Source: Vitrella brassicaformis CCMP3155
Lineage: Eukaryota; Protista; Chromerida
Assembly (NCBI GenBank): GCA_001179505.1
Contig: CDMY01000908.1
Coordinates: 1 to 64,000, forward strand
Length of the DNA stretch: 64,000 bases
Reading direction: 5' to 3'
Under the pieces are notes generated by a model that was not told the DNA's origin, searched no databases, and was given only the letters and a program-made list of their open reading frames with translations. How positions within the stretch are numbered: position 1 is the first letter of the stretch; each line of letters starts with the position of its first letter. The translations under genes and the position numbers were made by a program. Below are positions 1 through 64,000 of this stretch, piece by piece.

Positions 1-582
1 GGGCATGGCCAGCCCGCCAAGCAAGACACGCACGAGAGCTGCCAACGCTCACCGAAGATGCACGAAATAGAAAGACATGTCTGCAAGCTAAGCACAAACC
101 CTGCTATCAAAACCCAACACAAGGCACGTGGCGATGAGTTGCGAGTGTGCACCTCCACGTTTGCTGACCTGATGTGGCGCACGAATTGCATTGCTCGACG
201 GAGTCCATCACTCAAATCCTCACGGAGCGGCCTGCTGCTGAAGGTCCTCGACTCGCCGAGCAGCCTGCTTGCTCCAAGCTCTTGGAGGTTCCGCTGCATG
301 CAGGAAACTCGCTGCATCTTTCCCTTTATTGCTTGGGCAATGTTGGCATCCCTTGCCGCCGAGGTGACATTGGGCTGCGAAATCCGATGCCATTGGATGC
401 TGTGCGATACAGCCTGAGAGGTGAACAGCAGGCAGCAGAGAAAGAACAACGCAGCACACACCGAAACCATTGCAAACTGAGGAAGCTCTCAATTCCTTTC
501 GAGAGACTGGGGGCATTTGCGGGCTACGGGAAGAGGCGTAGGAAAGACCCTTCTCAACCACCGAGGCACTTGCCGTGGCGAC

Positions 583-3086
583 ATGGGCACCGCCCTTGGG
601 TGCATGTGCGGCTATGCCCCTGACATCCGAGACCACTACAACATCGGCACCAAGCTGGGCACAGGAGCGTTTGGACAGGTCGGCCCTCCCTGCCAAGAGA
701 TGGCATGCGTGTTGAAGCGGGCTCCCTCTAGTCTGACACGGTTTGTCACTTGTTCCTTATGCAGGTCCGTCTGTGCACGCACAAGGAGAGCGGTGAAGAC
801 AGGGCGGTGAAGCTGATTGTCAAGGATGAGGTGGGCGTGACCATTCAAGAGCTGATGGAGGAGATCGAGATCCTCAAGATTGTGGATCACCCGAATGTCA
901 TCAGATTCTATGAGGTTTTCGAGGTCAGTCAGCCAGCCAGTCCATACCTCTCTCCAGTGTCTTGTCGGGGCAACATTTGTTGGTGTCTGATTTCTGTCCG
1001 CCAGGATCGCAACTTCATCTATGCTGTGATGGAGGCCTGCACGGGCGGCGAGCTCTTCACCAGACTCGAGAAAAGGAAATTCTTCACCGAAGCCCTGTAA
1101 GCATCTTGCTGCCCCGGCCCCCTCAGCATATCGCCCGTTGCCTGTCTGAATGTGTGCAGTGCGGCCAAGCTCATGCGGCAGATGGCGCTCGCGTGTCAGC
1201 ATCTTCACTCCAGGCAAGTCGTGCATCGGGACCTGAAGCCCGAAAACTTCCTGGTAAGCAACAGGCGACCAGAGCACACGAGAGGCAGAGCACACGAGAG
1301 GAGAGGGAACAGCGCCCTCACATGCATGCCTTCAGTTTGCTGATGATTCTGAGGACGCCACGCTGAAGCTGATTGACTTTGGGCTATCGAAGAGGGTGGG
1401 CACACACGCGCAGACAGAGGCACTGAGACACGAAGGGGTGTTTTGCCAGGTGAAGAATGACAGGCCCCTGACAGATTGCTGCGGCACGATCCATTACCTC
1501 GCGCCTGAGTGCATCAAGTGAGTATGTACGTACGGTCAGGGCACGTGTGGGCATCCTGATGGTCTGTCTCTGCTGCTGTACGTGTATCAGGGGCAAGTCC
1601 AAGTATTGGGGAGACATGTGGGCTCTTGGTAAGGAGGAAAGAGACACAGGCACGCGTGTAGTGCACCCATACACATACACACACAATTGATTCGTGCGTC
1701 TCGGTGTCTTGTTTGCAGGTGTGATATTGTATATGATGCTGTACGGAAAGCTGCCATTCAAGGGGCCCAATGACCAGGCCATCATGGTTGGTACATACAT
1801 ACACGTCAAGTGCGCGTATCTAATCCATCGATATGACTGACACCCACTGAAAGCGTCGACTGTCTCTTGTCCCTTCCTCTCTCTCCTCTTTGTGTGCAGA
1901 AGAACATTCTGTTGAAGCAGCCCGAAATTCCAGCCAAGTCAGGCGAAAGGCCCATCTCGAAAGAAGCTCAGGACCTGCTGAAGAAGCTGCTCAGGAAGGA
2001 CCCTCACAAGCGCCTCACCGCCGAGCAGTGTACAAACAATAGCCACATCGACACAAAACCACAGCCCATCCTCGCCTTCTCGTGCTGAGAGGTGTATGTG
2101 TGTGTGTGTTGCTGCGAAGGTTTGGATCACCCGTGGCTGCAGGAGCCAGAGGACGAAGCCCGCAAATCGCAAAGAGGTCAATCAGATGCAGGAAAGCTTA
2201 ATGCCTCCATCACCCTCCTCTTCTGGTCTTGCATTCCAGCTTTGGGCTTCGACCCTGAAATCATCTCGAGGGCACGGTACGGCAATTCACAAACAATGGG
2301 GCATGCTTGGTAGCGTTGTGTCTTCTTGCAGGGCGTCTGTGTTGGATACACGGAAGAAGCCGCCAGATAAGGTGATCGATGGGCTCGAGCCATGGATAGC
2401 AATGGATGAGGGACCACAAGTACTTAGCTGGCTGCCTGTGTCTGTATGTCAGACTGAGAAGCGCCGCGAGACGTTGCTGCAGATCGAAGACCAGAGCTAC
2501 CAACACGTACGGACCGCACACACAAGAAAATACGCACCTCGGCACACCTCGGAGCCATTCGTTGTTCCCCATATGTGTGTGAGTGCAGTATGTGGACAAG
2601 CGGAAGAGTACCATCAGAACACCAGGGCCGGTAAGCTGAGATGCGTGGCGTTGCTGAGACGCGACAAGACACGTCATGTCTCTTCCGTCTCTCGTTTTCT
2701 TTAGCAGAGGAGAAAAACGGCCGTGCGGCCAACGGTGGCTGACAAGGGCCTCAAATCTGAGCTGCGTGAGCTCACCGAGGCGCAGAAACAGGCACTGGCG
2801 GCCAAAAAGAAGGTGAGACAGTCGATCGAGAGAGACATGTGCACACTCCGCACGCACGTCTCCTCCGGGTTTGTGTGTTTGTCTGTGTATACCAGCAAAC
2901 GTTGGGCGAGATCTCGTTGGCGTCTGATGTCAAGAATCTGGCCTTCACCGCGAACCTGGAGACAATCGAGTCAAGGGAAGGCACTCAGGTACGGACAGAC
3001 AGACAGACAGACAGTCGTGTGTTTGTGATCCAATGGACAGAACGTGTCGTACCTTCTGTTGTGTGCAGGATCTGGAGTTCGCTTGA
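583..3086 (+). CDS. CAMK/CDPK-like Ser/Thr protein kinase, N-terminal MG..C lipidation motif, no EF-hands (multi-exon)
   Basis: Spliced translation: MGTALGCMCG, GTGAFGQV (Gly loop), RAVKLI (VAIK), HPNVIRFYEVFE, HRDLKPENFL, LKLIDFGLSK, CGTIHYLAPE, DMWALGVILYMMLYGKLPF, RLTAEQ..HPWL. GT-AG introns keep frame to DLEFA-TGA at 3084-3086. Confidence 0.92.
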
Positions 3087-3352
3087 GCTGTATGGCTCTG
3101 AGTGAGGGTGGGGGTGGTGCGTGTGGGGTGCGTGGCCATGGGAGAGTTTGTGTGCGTCTGAGTATACTTACGGTCATTTGTTGTACAAAGTCAGTCGTTG
3201 AGTGTGCCGTTCGATGGAAACAGACAGATATGGGTGCCGCTGTCTGACAGAGCGAGTGCGCACAGCACTCGCGCACTCCGCAACATCCTGAAGAAACGAT
3301 CGGAATAACTTGAAGGCTCGCATGGAGTTGTTGAACTGTTGTTCCTCCCCTG

Positions 3353-6300
3353 ATGCCCCGCCTCTTCTTTCAGCGCTGCGTAGCCCTGCTCTTATCTCTC
3401 CTGCTCACTGCTGCTGCGTTCACCGACACTTTCACTGACGAAGCTCCACAAGTGGACTTGGAGCCCTCAGGAGTGAATGATGGTGCTGCCGACGACAACG
3501 GATGGGCCAGCGATGAGCACGTGCTGTGGCTGGATGAGTTTGATGCGTTGCTGGCGAGTAATTCGTCCCTGACGCTAGATGCGGCAGATGACGCCATCGA
3601 CGAAGGGGCACAGGAGGACCCCGCCGTGGCAGAGCTGACGTTCTTCCCCAACATTACAGATGACATCCTCATTCGCATAATAATGGGATCGGCAGACCCT
3701 GACTTTGCGGACCTTCATCAGCGGCTCATCGCTGCAACCGAGGCGCCAGTGAGGCACGTTGCAAGCGAGGCCTACGGCTACCTGGCCTTGCTCTACCTGT
3801 TCGGTGTGCCTGATGAGCGCGGGAATGTCGATTTCCCTCATGGCTGGCCGCGAGATGTGGACAAGGCTGTCGAGTGCATCATCAAGGGCAGCAGACTGTC
3901 CTGCGGCACCTGTTATATGCTGGCAGGTACGTGTGTGCGTCAGCAACAATGCCGGCGTGTATTTGTGCGACGAGGACACACGCCAATGGAGTGGATTTGT
4001 GTGCGCATTCAGGGTTTCTGTTTTCCATTGGGTACCCGCCGCTAGTGCGGTCATCTCACGGCTGGACGGTCGACCACGGCTCGGGCTATCAGAGTATCTA
4101 CATGATGTTCCAGGCGGTGGAGGTGGCGCCGCCCTACAGATCGCCACACACACGCGAGCTGCCCAAGGAGCGGCAAGGCTATGACCTCCCCACCATGGCG
4201 TATTCTCTGGCGCAACACGCGGGGGCCGTCATGGGCAGGCTGAGCTTGTCGTACTACTTCCGTCACGAGCTGGCACAGCAGGGCTACAAATACCGGCATC
4301 TCGCCAGATCTGCATCGACCAGCATGCACCGGCCGCCTATCAATCTGACAGCCACCATCCCACCGCACTTACTCCAAATGGATGGCGACTCCTTGGCGAT
4401 ACTCAATGCCACGACAGCCGCCGAGATTGGCGCGGCGGCGCATGCAGCGCTGCACTGCCAGGTGGCTCTTGAGGCCCTGCTCGGTGTGGCGTCTGACTCG
4501 CTCAATGAGGGCTCTGACCTGCCGGCCGCCGAGCTGATAACGAACAGGCTGGAATGGAAGCAGTCTCAGTCGCGCTGGAGGGAGGACTATGGCTCCGAGC
4601 AGCCGAGGTATGGCAGCCTCGAGTATGCGCAGCTCGTTGAGGATTTGGCGCTGCGTGAAGACCCTGACGGTCTCGCTGCCCTCGGCGAACTGGTAAGGTG
4701 ACAGGTAAACAGACTGGCACATGCAATGAGCCAATAATTCTGTCTGTCTCTTTGGCTTTCTGTCAGTATTATCACGGCCTCAGAGAAGGTGACTTTAGCG
4801 GGTGTGCCAAAACAATGCACCTATTACGCTGGCTGTGCTTCGTCGTCAGGTGGTATTCCGCGTGACATCCCACAGGCCATGGCCTACTGGCACCGTGCCA
4901 GTGTTCTCGGCCACTGTGGGGCTGCCATGGCTAGAGCGCTCGCACACATCGACGGTGCATATGGCTCGACGAACGACTCTTCCCCCTACCTTGCGCAGGT
5001 GGCGACTAAGTCTGACGACCAATCCCAGCGCCACATGGCGAAACACTACCTGAGCAAGTTCGGCATCGGCGGATCGGAGAGGAATCTGACCAGGGCGGGC
5101 TTACACCTGGAGGCGGCCGCAGCTCTCGGCGACAGCAGCGCTCAGCTGCTGATCGGCCACGCGTATGCGGGCGCCGATACGGACGTGTTGCCCGCAGACG
5201 GCCTCAATACGACGAGGGCGCTGCTGTGGTACGACAAGGCGTCTGCTGCCGGCCGTATAGTGGCGAAATATAACGCGGGAGTGTTGATTCTGCAAGGGGC
5301 GGATGTGCGGCATAGAACAGAGCTCCAGAGGTGCGAGGCCGCCTTTCCTCTCTTCTTCGAGGTGGCCATGAACCACGAAACGGTCAAGCTGCTCTTCGCC
5401 CACGCGAGGCGGGCCTACACTCTCGGCGACGTGTCGGGAGCTCTGTTGCGGGCCATGCTGCTCTCTGAGATAGGTCATCCACTGGCACACGAGAGCGCAG
5501 CCGAGCTGTGGCGACAATGGGCGCAGAAGCCGCCGTTGCACATGCAGATACGGCAGCAGGACCTCACCGTGCCCCACGAGGTGGAAGCCAACTCGACAGC
5601 AGCAGCCAATGTGACCAGTGACCCAGCCGGCGTGCGTCACTACCTTCACTGTTGGGCCCGGCCGGATGGCTATTACACTCGGCTGCGGTGGGAGGGCATC
5701 GCCGCCCATGACGCAGAAGGAGCCGACGACCAGAGCGCCGCTCAGCAGGTGTCACCCCAGGACCAGCAGCCGGAGGGTGATGCTGATGGCGATTATATTG
5801 CAGATGGCCGACAGCTGACGGCAGTCAGTCCCGAGACCGCCACGAGTGAGTCGCTGCGTCACCTGCCCCCCGATGCCGCCGTGTGCAGCTTTTACTTCGC
5901 GAAGCGGGCCGCTGTGGCCGGGAGTGTTGCAGCAATGCATCGAGTGGCCAGGGCATATAGGGAGGGCTCGTTGGGCGTCATTCAGGTGGGCACATGCAGT
6001 GCACCCGAGGGGGGAGGGAGGGAACAAACACTTGTATGTGGGATGACTGATGGGACCCTCTTCCTTTCATTCGTGTGTGGGTGTGTGTCAGAATTTGACC
6101 ACATCCTATGAGTGGACTTGTCTTGCTGCCGCGATGGGGGACAGTCGCGGCCGATATGAGAAGGCTGTCATGACCGAGAAGGGCATTGGACGGCCGTCAA
6201 ACACCACTGAAGCATACCAGGTAGGTGACACCCACGCAGAGGAGAACCCAGACACACGAGCCCTCACCTATCTATCCACAATTGCTGCCTGCATTCAGAT

Positions 6301-7363
6301 GTACGGTAGCCTCTTAAAGGAGGGGTCAGTCGCGCCAGTGGCGGGTGCGCTGGTCGCCCTCGCCGAGGCGTCCATCGGCTGGCTCAGCCGCCGTGTCGCT
6401 CTCAGCTGGCGGGCCCTCCATACCTACCACACACGACTCATCGACAGCCGCCTACCGGACGGCCGTGACAGCGAGCAGCAGCAGCCGAGCAAGGCGGTGT
6501 GGGTGCCGCTGCAGCAGGAGGGGCCGCTGGCTGTGCAGACGTATCAGCAGCATCCTGCGGAGCCAACGTCCTCGGAGAAGGGCAAGGCGGCTGATGTGGC
6601 TGTGAGTGACGGCCAAGCCAGCCGCCAGGAAGGCGCGGACACCGACACAGTGGGCCCGATACCCCTGTATGTCGCTTTGGGATATGAAGATTCGCCGGAA
6701 CGCTTCACACAGGTGCGCGCACCACGGACAGTGCAACAAACACATGTGTGTATGCTCCTCTCGCTGTGTTGATGGATTGCATTGGCTGGTTCGTGGCTGG
6801 ATATATGGGTGCAGCTCAACTCGACGCTCCGGCTGATGATGCTGTGGGCGGTTTCCTTTGCGATTGTCCTACTCTTCAGCTGTCGAGTGCATGTCGCAGA
6901 GGCCCAGAGGTACTACACACACACACACACACAGCCTGCCTGCGTGCCTGTCCATCCGTCCACCCCACCCCCATGCAGGCGCGCCCATCCACGTGTGGCT
7001 CACCGACCTGAGGCCTCGTATGCCCCCCAGCCACCGTCCATATCCTCATCGGCACACAGCGGCTCCGCCTCCCCCACCAGCACCCACGACGGCCCCTCCC
7101 CCACCAATGCCCCCACCCTCATTGACAACGACCCTGCCGTGCCGGAGCACCTGCACTCTCTCACCGAGAGGCGCCGGTGGACCGCACACGGCCAGGGCAA
7201 TGGGAGCGGTGAGGATGCCATGTCGTCGGCTGCATGCGAATCGCCGGCCAGCCGACAGAACGACCCTGAGATACGCGAGAGGGGCGAGAGGGGTGCTGGC
7301 GACACTCCCACCGATGCAGGGGCGGGCGGTGCGGGTCTGCTGGAGGGCAAGAAGATGTCTTGA
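3353..7363 (+). CDS. Sel1-like (SLR) repeat type I membrane protein, SEL1L/Hrd3-like
   Basis: Signal peptide MPRLFFQRCVALLLSLLLTAAAF. SLR motifs include AYGYLALLYLFG..RDVDKAVE, GIPRDIPQAMAYWHRASVLGH, ERNLTRAGLHLEAAAALGDSSAQLLIG, RALLWYDKASAAG and AYQMYG. C-terminal TM LMMLWAVSFAIVLLF precedes a Pro/Ser-rich tail ending TGA 7361-7363. Confidence 0.8.
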
Positions 7364-8047
7364 CGGACGGATGGGCGATAGAAAGATGAATCGGGAGGAC
7401 ATTCACACGTACAGACCAATCGACCGACCATCATTTTGTATGTGTTGGTTGTGTATCTATCGGCTGTCTGTGTGTATTCGGGAGGGCGGGGGTGGCGTGT
7501 ACATATGTGGGTGGGACGGCAAGCTGGCTATGCAGGACGCCAGATTGGGAACAGAGAGAGAGATTGGCTGAGAGAGAACGGGATGGATGGATGCCCTATT
7601 TGTCTGTGTCTGTCTGTCTGTCTGTCTGGATGGCTGGATGGCTGGATGGCTGAATGGCTGGGTCGCTTTTGTGTGTGTGTGTGTGTGTGTGTGATGAGAG
7701 GATGAATGTGGCGGGGTCATGTAGAAAGGCATTTCGTGTCCATGTGTATGTGTGTGTGTTGTTGTCTGTCTGTCTGTCTGTCTGTGTGCTATCTATAGCA
7801 ATCAACCAAGGAAGGGTACTGACCGACCCCATCCAGTACATATATAATTAATAAGAGGGACGGGCAGGCTGGATTGATCTGGGCATTCCTACACACATCA
7901 ATTCAACATGGCCGGCCATGTGATCTCTAAACAGTCACTCGCCAATCCGTCCGTAGGTCCAAAACGCCCAATGCAATCAGTCAGTCGACACAGCAGTCCA
8001 AAGAATCGTCTCAAGACAGTGAAGGCCCTAGCTAAGTATCGTCTCCC

Positions 8048-11000
8048 TTAGATTTCTCTAGTGTGTCCACACGATAAGCCCTGCAATGCAAAGACACACA
8101 GACCCCGCCACATACGTCTCTCTGACCCCCTCTCTCTCGCCCGCCTTAATTCGCTCGTACCTTTTCCATCAGCTGCGTGGGGCTGTGCAGGTCCATTCCC
8201 CCTCTCGATGCGCTCACAGGCGTCCTCAGCCGGGGGCTGGGCCCTGCACCGGCTGTCGGGGATTTGAGCACCTCCCCTGCAGCTGGCTGGCAGTGCGTGC
8301 CTTGAGCCTGTTGAAGATCGGTGACCTTGAGCACCGGCGTCTCCGCTAATCGTTTTCTTCTTCGCCAGCCGAGGCAGCTGCAGGCGATGAGTGCGCCGAG
8401 GATCAACCCAGCTGCGATGACAGCTGCGGATATGAGCCAGCCGGCATTGGCTGAAGACTCATCTCTGTCGGGCTGAGGTGCGCGCGAGACGGCTGGCGTA
8501 TTGATGGTGGGGACTGCATGGCAGGAAGGAACAGACAGGTGTGTCTCCATGGATTGCGCCATGCTCGCTGGCTGACCGCATGTCTGTGTGGTCTCATCAA
8601 ATGTGTATGGCGGATAGCAGCGGCAGGAGAATAATGTGTCGCCCAGCGCAACACATCTGCCGTCGCGGCATGGGTTCGCATAACACGGGCTGCCCTCCAA
8701 TGCTGCGCGCACACAACACACAAAAGCATCACAGAGAGACATCAATCGCATCCCTTCCTCTGCGTGTGCATGTCTGGGCTGATCTGCTTACGATCGCATC
8801 GTCTTGTGGTCGTGTTGAAGGCGTAGAACTCAGGACATTTGCATGTGTAGGAGCCGACGGTGTTCTCGCACGTAGCCCCCACCACGTAGGAACAGCCGTC
8901 CCAGCCGCGGGCACATTCGTCGATGTCTGCAGACACACCCACACCCACACCCACACAGATATGGAGAGCGTAGGCCTGCACGCAATGCCATATGGGTTAC
9001 CTCGGCAGAGCCCATCTCCGTTGTCTTGGTACCCTGGTGGGCAATCGCATCTCGTCCCATCAAGGCCAGCATTCACACACACACGCGGGGGCGGACACAC
9101 GACTGCCGCGCACCTACCCCTCTCTACACCACACCACAAACACACGAGCATCCACTCCCACAAAATGTTATACTGGTGCTTTTGTCAGGTTTCTCACCCC
9201 TGACGAGCCGAAAGGAGCCCACGGCAGCCTGGTAGCTCCTCCAGTGATACCGATAATCCCCAATCCCTTCGGCGCCATCGACCGGCGGCACAAAGCCACA
9301 CACCGTCACCGCACCGGAGCCCACCCCGTGTGCCTGCGGATCGATCGTCACGTTGCATGCGGCCATGGGCACCCCGTCGACAAGTCGCCTTCCAGGCCGA
9401 CAAGGGATCACATGGTCGACCAGCGGCTCTGTCGGCGCATCGCTGCCGCACCGCGCATTTGGGGTTGGATGGATCAGCAGCTGGAACATCGGCCTCGGGG
9501 CGACAGCAGAGAAGGAGAGGGAGCACATGCCGTTGGCAGGACAGGCCAGCCGATCGCCGCCCACAAAGCCGCTAGCCACACAAGGTAGCTTTCCGGCTCT
9601 GTCTGTCGTCATACACTGCTTTGGTCCAGCCACGGGTGTCGGACAGCAATCGGGGTCCTCGCAAAGGCCCACGGAACACTTTCCACATCGTTTTGGGCAG
9701 CACAGGGCTCCGCCCGCAGACGGCAGGCCGCCCATACTCTGCATACATGTCAGTGCTTGGTCAGAGGGCGGATCTGCAAGGAACCATCAAACATACAACT
9801 CGATACTTCCTGATGCCAAAAGGAGCGAGCTCCTTTGTTCACACCATCGAGACAGGGCGCCTGTCCTGACGCAAAACACTGTCGTGTCTCCCTTTCCGCA
9901 AAGATGAATTTCGGGCAGCAGTTGCGTACCCCTCCTGGCCGATCTTCGCATCCGCCCTGCTGACAGACGCCGCACTCCATCGGGCAGCACACAGCAGAGC
10001 CGCGGTCCGCTCCAGTCGACACAATCCCACCGGCCCAGAGACACGTGCCAAATGTAGTTCTGCTCTTGTCGATCATGCACGGGCTGCGGCCGACCTCATC
10101 GCACATGCGGCCGGTGGGAATGACGGAGGGACAACACTCTCTGTGTGTCCAGTGGCTCCTGCTCTCACAGTCAATCTCGCTGCACACGCCACACCGTGCA
10201 GGGCAGCACGCGGCCAAGCCATTGTTTGTGGCTGTCTGCTCAAGGATGCCGCCGGCGGACGCGCACGACATCACAGCCGTGTTCTTGCTCACTGAAGAGC
10301 ACAGCACATGCAGTCATTGCTTGTTTGGCCCTCGAATTGTCGCGTCTTACTTTTCTTTCTCCAGTCAGTGAGTGCGAGAGCCCCTCTGCCGTCGACGACG
10401 CCCCATCCTGCACGAAAGCTGTATTTGTCGTCCATTGGTGTGGCTTTCCGGGGGGAGACGGCTGTTAATCGAACGGCCAGGTAGAGGTCGCGTGGTGCCA
10501 GGGAAGGGTCTTGCTGCTTCATAAGGGCCATGAGGGCGCCAACGTGAGGAGCTGCCGCGCTGGTGCCCTAAAACCGGGGAGACAGGACAGATGTGCAAAG
10601 ACATGGATATGGCCGTGGGCGGCTTACAAAGAAGTTGGGATAGCCAGTGGCGTCTGTGTCCCCCCAGCCGCCGAAGAACGTGGTGTCCACTCCATCAGGA
10701 GCCACCACATCAGGGGTATAGACCAGCGCTGGTGGGTCCATCCGTCGGCCTTCGTTGTCAAAGTGGCTCGGAATTGGACCGCCAGACGAGGCACGATTCG
10801 GCGTATGTGTGCCATTGCTGACCCAGTCAGTCGTGAAGTACTGATAGTTCGACGCCCCCACGGAAAAGGCCTCCGGGATGTTGACGTGTCCGAAAGCTGT
10901 CGGTGACTGGGTGTCGTACGTGAGTGCGGTCTTGTCGACGCCATTGTTTCCTAAATCGATCCACTTCAGGATGACTGGGTCGGCTACAAGAGGTCCATTG

Positions 11001-12557
11001 ACGAGCTCGATCATGAGTAAGAAAGTCTTGTTGAGATAGTTGCTGTTTGTCCAGTAGAGGACCTCGACGGGATCGGCTCCGCGATTGTCCCATGTGGACT
11101 TGGCAAGGATGTCGCTCATGTTCTTAGTCGTCGCATAGCTCGGCAGAGCCAAATAGATGTCGAAATCGTGGAGCGGTCCAGGGGGGCCATACGTTGAGAA
11201 TTGAGGGGCAGTCCATTGGAAGACGAGATAAAGCCGCCCATCTGGCGCAATGGAGATGGTTTGGTACACATCAACATTTCCTGGAGAGTAATCAAAGTCG
11301 TGAAGGATGCCGAGGCCCGGTCCTTGGACCGCTGAGCTTCGAAATGGCGCTTCATACGAGTTGAGGCCCTCGTTGCCCGTAGCTGAGACATATGCGACGC
11401 CGTGCTCAAATGCACTCTTGACTGACCGAGACACGAGGCTCTGACGGCAGAAAGACACAGTTGTGTGTACGATGTCGTGCGACACGTGGTTTGCGATTGA
11501 CTGACCGACTTCGTGAAAGAAACTCTCATGGACGTGCACCACGTCATCCACAATGATATCGCATCCCACATCAACCAGCTGATCTATGGCGGCTGAGAAC
11601 TTGGCCAGGCCACCGAAGCCTGTCGCATAGTACAGCTGAGCACCCGGGGCAATGTCATGGACGATCTGCAAACGGACAAAATGGACATCTGTTGATGGAA
11701 AAGGGATGTCCCTGACTGACAGACAATCTACCTGTAGCACAGCCCTGCCTTCATCCCTCCCCAAGGAATAATCCGATACCACCTGAACCTGGGGAAGGTC
11801 TCCCGAGCTCCTGTCGTCAGCGCCGGTCGGCGGCAGCCCCTTCTGGTCGAAACTGTCCGCAATCACGCCAACCTTCACGCCACTTCCATCCACTCCATAT
11901 TTCTCACGAGTCGACCTCGTCACGTTTATGCTGCCAGAACCCTGAGTGATTGTCTTGCCTGCACGGGTGAATGACCTCGATAGCTCTACTCGATGGATGC
12001 CGGCCCCTGCACTGAGGCTCTCAATCGACGGGATGTCGCTCATGCTGAGCCAGCCTGAGCATACTCGGCCTCGACAGACGGCGTCCTTCAGACGGATGCT
12101 GCCGCAGCTGTCCTCAGGGTAGGGCTCGTGAAGGAAGCAGTCAACTACACAATAGCCTGCCTTGTCGACTCTGAATCAAGACAACAACGCATGCAAGAGC
12201 GTGCTGTGCAAGCGCATCCCCGCCCATTCGTTACCTCAGAGCGAACTCTCTGTCTTCTTCCGTCTCGCTGCCTGACGGCGCGACTGTCTCTGACGCTTGC
12301 AAGACCCGCCTGTACGCGCACCACTCATGGTAAAAGGCTCTCAGGGCCGAGTCCAAAATGACATTCTTGTCCATCTCACGAAGCCTCTGGCAATCGGCCT
12401 CCGCCATTTTGAAAGCGAAGCCACCTGCAAGAAAAGCAGAGTCTGACCATCATTGAATTCAGCAAGATGAGGTCCTACCGATGAGCCCCAAGGACAGAAG
12501 CAGCCGTGAACACCACACACAGCTCTTGAATCTCCTTTTTGTCACTCTCAGCCTCAT
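8048..12557 (-). CDS. Membrane-anchored subtilase (S8/S53-like, bacterial type) with three Cys-rich repeats, EGF/cbEGF domains, TM helix and cytosolic tail
   Basis: Leader MRLRVTKRRFKSCVWCSRLLLSLGLIG (ATG at 12557). Protease motifs: DGSGVKVGVIADSF (Asp), DEGRAVLQIVHDIAPGA, SATGNEG (oxyanion Asn) and FF|GTSAAAPHVG (Ser, across an intron near 10570-10620). Then CCP.C G.C..CC repeats, cbEGF DIDECARGWDGC..CENTVGSYTCKCPEFY, EGF CYANPCRDGRC..FSCRCYPPY, TM WLISAAVIAAGLILGALIACSCLGW and stop-transfer RRRKR. The last exon (stop at 8048) is less certain. Confidence 0.85.
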
Positions 12558-12599
12558 TTCGCGACCCCGGAGATAATTGGTGTCCATGCTATCAGAAGG

Positions 12600-12960
12600 A
12601 GAGACATCAGTCAATCGCACAGTAGCCAGCCTTGTCGACTCTGCATGCAAAGACCGTACTGTGCGAGCACATCCCCGCATCCATGACCTCTTCTTCCTCA
12701 TCACTGACTGGATGTGGCTGACAGTGTCTCTGACGCTTGTAAACCCACCTGTGTCAGCCGAGTCCGAGATGTCCGTCATTCGTGTGTCACGCAGCTTCTG
12801 GCAGTCGGCATCCGTCGTGGAAAGCCATCTGCAAGAAAGATACTAGGAGAGATAGAGTATGACCGTCATTTGAATTCAGCAAGATGAGGTCCTACCGATG
12901 AGCCCCGCGCAGATCAGAATCGCCAGACCAGCAGAGACCACACACAGCTCGTCGCGACGG
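12600..12960 (-). pseudogene. Degenerate tandem duplicate of the 5' exons of the subtilase gene
   Basis: 12600-12905 is homologous to about 12130-12490, sharing tgaattcagcaagatgaggtcctaccgatgagcccc, gccttgtcgactctg and tgtctctgacgcttg. The upstream copy carries a frameshift and a deletion relative to the open copy. Confidence 0.7.
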
Positions 12961-13036
12961 GCCCCAAAACGCAGTGGGAGGTTTGCCAGGCTCTCCCTCC
13001 CTCTCCTTCCTGCATTCCTTTCCGAAAGAGGAGAAG

Positions 13037-15492
13037 ATGCAGCCTTCGATTTGTCCTCCATGTCCTCTATCGCCATACCGTGGAACTGCGACACTCCCAC
13101 CATCGGCTGGCGATGCCATCGAGCCATCTGGAGAAGAGGGCGACGGCATCAGATTCCCACAGCAGCAAACAATGGATGCTTTGGGCGACCAGCAAGAGAA
13201 TGACAACGATTCGGAGCAAGATAAGGGGGCAGCTGGTGAGTGCGTCCAGACGGCAGCAGAGCCGGGCCATGAGCGCATTCCGCCCTATCGGTCCATGCTC
13301 TCCACTTCCACGGCACACACGACAACGGCGATTGCCATTGACGACTACAGCAAGGGAGGCGACCGGTCAATAGGCGCCCCTGACGTCATCCATCGTCGGG
13401 AGGAGAAGGCGATTGCTGCCTCGGTGGCTGAGTACGTGAGGGGGCACATCACAAAGAACAACACTGGCTGTGCATGTGATCGTCTCACTGCAGGTTCAGA
13501 GGGGTTGCCGGATACCCGGCAAGCTTCGAAGAATGGCCGACGACTGTCAAGTATAAGACCGTTCGAGGGCTCGATGGTGGCACGAGAGAGGTGGTCATGG
13601 GGGCGCACTTCGATCCCGGCCCATTATGGTTTACCGTCAAGCGGGTCCTCAAAGTGATCATGTGGCAGGTGTGCGTGGCGTTTGCTTGCGCCTTGCTTGG
13701 CGCTTCCTTGGCTGCTGTGACCTGGATGATATGCATCAGCCCTAAGATGAAGATCGTGTGGATTCTGCTTGATGTCCTGCGTCGGGTGGCGATGATTTGC
13801 TTTGCCGGTCTTTTCTATGCGACGGTGATGGGGGGCTCGGATGCCAATCAACGTTTGAATCTCGTCTGGAGAACTTGGTGGGTCTTTGCTTTTCCGATGG
13901 TCTTGTCTCTTCTTATCAGCATTTCACACCATCTACAGCTGCCGATCTTGTGGAGAAGTTGCATCCTGGCTCCCACTTGGTGGGCCACTATGGCTGCATT
14001 TTTGCCTTTCACCTACTTCCGCATGTCGGCAAAATTCTGGAACATTCAAAAGGCCAATCTGTATGCAGCCAAAGTCACCCTCATTTGGGCCATTCCCTGT
14101 AAGAAGTCAGTCAAGAAGTCAGTCAGTTCATCCACTCTTTCGGCGAATGCACACTGACGCTGTGTGTGTGCGCGCGTGATGGTCTGTATGTGTGTGTAGG
14201 TGTTATGGGAATGCTTTTTGTGAGTTTTATGGAGTCCATCATACAAGCGGCTAATACAGATCAGGCCAGGACGCAGTATGTTGTCATCGAATTTATTGTA
14301 ATCGGTTGGCCTTTTGTAAGCTTGGCGTGTAAGACAGCTCGATCGTTACAGGTAAATCATATGCCGGAACTTCCTCTCAATCATGTCTCTCATATTGTGA
14401 CCAGGAGGGTCCGCCGACGACCAATGGATGCCTGGTGACTTATGTAGCTTTGAACTACGCCATCGGCCCCCGTACTTTGCAGAGTAAGTGAAAGAGAACC
14501 TTTCCTTGTCATGAAGAGCTGTTGTGACTTTCTGCAGTCCAAATGGTGTCGTTCAACTACAAGATGCTTATCAGTCTCATTTTCTCTCTCATGGATCTCG
14601 TGAGCGACGTTTGTCTGCCTTATTCGGTGGTATTGTATATTACAATTAAGCGCAAATGTGCCGGACCAAAGCCAGAAGACGGCAGTCATGAGGGCTGGAG
14701 AAATCTGCATCAAGAGGAGAAGACGACAGGCAAGGTCAACTATTCGTTCCGAGATCGAATGCAAGCTTCTACCGACTCAGTCATGCGATCAGCGTCCACT
14801 TTCAACCTCCCCTCAGCCATGTCGAGGCTTGCGGCGTCACCCCGATATCTCAGGTGTAAAGCTCAGGATTCGTGAGGCTTGAGGTCAGACGCTGACTAAT
14901 ATCTGCGTCTCTGTGTGGGAATCAATCAATCAGGCTGCTTTCGGATCAAGTGTTCAATTACCGTAAGCAAAATAGTCAAACCCGGCGGATCGAGCACCGA
15001 ATAGATGTCAGACTGCTGTGCCTTTCCTGATGTTTGGGGGTCTGTAGATATGGCGGAGATCACAGCGCTACTGTATCCCAACCTTGCCGCCCTTATGGCC
15101 GCATTCATCACTACCAAGTCCTACATCGGCCTCGTTCAAGGCGTGGCGGCGCTGTGCGTTCTCTTGCTCATCGAGACTTTCATGGAGCTTATTCTTTACG
15201 TGGTCGGCTTTTCAACACCTCAGTTTGGAAAAATCTGGGAGTACGTGTGTGTATGGGTGTGTGTATGCAGATATTGCTGAGAACGAACAATCTTTCCTTG
15301 TGTCGAGCAACGTTTGAGCCGGGGGTCATGAAAGTGAGAATTCACGCCCTGCTGTGGATTTGTCTCGTCGTTTTCTCGTACCTTTCGGCGGACTTCCTTG
15401 GATACATCGGCACAGGAATGAGATACCAGAAGTGGGCCGGCGAGCGCTGGTCGGTACACTGCAAAGAGACCTGCATTTGCAGTGCAAAGTGA
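13037..15492 (+). CDS. Orphan polytopic membrane protein (about 11 hydrophobic segments), multi-exon
   Basis: The phase-2 intron 13432-13493 joins ORF 12974 to ORF 13591. Later GT-AG exons keep frame through hydrophobic segments such as VCVAFACALLGASLAAVTW, YVVIEFIVIGWPFVSLAC, LISLIFSLMDLVSDV, VAALCVLLLIETFMELILYVVGF and IHALLWICLVVFSYL, ending TGA at 15492. The start codon is uncertain (13037 or 13164). Confidence 0.7.
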
Positions 15493-15979
15493 CCATCGGT
15501 CCTGTCTCTTTTTTCGGATGCCTTTAGGAAGGACCACTGCCCACACTTCTCACTAGTGTGGACGGACTGAAGACAATTGACCGTGGCAGTCCGGCCTTTT
15601 TCTGCTGGTATGTATGTGCCCCTACCTCTCGTTCGCCTTATCGAGGGAGGGCATTCATGCAGATCAGATGGCACAGGAGGGCCTGAAAAGCAGCATGGAA
15701 CGGGCTTATTCAGCGTTGCGTAGAGACATGCACTCAGTGTGCGTTTGTTCGTCAGGAGTCTTGCTGGTTTGAGACACACACGTATATACACACTGTGTGG
15801 CGGTTTCAATGTGATGACTGACTGGCCAACTAAGTGGGCCACACATCAGTCAGAAAGGGATCGACACGTATGTTTCAGACAACGACAATAGCGATATCGA
15901 TCAATCAATTGTCTTTCTCACTCCATGATTGCTGTCTGTCTCTGCCCTCTGCCGCGACACCGGCTGGCTCAACGGTTTC

Positions 15980-17162
15980 TCATGCCGTGCTCGCCACCAT
16001 CAGGAAGACGCAGAATACCAAAAAGGTGGGGAACGTTATCACGGGAATGTGGTGGTACTCGCCGTGCGTTGACACCAAGACCAGCTCCAGGTCACAAATG
16101 TCTTCTGCGATGGACAAGCCCACACCAAGAAGTACTGCCAGGAAGAGAGGCAGCGGGACCACCACCTGATACGATGCATGAGACAGAGCGAGACGGAGGT
16201 AGACATCCATACAAGGCTCTTCTCGCCTCCCAATTCCCCTCACCCACTCACGTCGGGCAGGCAGGGAAGAGCCACACCAGATGTGTGCTCCTTGCTTGCG
16301 AAGGCCATCATCCGCGCGATGTACAAGAAGGCGATCCACGGCAGCATCACGCCGTGTGTCAGGTAGCAGGGAATCACTGCGTGGCCTGATGTAAGGAGGA
16401 AGGCACGAGAAGGCAAGGGACGCTCGCGCATGTGCCTCGTCTGTAACTCAGTGCATTCTCAGCTACCCGTCAGAGATCGGCAATTGACCGTCAGCGCAGC
16501 TCCAGCCACTGCGGTCAGCACGCAAACCAGCGCGAGTACCAGCAGCAGAAACGGAGAGAAGCCTGCAGACACATCCAGACAAGCAGACCAGCACATCGTA
16601 AGACTCACCATCACACAACACACACAAGACATTGGAAGCACGAGGCTCACCATATTGGCCGACCGGCTGGATTGGGAAGACGGCGCAGAGTATGCCACAG
16701 GCGATGCCCTCAGCTAATGCCCCCTTGGGAAGACGTCGCCACAAGGACGATGGAACGAAGGGCCCGCTGTGTTTCAGAAGGCAATGCCAGTCATCAGGTG
16801 GTTGCTTCCCTTCTCTCCTCTCCTCTCCTCTCGACTGCCTACTCGATCTGCACATGGTTGATAGACGCGCACACCGCCCAGCAGATCAGCGCCCTGCAAA
16901 GGAGGCCATCGAAGCCGTCATTGCTTGCCACGCGCGGACATCGCTCACACACACATACAGGTAGGGGTGCGACGTGCAGACGCTTTGCAAGGTGTGCGAA
17001 GCCGTGAAGGGCAGCGCAATCAGCACCGCAAGCACGGGCTGCAGCAGCAAGATGCAGCTGCGAACACACAGCACAGATCAGAACCCAAACTCGAGTCAAA
17101 CTCGGTGCCAAGATTTCTCACCTGTAAACCATCGGATGGAGCTCGCGATTGGTGGCCTTCAT
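15980..17162 (-). CDS. Orphan small polytopic membrane protein (about 5-6 hydrophobic segments)
   Basis: Seven exons join in frame with GT-AG boundaries: MKATNRELHPMVYS|CILLLQPVLAVLIALPF..PYL|NDGFDGLLCRALICWAVC..|GPFV..GQYG|FSPFLLLVLALVCVLTAVAGAALT|TRHM..PCLPD|VVVPLPLFLAVLLGVG..VASTA*. No family recognised. Confidence 0.65.
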
Positions 17163-17286
17163 GCCGTCGACCTCCCGCCACAAACACCTTCAAGCTTCGA
17201 GCAAAAGGCCGCAGGAATGTCGACAAAGCGATCTTCATTTGCGAGCTTAAAAAGCGATTGAGAATTCAGCTTCAGACTGATAGCTG

Positions 17287-19003
17287 ATGAGGATGCTGCA
17301 CGAAACTCCATCCGCATTGGCTCCCGTGCTGCTGGGAGTCAGCTGCCTCTGCCTCGCGGAGGCATTCAGACTCGGCACTCATGCAAGGCCTTTCCGCTCA
17401 TCCGCACCCTCTCACCCTCCATCCCTCTCTCCCTGCCTCTCGCACCCTTCATCTTTCATCACCAGCCATGCTGCAACCGGCACGCAGATAGCGCCCACCG
17501 ACGCAGAGCGGACGGCACACGAACCGGCAGACACAGACGCGGCGCTAGATCCGCTCGGGGTGGACGAGCAGCAGCGGCTGAAGAGTGATGCAGAGAAGTA
17601 TCTGCTCAACAACTATGGCGCCAGGAACCTGCTGCTGACCGAGGGGCGCGGGGCGACTGTCTATGATGCGTCTGGGAAGGCGTACATCGACTTCGGTGCC
17701 GGGATTGCCGTCAACGCTTTGGGACACTCAGATCTGGGGTGGTATTCGGCTCTCATGGACCAGGCCTCCAAGCTCAGCCACACGAGCAACCTCTACCTCA
17801 CTCAGCCGCAGATCGACCTTGCCAAGAAGCTGGTGCAGCTGGCCCCCTTCGCCAGCAAAGTCTTCTTCTGCAACAGCGGCACCGAGGCCAATGAGGCGGC
17901 CATCAAGTTCGCCCGCAAACTGGCTCTCAGCAAGGCCAGGAAAGGCCTGCTCGGCAAGGCGAAAAAGGTCAACTTCGTGGCTTTCGAGAAGTCTTTCCAC
18001 GGCCGCACAATGGGCGCCCTCACCGTCACATCAAAGAAGAAGATCCGTGACCCCTTTGCGCCTCTGATGGGTGGAGATGTGACGTTCTGTCCGTGGAATG
18101 ACCTGAAGGAGGCCAAGCGGGCGATTGATGGCGACACGTGTGCGGTGTTTGTGGAGCCTGTACAGGGCGAGGGCGGGGTGAACCCGGCCGATGTTGGGTT
18201 CCTGAAGGGCCTTCGGGAACTCTGTGATAAGAGCGGGGCGGTGCTTGTGTTCGACGAGGTGCAGTGTGGCCTTGGCCGCACGGGAAAGCTGTGGGGGCAC
18301 CAACACGCCGGTCAGTGTGAGATCCATCTACACGCAGACACGCAGCAGACATCCATCTGCTCCATTCCTTCATTCAGGTGTGTCCCCCGACATCATGACT
18401 CTCGCCAAGCCATTGGCTGGCGGCTTGCCGATCGGTGCTGTCCTCATGACGGAGGAGGTGGCGAGTGCCATCGAGCCGGGGGACCACGGCTCCACCTTCG
18501 CCGGCAACCCCCTCGTGTGTGCGGTGGCCAACTATGTGGTGAACGCTGTCAGCAGCCCCGAGTTTCTGAGCGGAATTGAGAGCAAGGGACGGCACTTGAG
18601 AGAGAGGCTGGCGGCCGTCGAGGGGGGGCGCATCAAGGACACCAGAGGAGAGGGGCTGCTGGTAAGGGAGTCAGAGTGGGGTGTGGGGTGCGTCGTGAAG
18701 CCGGGCGGAGGCTTCGTTTGTGTGGCTCGCTTGGATGCAGATTGGCGTCGTATTTGATTCTGCCGATGAAGTCAACAAAATCAAGCAGACGTAAGTGCAC
18801 ACAAGCTGGACACATGAGCCGACATTCCCGCCCGTGTGTGTTGGTGTGTGTGGTGTGTCGACAGGTGTGAGGATCGTGGTCTGCTGGTGCTGACGGCCGG
18901 CGAGGGTCAGGTGGTCCGATTGGCGCCGCCCCTCAACATTCCCATGGAGCAGCTCGACCGAGGCATCGACATACTCGAACACGCCATCAAGGAGCTCGGA
19001 TGA
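17287..19003 (+). CDS. argD: Acetylornithine aminotransferase (class III PLP enzyme) with bipartite signal + transit leader
   Basis: [107 protein letters not shown] (PLP Lys), [15 protein letters not shown] and VVRLAPPL. The N-terminal [13 protein letters not shown] is followed by a Ser/Pro-rich stretch. Confidence 0.95.
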
Positions 19004-20119
19004 TATGCTTGCCGGTGGTGATCCATGTGTGTGTGTGTGTGTGTGGTTTCGCGTGTTCATTCGTTTTGCCTGCTGCTGTTCCGAAAGAACAGCGGCTGCT
19101 CTTTTTGCTGCGTGTCGGGTGTGAGGTGTGCGCGTGTGTGTTTTGGGACCGGACGGCCTTCAAAGGGCGGCGTAGCAGCCGCGTGCGTGCGTAGATGTAC
19201 TTGTGTAGGTGTGGCCAGAGGTGTGTTCATATGTCTGTCTGTCTGTACGTCTGGAGAGGGTTTTGAATGGCTGTCTGTCTGTCCATCTGGCTTTTGCAGC
19301 GAGCGATGACAGACAGACAATGCAGTAGTGCAGTGACAAACAAGGATGTGACACGCGGACACTTGAGGGCATGATTCATGTCATGGATCCTTCCGTGGCA
19401 CTACCCATTTAAGTGTGTGATCTCTCCTGCACCCATGCCATGCCTCCACTTTCCCTTCCTGTTTGCATCACAATGTCACGCACACACGCCAATGTCACGC
19501 ACACACGCATTGCCACTATAGTCTGTAGTAGGCAAAACATGTACGCGTCTGCACTGCACTGCACAGCCCACGTCTCTCTCCCCATGCATACCAACACAAA
19601 CCACCCCATACACACGATACGATACGGTAGTACCACAGCCATTCACACATGTCACTGACCGACCGACAGACAAAACGTGTAGGTAGGGTAGGAGGACGAG
19701 GGACATGAAAGCATCATGAGAGAGAATCAATGAATGTGCAACTCTCTCTAACTGCCTGCCTGCCTGCCTGCCAAAGACAGACAGAAGAAATGCAGAGAGC
19801 CAGCAGTACTGGTACGTACTTCCTTCTATGCGTCATGTGTCTGCCCACTTCACACAGCAGGTCGACGCATGCGCAGATGCAAAGTCCATGTCGCAAGACC
19901 AGCAGAGGGAGACACAGGGCGGCGACACAGAGACGCGTCCATCCATCCATCCATCCATCCATGCGTCCATCACCGGCCTGTGTCCCCTCCTGTAAGTAAA
20001 AAGGGTCGTGCTAACGGACATACACACACCACACCGACACGTCACAGCAGTCTGTTCAAGAAAAAGCTCAGACAGGCAGGTAGGCACGCAGGCAGACAGG
20101 CGAAGCGTCATCTCATCAG

Positions 20120-22027
20120 TCAGTGCTTCCTGGCGTCCTCGGGCATTTTGTCGGCCGTGGGGATGGTGACGCAGTCGATGACGAACCGGTACTTGACATC
20201 GCTCTTGGTCATGCGCTCAAAAGCCGTGTTGACCTGAGAAAGAAACCATCACATACAACACATCCGGCCATGCGGACGGACACGATGGATAGATAGATGG
20301 ATGTGACGGGTGGCCAGAGTTTGTGGCATGGCAGCTCACGTAGTCCATGGGGATCTTTTCGATGGTGCATGCGATATTTTTGTCGCCACAGAAGTCCAGC
20401 ATCTCCTGGGTCTCCTTGATGCCGCCGATCAGAGACCCGGCAATCTTCTTGCGGCGGGGGATCAAGCTGAACGCATGGATCTGCAGACGATAACCATCAG
20501 TACAGCGCATCTATGAGAGAGACTCTCTCTCTCTCTCTCTCTTGTGTGTGCATATGGGTGACCTCGAGTGGTTCTGGTGCGATGCCGACGACGACGAGCG
20601 TTCCGTCGATCTTGAGGAGGCCGAAGTATGGCGCCATGTCCTTCTTGACGCTCGCCGTGTCCACAATGAAATCCAACGACTCGGATGCAGCCTGCAGACA
20701 GGCGCACACAACCGTGTTTCATGAAGCGTGCTTTTGGGTGGGTGGATGGGTGGGTGCTATGTATGACCTTCATGGCTTCAGGGTCTTTGGAGCAGAGGAA
20801 CTTGTGGGCGCCGAGCACCTCGATCGCCTCCTTCTCCTTGGAGGCGCTGGACGAAATCACTGTCACCTCACAGCCAAACGCAACGCCTGCGTACAGCACA
20901 TACCCACACACACAGAGGAAGACAGCGGTGGTCACACATCCAATGCAGCCACGCGCGCATTATGACAGACAGACATGCATCCACATACCGAATTTGACCG
21001 CCATGTGCCCGAGGCCACCTAAGCCGACCACACCAACTTTGGTGCCGGGTTTATCCATGCCGTAGAACCGCATTGGTGACCAGGTGGTGATGCCGGCACA
21101 CAGCAGCGGGGCCGCGGCGTCCAGCGGCAGGTTGGACGGCATCCTCAATACAAAATGGTCCTTGACCACCTGCACGTCATACACGAGGCAGACGTGTGCA
21201 GACAGACAGACAAACACTTTTCGCTCCGCTTGCTTACGATGTCCAGTGAGTACCCGCCGTAGGTCGGCTGCACACAGGCACAAAGACACAAGAGAGAGAA
21301 GGCACCTTGTGGTGCTACCATCGGTCCGCATAAGAAGGTCGCCTTACAGTTCCGTCAAAGTTCTTTGCGTTGTAGGTTCCAATCATCATGCCCGGGATGC
21401 AGTACTGCTCCTCGCTCTCCAAACACCGATCGCACTTGAGGCACGAGTCGACCATGCAGCCGACACCCGCACTGTCGCCCACCTTCACCTTGGTCACCTG
21501 CTCGCCCACACATACAGACAGCCACCGCACACATGGGCGTGTGCGCCTTCTGCTTGTGTGGGGACACTGTCCACCCACCCACACACACACACACACGTAC
21601 CTCTGATCCGACAGCAGAGACGATGCCGACCACCTCGTGGCCAGGGACCATGGGGTAGCTGCTATTATGCCATTCGTTCTTGATCTGGTGAAGGTCGCTG
21701 TGGCACATGCCGCAGTACGTGACCTTGATGTGCACATCCTGAACCGACACAGCGGGCCAGGCAGCCACGCACATTGAAGGTCCTGCGGGAGAAGGGCCTG
21801 CCTCACTGCGTGTGCGTGTGGTCAGCTTACGTGCGGGCCCACGTCACGATGCTCGAAGACGAAGGGCGACATATGACCTAAGACGTGCAATAGCAACAGG
21901 CAAACAGACCGACAGGGCAGAATGAATGCAGTCATGCCGTCTGTCTACATGATCGCATTGTGCTGCGCTTGTCTTGTCAGTCACCCGATTCATCGCGGGC
22001 AGCGTAGCCTGAGGTCAGAATGGGCAT
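20120..22027 (-). CDS. Zn-dependent NADP alcohol dehydrogenase (cinnamyl-ADH / YahK-like MDR family)
   Basis: [56 protein letters not shown] (structural Zn), [46 protein letters not shown] and YRFVID. Stop at 20120-20122. Confidence 0.95.
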
Positions 22028-22166
22028 GCTGGCACTGACAGTCGTTGAGTATGAACTTCAGCAGTTCACTTTAACAGCAGCTGACAGCAGAAAGAGCACC
22101 ACGATTACACCGAGAGAAGAGGAAAGGCACCGAGAAGGCCTGCGCTGGGATGGAGCGGTTTCACGG

Positions 22167-22310
22167 AATGTGAGCTAAGCCCGCTGGGCAGCGGTTTCAG
22201 GGAGCACCCTAGGCGGCCTGAGCCAAGTCCCTTGTGGCCATCCAACCCGGACACGCAACACGCAGCACGCAGAGGGCAGACCCCCTCGAAATGCGAGCTA
22301 AGCCCGCTGG
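22167..22310. promoter_or_regulatory. Duplicated 21-bp motif in the divergent ADH / methyltransferase intergenic region
   Basis: aatgtgagctaagcccgctgg (22167-22187) and aatgcgagctaagcccgctgg (22290-22310), plus two agcggtttca copies. A regulatory role is inferred from position only. Confidence 0.4.
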
Positions 22311-22334
22311 CGCGAAGAGGATGATGATTCACTG

Positions 22335-24318
22335 ATGCGGGAGTGCAGCTTCGAAGAGTTCTACGAGATGTGCTGGTCAAATACCGACTCAATCCCTCTG
22401 CCGAAGCAAGAGCCATTTCGTCCTCTGTTCGTGTCGGTCAAGGGGCAGATCTGCCACAAGAGAACCGTCAGGTCTGCAGCACACGAACGCACGCACTCAC
22501 CCATCATGCAATCGATGCAGGGATGCATCTGTTGCTTCAGTCGCAGCCTGTGCTTCATAGACATTGCTGAACCAACATCCTCAGGCCGACCGCCTCCCTC
22601 TCCCTCTAGCCCCTCCCCTGCTGCGCAATCCGGCGCCTCCCACCCCCCTCTCATCGGCCTGGCATTCAACGCCCAGTACCTCCGCCCACAAGATGATGTT
22701 GATGGGAGCTCGGACCAGCATGAGGCGACCAGCTTCACAACCACCGTCACATCCAGTGTGCACGTGGCGGTGTACAAGGCCCTCAAGCTGGGGGATGTGA
22801 TTGCCGCATGGGGCTTCCCCGAGCAGAATCGGTCTCCTCGCAACTTCACGCTGCGCGTTCATGGCTACAGGGTGCTGCGGCAGTGGGGCGGGAGTGATGG
22901 CGACTTCCAGTGCCTCGTCAATCAGTACCTGAAGACCCACCATGAGATGTTCACTGCTGGTGCTGCGGCTGCGGCTGCTGAAGCTGCCAATGGGGGCGAT
23001 GTGTGTATAAATGGTGAAGGCGATGCCGCTGCTGTTGATATCTCCCGACTGTGCAAATTCTTCACCACCAGCGGTGTATGCTACAGGTCAGTCAGCAAGA
23101 TAAGATGGGGGAGAGAGGGAGGCTGGGCTGCACACACAGACAGCGACACTGTGTGTTGGTCTTTCTGCTGTTGCTGCCTGCAGGTCCAACTGTCAGGACC
23201 TGCATGTGGCTGACCCCCATGTGCGCGCCAAGTGGGAGAGCATGATGACCCACCGCCGCACAGAGGCCTCGCGGCTGGCAGACGACCCGCACCCCACCGA
23301 CGGCAAGCTGCCCGAGACCAAACGAGCCGCACTCTTCTGCGATTGGCTGGTGCGCAGATGCACGCGCACGTCTGGACTGTGCAGAAGCGTGTGTTAGTTC
23401 GTGTGTTGTGGCTACTGGTGCAGGTGTCGATATATGGCGTTGACTACCTGAGCAGCGGCAGTGGCGTCATCGACGTCGCGGGCGGGCGCGGGGAGGTGGC
23501 TTTCGAGCTGACCGTCATCCGGGGGATACCTGCCACCGTCATCGACCCGAGACCCATGAAGCTCAACAAGTATGTCAGTTTCCTGGGCAAGATGACAACG
23601 CTCCCCCTCGACAGCCTTGTGTGTTTGGTACTGTGTGTTTTGTGAGCAGGGCTCAGTTCCGGTGGCTGGCGTCGGAGCGGTCGATGACGAGGATGCAGAG
23701 TGTGGCGTTCCTTCATGGGAGCATACCGCAGATCCGCGACATTCTCGATGAGTCCTTCTTCGGCCGAGCGGACCCGTCTGAGACACCTTCACGGCTCTCC
23801 CTCTTTGAGAGATGCTCCGTCATTGTGGGCATGCACCCAGACGAGGTAGATCAGCAGCGCCCCTCCCCACCCACACACGACACATATCAACAAGACTTCT
23901 GTGTGGGCGTCCCTCCATTCGTTCCAGGCCACTGGCATCCTTGTTGATATGGCCGTTCGCTTTGGGAAGCCCTTTGCCGTCCTGCCGTGCTGCGTGTTCG
24001 GCCACCTGTTCCCTGAGCGGACGATCACGGTCACGGCTGGGGAGGGGGAGGGTGGGGCCGCACGTCAGAGCCAGGAGAGGCCCGTCAAGACCTATGACGA
24101 CCTGTGTGAGTGGATTCGGCAGCGAGACACGCAGGTGGGGGAGAGGTATGCACAGGTGCACACGCGGGTGGCCATTCTCTCATCGATCGCTGCTGAGTGT
24201 ATGTCTATGTGTGTGAGTGTATGTGTAGTTGCGCGTGGAGAGGGCGTTCATCAACACGCGGGGGAAGAATCAGATCCTTTACACAAGGAGAGGCGGGACA
24301 GAGCGGGCAGCAGAGTAG
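22335..24318 (+). CDS. OB-fold-like + CCCH zinc finger + class I SAM-dependent methyltransferase (putative RNA methyltransferase)
   Basis: OB-like strands VSVKGQICHKRTV|SRSLCFIDI and LKLGDVIAAWGFP..FTLRVHGYRVL. CCCH CKFFTTSGVCYRSNCQDLH spans an intron. SAM motif VIDVAGGRGEVAF, then VIDPR, VGMHPDEAT, FAVLPCCVF and GKNQILY. Stop at 24316-24318. Confidence 0.78.
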
Positions 24319-24862
24319 GGCTTGTTTTGGGCTATATGTGAGACGTGCCTCGACAAATTGACTCCAGTGCTTCTTGCACTCTCAGTGCCCTCAATGTTCG
24401 ATGCGCGCATTGCAAGAGTCTCTGCCAAATGGCCATGTCGACCTCAGGCACCCAGGCGATTACACGCCGAACCAGGCGATCTGTCTCACTTCACTGCCTA
24501 ATGTCTCGTTCGTTGGTTCATCAGCGGAGGCGGAGGCCTACTGAATAGCTTTCACAGATCTAGAGTCTGTAAGTATCAGATCCCCATATCCGGGCCACGT
24601 GGACTGTGCGCTCAACGGTCATCCTGGCCAATCCTGAAAGCACGCAGGATGCAATCACAAGCGCATCTTACGTCATGACAACGAGGAGGCTTTAACCAGG
24701 GCCAAATCTGCGAGCCGCAAGAGAAGATGCGTTCTTGACGTTCTTTCTCCCCCTTAATTCTCTCCTCTCTCCTCTCTCTGAGAACGCGCTGTTCTGTCTG
24801 CATCTGTCTTTCTACAGCTTTCTTCGCTTGCCGGGTGTGTTGACTGATTTGTCTGCCTTGCG

Positions 24863-25999
24863 ATGAACACTCAAGGCCTTCTGTGCCTGCTTGGCGCCCT
24901 CCTGCTGGCTGCTGCTGTGTGCGCTGAGCCCTCGTCGAATACCAATGGGGCCACCGCATCAATTGCTGCCGCCGACGAAGAGAGCGAGAGGGTGAGCGGC
25001 CTGTTGCGAGGGCTCACAAGAAGTGGCAACGACACCTCAGGTGAGCGAGAGCAGATCATGAAGCTTTTCTCCTTACTGCCCGCCTCTGCTCTCATCATGT
25101 GTGTGTGTGTGTGACAGGTGCGTCCGTCAGGCGCCTGGATAGGGTTTACTCCAACACCGAATACTTCTACCAGGACTACGCCAGCGTCACGTGCGACAAC
25201 GCCTACACCACGATGATGAGAAGGGCGCGCGCTGAGGCGTACGACCTGCTGCGCGTCAACTCTGCCACGTACGTCGAGGATGCGACCTCTCGGTTCTGCA
25301 GTAAGGCCAACGCCGTGGACGGCAGTAAGGCCAACGCCGTGGACGGCAGCTACAACGGGCCGCATCTCGTGGTCGAGTGCGTGTCGGGATAGCCTGAGTC
25401 GCAAATACACACGGGTGCCCGACCGGTTCCAGGTCAGAGTCAAGGGCGAATGCAAGGGGAGCAACTACAACTGCAAGACCGAAAGGGACCGATGGACCGG
25501 CGTACGAAAATCGAGGGGCAATATGAGGGTCGCCTGCGAGGTCGAGACCATCATCATTACACCTCCGCGCAGGGTAAATCAGCCGGCCAGCGAACCAGCC
25601 AGCCGCTGTCTCGTTTTGTGAATATGTCATCTCTGTGGTATGTGTGTGATGATGTAGGGTGGCGACCCGTCGCAAAGTGGTGGCAGCAACGCGATGGCGT
25701 TTGCCATGGGTCGCCCGAGTGATTGCAACGGAAGGTATCGTTGGGCTGTGTGGCGTCACCCCAGCGAGAGCGTGGCCAAAAGAAAGGCCCTTGAAAGATG
25801 CCCATGCTGCGAGATCGAATGGTCGGCCGACGGCAGCAATGGTGAGAAGTGCATCGCAATCGACACCTTCAACGACAAGCGCGGCCTCTATTGGGCTGCA
25901 AGGTCGAGCCGTTCTGCTGCCAAGAGGAAGACGTGCCAGTACCGGGACAAGCCCTCCGACTGCGACACGCACAACTTCGTCCGATGTGCTGACGACTAG
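24863..25999 (+). CDS. Secreted Cys-containing protein with C-terminal DUF4189-like domain; reading frame broken or spliced near 25370-25440
   Basis: Signal peptide MNTQGLLCLLGALLLAAAVCA. Last exon AFAMG..WAVWRHPSESVAKRKALERCPCCEIEW..KCIAID..WAARSSRSAAKRKTCQY..CDTHNFVRC follows the DUF4189 pattern (A...Al..C...C....C.A....A...a..C...C....C). The family assignment is by eye. Confidence 0.6.
25299..25346 (+). repeat. Perfect 24-bp tandem duplication within the exon (SKANAVDG x2)
   Basis: cagtaaggccaacgccgtggacgg at 25299-25322 and 25323-25346. Confidence 0.95.
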
Positions 26000-26731
26000 C
26001 ACCTATCCCATCTACTACTTACTCTGTCTGTCTGTGTGTGAGGCATGCTTGTACGTCCTCCGCACGCACACAGTTCTATTGCCTGCATCTGATGTAATCG
26101 GCGTGAGACGTACTGTGCTTGTGGGTACACGTGTGTGTGGACGTGCCCCAGCTGTGTTCGTTGTTTTTGGAAGTGTCGTGGCCGTCTGTCTGTGTGGAGG
26201 GATGGCGGCCTGCCTCTGTCTGCCCTTGTTTGTTATGTATGCTGCCTCTCTGTGTGCTTGCTGTGCGTGCGTATACATCGTACAGAGCTGATCATGCCTG
26301 GTTGCGTGCAGAGCTGTGATTCTTCCTTCCCTCACGGACAGGCGGGCATCATCAACCAGTTCTTTGATATGTCGCATGTCGAATGATGTACATACATAAG
26401 AAGATGTATGTGGTCGTGTGCGCTTGGTTGTCAGTTGTCGAGCGGTGAGGGAGGGAGGGAGGGAGGGAGGGAGACGGAAAAGACTCCAGTCAGAAACGGA
26501 CCTGCCTTGTGTGCTCTCAATGAAGTCGATGTTCAATGCACACGTTGCAGAAACCTCTGCCGGTGGTCATGTCGACCCCAGCCAGGCAGGCAGCAAGGCT
26601 GGCATGCAGGCAGGCAGGCCATCGCACCTCAAGAGGAGACAGACGATCTGTCTCACTTCACTACCTACTGTCTTTCGCCCACCTACCCCCAAAACAGCAA
26701 AGCTGCCACGCAGACCTTCTGTGTGCTCCCG

Positions 26732-27200
26732 TCAGCTCAGTTCCAGCTTGGCCTGTGCCCCTGTGACGAACAGCCTCAGAATGCTCTTGTGGTCCTCCCG
26801 CACCTTGACGCAGTTCGAGCTCGGCCCGCCCTCAAACACAGACCGCGTCAGGCCCAGACCGAAACACCCCTTGATCACCAACTTGCCACGGGCTCCATTC
26901 AGCAGCTGCACACACACTCACAAGCACACACGCATGCGTCCATTGCCCGCCCATCATGAGTGCACTGATGATCACTTGAAAGGTGGTGAGGTCCCAGAGC
27001 CAGTTGGGTAGCTGCTTCCAGCAGTACTTCCAGGTCTTTTCGTCACACAGGATGTCAGGCGGACGAGCCCCACGCGCCACGGCATCGGTGTGGAAGGCCT
27101 CCTCGGCCGACGTGTGGTTGCCATCTTCCCCCAAGAGAGTCGATGGGGGAAGCAGACAATCGCTCTCAAAGAACAAGATGATGCCCGGACGCCCTGACAT
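26732..27200 (-). CDS. Hypothetical protein, possibly a degenerate HAD-like fold; 3' extent unresolved
   Basis: ORF MSGRPGIILFFESDCLLPP..WKYCWKQLPNWLWDLTTFQ and a downstream exon LLNGARGKLVIKGCFGLG. Non-repetitive, coding-like composition. Later exons could not be fixed. Confidence 0.4.
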
Positions 27201-27534
27201 TGAAAGAAATGACCATCACGAATGGGTGGCATGGTCCGCATGGGTATGGATGAGTGCATGAAAGCCCCTTCACGTCTGGTTACCCACCGTCGCACAGCGC
27301 GGGCTGTGTTGTCTGGGCATCGCCAGCCTTCCACAGCCACAGAAGCGAGCAAAGAAGAAGCGGGAGCATAACTGTGGAAAGGGGAGAGGAACGAGAGCAA
27401 CTGGCGTTCGAGGAAGAGCGAGACTGGAAGGTCTGCTACCCCCAGTCTCGAACCCGGGGACCACAATCCCTTCAAACCCTGATGTTGAATCCCATTCCAT
27501 CTATCAGTGGCCCAGTGGGACGCCTAGAAGAGAG

Positions 27535-27821
27535 ATGGCCGCTCCACCAACACCACAGGCCATCGTGCAGCTTGTTCAGCTGGACCGGCGGGCAAGAGCG
27601 GCCCCGAACACTCTTACCAGTGATGACATCCCTGCGGCCCTGAGGGCGGCATCCATCCCTTTTCGAGTCGACACAGTGCCGCTCTTGCGCGGCTGCTACG
27701 ATAACTTCAGGCATCAGCCGCTGCGGGCCGTGATTGTTGACCTGCAGGAACGACAAGACGCCACACGCACACAATGGAGGCATAGTATTCACCTCAGATC
27801 TCATCTATGCCTGTGTGTGCC

Positions 27822-27852
<31 letters not shown>

Positions 27853-29343
27853 GTGGCTGTCTGTGCAGGGATGCGATGAGTCATTCTTGCGGTTTGTTGA
27901 GGAGTTCTCCTCTATCCTCCACGCCGAGCGGCCCCGGTGCTTTCTGGTCTTGTACGGCACGAGCGTCAGCTGCAGTGCAGCCAGGCGCTTCACAGCCTTC
28001 ACAGCGGTCCGTTACGTTCGTGTCAGTGCTGCACAGAAGCCTCGTTCCGACCAGAGATGGTTTGTCTGTGCTTCTGTCTGTTGGCTCTGACAGGGTGCAC
28101 ACATGGTCACCCACGTGTTGGATCATCTGATCAATGTGCTCGGCCAGCTGAACCGGCTCGCCACATCGTCCTTCCATCGATGGGCAGGGAGGGCAGGTTT
28201 CACCTGCCCCCTGTGCGGCGAAGACGGCTTCACAGGTGCGCTAGCCCGGACCAACACCTGCCCACTCCTCCATTCACTGATGCGTGTCTGTTGGTCAGAG
28301 TTGGGTTTGTGGGACCACATGCCGCTTTTCCACATCCATAGCGACACTCACGAGACCCATGTGTGTCCGCTATGCAGCCGCACCACACACAACATCGTCA
28401 GGCACATCGTCGAGGGCCACCCGCCGCCCGAGGACGTCAAGCGCCACTCGGTCACTCGCATGGCATTGCATGGAGAGGGGGAGGGTTGGGTGCCGGTGAG
28501 CAGCCATCCTGCGACGGTGAGCTGCTTCGCTCTAGTGGTGGTGGAGAACCCTCACACCAGGCAGTTCCTCCTGGTGCAGGAGTACGGCGGAAATGGTACG
28601 CCGAGGGCGGGTCGGGAGGGTCATCGAGTCGATGGGTCTGCGGGCATCGCATCGCCCGTGCCGTGTGTGTGCGTATGTGTAGGGTACTGGCTGCCTGGCG
28701 GTCACGTGGAGCCTGGCGAGAGCCTTCAAGCCGGCGCTATACGAGGTCGGTCGACAACACACAAGTACCACACACCGCATCGGCCGGCATGTATGTGTTC
28801 CCTCCCTCCCCCATCTGTGTGTGCAGAGACCAAGGAGGAGGGCGGTATAGACGTTGAGTTGAAGGGCGTGTTGCGTGTCGACGTGTCGCAGCACTGCGTG
28901 TCGGTCGAGCCTTCGTCCCACCGAAGGCAGCGGATGCGTGTGACGCCCGGTGGGCAAAGGGCAGACCCCGACCACACGAAGGTCAGCATGCGGCTCAAGG
29001 TCATCTTCTACGCACAGCCGAAGGACCACACACAGCAGCCCAAGACATTCCCAGACTTCGGTCAGTCAGCCAATGCCCTCAACATTCTCTCTCTCTCTCT
29101 CTCTGCGCATGTGTGTGTGTGTGTGTGTCAGAGAGTGCGGGGGCGTTGTGGATAAGCGAGGAGGAGCTGAGTGGCGATGTGCGGTTGGGCCGTCAGTCCA
29201 AGATCCCTCTGCGCGGCTCCGAGCCGTCAGAGTGGTTTCGCTATGTGTGTGAGGGCGGGCCCATCTACCCGCTCGACATAGTCAATGAGCTCGGGGAGGG
29301 CCGGCCGGCCTCCAAGCCACAAAAGGCCTTAGTGGAGAGGTAG
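27535..29343 (+). CDS. Nudix hydrolase (NUDT18-like box) with two N-terminal C2H2 zinc fingers (Di19/KCMF1-like spacing)
   Basis: CPLCGEDGFT|ELGLWDHMPLFH and CPLCSRTTHNIVRHIVEGH. Nudix box GGHVEPGESLQAGAIR|ETKEEGGI fits G-x5-E-x7-REUxEExGU. PKTFPDF|ESAGALW and stop at 29343. Confidence 0.85.
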
Positions 29344-29648
29344 AGGCATGGATGGACGGATGGATGGTTGCGTGGGACGGGGGCACGTATGTATGTGTGT
29401 GTTGGCTTTTCGAGTGGTCCTCGGGACGATCGCTGACGGCCTTTCATTGGATGAAGAAACTTCCTGTCTCATCCACACGTCAGATCCAAACCACACGATC
29501 CATCTGCGAACCATGCAGCCCCGCCTAGCCACATCGGCAGGTCTGCAGCATTCACTGTGCGTTCAGCTGGGTGCTGCACCGACCTCTCATCCAATGCAGC
29601 AGGTGAGGCTGCATGAAGGCCATCAGCCAACAGGTACACACACACACA

Positions 29649-29747
29649 AGAGTCGCCACACACACAGCACAGAGTCGCCACATTCCAAGACGCACCCACC
29701 CCAATTCCAAGACGCATCCAAGACGCAGCCCCACATTCCAAGACGCA
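29649..29747 (+). repeat. Four copies of TCCAAGACGCA plus two AGAGTCGCCACA upstream of the 29800 gene
   Basis: TCCAAGACGCA at 29684, 29706, 29717 and 29737. AGAGTCGCCACA at 29649 and 29671. Confidence 0.85.
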
Positions 29748-29799
29748 AAAGGGACAAAACAGCAGTGTTTACATACACAAACCCTGACGCGCGAGCAGA

Positions 29800-30630
29800 A
29801 TGCCTCGCTGCAGCCTCTGCGCCCTCATCTACGTGACGGTATCCGCCACCATCGTCCTCCCCGTCGCTCTCATAGGCTACTCCCGCACCCTCATCCCCGG
29901 CCACCCTCTCCATCCCACCGCCACGCACCTCCTCAGCCACCCGTTGCTCGTGCATCTGCTGCAGGCCGTCGACAACCGGCTGCCGTCGTGGTGGCGGGGT
30001 CTGCCGCAGCGCGCTTCATGGCCCTTCTTTGACGCGATGGTGCTGGGCGGCGTGGCTCTGGGGATCTATGTGGTGTGGATGGCGATTGGTGCAGGGGTGA
30101 GGGCGGTCCGGCCACAACGTAAGCAGAGCTCTGAGATGAGAAGAGAGGGAGAGAACGTTTTGTTTTGTCGTCATCATCATTGTGCGGTGGTGTGGTGTGG
30201 TGTGGTGTGCAATAATGTGGTGTGGTATGCAGCGAAGACGTATGTGCTGAACCGGGTGGTGGTGCCTGCTGGCAAGAAGTACTCGTGCAAGGACTACACC
30301 CACAAGGAGGTCATGAAGCTGCTCGGCACACCAGGTCAGACCTGTCAGAGAGGCGGGCCGGGCAAGAGAAACACACACACGCTCATCACACCGCATGTGT
30401 GTGTGGATGGGATGGGTGCGTCAGAGTACCAGGAGCATCTCAGGAAGCGGGGGACGGACCAGCGGGTGAGTGAGTGGGGGGAAGTGCCACCATACACACA
30501 CACACACTGTTGCTGTGCTGATGATGATGTGCGTGTGTGTGTGTGTGTGCGTGTGTGTGGTGTCAGAACTTCAACTGGCAGGCGCGTGTCCACGACATCG
30601 GTGGGGCCTATGTGGAGAGGATATCCTAAC
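29800..30630 (+). CDS. Orphan small membrane protein (2 hydrophobic segments, basic C-terminal region)
   Basis: Four exons join in frame: MPRCSLCALIYVTVSATIVLPVALIG..MVLGGVALGIYVVWMAIGAGV..|KTYVLNRVVVPAGKKYSCKDYTHKEVMKLLGTP|EYQEHLRKRGTDQR|NFNWQARVHDIGGAYVERIS*. Confidence 0.65.
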
Positions 30631-31179
30631 TAACGCACATCGAGGAGATGGTAGAGAGAGATATGATAGCCACACAGGCAGCCCAGACAGAGGGGGGCTG
30701 GGTATGTGTGTACACGCGGCTCTTACTGGGGTGGGTGGCGTATAGTATATGGGGTGGGGCCTGTGGTTGTTTGTTCGCCTCTCTCTCTCTCTCTCTCTCT
30801 CCCTAACTGCCTTCGTGTGCATTCCATCGGCTTTCCTTCCTCTCCCTTCCAGCCGTGTGTGTGTGTGTGTGTGTGTGTGTATACTCATGGATTGATGTGT
30901 GTGTGGATGGCTGGACGTTAACGAACGTTGGCGTGTACACATTACATTTCAATGATGACTGACTGAATGAATTCACCAAAGCATAGCGTCAACCAATGGC
31001 TGCTGCTTCCATCCATCCAGGCAGGCAGCCAATGCATTGCATAAACACACACGCGCAGGTCTCTGCCTGCCTGTCTGTCTGAGCCAAAATCTCACGCACT
31101 CGACACGACACACGATAACAATAACAACAACAGCAAGACCAAATGAGATCCCCTCCCCTCCCCAGGCCCCCTCTACACC

Positions 31180-31479
31180 NNNNNNNNNNNNNNNNNNNNN
31201 NNNNNNNNNNNNNNNNNNNNNNNNNNNNNNNNNNNNNNNNNNNNNNNNNNNNNNNNNNNNNNNNNNNNNNNNNNNNNNNNNNNNNNNNNNNNNNNNNNNN
31301 NNNNNNNNNNNNNNNNNNNNNNNNNNNNNNNNNNNNNNNNNNNNNNNNNNNNNNNNNNNNNNNNNNNNNNNNNNNNNNNNNNNNNNNNNNNNNNNNNNNN
31401 NNNNNNNNNNNNNNNNNNNNNNNNNNNNNNNNNNNNNNNNNNNNNNNNNNNNNNNNNNNNNNNNNNNNNNNNNNNNNNN
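31180..31479. other. Assembly gap (300 N)
   Basis: N run flanked by C-rich tracts. Confidence 0.99.
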
Positions 31480-32413
31480 CCCCCTCCCCCACAGACGAGC
31501 AGCTGCCTTGCCTTGTCAGGCAAGGCACGCTGTCGTGGTATCCTCTGGCAGGCCTGCTGTACACCCACACACACACCTTGCATTAACCGAAAAAACACCA
31601 ATGGGGCCGCCCGCCCGATCGGAAAAACAGCGGGCGTCTGTCTGTCTGTCTGTCCATCTCCTTGCTGCTGGCTGGCCTTGTACACCATCCCCCCAGCCAC
31701 CCACCCCCCATGTGAGCAAAAGACGATGGATAAGCTGCATTGGTCAGAAATACGACGGTATTGGACGGGCGGAGGTCTACGATGACCCACTTCCACTCCC
31801 ACACACGCACGCGCCCCTCCAAGCATCTGCGCGGCTCCACACACACTTGAACCGACAGACGGATACATGCATGTGTGTGAGTGACCCAATCCACCCCAGG
31901 CCCAGGCGGACGAAGAAAAGACGACACGAGTAGCAGAGAAGGCGCCCACACTGGCTGAAGATAAGATGGGATGGTGTGTCATCAAGATCAAGCGACGAAT
32001 GGAAGGCACAAGCCGTGAAACGAACGTCACAGCAGCAGGCAGCGCACACCGTACCGTCTCTCTGTGTCTGTCTGGTGTCTGCGTCTGTTGGCTGGCATTG
32101 CCTGTGGTTAGACAGGCAAGTCCAGAGGACACACACAACAACAGCAACTAAGGGACAGTGTGCCCGCCCGGCCAGCCAATCAATGTGTGCACAGAGGGAA
32201 AGGGGAGGCAGACGAGAGGGCAGGGGAGGGCAGGGGAGGGGAGGGGGCGAGAACGGGGGCAAAGGGGAGAAGGGATGGGCAAGGGGCATGACAGGTCCAC
32301 CCGACACACACGACGACGGACACACACAAAGAGACAGACAGTGTCGCCAGCCAGCCAGCCAGCCAGCCAGCCATCAACACACTGGGAGAAGGAGGGGGGC
32401 AGGAGGGGAACGG

Positions 32414-32713
32414 NNNNNNNNNNNNNNNNNNNNNNNNNNNNNNNNNNNNNNNNNNNNNNNNNNNNNNNNNNNNNNNNNNNNNNNNNNNNNNNNNNNNNNN
32501 NNNNNNNNNNNNNNNNNNNNNNNNNNNNNNNNNNNNNNNNNNNNNNNNNNNNNNNNNNNNNNNNNNNNNNNNNNNNNNNNNNNNNNNNNNNNNNNNNNNN
32601 NNNNNNNNNNNNNNNNNNNNNNNNNNNNNNNNNNNNNNNNNNNNNNNNNNNNNNNNNNNNNNNNNNNNNNNNNNNNNNNNNNNNNNNNNNNNNNNNNNNN
32701 NNNNNNNNNNNNN
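32414..32713. other. Assembly gap (300 N)
   Basis: N run flanked by G-rich tracts. Confidence 0.99.
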
Positions 32714-32733
32714 GGGGGAGGGGAGTCTGCATG

Positions 32734-32956
32734 CTACCCGCCCCATGAGAGCTGAATAGTGTCGGCATGCGACCTGATGCGCACACACAGACACACAGAC
32801 AGACAGACAGACAGACAGAGGAAATCCTAACGATACCGTGTGCTCATGTCACATACAGCAGATCACACACTTGTTGGATCTCATGTGCTGGATGAGGAAT
32901 ATCAGGCCGATAAAGAACGCCAAGCACCCAACCACCACATACGCTATCCCTGCACA

Positions 32957-32993
<37 letters not shown>

Positions 32994-34712
32994 GGGGAGA
33001 GACGGATGCACAATGGCCATGTGGAGGGCGCACGCACTCCCCTGTCCTGTGGGTGTGTGCTCTCACCGAGGTGGACATTCCTCCCGCCCAGCCATGAGGC
33101 CGTCGCGAGCACGAAGGACTTTTTGCTGCTGCTCTGGGAGGTGTTGTAATCTGACAGACACCACACACATCCAACCGACACACATGACATGCGACCGACA
33201 CACGCCACGCCCAAGTGAAGTGCCTGTCGGGTCGGTGTGCTCTCTCACTCACTGTTGTGTATCTCGACATATATCGGCAGGGTGACTTTGGTGTCGAGCT
33301 TGCCCCACAATTTCCTGACACACACAACACACACACGGACACACACACACATACAAGGAATGGGCGTGGTCTTGTGGCGTGCTCGTCTGCCATCCATGTG
33401 TCGTGCGGTGTGTGTGTGGTTGAGGCACCTGAAGTGCGGTAGTCCAGCGGTCCTCATCCAGACGATGAAGTGTCCCGACATGATGCCGTCGGCAAACAGG
33501 TTCTTGTCCAGCCACGAGTACACGTCAAGCCCCCGCCTCTTGGCCACGTCTGACTCCTCCTGTAAGGTATGCGACCACACACCCAAACAACAGCCGCCCC
33601 TCTCTCCATCTGCGCCTTCTCAACTTACATGGTCGAATTTGATGTTTTTGAACCGCTCGACATCGGCCTTCCACGCAATGGTCTCGGCCCTGGTGTCCAC
33701 TTTCCTCGCCGCCGCCGCCACACTCACGCCCGCCCGCTCAGCCGCCTCGGCAACCGTCTCGTTGGAAAGCCACGCATTCTCCGCATACTTCTCCTCATCA
33801 TCTTCATCTTCATCTTCATCTCCTGTTGCTAGTGGCGCTGGCGACCCTTCCGACGCCGTGAGATTGTCCATCTCCTGCGTGGCGTCATACAGCCTATATG
33901 AGTCGGTGAAGACGGTGGTGGCGATGAGGCCGCAGGGGTAGAGAAGCGCGTCGCAGTTCTCAATGGGCGGGAGGGGCTGGTCGATGGTTTGGGTGGACTT
34001 GTTGAAGGTGCGGCCGTATGGGAGAGTGTAGGTGGGCTCGTCTGGGCCCTGGCCGGTGCGGTCAAGGGCGTCACAGGTATGCTTACTTCTCTCCTTTCTC
34101 CTCGTCGCGTCGTCGGTCTCCACGTCGAAGAGGTCGAAGACATTCCTCCGCGGCTCGCAGTTCTTGATCATACTCTCCTGCCCGCGCCAGTTGCCCTCCA
34201 GCTGGGCGTCGCTGCGGGACTTGACGTACTTTCGATGGTTCTGGTAGAAATCCTCCAGCTGCCACGTATAAACCACACACACAGGGAGAATTCACCAACC
34301 CGCCGATGCCGACTGGCTCATTCACTCACTGCTGACTCACCTGGTAGTAGACGTACACAGGCTCCTTGAGCTCCTCCACGCCGTTCTCTGGCTCACAGTC
34401 CTTGCTGGTCACCTTCACCCACCGATACACAGCCTCCCCACTGTACTCGTAAGGCACCACGCAGTGCACCACATCGCCACTCAGCGCCATGATGGTCGCA
34501 CCCAGGGTGATGAACAGACACCCGATGGCCACGAAGGTCACGATGACGCAGACGGGCGACATGGCGATGGAGGACGACTGCAGCCGCTCATGCAGGTAGC
34601 TGTGCTTGACGCCTGATGAGCTGTCTGGACGGGTGTGGCTGGCCGAGCCGGAGGGGTAGTATCCCGTTGGCACCGCTGCCGAGCCTTCCATCGGGACCGG
34701 GACGATATTCAT
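32734..34712 (-). CDS. CDC50: CDC50/LEM3 family subunit of P4-ATPase lipid flippases
   Basis: TM1 VIVTFVAIGCLFITLG, VYVYYQ|LEDFYQNHRKYVKSRSDAQL, YPCGLIATTVFTDSY, IAWKAD, HFIVWMRTAGLPHFR|KLWG, KKSFVLATASWLGGRNVHLG|IAYVVVG (TM2) and terminal LSW. Confidence 0.95.
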
Positions 34713-34932
34713 GATGAGGCTGCCCGTGGGAACTTATGCTGACACGGAAGAGAGATGTTTGTATGACCGACCAGGTGTGGACGTTGTCAGTGCTCTCGTT
34801 GACACATTGAGCTCCCTCAACCTGTACGAGCTCAGCTTGCAGACGACTGAGCTCGCACTGCTTGACTTGTGTAGACAGACAGAGATCGCATCCTGAAAAG
34901 GATCCCATTGATAGTGATACGTCGGCGCCGCC

Positions 34933-36462
34933 ATGCATCTTCTGGTTCTGATCTTTGTGGCCTTGCTCGCCTCCCTCCTCCCCGCATACGCCTTCCGGAC
35001 TGCCACGAGCATCAGGTTACCTACATACGCGCCGCACAGCTCATGCCTCAGACTCGCACCAGCGAGTGCAAGACACACAGTCCAAACGCATATATCTCTG
35101 TCCATGACCGTGTCTGTCCTGCAGATCATCCCTTTCCCCCTCCCCCTCCCCCCGGCGGCCGTCCCGCCGCCAGCCGCTGCAGATGGCTCCCTACGACCCC
35201 GTCATGACCAATTTCCTGACCTCTCTGCAGGTCGTCGAGGGCGTCGGCCTCCTGTCCGCCTTCCCCCTGTCAGTGGTGGCTTACCGGCAGTACGGCGAGC
35301 GGCGGGCGGCTGTCGACAAGGCCGAGGCCAGGAGGGCCACACTTGAGCAGCAGAGGAAACAAATGGAGCAGGAACGCGAGAAGGCGTACGTAAGACACCA
35401 TCCCCTTCGCCCAATTGCGCATCCATCTATCCATCCATCCATTGATCGGTTGATGTGCATTCTATTCATTCATCCATGTGTGTGTGTGTTGTGTGTGGTG
35501 CAGCAAGGCGGATCTCGAGGAGTTGCGCCGGAAGCGTGCTGCGGATGCGGATGTGCGGATCGCGAGGACGCGGAAGGAGCTGGAGCGGCAGCGGCGGAAC
35601 AAGGAGATGGCCGCCGAGGCCGCCAAGGCTGCTGAAAAGAGCGCCACAACCGACAAATCGGGAAGGTGCGCCAGCCTTGCCCAGCACAGCACAGCTTACC
35701 ACAAAGCGCACATACACATACATACATGGGAATGTGTGCATGGCATGGCATGGCATGGCATGGTGTGTGTGCAGGAAAGCCGTGTTTTTCAAAGAGGGGT
35801 CAAATGACGAAGGTGTGCTGGTGGAGCGAGGCGGCCAACCTGCTGCTGCTACTGCTGCTGCTGGTGCTGCCGATGTGCCAGCGGCCACCCCACTCTTGCA
35901 AGACACCACAGCAAATGTCGCAGCAGCAGCAGCAGCACAACCGCAGCCAGAGGCCTCCGCTTCTGAGCCAGTTGTGACGTCAGAGACCACCGCCTCTACT
36001 GAGAGCCTTGAGGACCTCCGTAAGCAACGTGCAGAGGAGAAGAAGCAGGCCGCTCTCAAGCTAATTGAGCAGAGCAAACAGAGGCAGCAACAGAGAGCTC
36101 AGGTAAATCCATCAATCTACACACGCCCCTCCCTCCCCCTCCACCACACCTACACTACAAGCCCTGTCTGTCTGTCTGTCTGTCTGTGGTGTGCTTAGGG
36201 TGAGGAGGTGACGCCAGCGTCGCAGACGCTAACTGACGCACCCAGGAAGGAATTCAAGTCACGACGGGCGGCCAGGCGGGAGGCCCAGAGGGCGGCACAC
36301 GAGGAGGGAGAGGGCGAGGGGGACGGTGAGGGTTTGGGCAGCGCTGTGGCCATCCGTGTTGGCTCGCAGAGCATCGAGGAGGCCGAGGCGGCTGAGGCGG
36401 AGAAGAGGAGAAAAATGGCGGCGGAAGAGGTAGCGGAGAAGAGGGAGCCGGTGCAGGCGTAG
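34933..36462 (+). CDS. Putative plastid-targeted single-TM coiled-coil protein
   Basis: Signal peptide MHLLVLIFVALLASLLPAYA-F, then Ser/Pro/Arg-rich RTATSIR|SSLSPSPSPRRPSRRQPLQM, a hydrophobic segment VEGVGLLSAFPLSVVAY and E/K/R/A-rich heptad stretches. Stop TAG at 36460-36462. Confidence 0.7.
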
Positions 36463-36639
36463 CGATTGATTTGTCATGTGATGGTAATGGATGGATGGAT
36501 GGATGCACTGCTTTTTTCAGTGTGTGCCGAGTGTATGTGTCTGTGAGGAGAGAGGACTTTTAATCTCCCTGTGCAGCCGAAGGGGAGATTTTTCGACCTG
36601 CGTGGTGTACTGGCCGGGTGTGTGCCTTCCGTGTGTTGA

Positions 36640-37670
36640 TGCTACTGTGTGGGCGGGCTTCTGTGGCTGCTCGTCTCGCCTTCCTCTTGGACAGGTGAGC
36701 CGCCACGGCATCCCGGTCGTGCGGCAGCATCACCACAAATGGGCCACACGAGCTTGAGGGGTGAGATCTGAAATGCTTTCTTTTGTTGTCTCACGAATAG
36801 CTGATGTTATGTTGGGTCTCGCACCAGCGGGGGCGTTAGGGTGATCGAGGTGAGCCGCTGGGAGCAGTCGGTATGCGGCTCTCGGGTGACTCATCTTGAT
36901 CATGTGGATGCCACGAGTGCGGAGTCCCCGAATGGATGGATGGATGCACGTGAGTCTGACTCGACATTCGAACTCATTCGATAATGAATGAACGGACCTA
37001 GCGCCCTTATCACACGATTCACTTAATCTACTCAAGTCAGCCATCACGTCGCCATCTGTCTCTCTGTCTGTCGATTCTGTTCGTTACGCGTCTCCCGCAG
37101 CCGTGCTGAAGTCGGCATGACTGATCAAGGAATAGTCTCCACGCAACTCACTCCGTCAAATACCGCACTACACACAAACACACACACACACACACATATA
37201 CATACACGAAGCAGTGTCTTTCTCGCGCGTCTCGCCCGAATGCATGACATCATCCTTGTCCATGTCTCATGGTACTTACGTCTTGTCGTGTAGTCTCGCC
37301 AGGGATGGTTGCTGTTGGTCTCGATAAGGAGCTGCACCTCTCTGGGCAACTGCTTCAGCCATGCCTTGTCATTGTCTGGCACGGCCGACTTCATGGCTGG
37401 CTTCTCCCTTGCCGGTGCCATCGGCGAGAGGGCAGCGACGGATGGCGATGAGGTGTCACTGAGAATATCATGAGACAGCATTCGGGCATGACATCGATCG
37501 CACCGATTGCTTTACCCACCTCAGTGCAGCCCTCTCGGCTGGTGTCTCTGTGTCGTCCTCTCTCCAGCGCTTCAAGCGGGGCCGGTCGTCGCGTCGGTCA
37601 TGGTCACGGTGGTAGCCGTTCCTCTCCTCATGGTCACGGTCATCACGCCTGTCGTAGGATTGTCTGCGCG
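36640..37670 (-). pseudogene. Fragmentary Arg/Asp-rich coding remnant
   Basis: Exon-like QSYDRRDDRDHEERNGYHRDHDRRDDRPA* needs a frameshift to reach ..LKRWREDDTETPAERAAL|SDTSSP..WLKQLPREVQLLIE. No intact model found. Confidence 0.35.
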
Positions 37671-38143
37671 CGTGTGTGTGTGACTGGTGTGTATGCCTGG
37701 TGTCGTATGTGTGTTGGTGTGTTGGTTCCGATGATGCCGATTTTACGGCATGAGACGCTTGTGCGAGACGATCTCCGTGATTGAACGATCTTCCGATGGA
37801 CTCAACGGCACATGTACTGCAGCTATCAGTGGATATCCGCCATCTATTCGGCCCTTGGTGCTTGTATCATCTAGCGATTGCACAGCTGGACAGCACGGAC
37901 TCGTGTGTCTGATGGGGTGTGTGTGCGGGTCACGTGTCTATGTGACACGTGAGATGACATTGAAAGCCGACACACATAGACCAAGTCAATCAACACAAAT
38001 CGCATGAAAGCACGGCCTCTGTGTCTCAGGCATGGGACCCAGCCGCACACCTAGTCCTATACAGTAGTCTCCCGATTTGCTGGTGGCCGTGTGGACGATG
38101 CGCAGCGCACAGGGGCCTGTCTGTCTGCCTGTCTGTCTGTCTG

Positions 38144-40373
38144 TCAGTCAGTCATCTTCCGGCTCTGGTCTTCTAGATGCAGGGGCTGCAAGCTGCCGTC
38201 CCCATTGACATATCCCAACTCAGGCCACGCGAAATGGCAGTCAATGTCGCCCTGACACACACACACACACACATGCACGATTTTATCGATTTCGATCGCT
38301 GAGCGACTGACCAGGTGCTGATTGAAGCCCTTCTGGAGGCCATGCAGGCCCCCACGTGCGACCGCCTCGTCCATCCGTGCCTTGTGCACGACCTCACGCA
38401 GCCCCAGCACCCGCCCCTTGACGCCACCCACCACTTGGAAGCACTGCAGCGGCACCCGCACCGTCGCCCCGCCCACGTCGGCCATCCCCCCCCCCACCTG
38501 CCTGTTGCTCTCCGTCTTCAGCACGGCACCCATAACGAAGTGTTCCGCGGCCGAGTGGATGCGTCTGCCGAATGTGGTCTGGTGGCTGAGGTTGATTGCC
38601 CTCTCAATGTCCGTGGCTGCCTTGTGCTGGTCGAAGCAGAGGGCGGCGATGTGCCAGCCGATCAAGGCGCTCTCGCCATCCCCGAGGGCGAGGCGGGACG
38701 GCGCGGGGTCTTGGCCGTCGTTGTGGGGGGCGATGGGCAGCAGGCGGGTCAGGTGGGCAGCCAGCTCTCTGTGCGGCCTCAAAGCTCCATTGACGGCAGC
38801 CATCACCTGATGGGGTAGCTCATTGAGCACGGCCATGTACTCACGATCGACGAGGCCGCGGCGGAGTGCTCCGGAAATCTTATATCGTACAGCAGCCGTT
38901 CCCCAGTGCAGCAGCGTCCTGACGGCCTGCCTCCTCGTTGATGAGGCTCTCGTCCCGCACACTGCTGCGGTCCTCCCTACCGGGACCTGGAACTGCTGTT
39001 GTTCCTGATATTGCTGTTGCTGCTGCTGCTGCTGTTGTGTTGGTGGCGGTGGGGGGTGTTGTGCGTCGAGCGGCGGTGAGGAGGGGGAAAAGTGCCGACA
39101 AGACCCGGTCGCAGGACCTCATGGGACGAGAAACTAAGGCAGAGTGTGGTGGCGGGGTTCGAGGGCGTCCAGCGTCTGCAGGGCCATCTCAAACGCGGAG
39201 CTGCAGGTCCCGCCTTCGTCATTGTCGACATCTGCCGGCCGGAGCTGCCGACAGATGCACTCGAGAGCGTGGATGTTGGGGCTGTCTGGGCTTTGTCTCT
39301 CTTCTGTCGCTTGGCGGTTGGTTGGTTGGTCGGGCGCACCACGGCAGGCACTGCAGGTCCTCCGACTGAGCAGGTGCATTGATGTGTGCTGTGGGAGGCT
39401 GCGGTGGGGATGCTTGATGCGGCCTCCGCGGACGCTGCTGCCGGGTGGCCGACGGGCTCGTAACACTCGTCGAATTGGTCCACATCGGCCCACCAGTCAT
39501 CACCGTCGTCCGAGTCCACTGCATGAGTCAAACAGAGAACGTGTGACTCCCCGACGTCGGTGTCTCTGTTGGACATACAGTTCTGATGTGCCGTCGTCGA
39601 TCTCGCCTTCATCTGTCTCGATGTCGGCCTCGTCTTTGGCGCCCGCAGCCTTCTCCTCGGCCGCACGACTGAGACACAGCCCGACGGCCTTGGCGATCAC
39701 CTCTCTGTCTTCCTCCGCCTCACTCTCACGGAGGACCTCGGCCGCCACTCTCTGTCTCACCGTTTGCCTGCAGGCAGGCACCCCACACGGACACACAAGA
39801 GCGCCATATCTAACCTTGACTGTCTGTGTGTGTCTGAGTGACTCTCTCTGTCTCTATGTGTCTTACGTCTTGCGACGTAGATGCCCATCCCGTTGTTGGG
39901 GCCCCTCCGCCAAGCGCCATTGCGTGCATGTCGGATTGGTCCTCTCCATGCACACCACACAGCAGTCTACGTGTGACTGTCAAAATGCTTTCTTCAGACC
40001 AAGAGCCAGACAAACAGTGTTGAATGTCGGCAGCACCGGCGGCATCGTCAGCTCAGTATGGTTCCGACAGAGGGTGCTCTGACCAATGCCCGTCCACCAT
40101 ACTGGCGGCTTCCTCCCCCATCAAGACTGCAATTCGAGGACTGTCGTGCCCCACGGCAGCCGCCAGCAGCAGCGGTTGGAGACCGTCTTGGTTGGGCTGT
40201 GTGAGGATAGACGCGTCGACGGCCGTGAGGATCTCGAGGTACTCGAACACGAAGCTTTGCGAGAATTGGGTGGTTTCGACGAGGCTGCTGTTGCTGATAT
40301 TGCTGTTGCCGCTGCTGTTGTGTTGGTGGCGGTTGCTGTCAGTCGGCCATCCATCCATCCATCCATCCATCAC
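38144..40373 (-). pseudogene. Degenerate member of an ankyrin-associated expanded family; C-terminal ORF intact
   Basis: Ankyrin-like NQDGLQPLLLAAAVGH followed by stops and frame breaks. The C-terminal ORF 38144-38962 ends RVLGLREVVHKARMDEAVARGGLHGLQKGFNQHL|GDIDCHFAWPELGYV, which I recall as typical of a large Vitrella-specific family (needs BLAST). Internal duplicate tgatattgctgttgc..gctgttgtgttggtggcggt near 39007 and 40296. Confidence 0.5.
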
Positions 40374-40596
40374 CCCCTCCCGCCCCTATCGAGCCATAGG
40401 TAGCATAGATAGATGACGTCACTCACGCATGCCCCACACACCATCCAAGATATGGAGGATTGCATCACCACCCGTCACGCGGCCCCTGATCTGATAAACA
40501 CATGGATAGTGCAGAGAGACAGATGTCAGTACGTACATAGTGCATGAGATGCGTGTGTGGGTATGTATGTATTGTCATTTGGCCTTGGCCTTACTC

Positions 40597-41839
40597 TCAG
40601 TTAGTCTTCGCTTTGCCCTTTGCCTTGCCTGACATGACACCCGGACAGACACGCACAGCGATACGCATCTCTCCATCCGTTCATCATCCAATGAATGGTC
40701 CCAGGCCTGTCCATCCCCACGCACCTTTAGCCTTCGCCTTCGCCTTGCTCGCCGCCTTGCTCTTGGTCTTGGCCTTGCAGACGAGCTTCTTCACGCGACG
40801 ACCGCCGACCGCCTCCTCCCCAATGTCAGCAGCCACTACATGATTAGCACAGCCGCATATTCGTGGAGACACGGATGTCTATGTGTGCAAAACGGAACTC
40901 TCTCTCACCCCTGAAATTCTGTTCTCGGATGTCAAACCCGAGGAAATCATTGTCTTTGTAGGCAAAGCCTCTTTCTGCATCACAAGCAGGACCATAGCAT
41001 ATCTAAATGACATCTTGCTTCCCCTCATCAATTACCCATGGCGGCTTTGGCCGTTAGCCGCATTGCGGCTTGGCGAGGGCGACCAGCAGCAGCAGCGGCC
41101 TCGTCAACACCCACGGCAGGTGGGGCCGTTATCGGGGCCGGGGGTGGCAACTGCGGCTCTTCTGCCTCGGCCGCCGCGGCCATGGCGAGGTCGGGTGGCG
41201 CGAACGGCTGCTGCTGCTGCTGCTGCTCCGGCTCCTGCTGCTCGGGTGCTGGTGGGGGGGCCATGTTCATCTCCTCCCCCATCTCAGCAGCAGCTGCCGT
41301 CAGGCTGAACCTGGACCTCTTGGGCGACGGGGACTTGTCCTCCTCCTCGCGCTTGCGTTTGAGGTCGAGGGACACTGCGGGAGAGAGGATTGCATCACCA
41401 GGAGACAGCGGCACGAGAAGTGCCGCAGCAGCTGCTGCCGCTGCTGCTGCCTTAGGGGCCTCCTGAAAGGGCTCTGGAAGAGCACTAGGGGTGGTCGATG
41501 GGGTTGGTGGGGGTTGTGGGTTCCTGCAGGCAAACACGACACGACCTTGTCACCTTGTGTGCGTGTGTGCGTGCGTGTGTGCGGCTGAGGATCTGTCTCA
41601 CCCATCTCGGTCGGCATCGTATCGCCGGCGGTAGTTACTGTCCCTCTCACGCAAGCGAGTGCGGTCACGGTCACTGTCACGACCGTACCCACCGCCCCCG
41701 CAGACAGAGCAACCACACACACACACACACACAATGAAGAGGTGTCTGCGTGTCTCTCCATGTCGTGTGTACGGGCGCTCACCCTTTGCGCTTCAAGGGC
41801 TGTTCGTGTAGTGTGTCGACGGCGGCCGGGTCCTCCTCA

Positions 41840-41882
<43 letters not shown>

Positions 41883-43770
41883 ATGTGTCACGGCAAACCT
41901 TGCGCCTTCTAAACCTCGGGCCAGCTTGCCGGATTCCGTCCCTGGGGCGCTGGTCCTGGGAGTCGCGCATCAAGGGGTGCCGCATGCGGGCTTCCATTGA
42001 TGAGCAGGGGCGTGATTTGAGTCGGTCGTCTTCCTCTTCCTCCTGCGCCCGGTCACGGTCACGGTCGCGGGCACCGCCCTCACCGGCACCATCATGGTCA
42101 CGGTCGCGGTGGCGGCCGCGGGAGGTGTGGCGATCCCGCTGCTGGTCGCGGTCGCGGTTCTCCAGGCTCTGCATAAACGTGGGGGCAATACGACCTGCAC
42201 ACACAACATACACATGGACCAACACAGAGAGAAAGGAAGGAAGGCATCCGAGTGATCTCCCTGATCCCTTGTCATTGGCTTACGTGGAGTGACGCCCCTT
42301 TGCGTCTCCTCGTGCTCATCTCCGTGGTCCTCCTGGCTGGGCGGCCGGTGGCCGCGGTCCCCGCCAGTGGGCCGCCGCTTGAGCTTGCCCCCGTCCAGAC
42401 GACCGATGCCCAGGTCACTCGAGTCACGCGATTTGCCCCCTCGTGAGCTGGTGCGGTCAGCAGGGGAGTTGTGGGGCGGCGGGGAGGGCTGTGGTTGTCC
42501 CTCGGGGCCTCACTGGGCGCAGCTGTAGCAGAGTGTGGCTCAGGGTAGCCACGGCGACATATCTGACGACAGACATACAAACAAGAGAGCTGTGGTGGTT
42601 GGCGTATGTATTGTGCTCTCGGTCGGTTGCGTACTGGTGATGGTTTGTGCATGGGCTCCCTCATGGAGGCGTTGTGTTGTTCCGGGGCAGCATGTCGACA
42701 TCCCTTCTCCCAGCAACCTCACCCCCACGGCCCTGCTCCCGGTCCTCATCGACATCCATCAGCTGCCGCGCACCATCGCTGTCTCCCTGCACACCACGCT
42801 CCTCCCCACCCCGTTGCCGCATCCTGTCCCTCGTGCAATGGTCCTGGGAGTCGCGCGTCAAGGGGTGTCGCACGCCGGCTCCCCTGTCAAGGCCGGTGGC
42901 GTGGCCCTCGCCGTTGAAACGATGCATACCACGGCCACGGCCGTGCTCACGCTCCCGCTCACGGACATGCTCATCTAGCTGCGGGGGCTGCAGGTGTGGC
43001 TGTCATGATGGTGTTGGTCTCTGCGGAATGGCAGCAGTAGCTGCAGCTGCAGCAGCAGCGGGGGGGGGCGGGTTCCTCGTCGTCGTCCGAGTAGTAATCC
43101 TGCATCACGGCCCGCAGCCCCTCCACGTTGGCCTCTTGCTGGGCCATCCAGGATGGCGAAGTGGAAGCTCTCATTGGGCTCCGAGGCCGTGGTGGGGCTA
43201 TCTCCTCCGGAGGGAAGAGAGGAGGCGTCGGCGGCCAGCTGGTCATGGTCCGGTCTCCTACGACGATGGCTACGATGCGATGCGAGCCACGGGAGAGCTA
43301 CTCAACCAGACGGGGGGACGCCGAACGTCCTCAGCACAACATAACCGTGCCTGTAGGTGAAAACAGACCCCTTTCATCAAGATACTTGGGAGACGCCCCC
43401 AAAGCACGCTCAGATTTGCCTGTTCATCTATGCTTCTTGTTGCCGCCGCTGGAACGGTGTCACCGTGCTGGTCTCTGCAGCGTCGGGGTGATCGAGGTGA
43501 GCTGCTGGGAGCAGTGGATGTGCTGCATGCTCTTGGTGACTCATCCATCTCTACTGCACTAACCAGCGCGGAGTCTGCGACATTGACGGATGCATATGTG
43601 CGTGCATCCGACTCGTTGAACTCAGTCGACAGATAAGTGCTTAATCGGATGTGGCGGCCGGCATCACACGATTCATCCATCTACCACAGGTCAGCAGTCA
43701 GCATGTCTCCGTCTATCGGTCGCTTCTGTCCGCTACTCGTCCCGCGCAGCTGTGCTGAACTGGGCATCGA
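40597..43770 (-). CDS. Low-complexity Arg/Asp/Ser-rich protein with Lys/Ala-rich (histone H1-like) tail; 5' part possibly disrupted
   Basis: The 3' exons join in frame: RDRDQQRDRH.., poly-Ser, LKRKREEEDKSPSPKRSRF, ..AKAAM|VAADIGEEAVGGRRVKKLVCKAKTKSKAASKAKAKAK|GKAKGKAKTN*. The module RHPL(M/T)RDSQD occurs twice (about 41975 and 42860). The upstream part needs a frameshift in a homopolymer near 43060 and has an in-frame TGA. The start is uncertain. Confidence 0.5.
41841..41886. repeat. (GACGACGAT)n 9-bp tandem repeat encoding poly-Ser on the minus strand
   Basis: About five units seen directly. Confidence 0.9.
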
Positions 43771-44229
43771 CTGACGATGCTCATCTGACGCACACTTCAG
43801 CAGTCCTGCTCAAGATGAGTAGCGCACAGGTCGATCAATGAACAGATTGCGCTCAACTCTGTGGGTCAGCCGTCTTCATGACGATGGCTCTGTCTGTCTG
43901 ACTGTCTGTCTGTCTGTCCGTCTGTCAGTTCTGCACGTCACACGCCTCAGCCTGCCCGCCCGCATCAGGCACCGAATGACTTTGCATCATCAGTCAGTGC
44001 CGGATGAGCCATTCAAGCTGAAAGCGAGCACCGCACAGTGGACAGACACATCAAGGCGAGAAAGAAGGCAAGACGCCACACACAACACGAGACCTCACTG
44101 ACCTCTCTGTCTGTCTGTTTGCCTGTCTGTCTGCCTGTCTGTCTGCGGGCACATGTTTAACGACGGTCGGTGGCATCATCACATATCACACAGAAGGCAC
44201 GGCCCGTCATGTGCAGCTTGAGCAGCTAG

Positions 44230-46531
44230 CTAGGACACATAGACCTTCTGGAAGGACTTGATGGGATATGACTCACGGCTCCGCGGACACTGCACACGCC
44301 CGCCAGACACACCATAGATGCCACTTAAGGGTATTTCCAGCTCCCGGCTAACCTCGACGTAGCCATTGGTCGACTGAGCTGCCAGGGCCTCAATCGCCTG
44401 CAACACACACACACACACACACACAACCACAGCACACATTCAGCACACTGCCTGCCAGCATCATGTGTGTGTGTGTGTGTGTTTGCCGCTCACCGAGGTG
44501 GCGTACACAAACCCGGCCGGCGACGCCAGTGGAGGATCGTTCTCAGCCTGACAACCATCACACAACAAGTGTTCACACAACAAGTGTTCACAAGAACACA
44601 TGCCTCTCCTCTCCCCCTCCCTCTGCTCACGATGGGTTCTCCAGTGATGCCGCAGACGAGTGTGCTCTGGACGTGGTGGGGTGCTGGGACGTCCTTGAGG
44701 TACTGTGTCCACCCCGGGTCGCACGTAGGGCATGTGACGGAGCGGTGCTCCTCACACAGGGGGGACTTCATGGCGAAGAAGCCCGCCTGCAGGAGGATCT
44801 CCAGGAGGGGCTTGGGGGGGAAGCCGTAGAGCTGAGAACACTGCACACACCGAAACAAAGAGATACACATTCAATGTGCGTATCAATGGGTTTTGTCCGT
44901 GTGGTGTGGGTGGCTGACGGCTTCATTGAAGAGAGAGGTGAGCAGGTCCCACCGAGAGTCCTCCATCAGCCGCTGACACGCCACGCCATGGACACACACA
45001 CGTGATTTCGTGAGTGAGTGAGTGTTGGCGCGTGTGCATTGTCTGTTTATCCCCCCCTGGGCATGGCATCACTCCCTCCCTGGCTGGCTGACCATGTATT
45101 CGTTTGGCAGCTTGTCAGTGCCGATGTTGACGAAAGCCAACATGGCCATGATCTTGCGCAGCTCAGCGCAACCCTCTGAACCAACCATCCAGACAACGCC
45201 ATCACAAAACGCATGTCATGTGATGTGCCTCCGTCTCGTCAGGCTGCATGAGATTGTGTGTGTACTTTCATTGCTGTGCATTCCCTCCCTGACCGACCGA
45301 TGTCTGATGGATTGAGATTCTCGCGCACATATTTGACGGCCTGGCCACACACACACACAGAGTCAGAAGGGCAACATTTCAGAGCGCATGTCGTTTCCCT
45401 CCCTCCCTCCGCCCCCTCACCTCTTGTGCTTTCTTGTCTGCCATGAGCCCAATGACGTGCTGCAGATGCAGCTGCGTCTCGAAGGACGACTGCACAACAC
45501 AACACACCGCACCAGACGACACACACGATGCACACGCAGCCGTTGCAGACAGTCATCTATCTGTGTGTGGTGTGGTGTGGTGTGGTGCCTGCAGTTTCTT
45601 GAGCCTCGATTTGTTGGCGGTGCACCACTCGAGGGCCACGGCGGTCTCGTGCCGCTGGAGGCTCTGCAGCACCTCGTTGGCCTGACGGAACACCTCCTCG
45701 TCCACCATGTCCTGACACGCACAACAAACACACACCATGCTCACAATACGTAAGGCACACACACACAGCTCTCCCTCCCTCCCTCCCTCTGTGTGCCTGT
45801 TTGCCTGCCTCTCTGCGTCGCTAACCCACCTCCAGATCCGCCGCCTCCTTGAGTGCGTCCGCCGTCTTGGTGAGCCCCCTCCTGGCGAGGTAGTCATAGA
45901 CCATCCTGTCGACCTTGCGGGCGTAGGTGTCGAAGGAGAAGTCCCTCTGCCACCCAGCCAAAGTGTGTGGGCCCAGGTGGCCCACGGGGATGGCCGGCTC
46001 CTCCTGCAGAGTCCGCAGCCGCTTCTGGCAACGCGACACGTACATGTCTGCTTCCTGGGAGGCTTCTTCCACCTAGTGGACACACACACCCATACACACA
46101 GAGAGAGAGGGACGGAGAGATCAAGGAAGGGATGGCCATGCCATGTATGAGTGTGTGTGACACACACGCACACACAGCCATACACACACACAGGGAGGTC
46201 CATGCCATGCCTACCTACCTACCTTGTTTTTGAGGTTTTGCAGCTTGTTGATGAGTCTGTCCATCCGGGTGAGGCACTCATCCCTGGCCCCCTCGGAGCA
46301 GGACCTCCCGATGTAGGTGACGGTGGCGCCCACCTCCTTCTCGACCTGCTTCTGCAGATTGCGAAAGGCCTTCATCAGACACTCGTAAGGCACCTTGATG
46401 AAGGCGTACTCGTAAGCCGGCACCTCGGCCGACGGAGAAGTGGGTGCACTGCCGGCACTGCCAGCGCTCCCATCTGTAGCAGCTGACGAGCGGCGCTGGG
46501 CTGCGGCTTCGCCAGTGGCACCGTTGTTCAT
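44230..46531 (-). CDS. MAEA: MAEA/EMP/Fyv10 (Gid9) subunit of the CTLH/GID E3 ligase
   Basis: FIKVPYECLMKAFRNLQKQVEKE, LisH DRMVYDYLARRGLTKTADAL, CTLH SLQRHETAVALEWCTANKSRLKK, CRA LYGFPPKPLLEILLQAGFFAMKSPLC, CPTC, and degenerate RING HHVQSTLVCGITGE..NDPP..G.VY..CPRS..KVYVS*. Confidence 0.93.
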
Positions 46532-46922
46532 GCTGGGTGTTGCCGAGTGTGCTGTGCTTGTCAATCCGCTGTCTTGGCGCGTGCAGGGGCGGTCTTGTCC
46601 CTTCTTCCTCTTCCTCTTCTTCCCTTTTTGCACCGGGGGGAGCTTCCCTTTTTTCCGCGAGCTGCGGGGAAGTCTGCGAGCTTAGCTCCAGGGAACCAAA
46701 CAGAAAAGCGAATTAGCAGGGTTGCCACCTTCATCGCCTGGCTTGATTCCCTTCCCATCCAGCGAACTCATTCATCCCGACTTCGGCAAACGTCGGCCGC
46801 CCTGCCCTCCACTGTGATGCCCATCGCCCTCCCTACTGTCGAACCACCGCCCAGGCGTCCCCTTAATTGATCCCCCTGCATTGCATTCATCGGAGAGCGA
46901 TAAAGTAAGTCGCGAAGTCGTG

Positions 46923-49574
46923 ATGGCAGCGAGCGCCAAGGCGGCCCAGGGCCGTGGGTTCGAGGTGGGTGGTCTGTGTCTGGCCAACGGCAAGCCGGCC
47001 ATCCTGCGATTCAAGGGCGAGGCGCGATTCGGGGCGGGTGCGCGGAATACATACAGAGGAAATGCAACCAAGCATTCATCTGCCATTCATCGTGTCAGTC
47101 AGGGCACTCACTCTCTCTGTGTGTGTGTGCTGCCTGCGGTATTCAGGTGTTTGGTATGGTGTTGAGTTCATCGATAAGGCCCTCGGCAAGAACGATGGGG
47201 CCGTGCAGGTAGGTGAGGGAGGAGGTGGGGGAAAGCAGAGAGAGGAAGAGATAGATTGCTGCCTGGCCGCGATGTGCGTCATCATCCTGCACAGGGATTC
47301 CGGTATTTTTCTTGCCCTCCCAACCACGGCCTCTTTGTGCGCGAGAGCGCACTCAAGCCTTACTCAGGCACACACACACGCGCCCCAACAGAGAGAGATG
47401 CACTCCATCACTCGACCCTCTCTCTCTCTCTCTCTCTGTCCAGACCAGGAGAAAGCTGCCGTGGCCATCCAGAGCCTCGCTCGTGGCTCCAAGGCCCGCA
47501 AGAAGGCCAAGCAGGACATGGCCCTCCACGCATGGACGCAACTCGAAAACAACGAGGAGAGCGAGTTCCACGTCAACAACCGAGACGTCGCCTCGCAGGT
47601 CACACGGGAGATACGGCGGAAGTATGGGGCGGGTGAGGAGCCCAAGGCGCTGCTCCAGACGGCCACGCAACGGCGGCTGAGCAGGAGTGTCTATGGCACC
47701 ACCCCGAGGGCCAGCATCTCGGAGGCGGCACTGATGGCCGAGCAGATCCCTGACAGCTACACGGTCGGTCGGAGGGTGTGTGGGTGTGCTGGCGGGAGAG
47801 AAGGGCAGAGGTCTGTCGTGGTGTGTGTGTGTGTGTGTGTATGGGTGTGTGTAGGGTCCCCGTATTGACTGGCCGATAACATGGGACATGTGCCATCGGA
47901 TGGTGCGGCACTACATTGAGAGTCCCGACGTGATTCTGCACAGGTAGGTACCCACCACACCCCTCCCCCCCTCCCACCCTTTGTGTGTCGACACCATGAC
48001 ATGTGTGCAGACGGTATGCGTGGGAGCTGCTGTGCGGCTTCGAAGACCAGCTCGAGGACACCGTGCCCAACGCCGTGCGGCACTTCACCATCCCCAAGGA
48101 GAGCGGCGCGAGGTTGCTCCTGTGTGGGGATGTGCACGGGCAGCTGGCCGACGTGCTCTTCCTGTTCTACAAATTCGGATACCCCTCACCCAACAATGTG
48201 TACGCAGAGGGACAGGGAGAGGCGTGGATGGATGGATGGTGTGTGTGTGTTGGGTGTCAGGTATTTGTTCAACGGCGACCTGTGTGACCGCGGGATGTAC
48301 GCCACGGAGATCCTGCTGCTCATCTGTGCCTTCAACCTCTTGCACCCGGGATGTGTCCTCGTCAACAGAGGTAGGTAACACACACCACCACACACCACCA
48401 CATGCGCACATACAAGGTTGCAAGGCATGTGTGTTGTGTTGTTCGTTTCTTTGCAGGCAACCACGAGAGCACCGACATGAACGAGGTCTATGGCTTCGCT
48501 CTGGAGGTGCGGCAGAAGTACGGCGGGCTGATCTTCCAGAAGTTCCAGGACATATTCCACCTCCTCCCTCTCTGCACCATCATCGATGGTCAGCCAGTCG
48601 AGTGAGGAAGGACCCCTCATCCCTTCAGCGTCTTTTGTGCATCACTGCCTGCCTCCGTGTGTGTGTGTGTGTGTGTGTGTCAGATCGGATCTTCTGCGTG
48701 CACGCCGGCCTCTGTCGGCGCGACGGCATCTCCCTCTTGCACCTCAACGCCGTGGACCGGTACCGCCCCTGCCCCGACAACCCGGTGTCCTTCCAGGACA
48801 CGGTCATGTTCGACCTGCTGTGGTCGGACCCCCAGCCCCACTACGGCATCGGGCGGTCCACACGGGGGCCCGACTGCATCGTGTATGGGCCGGATATTAC
48901 TGACCGGTTTCTGGCGAGGAACAAATTGGAGGTCTGCATCCGCTCTCATGAGGTGAGGTGAGGTGGGTGCTCGGGGGGGATGGGTGGGTGGGTGGGTGGC
49001 TCTCTCTCTTTCTTTCTGAATGTGCGGTTTGGTTGTGCCATTGTGTGTGTGTGTGTGTGTTTGTGTGGTTGTGCAGGTGCCATCTACGGGCAGGGGGTTT
49101 GAGGTGCAGCACCAGGGCAAGTGCGTGACGGTCTTCTCGGCATCAAACTACTGCGGCGCATCCAACAACTATGGCGGAGTGGTAATATATGTAATCAGCC
49201 CCACCTTACCACCTTCTATGCGTGTGTGTGTATGTGGGTGCGTGTGTGTCGGCGTGCAGATCCTCTTTCAGTCCGACCTCTCCTTTGAGATTCAGGAGTA
49301 CTGGGCGCCCACCATCGACCAGCTCAGAGAAATCGTCAAGGAGTCCGACCAGGTCAGCCTCCACACCCACACACACACTCATGCCGTGGCGCCTATCTGT
49401 GTGTGTGTGTGTGTGTGTGGTGGTGGTGTGCAGGTGTCAGGGAAAGTGTATGACATGGCCACGAGGCTGAAGAGAGCCGAGAAGAGACGATCGACGTTCA
49501 TACTCGAAGTGAGTGCGTGAGTGCTCAGTTCGTTGCGCGACCTCTGGTCCCTCTCCCTCGCTCCCTCTCGCTCC

Positions 49575-49607
<33 letters not shown>

Positions 49608-51199
49608 TGTGTGATAGAATGCTGCCGAGAGGATGGCCGGCGACGTGATCGAGAAGCTCAAGAAACTCATATGCGAGAAGAAACAGGTGCAGACACACAC
49701 ACGCATACGCTGGCTTACCGACACACGCGCCTGTGCAGGATTTGTGGTGGTGGTTCTGGTCGGTGGATGAGAACAAGGAGGGCAAGATAACTGCAAACCT
49801 ATGGAGGTGCTGCACAGCCCACCGATAGATAGATGGACACACACACGCTCAGGTGCTGCCATTGCCCCCCTCCTGGTGCCTTCTGCTGCTCGTGACAGAG
49901 AGGCGTGCAACGACGTGCTGGGCGACAGCCTGCCGTGGGTCTTCCTGCAGAAAGAACTCAATGTACCGCGACCACACACACCAAACCCTCCCCCTCCCCC
50001 TCCCCCACACCACACACAGCCGCACTCACAAGACGACGCAGTGCAGCCGTGAGTGTGTGTGTGTTTTGGTGTCATTGATTGTCAGGTGGTGGATAGTGAT
50101 GGTATGGTCGACTACGAGAGGTTCCTGCGTCGGTTCCGTGTTGAGTTTAAGGGCGACAGACTCAGATCGGAGAAGTGGAAAAGGGACACCGTTCAACAGG
50201 TATGTGCACACGCGTGCACCCCAACCCCCCTCCACTCTCTCACACACACACACACGAGGGAGCCATCCATTCCATGAGTGTCCGTCACGTGTGTGTCATG
50301 TTATGCAGATCTTTGAGGCGATCTTGATGTGTGATTTAAGCCTTCGGGAGACCCTCCTCCTCTTCGACAGAAACTCAGATGGAACCGTAAGTGAAGTAAA
50401 GTAACCCTTCCTTCCACACCTCTCCCCGCACACCACATGCACGCACGCCCGCACCTGTCCGTCGGCCCACGGATATATATCACTCACGACAGGTGTCATT
50501 TCGCGAGTTCCGTGAGTTCATCAGCACCTTTTGCCCGGGCCTGACTGAGCCTCAGGTGATGGCTTTGATGCGCACCATCACCGCTGACCACCTCGCCAAG
50601 GGAGACGCCTCCGGACGGGTGCACGTCGCTGCGTTCCTCGCACGGTAGCTGGTCGATCGATGGGAGGGAGGGTGTGGGGGGCTGTCTGTGTGTCTGTGTG
50701 GGGGCCGAGTCAAGCAGACAGACAGACGAGAAAATGGCTGTGTTGTTATGTGCAGGTTTGAGGTGACCTACAACGCAAGCATAGCCAAGAAGTGAGCAGC
50801 CAACCACCGGCATGTGACACCCCACGCCCAGCAGAGCAGATGGCCCCCTGCTGTTGCCGCTGTTGTCTGTCTGTGTGGTGTGGGTGGGTTTGTTAGGTAC
50901 ACGGAGCCGTGGATAGAGAAGGCGCTCAAGTCGATCGGCCGTCTGATCCGCACCGAGAGCCCCGACGACAGCCTCAAAAGGCTGGGCATCACTGGCAGCC
51001 CAGACATGTCACCTGCCAGCAGCAAAGGGGGAGGGGGACTCCTGGCGCCGCCCAAGGATCCACTCGAGCACATAAGACGCCGGTCCTCCTTGATGCGGGC
51101 CTTCACACTCATGGACAAATTCCAGGTGGGCAGGGAGGGAGGGAGGGGCTGAGGGGCTGGTTGCGACAGGGCTGGGCTGTATCTCTCTCTCTGTCCGTC

Positions 51200-51230
<31 letters not shown>

Positions 51231-52650
51231 CTGTGTGTGCAGCAAAGTGACAAGAAGGGCGAAGGTGGGCACAAGAAGATGCGATCGCATGTGTGTGTGC
51301 GTGTCTGTCTGTATCTGTGTGTCCACACACACATAAGGTTTCCTGTCGTACGATGACTTCATCGTGGCGCTGCGTGGGCTGCCCCTGAAGGATTGCAAAA
51401 AGGACGTCGGCTTCGAGCTCACCGACCAGCACCTCAGAAAGGCACGCCTCATACATCCAGACACACACACACACACACACACACGTGTGAAGAGGCGTAC
51501 AGTGGTGTGTGTGACCTTGTGATGGCCATGCAGCTGGCCGAGGTGATAGATGTGGTGGGCAACGGGCGCATCAACTACCTCGAATTTCTCAGAGCCTTCC
51601 AAGGTCACGTCACACACGCACGCACGAGAAATGATGGGTGGCATGGTGGCCATGGCCTTCATCATGTGCTGTCCGTGTGTGTATGTGTGCCTGCCTGCAG
51701 TGGTGGATCACAGCAAGCAGGCAGCACACCAGGCCGGCGACGAGGTCAGTCGAGTCGAGTCGAGTCGGCGCCACACCACACCAGACACAGATACCAGCCA
51801 GCCAGCACAGAGATCGATGGATCGAGTGCTTTGTGTCTGTCGGTCGGTCAGATCTGGGAGCAGATATGCACCACCATCTTCAAGCACGCGCCGACACTTC
51901 GGTACGGTGCACTCTCTGCACACAGACAGACAGACACACACACACACACATGGCCACAAGACGGCCCTGGCGACCTCTCCGTGTGAACCACTCACTGTGG
52001 ATTGGATCGGTCAGGCGTGCACTGCAGCAGTTTGACCCCGACTACACGGGATATGTCAAGACCAAAGACCTGCAGGCAACCACAGGGAGAGGGCGGAGGG
52101 CAGTGCAGTGGGTGGGAATCAATCGTGAGGGAGGCCTTTCTGTGCGTGTGTGCCTGGTCAGAAAGCGCTCGAGACGCTCAACAACGTCCTCTCACGAACA
52201 GAGTGAGTGACTTAGCTAGCGAGGCAGCCGGCCATGTAGTCAGTCAGTCAATCAATGCGGTCATTGCCTGCCGAATCCCTCTTCGTGCGTGCGTGCCTGC
52301 GTGTGTGTCGTGTCTTCAGGGCCCCCCTGACAGACGAGCAGATCAACCTCCTCGTTGAAACCCTCGAGAAAGACAGCGACGTAAGTAATATCACCACCAT
52401 CACCACCAGCACAGCACCACAGAGCCCCCAATGTGTTGTGTGTATGGTATTGTGGTTTCTGTCTGTGGCATCCATCCAGACGCTGTGCTACGACGTCTTG
52501 CTGGACTCGTTTGTGGTGGTCGATTGCGAGGCCCCCCAACAGCAGCAAGGGGGGCAGTCCCCCACAGCGACGCCCGGGATCTCCGCCAGCAAACACCCAA
52601 AGGTCAACGTGGAACCTGATACAGATGTCGTCATGGCCGACGTGGCGTGA
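46923..52650 (+). CDS. PPEF: PPEF/PP7-family Ser/Thr phosphatase with N-terminal CAP-Gly domain, IQ motif and multiple EF-hands
   Basis: CAP-Gly GEARFGAG|[20 protein letters not shown]|[16 protein letters not shown] and [21 protein letters not shown] motifs [42 protein letters not shown] and [12 protein letters not shown]-hands FDRNSDGT|[25 protein letters not shown]|GFLSYDDF and [14 protein letters not shown]. Stop at 52648-52650. Confidence 0.93.
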
Positions 52651-53120
52651 TGTGATTCCATGCGATGTGTATCTGGTGTCCATGCCATGCCATGCGTGTG
52701 GCATGCGCATTTACTTGTCACTCTCTCTCACTCTCTTCTGGCTGCCTGCCTGCCTGCCTGACGGACTGTGTGGGTGGATGGGTGAGTGAGTGTTTCGAGT
52801 GGCGTTTTGGTGTACAGACAGAGAGTGCCGTGTGTATCACTGGCTACTCCCTCCCTCCCTCCTTGCTGTGCTGCCTTTCTTTGGTGGTTGGGTGCGTGCA
52901 GGTGGCCAAGCCCGTGCGGCCCGCCGCATCCCCAGCCACACAAGCCGCGAGAGGCCGAACATAAACAACCAACCAACTGACTGGCTGATACGATCGACTG
53001 ACTCCACTACCTGCAGGCAGACAGACAGACATACAGATAGTCACTCACGGGCACATACACACACACAACACACTTCTTGTTTGGTCGGTTGGTTGGTTGG
53101 TTGGTTTGACTTTGTGCCCT

Positions 53121-53420
53121 NNNNNNNNNNNNNNNNNNNNNNNNNNNNNNNNNNNNNNNNNNNNNNNNNNNNNNNNNNNNNNNNNNNNNNNNNNNNNNNN
53201 NNNNNNNNNNNNNNNNNNNNNNNNNNNNNNNNNNNNNNNNNNNNNNNNNNNNNNNNNNNNNNNNNNNNNNNNNNNNNNNNNNNNNNNNNNNNNNNNNNNN
53301 NNNNNNNNNNNNNNNNNNNNNNNNNNNNNNNNNNNNNNNNNNNNNNNNNNNNNNNNNNNNNNNNNNNNNNNNNNNNNNNNNNNNNNNNNNNNNNNNNNNN
53401 NNNNNNNNNNNNNNNNNNNN
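53121..53420. other. Assembly gap (300 N)
   Basis: N run just upstream of the CCCH gene; it may hide a 5' exon. Confidence 0.99.
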
Positions 53421-53433
53421 CCCTCCCCCCGGC

Positions 53434-56400
53434 ATGGGTCAGCCCACCACCACCACTCGCCCCGTTTTACAGCCGCTGGACACCAAGGACTGGACGAAGG
53501 GTCTGGTGGCATCGCCGCCGGAGCCCCCCCACCCGATGCTGATGTCTACCCAGATCACCACACCCCAGGGGTACACGTACTCGTCGATGATCCGCGGTGC
53601 GCTGCCGCCGGTGCTGGACAACAGCCAGCTGCAGATCTTCAGAGTGCACCGCTGCTCCAGGCTCAAGATGGGCGGCGGCGTCTGCCACTTCGGCGACAGA
53701 TGCCAGTTCAGCCACGACCCGACTTGGAGGTCAGTCAGCACACTGACTGCTCACCACACACCACACACACGCACAGAGTTGTGTTGTGTGTGTCTGTGTG
53801 GCAGGCGTCGTCCTCCGTTGTTTCCTCGGTGCAACAAGTTGCGCTACGTGAGCCTGCTGTGCCCGAAGGTGCAGATGAAGCAGGGGACCATCCTGCGCAG
53901 CGACTGCGAGGCCGGGGAGGACTGCCTCTTCGCCCACTCGATGGAGGAGATCATGTACCACCCCGAGTTCTACAAGACGCGACTCTGCCCCGACCTATTC
54001 CCCGAGGGAAACCTCTCTGGCAGAACTGAAGCACCCAGAGGATGCGCCAGGTAGGGAAACAAACAAGGAAAGTGTCGATATAGAAAGTGTCGATATATCG
54101 ACACACATGACATCTGATCTGTCCATCCATCCATCCATGCACCTGTGTGTCTGCGTGTGTGGTCCACCGTATGTGATGTGATGTGTAGGTACTACTGTGC
54201 GTTTGCGCACACTCTTCAGGAGCTGCGCGACCGTCCCCAGTACGAGCAGCCTGACGGCTTCGACATGGCCCTCATGATCGACACCATCGTCAAGCGACTC
54301 AACACCGACATGATCACCGGCTCACCTGCCGCACTCCCCAACGCATCACAGGGCCTCCTCGACCACATGCGCCAGCTCTGCGAGGCGGGCACTCCAGGCG
54401 CTGCTGCCATTGGTGGTGCCCGTGGCGTGCCGCCCACTCCGGCCCGCACCGATCACACCAGCCCGGCGGTGAGCAGCCACAGCCCCTCCAGCATGGCACC
54501 CAAGCACATACTCGCGCGGCAGGGGACGGCAGCAGCTGGGGGTGGGGCAGGCATCTCACCCCTCTCACAGCAAGGCGTGGCTGCGGCGCTGCTGGCCGCA
54601 CAGCAGCAGGCTGGTGCCGACGCAGCCGCCGCGGCACCGGCGGCGTACCGGGCGGCCACCATGCCGGTGGGTGCGCATCAGCTGGCCGTGGTGGGGGGCA
54701 ATGGTGAAGAGCACAAGAGCATCTCGAGTGACGAGTACGAGGAGGATGACCTGTTGAAGCTGCTGGGCAAGCAGACCTCCCGCCAGAGGTTCTCCAAGGG
54801 CAGTACCGTGCCCGTCATCCCATCGGCCGCCATGTCCTTCGCCTCCGTCGCATCCAGCACACCTGCACCCACACCCAAGAACGGGGGGCAACCACCACCA
54901 CTGCCGCAGCAACAGCCACAGCAGCTGCTTGTGGCGCAGCTGCCACAGCAACAACAGCAGCAGCAGCCCCACGGGCAGCTGCACGCGCCCCTGTCGGCCC
55001 CGCCGCCCCCACCGGCGGGGCAGATTGTGGGCCCATCCCTGACGCCATACGAGAGGACATCCCCATCCAGCACACACCAGCCGCCGCCGCCGCCCCCGCC
55101 GCCGCCGCCTGGTTCCGAGGAGGGCGGCAAGGAGCTGCAGTCCTTCTGGACGATTGAGGAGGCGTCTCAGCTTCCCGAGAACCTCGAGCCGCTCGAGCCC
55201 GTCGAATCCACAGACGAACACAAGGAGGGAGGGCAGCAACAGGAGGACCAGCAGCAGCAGCAGGAGGGTGAGCTCCCGGACATCGGGCAGATCCGTGAGT
55301 GGCTCATGAGCTACGCCAACAGGAACCCGGCAGTGACGCAGCTGCTGGCCTCGGCTGGCTTGGGGGGCGAGAGGGACATACCCACACCAGCCTACGCTGC
55401 GCCGGCGGTGCCGTCTCCCCGGTCGGTGCCGCATCCCTTCCCGCCCTCGTCTGCTCGGTCTGACCCCGACCCACACTCACCCACCCTGCTCAACGGGGAC
55501 CACACCCGCACCGGCAGCGGCACCGTCACAGGCCAGTCGCTGCCGGCGGCCTCTCAGTCAGTGACGTCCGAGTCGCCCGAGCTGCTGTACAAGAGCCGNN
55601 NNNNNNNNNNNNNNNNNNNNNNNNNNNNNNNNNNNNNNNNNNNNNNNNNNNNNNNNNNNNNNNNNNNNNNNNNNNNNNNNNNNNNNNNNNNNNNNNNNNN
55701 NNNNNNNNNNNNNNNNNNNNNNNNNNNNNNNNNNNNNNNNNNNNNNNNNNNNNNNNNNNNNNNNNNNNNNNNNNNNNNNNNNNNNNNNNNNNNNNNNNNN
55801 NNNNNNNNNNNNNNNNNNNNNNNNNNNNNNNNNNNNNNNNNNNNNNNNNNNNNNNNNNNNNNNNNNNNNNNNNNNNNNNNNNNNNNNNNNNNNNNNNNCT
55901 GGGCAAGCAGACCTCCCGCCAGAGGTTCTCCAAGGGCAGTACCGTGCCCGTCATCCCATCGGCCGCCATGTCCTTCGCCTCCGTCGCATCCAGCACACCT
56001 GCACCCACACCCAAGAACGGGGGGCAACCACCACCACTGCCGCAGCAACAGCCACAGCAGCTGCTTGTGGCGCAGCTGCCACAGCAACAACAGCAGCAGC
56101 AGCCCCACGGGCAGCTGCACGCGCCCCTGTCGGCCCCGCCGCCCCCACCGGCGGGGCAGATTGTGGGCCCATCCCTGACGCCATACGAGAGGACATCCCC
56201 ATCCAGCACACACCAGCCGCCGCCGCCGCCCCCGCCGCCGCCGCCTGGTTCCGAGGAGGGCGGCAAGGAGCTGCAGTCCTTCTGGACGATTGAGGAGGCG
56301 TCTCAGCTTCCCGAGAACCTCGAGCCGCTCGAGCCCGTCGAATCCACAGACGAACACAAGGAGGGAGGGCAGCAACAGGAGGACCAGCAGCAGCAGCAGG

Positions 56401-56825
56401 AGGGTGAGCTCCCGGACATCGGGCAGATCCGTGAGTGGCTCATGAGCTACGCCAACAGGAACCCGGCAGTGACGCAGCTGCTGGCCTCGGCTGGCTTGGG
56501 GGGCGAGAGGGACATACCCACACCAGCCTACGCTGCGCCGGCGGTGCCGTCTCCCCGGTCGGTGCCGCATCCCTTCCCGCCCTCGTCTGCTCGGTCTGAC
56601 CCCGACCCACACTCACCCACCCTGCTCAACGGGGACCACACCCGCACCGGCAGCGGCACCGTCACAGGCCAGTCGCTGCCGGCGGCCTCTCAGTCAGTGA
56701 CGTCCGAGTCGCCCGAGCTGCTGTACAAGAGCCGCCACTACGAGGAGAATGTGCACGGCATACCACCCCTGGGCGAAGAGCGGGAGGACTCGCCATGCGG
56801 CTCCAAGACCTCACACGAGTCATGA
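53434..56825 (+). CDS. Unkempt/TZF-like tandem CCCH zinc-finger RNA-binding protein with Pro/Gln-rich disordered tail
   Basis: FRVHRC..CHFGDRCQFSH, W|RRRPP..LLCP..CEAGEDCLFAHSMEEIMYHPEFYKTRLC..GCAR|YYCAFAHTLQELR. After collapsing the duplicate around the gap the frame runs to TGA at 56823-56825. The start may lie in the upstream gap. Confidence 0.85.
54763..56734. repeat. 836-bp exact direct duplicate flanking a 300-N gap (54763-55598 = 55899-56734); probable scaffolding artefact
   Basis: The sequence after the gap restarts at ctgggcaagcagacctcc and repeats without visible mismatch to ctgtacaagagccg. Gap at 55599-55898. Confidence 0.9.
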
Positions 56826-56829
56826 ACGA

Positions 56830-59800
56830 AGCAGTGAATGAAGGAATGGGGGAGGGAGGGACGGAGGCAGGCAGGCAGGGTTGGAGGAGGGAGGGAGGGA
56901 GGGATAGGGCGGGCAACACATCAAGCAATAAGTAGGGGGGTGACTGACTGACTGACTGGTGGGACTGACTGGTGGTTTCATGTACTTACTGATGGATGGA
57001 TGGATGGATGCCGGCATTAGGGGGGCACGCCCGTCTGACTGTCTCGTTCGACATGGTTTGTTTTCTATTGGGCGGGCTAGTGGGCGGTGGGGCCATCCCA
57101 TCCACGGATAAATGGGTTAGCGAGCCAGCCTAGTGGGAGGGGGGCTGGGCTGGGGTGGGGGAACGGACGGGTGTTGTTTGTATCGATCGCACGCATCCCT
57201 TCATTCACATCTCTTCATACAGACTGTTTCTACTCTGCCTGTGGCTCGACGGACGGCCGGGCGGTGGTCGGGGCGACTGATAGCTAGCTGACTGTATCCT
57301 GTCTGCCTGACATGGTGGGCGAGCTGGCGATAGATACCCCTACCGGCTGCCTTCCTTGATAGCTCTCTTGACCACTCCTCTTCCCCCCCTGTGCGCATCC
57401 ACGCCATCCATTCCATTTCACGTGCGTTCCTCGCCTCCACGTGTCTCTTGCCCGACCCTCGACCACCGACAGGTCGGCGGGCTGGCTGGCGGGCATGCCA
57501 TGCCATTAGCCGTTAGTTGAGGGACTGGCTGGTGTGTGGGTGGATCATTGCTTGAAGTAGGGCGTTTTTGTCGTCCAGCGGTGTGTCCGGTCCACGGGGC
57601 TACCTAACGTTGCTTGCCTTCCTTCCTATCGCCAATTGATCCCACTGTCCGTTCCTTCCTTCCTTGCTTGCTGTGCTTTGATTTGACACACGGCCTCTGA
57701 TCTCCCCCCGACCTCAGCCAGCCAGGGGGCGAGGGAGGCGACCGGGGCGGTGCTGTATGGTGAGTGGTGACCGGTAGATAGATAGTGTTTTTGCAGATGA
57801 GCGGATTGGATTGATGTGATGACACGTGATGTGATTGATGACATGTGGCAGAGAGGCGCGGCAGGGGATTTTCTCGTCCCAGATCTGGGCTGGTTGGTTG
57901 GTTGGTTGGTTGGTTACTGGGTTGGTTGTTTGATTTCCCTGCTGTCTCTTGTTTTGCTGACTGGAGGGCCAGCCCGCCAACCAGCGATAGTGTAGGCCAG
58001 AACGGATCCGCACCACACAATAGCTAGACATGCGTCGCTTGCTGAACGATCAAGGCAATAGATGGTACTCGATGGATGGATGGATGAAAGACAGAGGTGA
58101 CTACTACGGTGTGCTAGCTATCTACCAACAGCAAACAGTCCAGCCTGAGTGAATGAACGGAAAAAACTGTGCACTACTCGCCTGTTGTCCTTGTACGCGT
58201 GGATGTGTGTTATCTATCTATGTGTCACCGCCAATCCCCCCTGAGTGTCGCTGTTCGGTCGGCCACGTCGCCTTGTTGCTGCTGCTGGATGGATGGGCGG
58301 GAATACAACCACGGGGTGGGTGGGTGAGTTAGGGAGGGTTCCGGGCTGGGCTGACTCACTCACTGGCTCACTCACTTACTGCTGACTGACTGACTGACTC
58401 GAGCAAGCCTCGCCTCATCCGTCCGTGCCGTGCGTTGTTGTCATAGATAGATAGATGGTGCCTGCCTTGGTTCGTCACTTGCTACTTGCTCGCCCCCGTA
58501 CTGCGTGTGGTGCTGACTTACCGACTGACTACCTACCGACTGATGTGAAAGTGTGCGTGGCTTTATTCCCACCCGTGCACTGACTGACCTGCCTTCAAAG
58601 GATCGATCACCTGAACCGAATGCTGACTGGCTGACTGACTGACTGATGGTGCATGTGCGTGATGGACACTAACTTGCTCACTTGCTACTTGAACTCACTA
58701 GCTAGCTAGCTTGATCCTGATCGAATTGTGTATTGAATGAAGGCGGCTTTCCCTGCCGGCCGGCCCGCCGCCCGGGTGGTGTGGTGTGGTTGGTGTTCGC
58801 CTTTGGTGTGTCGGCGATGGATGGATGACGGGGCGCAACAATCTTCGCTCGCATTCTTGCCGTCGAAACGCACACACAACCACACGGACAGAGACAGACA
58901 GACAGACAGGAAGGCGATCGCACAATGCTCAAGAGAACGGCGTGCATGCCGCTTCACCGACGCGATCTGTTTGTTTGTTGTTGGAGCTGACTGACTGGTG
59001 CGTACACACATGCATACATACACACATACATATGCATACATACCTGCAAGCATAGATAGGTACACACGTACGTACGTACACACGATCGGTCAAATTCTCA
59101 TCTGTCTATCCACCATCGGTTACTTGCATGCATGCATCGCCACACCCGTCCAGCCACCCATCCACCCACCCACTGCACTCATTCATTCAAGAGAGGAAGG
59201 GAAGGACAAAACAAACCGGGCAGTAAGGAAGCGAGAGAGAGAGAGAGAGAGAGAGAGCAGGAGAGCATCCACTGTCAAGAGTTCTCAGTCCCTCATCCAT
59301 TAGTGGTCATGACAGCCGCCCTGCCTGCCAGTCCTGTGTCTGCCTCTGTGTGCGCGTGTGTTGATGCATGTTGGTGTGGTGTGGTGTGGTGTGGTGTGTT
59401 GCGGCAGGCAGGCACGAGCCCCCCTAGTTTGAAGCGAGTCCATCTCATGTCACGTCATGTGGCTGGCTGGCTGGCCGGCCGGCCGGCTCTCCATCCCTTC
59501 GCCCATACGTAGGTACATGAATACATGCATTGCGTACTTGGGTATGCTATGAATTAGCTCTTTTTTCGCTACGCCGCCTTTGGAGTGAGTCCCATTCCCT
59601 CCATCGGCGGATTTGTCGAGGGCCGCATCCACCACCGATGATGAAGGAACCAACGAATGACACGTGGCCGGCCGTAGTAGTCAGTCAGGGTGCATGGGTG
59701 CATGTGTGAATGCATACAATACATGGGTGTCCATCTGCCTGAGAGTTCAATGGGTGTGGTGAACCTGTGGGTGGGTTTATGGGTGGGAGAGACACGGGGA

Positions 59801-62800
59801 GGGGGCAAGATGGATGGATGGCTGGCTGGCTGTGTCTGCATGTGTCCTTGCTTACCCTCTTTCTGTGTCGCGCTGACTCACCATGTGGTGTCAACTGATG
59901 CTGGGTGGAATGTCTCGCTCGTTCGTTTCTCGTCCGTCTCTCACTTGTTTCGACTGCTGACTGACTGGCTGGTTGGTTGGTTCGTTGGTGTGACGGTTTT
60001 TGCCTTTGTTGCTAGCCTGCTGGATCGAATCGCACGTGAGTGAATGAACGGATGGATGCATGCATGCATGCGCGTCGCGACGATAGGTCAAGAGAGCCGC
60101 CGTGTGCTGTCTGTCTGTCTTTCTGACTGACTGATTGTCTGTCGTGATCAGCTAGTCTAGAGTGTTATCTGTTGAAGGCAGATCGGTGGGTGAGGAACCC
60201 GAGTCAAGTAGTGTGCATCGCATCGATGGATCGCATGGAACCTGCTGAGCCGGCTCGTAGCCAGCCAGCTGTCTGGCGAGCTTTTCAATCAACTAACTGT
60301 GGTGCAGCCACATTTTCAAACGATCAAGTCTCTTATGACTGACTGACTGTAGGACACCCACACACACACACCGACATACCTAGACAGCATCCATTCACCA
60401 TCCATCCATCCATCCTCATCGGCCACTCGCATAAATGCATGCCGTGAGTCTCTGCGCATCCTCTGCGAGTGTCTGTCACTCATTCACTCACTCACTCATT
60501 GGTTCATTTTCTCCTCATCCCTTGGCCTTCGTTTTTCTCTGTCCATCGCTGACTGACTGAGGGAACGTGCATGTATTGAGTGATCGATTGATTCGTTCGT
60601 TCGTTCTGTGTGTCTGTCTGTCTGTCGTCGTTGGTCCTTCCTGGGTCCATTCACATCATCCCATCGCATCGCATGGAATAGCTTTCGTCCGCCGTCCTCA
60701 CTCATGGGGACGGACGGATCGCACTCACTCACTCAGTCGCCCGTCCTCACACATGGGCGTGGCGCAGATCATCTGGAGGGAGGGGAGGGGCGGGGCGGCC
60801 GTGTTGTGAGAGGGTCGATCGAACGATAGCTCTAGGCAGTTGCATACGCTCATGTTCGTGTACATGTGCTGGGATCGGGGGCACGGCAACTACCTGAGTC
60901 TGCCTGGTTGGTTGGTTGGTTGGTTGGTTGGTCTATTGTGTTGTTTTTGGTGGCCACTGGCCGGTCCACTGTCTGTCCACCGCCTCCGCCAGGGATGGAT
61001 GGATGGATGGATGGACGGGCAGATGGATCGGTTCGGCCGATTGACATGCACGCACATGTATACAGACGTACATACGTACACACTCCCTCCATTGCATGCG
61101 GTACGTACTTAGTTGTGTTTGTTTCGTACGTTGTGGTCCATGTACGTACGTACCTGCCCGGCTCCATGGATGTTCGCGTCTTGTGGCCCCCTGACCCATA
61201 AATGCATACCTACATACGTAGACACGCTCCGTGTGCATATGTGTGTGTGTGTCAGCATGGATGTGTGCGGCTCGTCCGTCCCTTCTCCCCTCCCCCTCCC
61301 TCTCTGCCACTTTCTCGTCTAGCTATCCTATCGGCCCTTAAAGGTCATACTAGACACCGCGACGCAGCAGCAGACAGACATAACGGGCGCCACCATGCAG
61401 CCAGTGACACACACCCACACGCACACACACACCAAGCATACCAGCCAGCTAGGCAGCCCATGTTTCTCAATCACCTGCGGCACACATTTTGCCTTCGTGG
61501 CTCATGTTTTGTCTTGTGCGTCTTTTGTCTCGGTTATTTTCCCCGACCCCTGCTGTGTCTGCCCGAGCTGTTGAGTGTTGGGATTTCTAATCGATTGGTC
61601 GCTTTTTTGCCCCACTGTGGGCTGATTGATTCACTCACTCACCTGCGTGCCTGTCATCCATGTGTACGTAATAAGTAAGGTGTGCCTTTACTACCATCCC
61701 ATTCACCCACTGATTTATTCACTCTCTCGGGTGTTTTTCTAATGACACTAAGTCGGTCGCCGTGTGCGTGTACGGTGCGGTCGGGCAACGATGGCATAGA
61801 CACCACTCGACTGCTGCACGGAGTCGAACCCCGCCCCTCTGTATCTCTTATGGCGGGTGGGCGGGGAGGGGTGCCTGGGTGTCGGTCGATCTGTGTGTCT
61901 GTCTGTGTGTCTGTCTGGTTGTCTTTCTGTCGTATTGTTTGCACACGCCATTCACTCGCTCACTTCCTTACTGGTCGGCCGGTCGGTTGTGGTGTGCTGT
62001 AGTGTGTGGGTCGGTGGATGGATGGCTGGCTGATCGACAGACCAACATACCGAGAGTGTCCTGCCTGCTAATGTGTTGCTACAAGGGCCCCCTTCCCCCC
62101 ATGCGTACTAAACTGTCCATACCCTACATGCATACATACATCCGTACGTCCATGTCATGTGTGCGTGCGTGTGCATCGATCAACGTGTCCACTGTCCTGA
62201 CTAGCTCAGCTGACTATGCATCCTATACACACATACATACACAGCGCTGTTTCCTGTCGTCTGTATCCACACCTGTCTGTCCCCAGTCATCCTTCTTTCT
62301 TCCCTTGCCCGCCCTCCCTCACTCCCTCCCCCCTGCGTGCATTCCTGTCTGCCCACATCCCTCCCTCCATGCGTGCGCTGCATACATCACACTCATCAGG
62401 GAAGGTTTGTGGGTGGATAACTAACTTACTCGCTCCCTTGCACGAGGGGCTGCGGAGGTGTGTTGGTCGATTCCTACTGGCGGGGGCTGCGTGGCGGGTG
62501 GTGTGCCTGGCTGCCAATTTTGAGTGCTGCAGACAGATACCAAGACAGCTGGCTGTTCAGATGGCTTCTGCGCGTCGAACGGAGGCAGGAGTGATGCCAC
62601 ACGCGTGCACGCGCCACACCACTGGGAGCTGGGGAAGGGGATGCATTATCGTGCGTTGCATACTTACATACTTACTTGCCCCTGTGTGCGCGTGTGCGGT
62701 GTGTCTGTGGCTGCCTGTGTGTGCGCAGTAATCCTTGGATGGTCTGTCTTTTTCTGCCTTTCTCCTCCGATGTATGTATGTAGGTGCACGTGTATGTGAC

Positions 62801-64000
62801 CACACCAGGTCTTTAGGCCTTTACATGGTTTAGGCTTTAGACAAGAACACGGACGGGCGGACGGACAGAGAGGAAGAAGTTGCACAGGAGGGGGTGTTGC
62901 TCGTCAGTCACCTGACATTTTTTATGATGGCCACTTGTCTCTCCATCTACACAGCTGGGCGGCACATGGAGGCACACACCGGGTGTCCACATTTGCTCCA
63001 CGGGCGTCAGCTAGGTCGGGTGGTCTACTCATTCTTGCCTCCTGTCGGCCCACAACCATCCACCCATCTATCAGAGCAGGCCTCGCACGAGTAGCTAGCC
63101 GGCTGGGCTATCTATCTATCTATCTGTCTGTCTGTCTATCCATCTGTTCGTCTGTCTGTCTGTCTGGGTGAGCACACATGACATGTGCCTCGCTCGAGCT
63201 GCATCGCAGGTCTGTATTTATGTGGGGTGGGGTGGGGCTGGGTGGGTGTCCGCGTGATGTAACTAACGACTTGGTTGTCCTGTGGTTATAGGTAGGTTGT
63301 CCGTGTCTTTCTCTCCTCTTTCTTTCTCTTGGCTGGTCGTTTTTTGCCCTCCTTTTCTTTTCCGCGCTCTCGTTTCTCGCTCGCTCGCTGAAAACGAGTC
63401 AGTCAGTCTCTGATGCAATCCAAGTATTTCCTCTCGTCTCGTCTTGTCTTCTCCTGTCTTATCTTATCTCTCCAACAATCCATTTGAGTGTCCGTCCCTC
63501 TCGGTCAGCTAATCAACTTGGTCTGCCTTACACCCGCTGCTTCTCGGTCTCTCTTCTCACTCACGGACGGCATTTGGATAAAAGACCCGGCTCGCGTGTG
63601 TGTCCTCGTCTGACGTGGGGTGTGTGAGTACGTCTGAGTGAGTCTGTCCTCTGTCTTTGCCGGATGGTGTGTGTGGCGGTGGCTGGGAGGAGAGTGTGTG
63701 TGTTTGCCGGATAGTGACTTTTTACGCACGTGTCACGTGCTACAAGACAGATGCCTGCCTGCCTGGCCGGAATCAATCTTTCTTCTCACATTTTTGGGCT
63801 GCCCGTGTGTCGAGCTCGTCTCCCGTACGCGTGTGTCTCCGTCTGCGCCTTGCCTTGCCTTGCTGTCCACAAATGCACGTACACACACATCACATAATTC
63901 AGCCCACACGCCACCTACTCACAGCACACATACAATACACGTACACTCACTCACGATCCACCCCCTTATCGGATGTGCACACGGACGGGCTCGGTGTTTC
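56830..64000. other. Long microsatellite-rich region with no credible CDS
   Basis: Dense (GGAT)n, (CTGA)n, (GGTT)n, (GT)n, (GTCT)n and (GA)n tracts. All ORFs are short and repeat-derived. Confidence 0.65.

What the first reader, a model, noticed from the sequence alone, without database searches (positions are those of the whole stretch)
8048..12557. Bacterial-type subtilase fused to Cys-rich repeats, EGF modules and a transmembrane anchor
Seen: one spliced gene running signal peptide - propeptide - protease - three Cys-rich repeats - EGF/cbEGF - TM - basic cytosolic tail. The protease motif string (DGSGVKVGVIADSF, DEGRAVLQIVHDIAPGA, DIIVDDV, APDGVDTTFF, FFGTSAAAPH) matches a family I recall from cyanobacteria and other bacteria rather than eukaryotic kexin or pyrolysin types. 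Established: apicomplexans use TM-anchored subtilisins (SUB2) as sheddases and EGF+TM proteins as microneme adhesins. Inference: a horizontally acquired protease domain that gained introns and eukaryotic surface modules, giving a cell-surface protease-adhesin chimera. I do not know this architecture as described.
Basis: partly seen in the sequence, partly recalled or inferred. Interest (0 to 1): 0.78.

Follow-up and report, generated by a model that had tools for sequence, protein, structure and literature searches.

The report
Mosaic membrane subtilase gene of Vitrella
This is a real, transcribed gene of the alga Vitrella brassicaformis that joins a bacterial-type protease domain to cysteine-rich, EGF and membrane-anchor modules, but it is one of about 21 related copies and the only RNA evidence available carries a splice that breaks the reading frame.

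Summary
The architecture is real. One spliced 4,104-nt RNA contig links every exon from the protease to the EGF-TM end. The gene is the annotated Vitrella brassicaformis protein CEM36777.1 (1,275 aa).

- **Bacterial affinity.** The protease domain has a full subtilisin fold (Z about 29). Its closest relatives are all bacterial S8 peptidases at 35-43% identity.
- **Catalytic residues.** The whole subfamily lacks the classical catalytic His. An invariant Glu (motif DEGR) sits where the His helix starts; Asp, Asn and Ser are kept.
- **Not a lone chimera.** Vitrella holds about 21 paralogous loci. A single origin fits the data (held-together tree 38 lnL units better, p-AU 0.77). Any transfer therefore predates the family's expansion.
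The "signal peptide" exon is internal to the transcript, downstream of a degenerate tandem duplicate of the 5' exons. A fourth intron in the protease region (65 nt) shifts the frame and gives a stop after 11 codons. An in-frame donor lies 4 nt upstream but was not seen.

The public annotation matches the RNA at neither place. Full-length protein production, catalysis and presence in other eukaryotes remain untested.

The parts
12896..13130 (-). Upstream exon U1, a degenerate copy of the signal-peptide exon. Its 5' end is not determined, and it overlaps the first exon of a divergent plus-strand gene.
   Evidence: The joint 12828->12896 has CT..AC ends. A 37-nt stretch is identical to 12453-12489.
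12749..12828 (-). Upstream exon U2, a copy of the exon 12235-12424.
   Evidence: Joints; 72% identical direct repeat; frames.
12479..12640 (-). Exon holding ATG 12557 (and ATG 12587) and the hydrophobic stretch LLLSLGLIG. It has two alternative acceptors, at 12640 (depth 33.7) and 12588 (depth 16.6).
   Evidence: The public annotation skips this exon.
12235..12424 (-). Exon encoding an N-terminal segment with no family match.
11732..12170 (-). Exon with the C-terminal part of the bacterial-type prodomain, the catalytic Asp (11855-11857) and the DEGR motif with Glu at 11750-11752.
   Evidence: Alignment A1, motif table and AF2 model.
11666..11731 (-). In-frame 66-nt intron.
   Evidence: RNA joint. 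All homologues show a 22-column gap here.
11506..11665 (-). Exon with the IVHDIAPGA and IIVDDV motifs.
11441..11505 (-). 65-nt intron (GTCAGT..CAG) that shifts the frame and gives a stop 11 codons later. The alternative in-frame donor at 11509 would give a 69-nt intron.
   Evidence: Contig record arithmetic, translation and a 23-column gap in all homologues.
10628..11440 (-). Exon with the oxyanion Asn (11372-11374), a beta-sandwich insert, and the invariant His of the FGH motif (10886-10888).
10351..10567 (-). Exon with the catalytic Ser motif GTSAAAPH (Ser at 10559-10561).
   Evidence: PF00082 at 28.7 bits against a cut-off of 21.8; mycosin model at E 9e-8.
9845..10291 (-). Exon with Cys-rich repeats 1 and 2 (8-Cys module).
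9198..9773 (-). Exon with Cys-rich repeat 3 and a 117-aa orphan segment (about 9199-9558).
9001..9123 (-). EGF-like module 1.
   Evidence: EGF, cEGF. The flanking intron 8927-9000 was inferred from the contig record lengths.
8792..8926 (-). Calcium-binding EGF module (DIDEC...).
   Evidence: EGF_CA at 40.8 bits against a cut-off of 27.
8577..8702 (-). EGF-like module 3.
   Evidence: PF00008 at 21.7 bits.
8161..8513 (-). Exon with the stalk, the transmembrane helix (about 8368-8439), the RRRKR stop-transfer motif and the cytosolic tail.
   Evidence: Hydropathy 2.58. The joint 8513->8577 is also seen in a second study, run X6.
8048..8080 (-). Last coding exon with the stop codon at 8048-8050. 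The 3' UTR runs below 7800.

Best explanation
The locus is a genuine nuclear gene of Vitrella brassicaformis, annotated as CEM36777.1. On paper it encodes a type I membrane protein with these parts, in order:
- a short hydrophobic leader;
- a bacterial-type prodomain;
- a subtilisin-fold domain carrying a large beta-sandwich insert, as in clostridial Csp proteases;
- three copies of a chromerid 8-Cys module;
- an orphan segment;
- three EGF modules;
- a transmembrane helix and a basic tail.

The protease domain belongs to a large, uncharacterised bacterial branch of family S8. In that branch the classical His is absent. The conserved set is Asp (SDSF), Glu (DEGR), Asn (GN) and Ser (GTSAAAPH).

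The most likely chemistry, by inference, is a serine peptidase in which the Glu (or, less likely, the invariant His of the FGH motif) acts as general base. The prodomain would act as folding aid and inhibitor. The Cys-rich/EGF stalk would hold the enzyme outside the cell.

The domain most likely entered the chromerid lineage from bacteria once, then gained introns and multiplied to about 21 loci that picked up different extracellular modules. This copy is a long-branch member.

In the one RNA data set, the dominant mRNA has a leader built from duplicated exons and uses a donor 4 nt downstream of the in-frame one. Full-length protein can therefore come only from a minor isoform, if at all.
For: - **One transcript.** A single contig with 12 GT..AG introns spans all exons.
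- **Fold.** The AF2 model has pLDDT 85.4. VIA-align gives Z about 29 and rmsd 2.3-2.7 Å over about 250 residues against subtilisin BPN' and Tk-SP. It aligns 368 residues with CspB.
- **Bacterial affinity.**
- **Conserved residues.** D63, E98, N174, H336 and S425 are invariant in 52 sequences, and the window copy keeps them all. No invariant His lies between the Asp and the Asn. The helix begins at E98. Profile-profile alignment of the N-terminal halves gives 95.7% probability.
- **Family.** 21 loci. Holding all Vitrella copies together gives a tree 38 lnL units better than the free search, p-AU 0.77.
- **Intact coding sequence.** With the 69-nt intron the open frame is unbroken over about 1,228 codons.
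Against: - The assembled mRNA uses the 65-nt intron and hits a stop after 11 codons. No contig shows the in-frame donor.
- All transcripts start upstream of the putative signal-peptide exon. In the major form a long upstream ORF runs through it.
- Nothing shows catalytic activity for any member of this S8 branch, and no solved structure matches its N-terminal half by sequence.
- The equivalence of Glu and His rests on model secondary structure and motif spacing, not on coordinates. The hhalign run placed the gap differently.
- The tree backbone is unresolved, and the window copy is a long branch of 1.2-2.2 changes per site.
- Other eukaryotes could not be searched properly.
Confidence: 0.6

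Rival explanations
1. It is a transcribed but decaying copy, a young pseudogene. The 5' tandem duplication and the shifted donor mean that no full-length protein is made. The intact downstream frame only reflects how recent the damage is.
For: The only assembled mRNA has a premature stop. The leader contains degenerate duplicated exons with upstream ATGs. The copy has a long terminal branch. Several paralogues are clearly degenerate or fragmentary. A follow-up note on another Vitrella gene reports a similar frame break in the mRNA (s1-242790; not checked here).
Against: Every family-invariant residue is kept, and about 2.4 kb of downstream exons hold no stop or frameshift. An in-frame GT donor sits 4 nt upstream. 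Contig assembly keeps only the stronger of two near-identical paths, so a minor productive isoform would be hidden.
Confidence: 0.3
2. The domain is a non-catalytic pseudoprotease used as a binding module, like CspC of Clostridioides. The protein would then be an adhesin or receptor rather than an enzyme.
For: The classical His is absent from the whole subfamily. The best Foldseek matches include the pseudoproteases CspC and CspA.
Against: Asp, Glu, Asn and the GTSAAAPH serine are invariant or more than 90% conserved across bacterial phyla. That pattern is typical of an active site. Sedolisins show that Glu can replace His in this fold (established knowledge; abstract of PMC11593635).
Confidence: 0.25
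3. The family is old in eukaryotes and inherited vertically, or was passed between eukaryotes. Its bacterial look only reflects poor eukaryote sampling in the searches.
For: Hit lists were cut at 120-150 rows, and only about a quarter of the proteins carry names. Vitrella paralogues themselves rank below more than 100 bacterial proteins, so other eukaryotic copies could be hidden in the same way.
Against: No sequence from a eukaryote source other than Vitrella appears among the top 120 hits of two different paralogues. The Atlas clusters are 91-100% bacterial. The family occurs in more than 509 bacterial genomes of many phyla.
Confidence: 0.15
4. The protease part and the EGF-TM part are separate genes, or the protease is bacterial contamination of the assembly.
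For: None found.
Against: One RNA contig crosses every junction, and the protease part itself holds four spliceosomal introns. A known apicomplexan-type gene lies in the same window.
Confidence: 0.02

Closest known systems
Uncharacterised bacterial S8 peptidases with the DEGR motif (for example Thiothrix, Leucothrix, Coleofasciculus, Blastopirellula, Spirosoma and an Alcaligenaceae MAG)
   Same: They share the prodomain, the subtilisin fold with a beta-sandwich insert, and the same conserved Asp/Glu/Asn/His/Ser set. Identity is 35-43% over nearly the whole domain.
   Different: The bacterial proteins carry bacterial tail domains: FG-GAP/VCBS, RTX, PKD, PPC, Big_9, or the T9SS sorting signal. 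They have no introns, EGF modules or eukaryotic TM anchor.
Clostridial Csp germination proteases (CspB, and the pseudoproteases CspA and CspC)
   Same: They are the best whole-domain structural matches: a subtilase core with a central beta-sandwich insert and a retained prodomain (368 residues aligned with CspB, Z 28.8).
   Different: Identity is only 13-16%. CspB has a normal Asp-His-Ser triad. There is no sequence-level match.
Apicomplexan SUB2, the TM-anchored subtilisin sheddase
   Same: Both are type I membrane topology with an extracellular subtilase domain and a short cytosolic tail (established knowledge for SUB2; shown here by architecture).
   Different: SUB2 is a classical Asp-His-Ser subtilisin. 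This domain falls in a bacterial branch without the His, and no SUB2-like protein appeared among its relatives. Vitrella also has classical S8 genes elsewhere.
Sedolisins (family S53, Ser-Glu-Asp)
   Same: They have the same clan fold, with a Glu at the start of the helix that carries His in subtilisin. The spacing from the Glu to the APGA strand is as I recall it for kumamolisin (from memory, not tested).
   Different: There is no Asp four residues after the Glu. The oxyanion residue is Asn, not Asp. The subtilisin-type Asp after strand 1 is kept. No S53 structure appeared among the top 50 fold matches.
Other Vitrella members of the same family (for example P0111, PAN/Apple + S8)
   Same: They have the same protease subfamily, introns, and fusion to eukaryotic extracellular modules.
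   Different: The module sets differ. None of the other 20 loci lies on a contig that matched the 8-Cys repeat. Pairwise identity is only about 33-35%.

Membership tests
Peptidase family S8 (subtilases, clan SB) | Subtilisin alpha/beta fold | tested here: met
   The AF2 model (pLDDT 85.4) aligns to subtilisin BPN' residues 1-275 with Z 28-29 and rmsd 2.3-2.5 Å over about 250 residues.
Peptidase family S8 (subtilases, clan SB) | Pfam PF00082 above the gathering score | tested here: met
   The annotated protein scores 42.7 bits against a cut-off of 21.8, but only profile positions 171-288 match. The N-terminal half gives no Pfam hit.
Peptidase family S8 (subtilases, clan SB) | Catalytic Ser in a GTS-x-A-x-P motif, and an oxyanion Asn | tested here: met
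   GTSAAAPH and GNEG are present. Both are invariant in 52 homologues. The Asn region aligned to fervidolysin.
Peptidase family S8 (subtilases, clan SB) | Catalytic Asp after strand 1 | tested here: met
   D63 is invariant and lies directly after strand 57-62 of the model. hhalign places it within one residue of the DTG Asp.
Peptidase family S8 (subtilases, clan SB) | Catalytic His (HGTH motif) between the Asp and the Asn | tested here: not met
   No invariant His lies in that segment in 52 or 101 homologues. Invariant DEGR occupies the start of the matching helix. The residue-level equivalence of Glu and His is inferred.
Sedolisins (S53) | Glu-x3-Asp pair on the catalytic helix, and an Asp in the oxyanion site | tested here: not met
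   The residue four after the Glu is Val or Met. The oxyanion position is Asn.
Sedolisins (S53) | Pro-kumamolisin type activation domain | tested here: not met
   Pfam gave no such hit on the N-terminal region.
Bacterial DEGR branch of S8 (no published name known to me) | The shared motif set SDSF / DEGRAM / IVDDV / AAGN / HDFD / FGH / GTSAAAPH, plus the beta-sandwich insert | tested here: met
   All motifs are present in the window copy. Alignment covers 87-98% of the 491-aa frame.
Apicomplexan SUB2-type sheddases | Classical subtilisin domain orthologous to SUB2 | tested here: not met
   All closest relatives are bacterial, and the His is absent.
Apicomplexan SUB2-type sheddases | Single C-terminal TM anchor with a cytosolic tail | tested here: met
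   Hydropathy is 2.58 at residues 1174-1192, followed by RRRKR.
EGF / calcium-binding EGF modules | Pfam EGF and EGF_CA above the gathering score | tested here: met
   EGF scores 45.6 bits (cut-off 21.5) in three stretches. EGF_CA scores 41 bits (cut-off 27).
Secreted / type I membrane protein | N-terminal signal peptide on the translated product | tested here: inconclusive
   The hydrophobic stretch follows ATG 12557, but that exon is internal in all transcripts seen. The annotated protein starts elsewhere and lacks the stretch.

The most novel reading that the evidence does not exclude
The DEGR subtilases may be a third catalytic type in clan SB. They would have an S8-like fold, Asp and oxyanion Asn, but a Glu as general base. 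They are widespread in bacteria and were taken up once by the chromerid lineage. There they radiated into about 21 mosaic surface proteins, each tethering this unusual protease to a different adhesion-module stalk. This gene would be the EGF/TM-anchored form, kept at a low level by an unproductive tandem splice donor.
Probability: 0.3. Interest if true: 0.7.

Novelty: new variant of a known kind. Interest (0 to 1): 0.5.

Why it matters
Three things would follow if this holds.
- A large bacterial S8 branch that has swapped its catalytic His for Glu, with no solved structure or assay, is a concrete target for enzymology.
- Chromerids are the free-living relatives of apicomplexan parasites. A bacterial protease that radiated there into mosaic surface proteins shows how extracellular protease-adhesin repertoires can be built by transfer plus module shuffling, in parallel with the unrelated SUB2 sheddases.
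- The locus is a caution for annotation. The public protein model matches the RNA at neither the 5' end nor the fourth intron, and the dominant mRNA is out of frame.

Tried and rejected
- **Pfam, NCBIfam and PDB sequence searches.** On the 491-aa open frame alone they gave nothing useful. Only the Ser exon matched.
- **8-Cys repeat.** The Atlas feature search gave no lead (score 0.75) and Pfam gave no hit even at E 10. An AF2 model from 16 repeat copies reached only pLDDT 63, so I did not search folds with it.
- **Middle region.** A word search with residues 685-1020 found only the protein itself. Residues 900-1022 have no second copy in the genome.
- **hhalign.**
  - The family profile against a single classical Vitrella S8 fragment failed.
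  - Against a classical S8 alignment it aligned only the Ser half.
  - Cutting both alignments to their N-terminal halves worked but did not settle the register at the His.
- **AU test.** It did not finish under the mixture model in three runs. I reran it with LG+G4 and fewer rows.
- **Shared introns.** I looked for shared intron positions among paralogues as independent support for one origin. Exon ends cluster near three sites but differ by one to several codons, so I make no claim.
- **Flanks of two paralogues (contigs C249, C323).** They gave no extra Pfam domain.
- **Other look-ups.** The look-up of encoding contigs had no record for the annotated protein. Paper searches found no description of this family in chromerids.
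Full report
**What is there**

The window belongs to a genome of 72.7 Mb in 1,064 contigs. The protein encoded here is 99% identical to CEM36777.1 / A0A0G4GZX8 of Vitrella brassicaformis CCMP3155, 1,275 aa.

The gene lies on the minus strand. Laying public runs on 7800-13500 showed that run X4 holds only spliced sequence. One 4,104-nt contig crosses every junction from below 7800 up to about 12590. The introns, all GT..AG on the minus strand, are:

| Intron (window coordinates) | Length (nt) | Note |
|---|---|---|
| 8081-8160 | 80 | |
| 8514-8576 | 63 | junction also seen in a second study (run X6) |
| 8703-8791 | 89 | |
| 8927-9000 | 74 | inferred from the contig record lengths; a repeat was masked there |
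| 9124-9197 | 74 | |
| 9774-9844 | 71 | |
| 10292-10350 | 59 | |
| 10568-10627 | 60 | |
| 11441-11505 | 65 | shifts the frame |
| 11666-11731 | 66 | |
| 12171-12234 | 64 | |
| 12425-12478 | 54 | |

So is contamination.

**Domain content**

I translated exon by exon with phase tracking, without building a joined sequence. The order is:
- an ATG at 12557 followed by a short hydrophobic stretch;
- an unassigned segment;
- a prodomain-like stretch that aligns with the N-terminal region of bacterial homologues;
- the protease;
- three 8-Cys repeats;
- a 117-aa orphan segment;
- three EGF modules (EGF 45.6 bits, EGF_CA 41 bits);
- a strong TM helix followed by RRRKR;
- a 79-aa tail, with the stop codon at 8048-8050.

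The 8-Cys module follows the pattern C-x3-GG ... CCP-x2-CG-x-CGG-x-GC ... CC ... C ... PC. It recurs at nine or more other Vitrella loci. At one of them, further reading frames hold what look to me like a malectin-like and a PAN-like domain; I read these by eye and did not scan them. The module has no Pfam model. The orphan segment has no second copy in the genome.

**The protease**

Sequence searches place it in family S8, but only through its Ser half.

An AF2 model built on 52 homologues reached pLDDT 85.4. It aligns to the whole of subtilisin BPN' with Z about 29 and rmsd about 2.4 Å over 250 residues. It aligns to CspB over 368 residues, which includes a beta-sandwich insert of about 150 residues.

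Across 52 sequences the invariant residues are D63, D97-E98, R100, D144-D145, N174, H336 and S425. The window copy keeps them all.

No invariant His lies between the Asp and the Asn, where subtilases carry it. The model's helix 98-109 starts at E98 and is followed by the APGA strand. That is the topological place of His64 and its helix.

I therefore read the active site as Asp / Glu / Ser with an Asn oxyanion residue. This equivalence is inferred. I could not read coordinates, and hhalign of the N-terminal halves (95.7% probability) placed the length difference before the helix rather than after it. It is not a sedolisin, because there is no Asp four residues after the Glu and the oxyanion residue is Asn.

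**Relatives**

- The word search with the 491-aa frame returned bacterial S8 peptidases at E about 1e-50 and 33-37% identity. The named ones are Thiothrix, Leucothrix, Thiohalocapsa, Salinibacter and Binatia. One Vitrella paralogue ranked 111th.
- In the exhaustive search, the window's own protein came first. The next 149 cluster representatives had E 1e-57 to 1e-41. The seven I scanned, including P0121 itself, all matched S8; four of the six others carried typically bacterial accessory domains.
- A second paralogue, P0111 (PAN/Apple + S8), also hits cyanobacterial and other bacterial proteins first, at 42-47% identity.
- The nearest Atlas clusters are 91-100% bacterial.
- More than 509 bacterial genomes from Pseudomonadota, Cyanobacteria, Bacteroidota, Rhodothermota, Planctomycetota, Acidobacteriota, Deinococcota and others encode a relative. 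The best is 39% identical, and no donor lineage stands out.

**A family, not a single chimera**

A profile search of the genome found matching exons at 21 loci on 18 contigs. Some are degenerate. Vitrella also has classical S8 genes elsewhere.

I built the tree from 14 Vitrella copies and 101 other sequences. The seven copies with under 400 filled columns were left out. The Vitrella copies fall into two supported clades plus three long single branches, one of which is the window copy. The backbone is unresolved.

Holding all Vitrella copies together gave a tree 38 lnL units better than the free quick search, with p-AU 0.77 (LG+G4, 60 rows). One origin followed by expansion is therefore at least as good as several transfers. 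Long-branch attraction could favour this result. Exon ends of the paralogues cluster near three sites but not at identical positions, so I draw nothing from them.

**Two problems with the coding model**

1. *The 65-nt intron.*
   - All homologues show a 23-residue gap at this place, which corresponds to a 69-nt intron with its donor at 11509.
   - The RNA contig instead uses the GTCAGT donor at 11505, 4 nt downstream. The frame then shifts and stops after 11 codons.
   - X4 shows no coverage of the intron, and no second contig exists. Contig assembly keeps only the stronger of two near-identical paths, so a minor in-frame isoform cannot be excluded.
   - The public annotation restores the frame with a different acceptor at 11422. 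That deletes six residues of a conserved helix and is not supported by the RNA.
2. *The 5' region.*
   - The region from about 12138 to 12906 is a tandem duplication with a period of about 411-470 nt. It covers the leader exon, the next exon and the start of the third.
   - All transcripts come from upstream exons, at 12896 upward and at 12749-12828. They enter the ATG 12557 exon at acceptor 12640 (depth 33.7) or 12588 (depth 16.6).
   - In the major form, a long upstream ORF starting at ATG 13119 reads through the hydrophobic stretch. In the minor form that ORF stops, and ATG 12587 or 12557 could start the protein.
   - The annotation skips this exon altogether. The signal peptide is therefore plausible from the extracellular domain content, but not shown.

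**Reading**

The downstream exons are intact and keep every family-invariant residue. This argues that the gene is, or very recently was, under constraint. I put 0.6 on a functional mosaic membrane subtilase made from a minor isoform, and 0.3 on a young transcribed pseudogene.

The bacterial origin of the family is likely but rests on incomplete eukaryote sampling. The protein searches list only 120-150 hits, and no eukaryote genome collection was available to me. Catalysis is untested for any member.

Other notes of this scan on the same genome report paralogues with Glu for His and with trefoil, PAN, MAM, SRCR and sushi fusions. I confirmed only the PAN case, through precomputed Pfam.

I sent no joined spliced model to any tool. 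Whole-protein steps used the public protein P0121.

Noticed in passing
window 12138-12906: This is a tandem duplication with a period of about 411-470 nt and copies 72-100% identical. It covers the first two coding exons and the start of the third. The upstream copy is out of frame in its homologous reading but is spliced into the mRNA leader. A contig in run X5 joins 12452 to 12870 through the shared 37-nt stretch, which is probably an assembly-graph shortcut rather than a real deletion.
   Followed up: partly
window 12986-13500 and beyond, plus strand: A divergent plus-strand gene lies here. It has a GT..AG intron at 13432-13493 and higher RNA depth than the subtilase gene. Its first exon overlaps the subtilase gene's upstream exon on the opposite strand, so the two transcripts are arranged head to head and overlap.
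   Followed up: partly
window 11422-11505 and 12479-12640, compared with public protein CEM36777.1: The public gene model disagrees with the RNA contig at two places. It skips the exon 12479-12640, and it uses an acceptor 19 nt downstream of the real one, which removes six conserved residues.
   Followed up: yes
L010 (contig C464, about 3779-5200 of that contig): Here two copies of the 8-Cys module lie in one open frame. An overlapping reading frame, and so probably a later exon of the same gene, holds a malectin-like and a PAN-like domain. This suggests the module is a general extracellular building block in Vitrella. Those two domains were read by eye and not scanned.
   Followed up: partly
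genome-wide: Several paralogues of the DEGR subtilase family look degenerate. For example, contig C514 has Ala at the Ser position, contig C964 has lost the DEGR context, and contigs C295, C200 and C520 carry fragmentary copies.
   Followed up: partly
window 6850-7750: Long CA/TG-type microsatellite tracts lie just downstream of the gene's 3' end. They produce open frames rich in Thr-His and Cys-Val.
   Followed up: no
genome-wide: Vitrella also carries many exon matches to classical Asp-His-Ser subtilases on other contigs (53 matches to PF00082). The DEGR family is therefore an addition to a normal subtilase set, not a replacement for it.
   Followed up: no

Follow-up and report, generated by a model that had tools for sequence, protein, structure and literature searches.

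The animal phosphatases PPEF1 and PPEF2 and Drosophila RdgC are built of an IQ motif, a PPP catalytic domain and C-terminal EF-hands only. None of them is known to carry a CAP-Gly domain before the IQ motif. That PPEF proteins are widespread among eukaryotes was documented by Kerk et al. (2021, PMC8249667). PfPP7 (PF3D7_1423300) depends on Ca2+, interacts with calmodulin and CDPK1 and is required for early ring development; its published domain cartoon shows IQ, phosphatase and EF-hands only (PMC11559042). TgPP7 was found at the apical pole with ISP1, and its deletion lowers invasion and virulence (Liang et al. 2022, PMC8785970). The same Toxoplasma gene was described as the apical cap protein AC6, which is detergent-soluble and has the Plasmodium ortholog 1423300 (Chen et al. 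2015, PMC4337574). Because of this solubility, TgPP7/AC6 is not firmly cytoskeletal. A CAP-Gly domain of PP7, located N-terminal to the calmodulin-binding motif, is stated in a passage of Liang et al. (2022, PMC8785970), which cites Andreeva and Kutuzov (2009).

We investigated a phosphatase gene in a window of 64,000 nucleotides (contig CDMY01000908.1 of Vitrella brassicaformis CCMP3155, positions 1 to 64,000). In an initial annotation, made from the letters alone, a CAP-Gly domain was described as fused to a PPEF/PP7 phosphatase, and this fusion was regarded as undescribed. The fusion is real, but the architecture is known for PP7-type PPEF in Apicomplexa and many other protists. With a probability of about 0.9, the gene is orthologous to apicomplexan PP7, a Ser/Thr phosphatase of the PPEF family regulated by Ca2+/calmodulin, with one gene and one mRNA giving a CAP-Gly/IQ/PPP/EF-hand product. 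The orthologs of the Vitrella protein are AC6/TGGT1_251850 in Toxoplasma and PF3D7_1423300 in Plasmodium. The IQ, PPP and C-terminal EF-hand plan is common to the Vitrella protein, animal PPEF1/PPEF2 and Drosophila RdgC.

Gene model and domain architecture

The following features were assigned to the phosphatase gene:

46923..52650, + strand: coding region of the PP7/PPEF-type phosphatase, 29 exons, 1021 aa (exon model)
46923..47037, + strand: exon 1, start codon and initial third of CAP-Gly (aa 1-39)
47147..47208, + strand: exon 2, middle of the CAP-Gly domain with GKNDG (aa 39-59); Pfam CAP_GLY profile positions 27-45, 21 bits
47295..47367, + strand: exon 3, last part of CAP-Gly (aa 60-84), with a GC donor behind it; CAP_GLY profile positions 46-64, 25.9 bits
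47368..47443, + strand: intron 3, GC..AG, 76 nt
47444..47763, + strand: exon 4, IQ motif (aa 86-106) and linker; Pfam IQ and IQxxxRGxxxR pattern
47855..49352, + strand: exons 5-11, PPP (Metallophos) catalytic domain (aa ~191-519); Pfam and core motifs
49739..52380, + strand: exons 14-28, EF-hand region; EF-hand_7, EF-hand_1 and EF-hand_6 matches, with loops and degenerate ones
51243-51264, + strand: microexon of 22 nt in the EF-hand region; letters present between the joints in all four RNA-like runs
52902..52964, + strand: alternative last coding exon, used after removal of intron 52603-52901 (1026-aa isoform)

The hand-built model starts with the ATG at 46923, ends with the TGA at 52648-52650 and forms a single open frame of 1021 codons with GT/GC-AG introns. 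A complete public transcript ORF of V. brassicaformis CCMP3155 (P0001, 1021 aa), retrieved by a query with exon 9 against a library of 1.84 billion representatives, agrees with it residue for residue. The gene had already been annotated in the genome (CEM36817.1 / A0A0G4H003; P0151, 1026 aa), and public data already contain its precomputed Pfam architecture. This annotation differs from P0001 only after aa 1007. An alternative 3' splice with removal of intron 52603-52901 exchanges the final 14 residues for 19 others and thus accounts for the 1021-aa ORF beside the 1026-aa annotation. A loose end of run X1 at 52604 continues with letters located at about 52904.

The sequence is that of a eukaryote: its introns are short, of the GT-AG type and often flanked by (TG)n tracts. 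In many introns of the phosphatase gene the splice sites are adjoined by (TG)n or (CA)n tracts. GC donors were observed in three of its 28 introns (47368, 51442 and 52076); one of these joints is printed (52072>52159, with the ends CA..GT), the other two come from record-length arithmetic.

In the full protein, CAP_GLY (PF01302) was detected at aa 22-78 with 67.5 bits at a cut-off of 26.5. The profile match of exon 3 begins exactly where that of exon 2 stops. The GKNDG motif lies at aa 52-56, and the stretch YFSC...NHGLFV is likewise encoded by exons 1-3. The CAP-Gly signature is whole in Vitrella (F36, W41, GKNDG, YF and GLFV), and G32, G43, E45, G56 and F64 are invariant across the family alignment. 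Against solved CAP-Gly domains, the first 110 residues matched CLIPR-59 (1.2e-15), Restin/CLIP-170 (1.4e-15) and dynactin-1 p150Glued (5e-14); E-values for the structures of CLIPR-59, CLIP-170/Restin, CLIP-115 and dynactin p150Glued ranged from 1e-15 to 1e-12. The fold signature and the GKNDG motif are common to these four proteins and the Vitrella protein. They are coiled-coil scaffolds or motor adaptors, whereas in the Vitrella protein a lone CAP-Gly stands at the N-terminus of an enzyme.

An IQ motif with the exact pattern IQxxxRGxxxR was found at aa 92-102, N-terminal to the catalytic domain. The Pfam IQ score was 21 bits for exon 4 alone (cut-off 20.3) and 17.2 bits in the full protein. 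Metallophos reached 95.1 bits at aa 254-454, and exon 9 alone also matched this family. The PPP core motifs are complete, with GDVHG at 259, GDLCDRG at 288, GNHE at 320, VHAG at 369, RG at 424 and RSHE at 450. For the full protein EF-hand_7 gave 94.5 bits in three stretches, and EF-hand_1 and EF-hand_6 also passed their cut-offs. At least four EF-like loops (aa 669, 817, 862 and 918), two of them fully canonical, follow C-terminal to the catalytic domain. Thus, the canonical CAP-Gly, the IQ motif, the complete PPP domain and the four or more EF-hand-like loops read from the letters in the initial annotation are all borne out by Pfam matches and motif positions.

Transcript evidence

None of the runs used is recorded as RNA. 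Contigs of X1, X2, X7 and X8, which belong to three studies, skip predicted introns with GT..AG ends, and hence these runs behave as RNA. Exon 1 is covered by RNA-like contigs at 46700/46815-47036. Record 8 of X7 (3868 nt) has pieces on 46700-47036 and 47447-47764 with 139 record letters between them; contig placement masks the CT repeat 47408-47446, and piece ends there are uninformative alone. The same 139 letters stand between exon 1 and exon 4 in record 9 of X8 (1770 nt). This number equals the last base of exon 1 (1), exon 2 (62), exon 3 (73) and the first bases of exon 4 (3). The 271 genomic letters skipped by X7 and X8, i.e. in two studies, equal introns 1-3 (109 + 86 + 76), so that the joints of these introns are obtained by length arithmetic, exact in two runs, rather than as printed joints. 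The X7 contig goes on through the catalytic and EF-hand exons as far as 52699. The linkage between the CAP-Gly exons and the phosphatase exons, for which RNA support had been asked in the initial annotation, is given by these contigs. The splice 47367>47444 predicted there is also retained: exon 3 joins exon 4 in frame at this place via a GC-AG intron. Together with the identical 1021-aa ORF, the RNA contigs show that all four elements (CAP-Gly, IQ, PPP and EF-hands) are joined in frame within a single spliced product, as had been proposed.

Relatives with the same architecture

Beyond the query, six of the ten best full-length representatives passed the Pfam cut-offs for CAP_GLY, Metallophos and EF-hand. 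These were Toxoplasma, Theileria, Ancora, Hemiselmis and two environmental clusters. Gefionella, Lacrimia and Euglena were added by a local HMM built on the N-terminal domain. The named taxa are:

Toxoplasma gondii (cluster includes Hammondia, Neospora and Besnoitia): CAP-Gly plus phosphatase architecture
Cardiosporidium: CAP-Gly architecture, weak
Theileria: CAP-Gly architecture, CAP-Gly degenerate
Ancora sagittata, gregarine: CAP-Gly architecture
Hemiselmis andersenii, cryptophyte: CAP-Gly architecture
Gefionella okellyi, malawimonad: CAP-Gly architecture
Lacrimia lanifica, diplonemid: CAP-Gly architecture
Euglena gracilis: CAP-Gly architecture

With the local HMM a CAP-Gly was detected in 21 of the best 150 representatives (one per cluster at ≤50% identity); among the 58 with at least 600 aa, 18 were positive. 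In many of the negative rows the N-terminal stretch before the catalytic domain is too short for such a domain, and these may be truncated models. A homologue query with aa 1-110 of the Vitrella protein recovered, apart from the protein itself, just unrelated CAP-Gly proteins (CLIP1, dynactin) and is too insensitive to gauge rarity among PPEF.

In a quick catalytic-domain tree, calculated without PP5, PP1 or PP2B as outgroups, Vitrella belongs to a group with SH-aLRT 98 together with Toxoplasma, Cardiosporidium, Ancora, Theileria and a Plasmodium protein that bears the name phosphatase 7. Three of the nine rows of this group are of unidentified origin. Members with CAP-Gly are spread over the entire tree. 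Such a pattern, in a tree without outgroup, fits an old fusion that may have been followed by losses.

The head of CAP-Gly and IQ is present in Alveolata, Cryptista, malawimonads, Euglenozoa and diplonemids. In all relatives inspected, 22-24 residues separate the G of the CAP-Gly GLF from the Q of the IQ motif. It is conceivable, though we hold it only tentatively, that this head was the original N-terminus of a PPEF lineage spanning the eukaryotes and was lost or eroded in other members, Plasmodium among them; the fixed spacing may then make docking to tubulin or EB switchable by Ca2+/calmodulin.

Toxoplasma gondii PP7/AC6 (TGGT1_251850; P0004, XP_018635096.1) has the same domain order as the Vitrella protein, i.e. 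CAP-Gly, IQ, Metallophos and EF-hands. The two proteins share 59% identity over the catalytic region and belong to the same SH-aLRT 98 clade. A mass of 117.4 kDa was calculated for P0004, compared with 117.32 kDa published for TGGT1_251850 (PMC8785970). The Toxoplasma CAP-Gly contains an insertion and reads GDNDG where Vitrella has GKNDG; the Vitrella copy is the more canonical one. Of the two proteins, Toxoplasma PP7/AC6 is the one with a known function and localisation.

Plasmodium PP7, represented by P. knowlesi (P0014), agrees with the Vitrella protein in the position of its IQ motif, also possesses the PPP core and EF-hands, and belongs to the same clade. For P0014 no CAP-Gly was detected by Pfam or by the local HMM. 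Residues 1-81 of P0014 align to the family CAP-Gly profile with an hhalign probability of 96% and E = 4e-9. Judged from this alignment, the N-terminus of P. knowlesi PP7 is a degenerate CAP-Gly relic, which is absent from the published PfPP7 scheme.

Discussion

The reading of one gene and one mRNA has to be weighed against a different arrangement of the same exons. The CAP-Gly exons could form a separate small gene or transcript, with the phosphatase starting at the ATG 47398 in intron 3. This ATG is in frame with exon 4 and no stop lies between them; moreover, the donor of intron 3 is a non-canonical GC, and the masked repeat deprives piece ends in this place of information on their own. Against this, the contigs with exon 1 and exon 4 from two runs of two studies hold exactly the length of exons 2 and 3, the complete 1021-aa ORF of the transcript assembly is identical to the model, and the junction of CAP-Gly and IQ recurs with conserved spacing in orthologs of many lineages. 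One contig with exon 1 and exon 4 reaches the 3' end, which shows that the CAP-Gly exons do not form a transcript of their own. Nor can exons 1-3 belong to the end of a plus-strand gene lying upstream, as the neighbour on that side is encoded on the opposite strand. We regard a split into two transcripts as highly improbable; a phosphatase starting at 47398 without CAP-Gly was rejected by the contig arithmetic together with the identical transcript ORF. With the single-transcript reading retained, the other question concerns novelty. A fusion that is new, lineage-specific and absent from other PPEF/PP7 proteins would agree with the animal PPEF/RdgC plan, which has IQ, PPP and EF-hands only. 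The PfPP7 cartoon, which is limited to the same three elements, also counts in its favour (PMC11559042). However, CAP_GLY, Metallophos and EF-hand occur together in the six relatives that passed the Pfam cut-offs, and the CAP-Gly of PP7 is in print, as the passage in PMC8785970 attests. The initial annotation had proposed an architecture search and a survey of PP7 proteins and had made its claim dependent on the architecture not being common among PPEF; the CAP-Gly was found in 21 of the 150 nearest representatives. A lineage-specific novelty has thus next to no probability left, even less than two transcripts. As the CAP-Gly of PP7 is already part of the literature, the finding of the fusion is correct, yet not new, and the claim that it is undescribed has to be given up.

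For the Vitrella PP7 ortholog the following mode of action can be proposed. By analogy with PfPP7, the only PP7 for which Ca2+-dependent activity and calmodulin binding have been demonstrated, the EF-hands and calmodulin bound to the IQ motif would make the phosphatase activity Ca2+-dependent. Through its CAP-Gly domain the enzyme would be anchored to acidic C-terminal tails of the EEY/F type, as in alpha-tubulin or EB-like proteins, or else to some other partner in the cortex. Docking might then place the phosphatase at a cytoskeletal compartment, for example an apical cap like that seen for TgPP7. From the intact CAP-Gly signature, delivery of the Vitrella phosphatase to microtubules appears plausible. 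The spacing of 22-24 residues between CAP-Gly and IQ in all relatives inspected points to a possible mutual influence of calmodulin binding and CAP-Gly docking, and a coupling of both would be a reasonable hypothesis on the basis of the aligned sequences.

The partner of the CAP-Gly could be a different one. It might bind a non-microtubule protein, such as one of the apical cap or IMC that ends in an acidic-aromatic sequence, or act in cis beside the IQ motif. Some CAP-Gly domains, e.g. that of CYLD, have non-tubulin partners, which counts for this alternative. The detergent-soluble TgPP7/AC6 is confined to the apical cap and not distributed along all subpellicular microtubules (PMC8785970, PMC4337574), and a degenerate CAP-Gly is nevertheless kept in Theileria and Plasmodium. 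The CAP-Gly of Vitrella, in contrast, is fully canonical and closest to those of the microtubule-binding proteins CLIPR-59, CLIP-170, CLIP-115 and p150Glued. A non-microtubule or cis role is possible but less likely than not. Since the CAP-Gly is degenerate in Theileria and Plasmodium and PP7 is still essential, EEY/F binding is not indispensable for every function of the family.

The remaining value of the locus is comparative. The free-living chromerid has a textbook CAP-Gly, whereas the domain is altered (Toxoplasma) or eroded (Theileria, Plasmodium) in the parasites. Because Vitrella keeps the textbook form, its protein is a good reagent for tests of binding by the PP7/AC6 CAP-Gly and of its gating by calmodulin. 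As modest leads we retain the wide distribution of PPEF proteins with a CAP-Gly, the degenerate remnant of this domain in Plasmodium PP7 and the constant distance from CAP-Gly to IQ.

Neighbouring genes and assembly

Upstream, at 44200-46560 on the minus strand, a multi-exon gene was observed that has a divergent promoter region in common with the phosphatase gene. The downstream neighbour at 53430-55600 on the plus strand looks like a CCCH zinc-finger gene and contains long low-complexity Q/P/A tracts. Within this downstream gene an exact 836-bp duplicate (54763-55598 and 55899-56734) flanks a scaffold gap of 300 N (55599-55898). Most likely, the duplicate is an artefact of gap closure or assembly and not a real tandem duplication.
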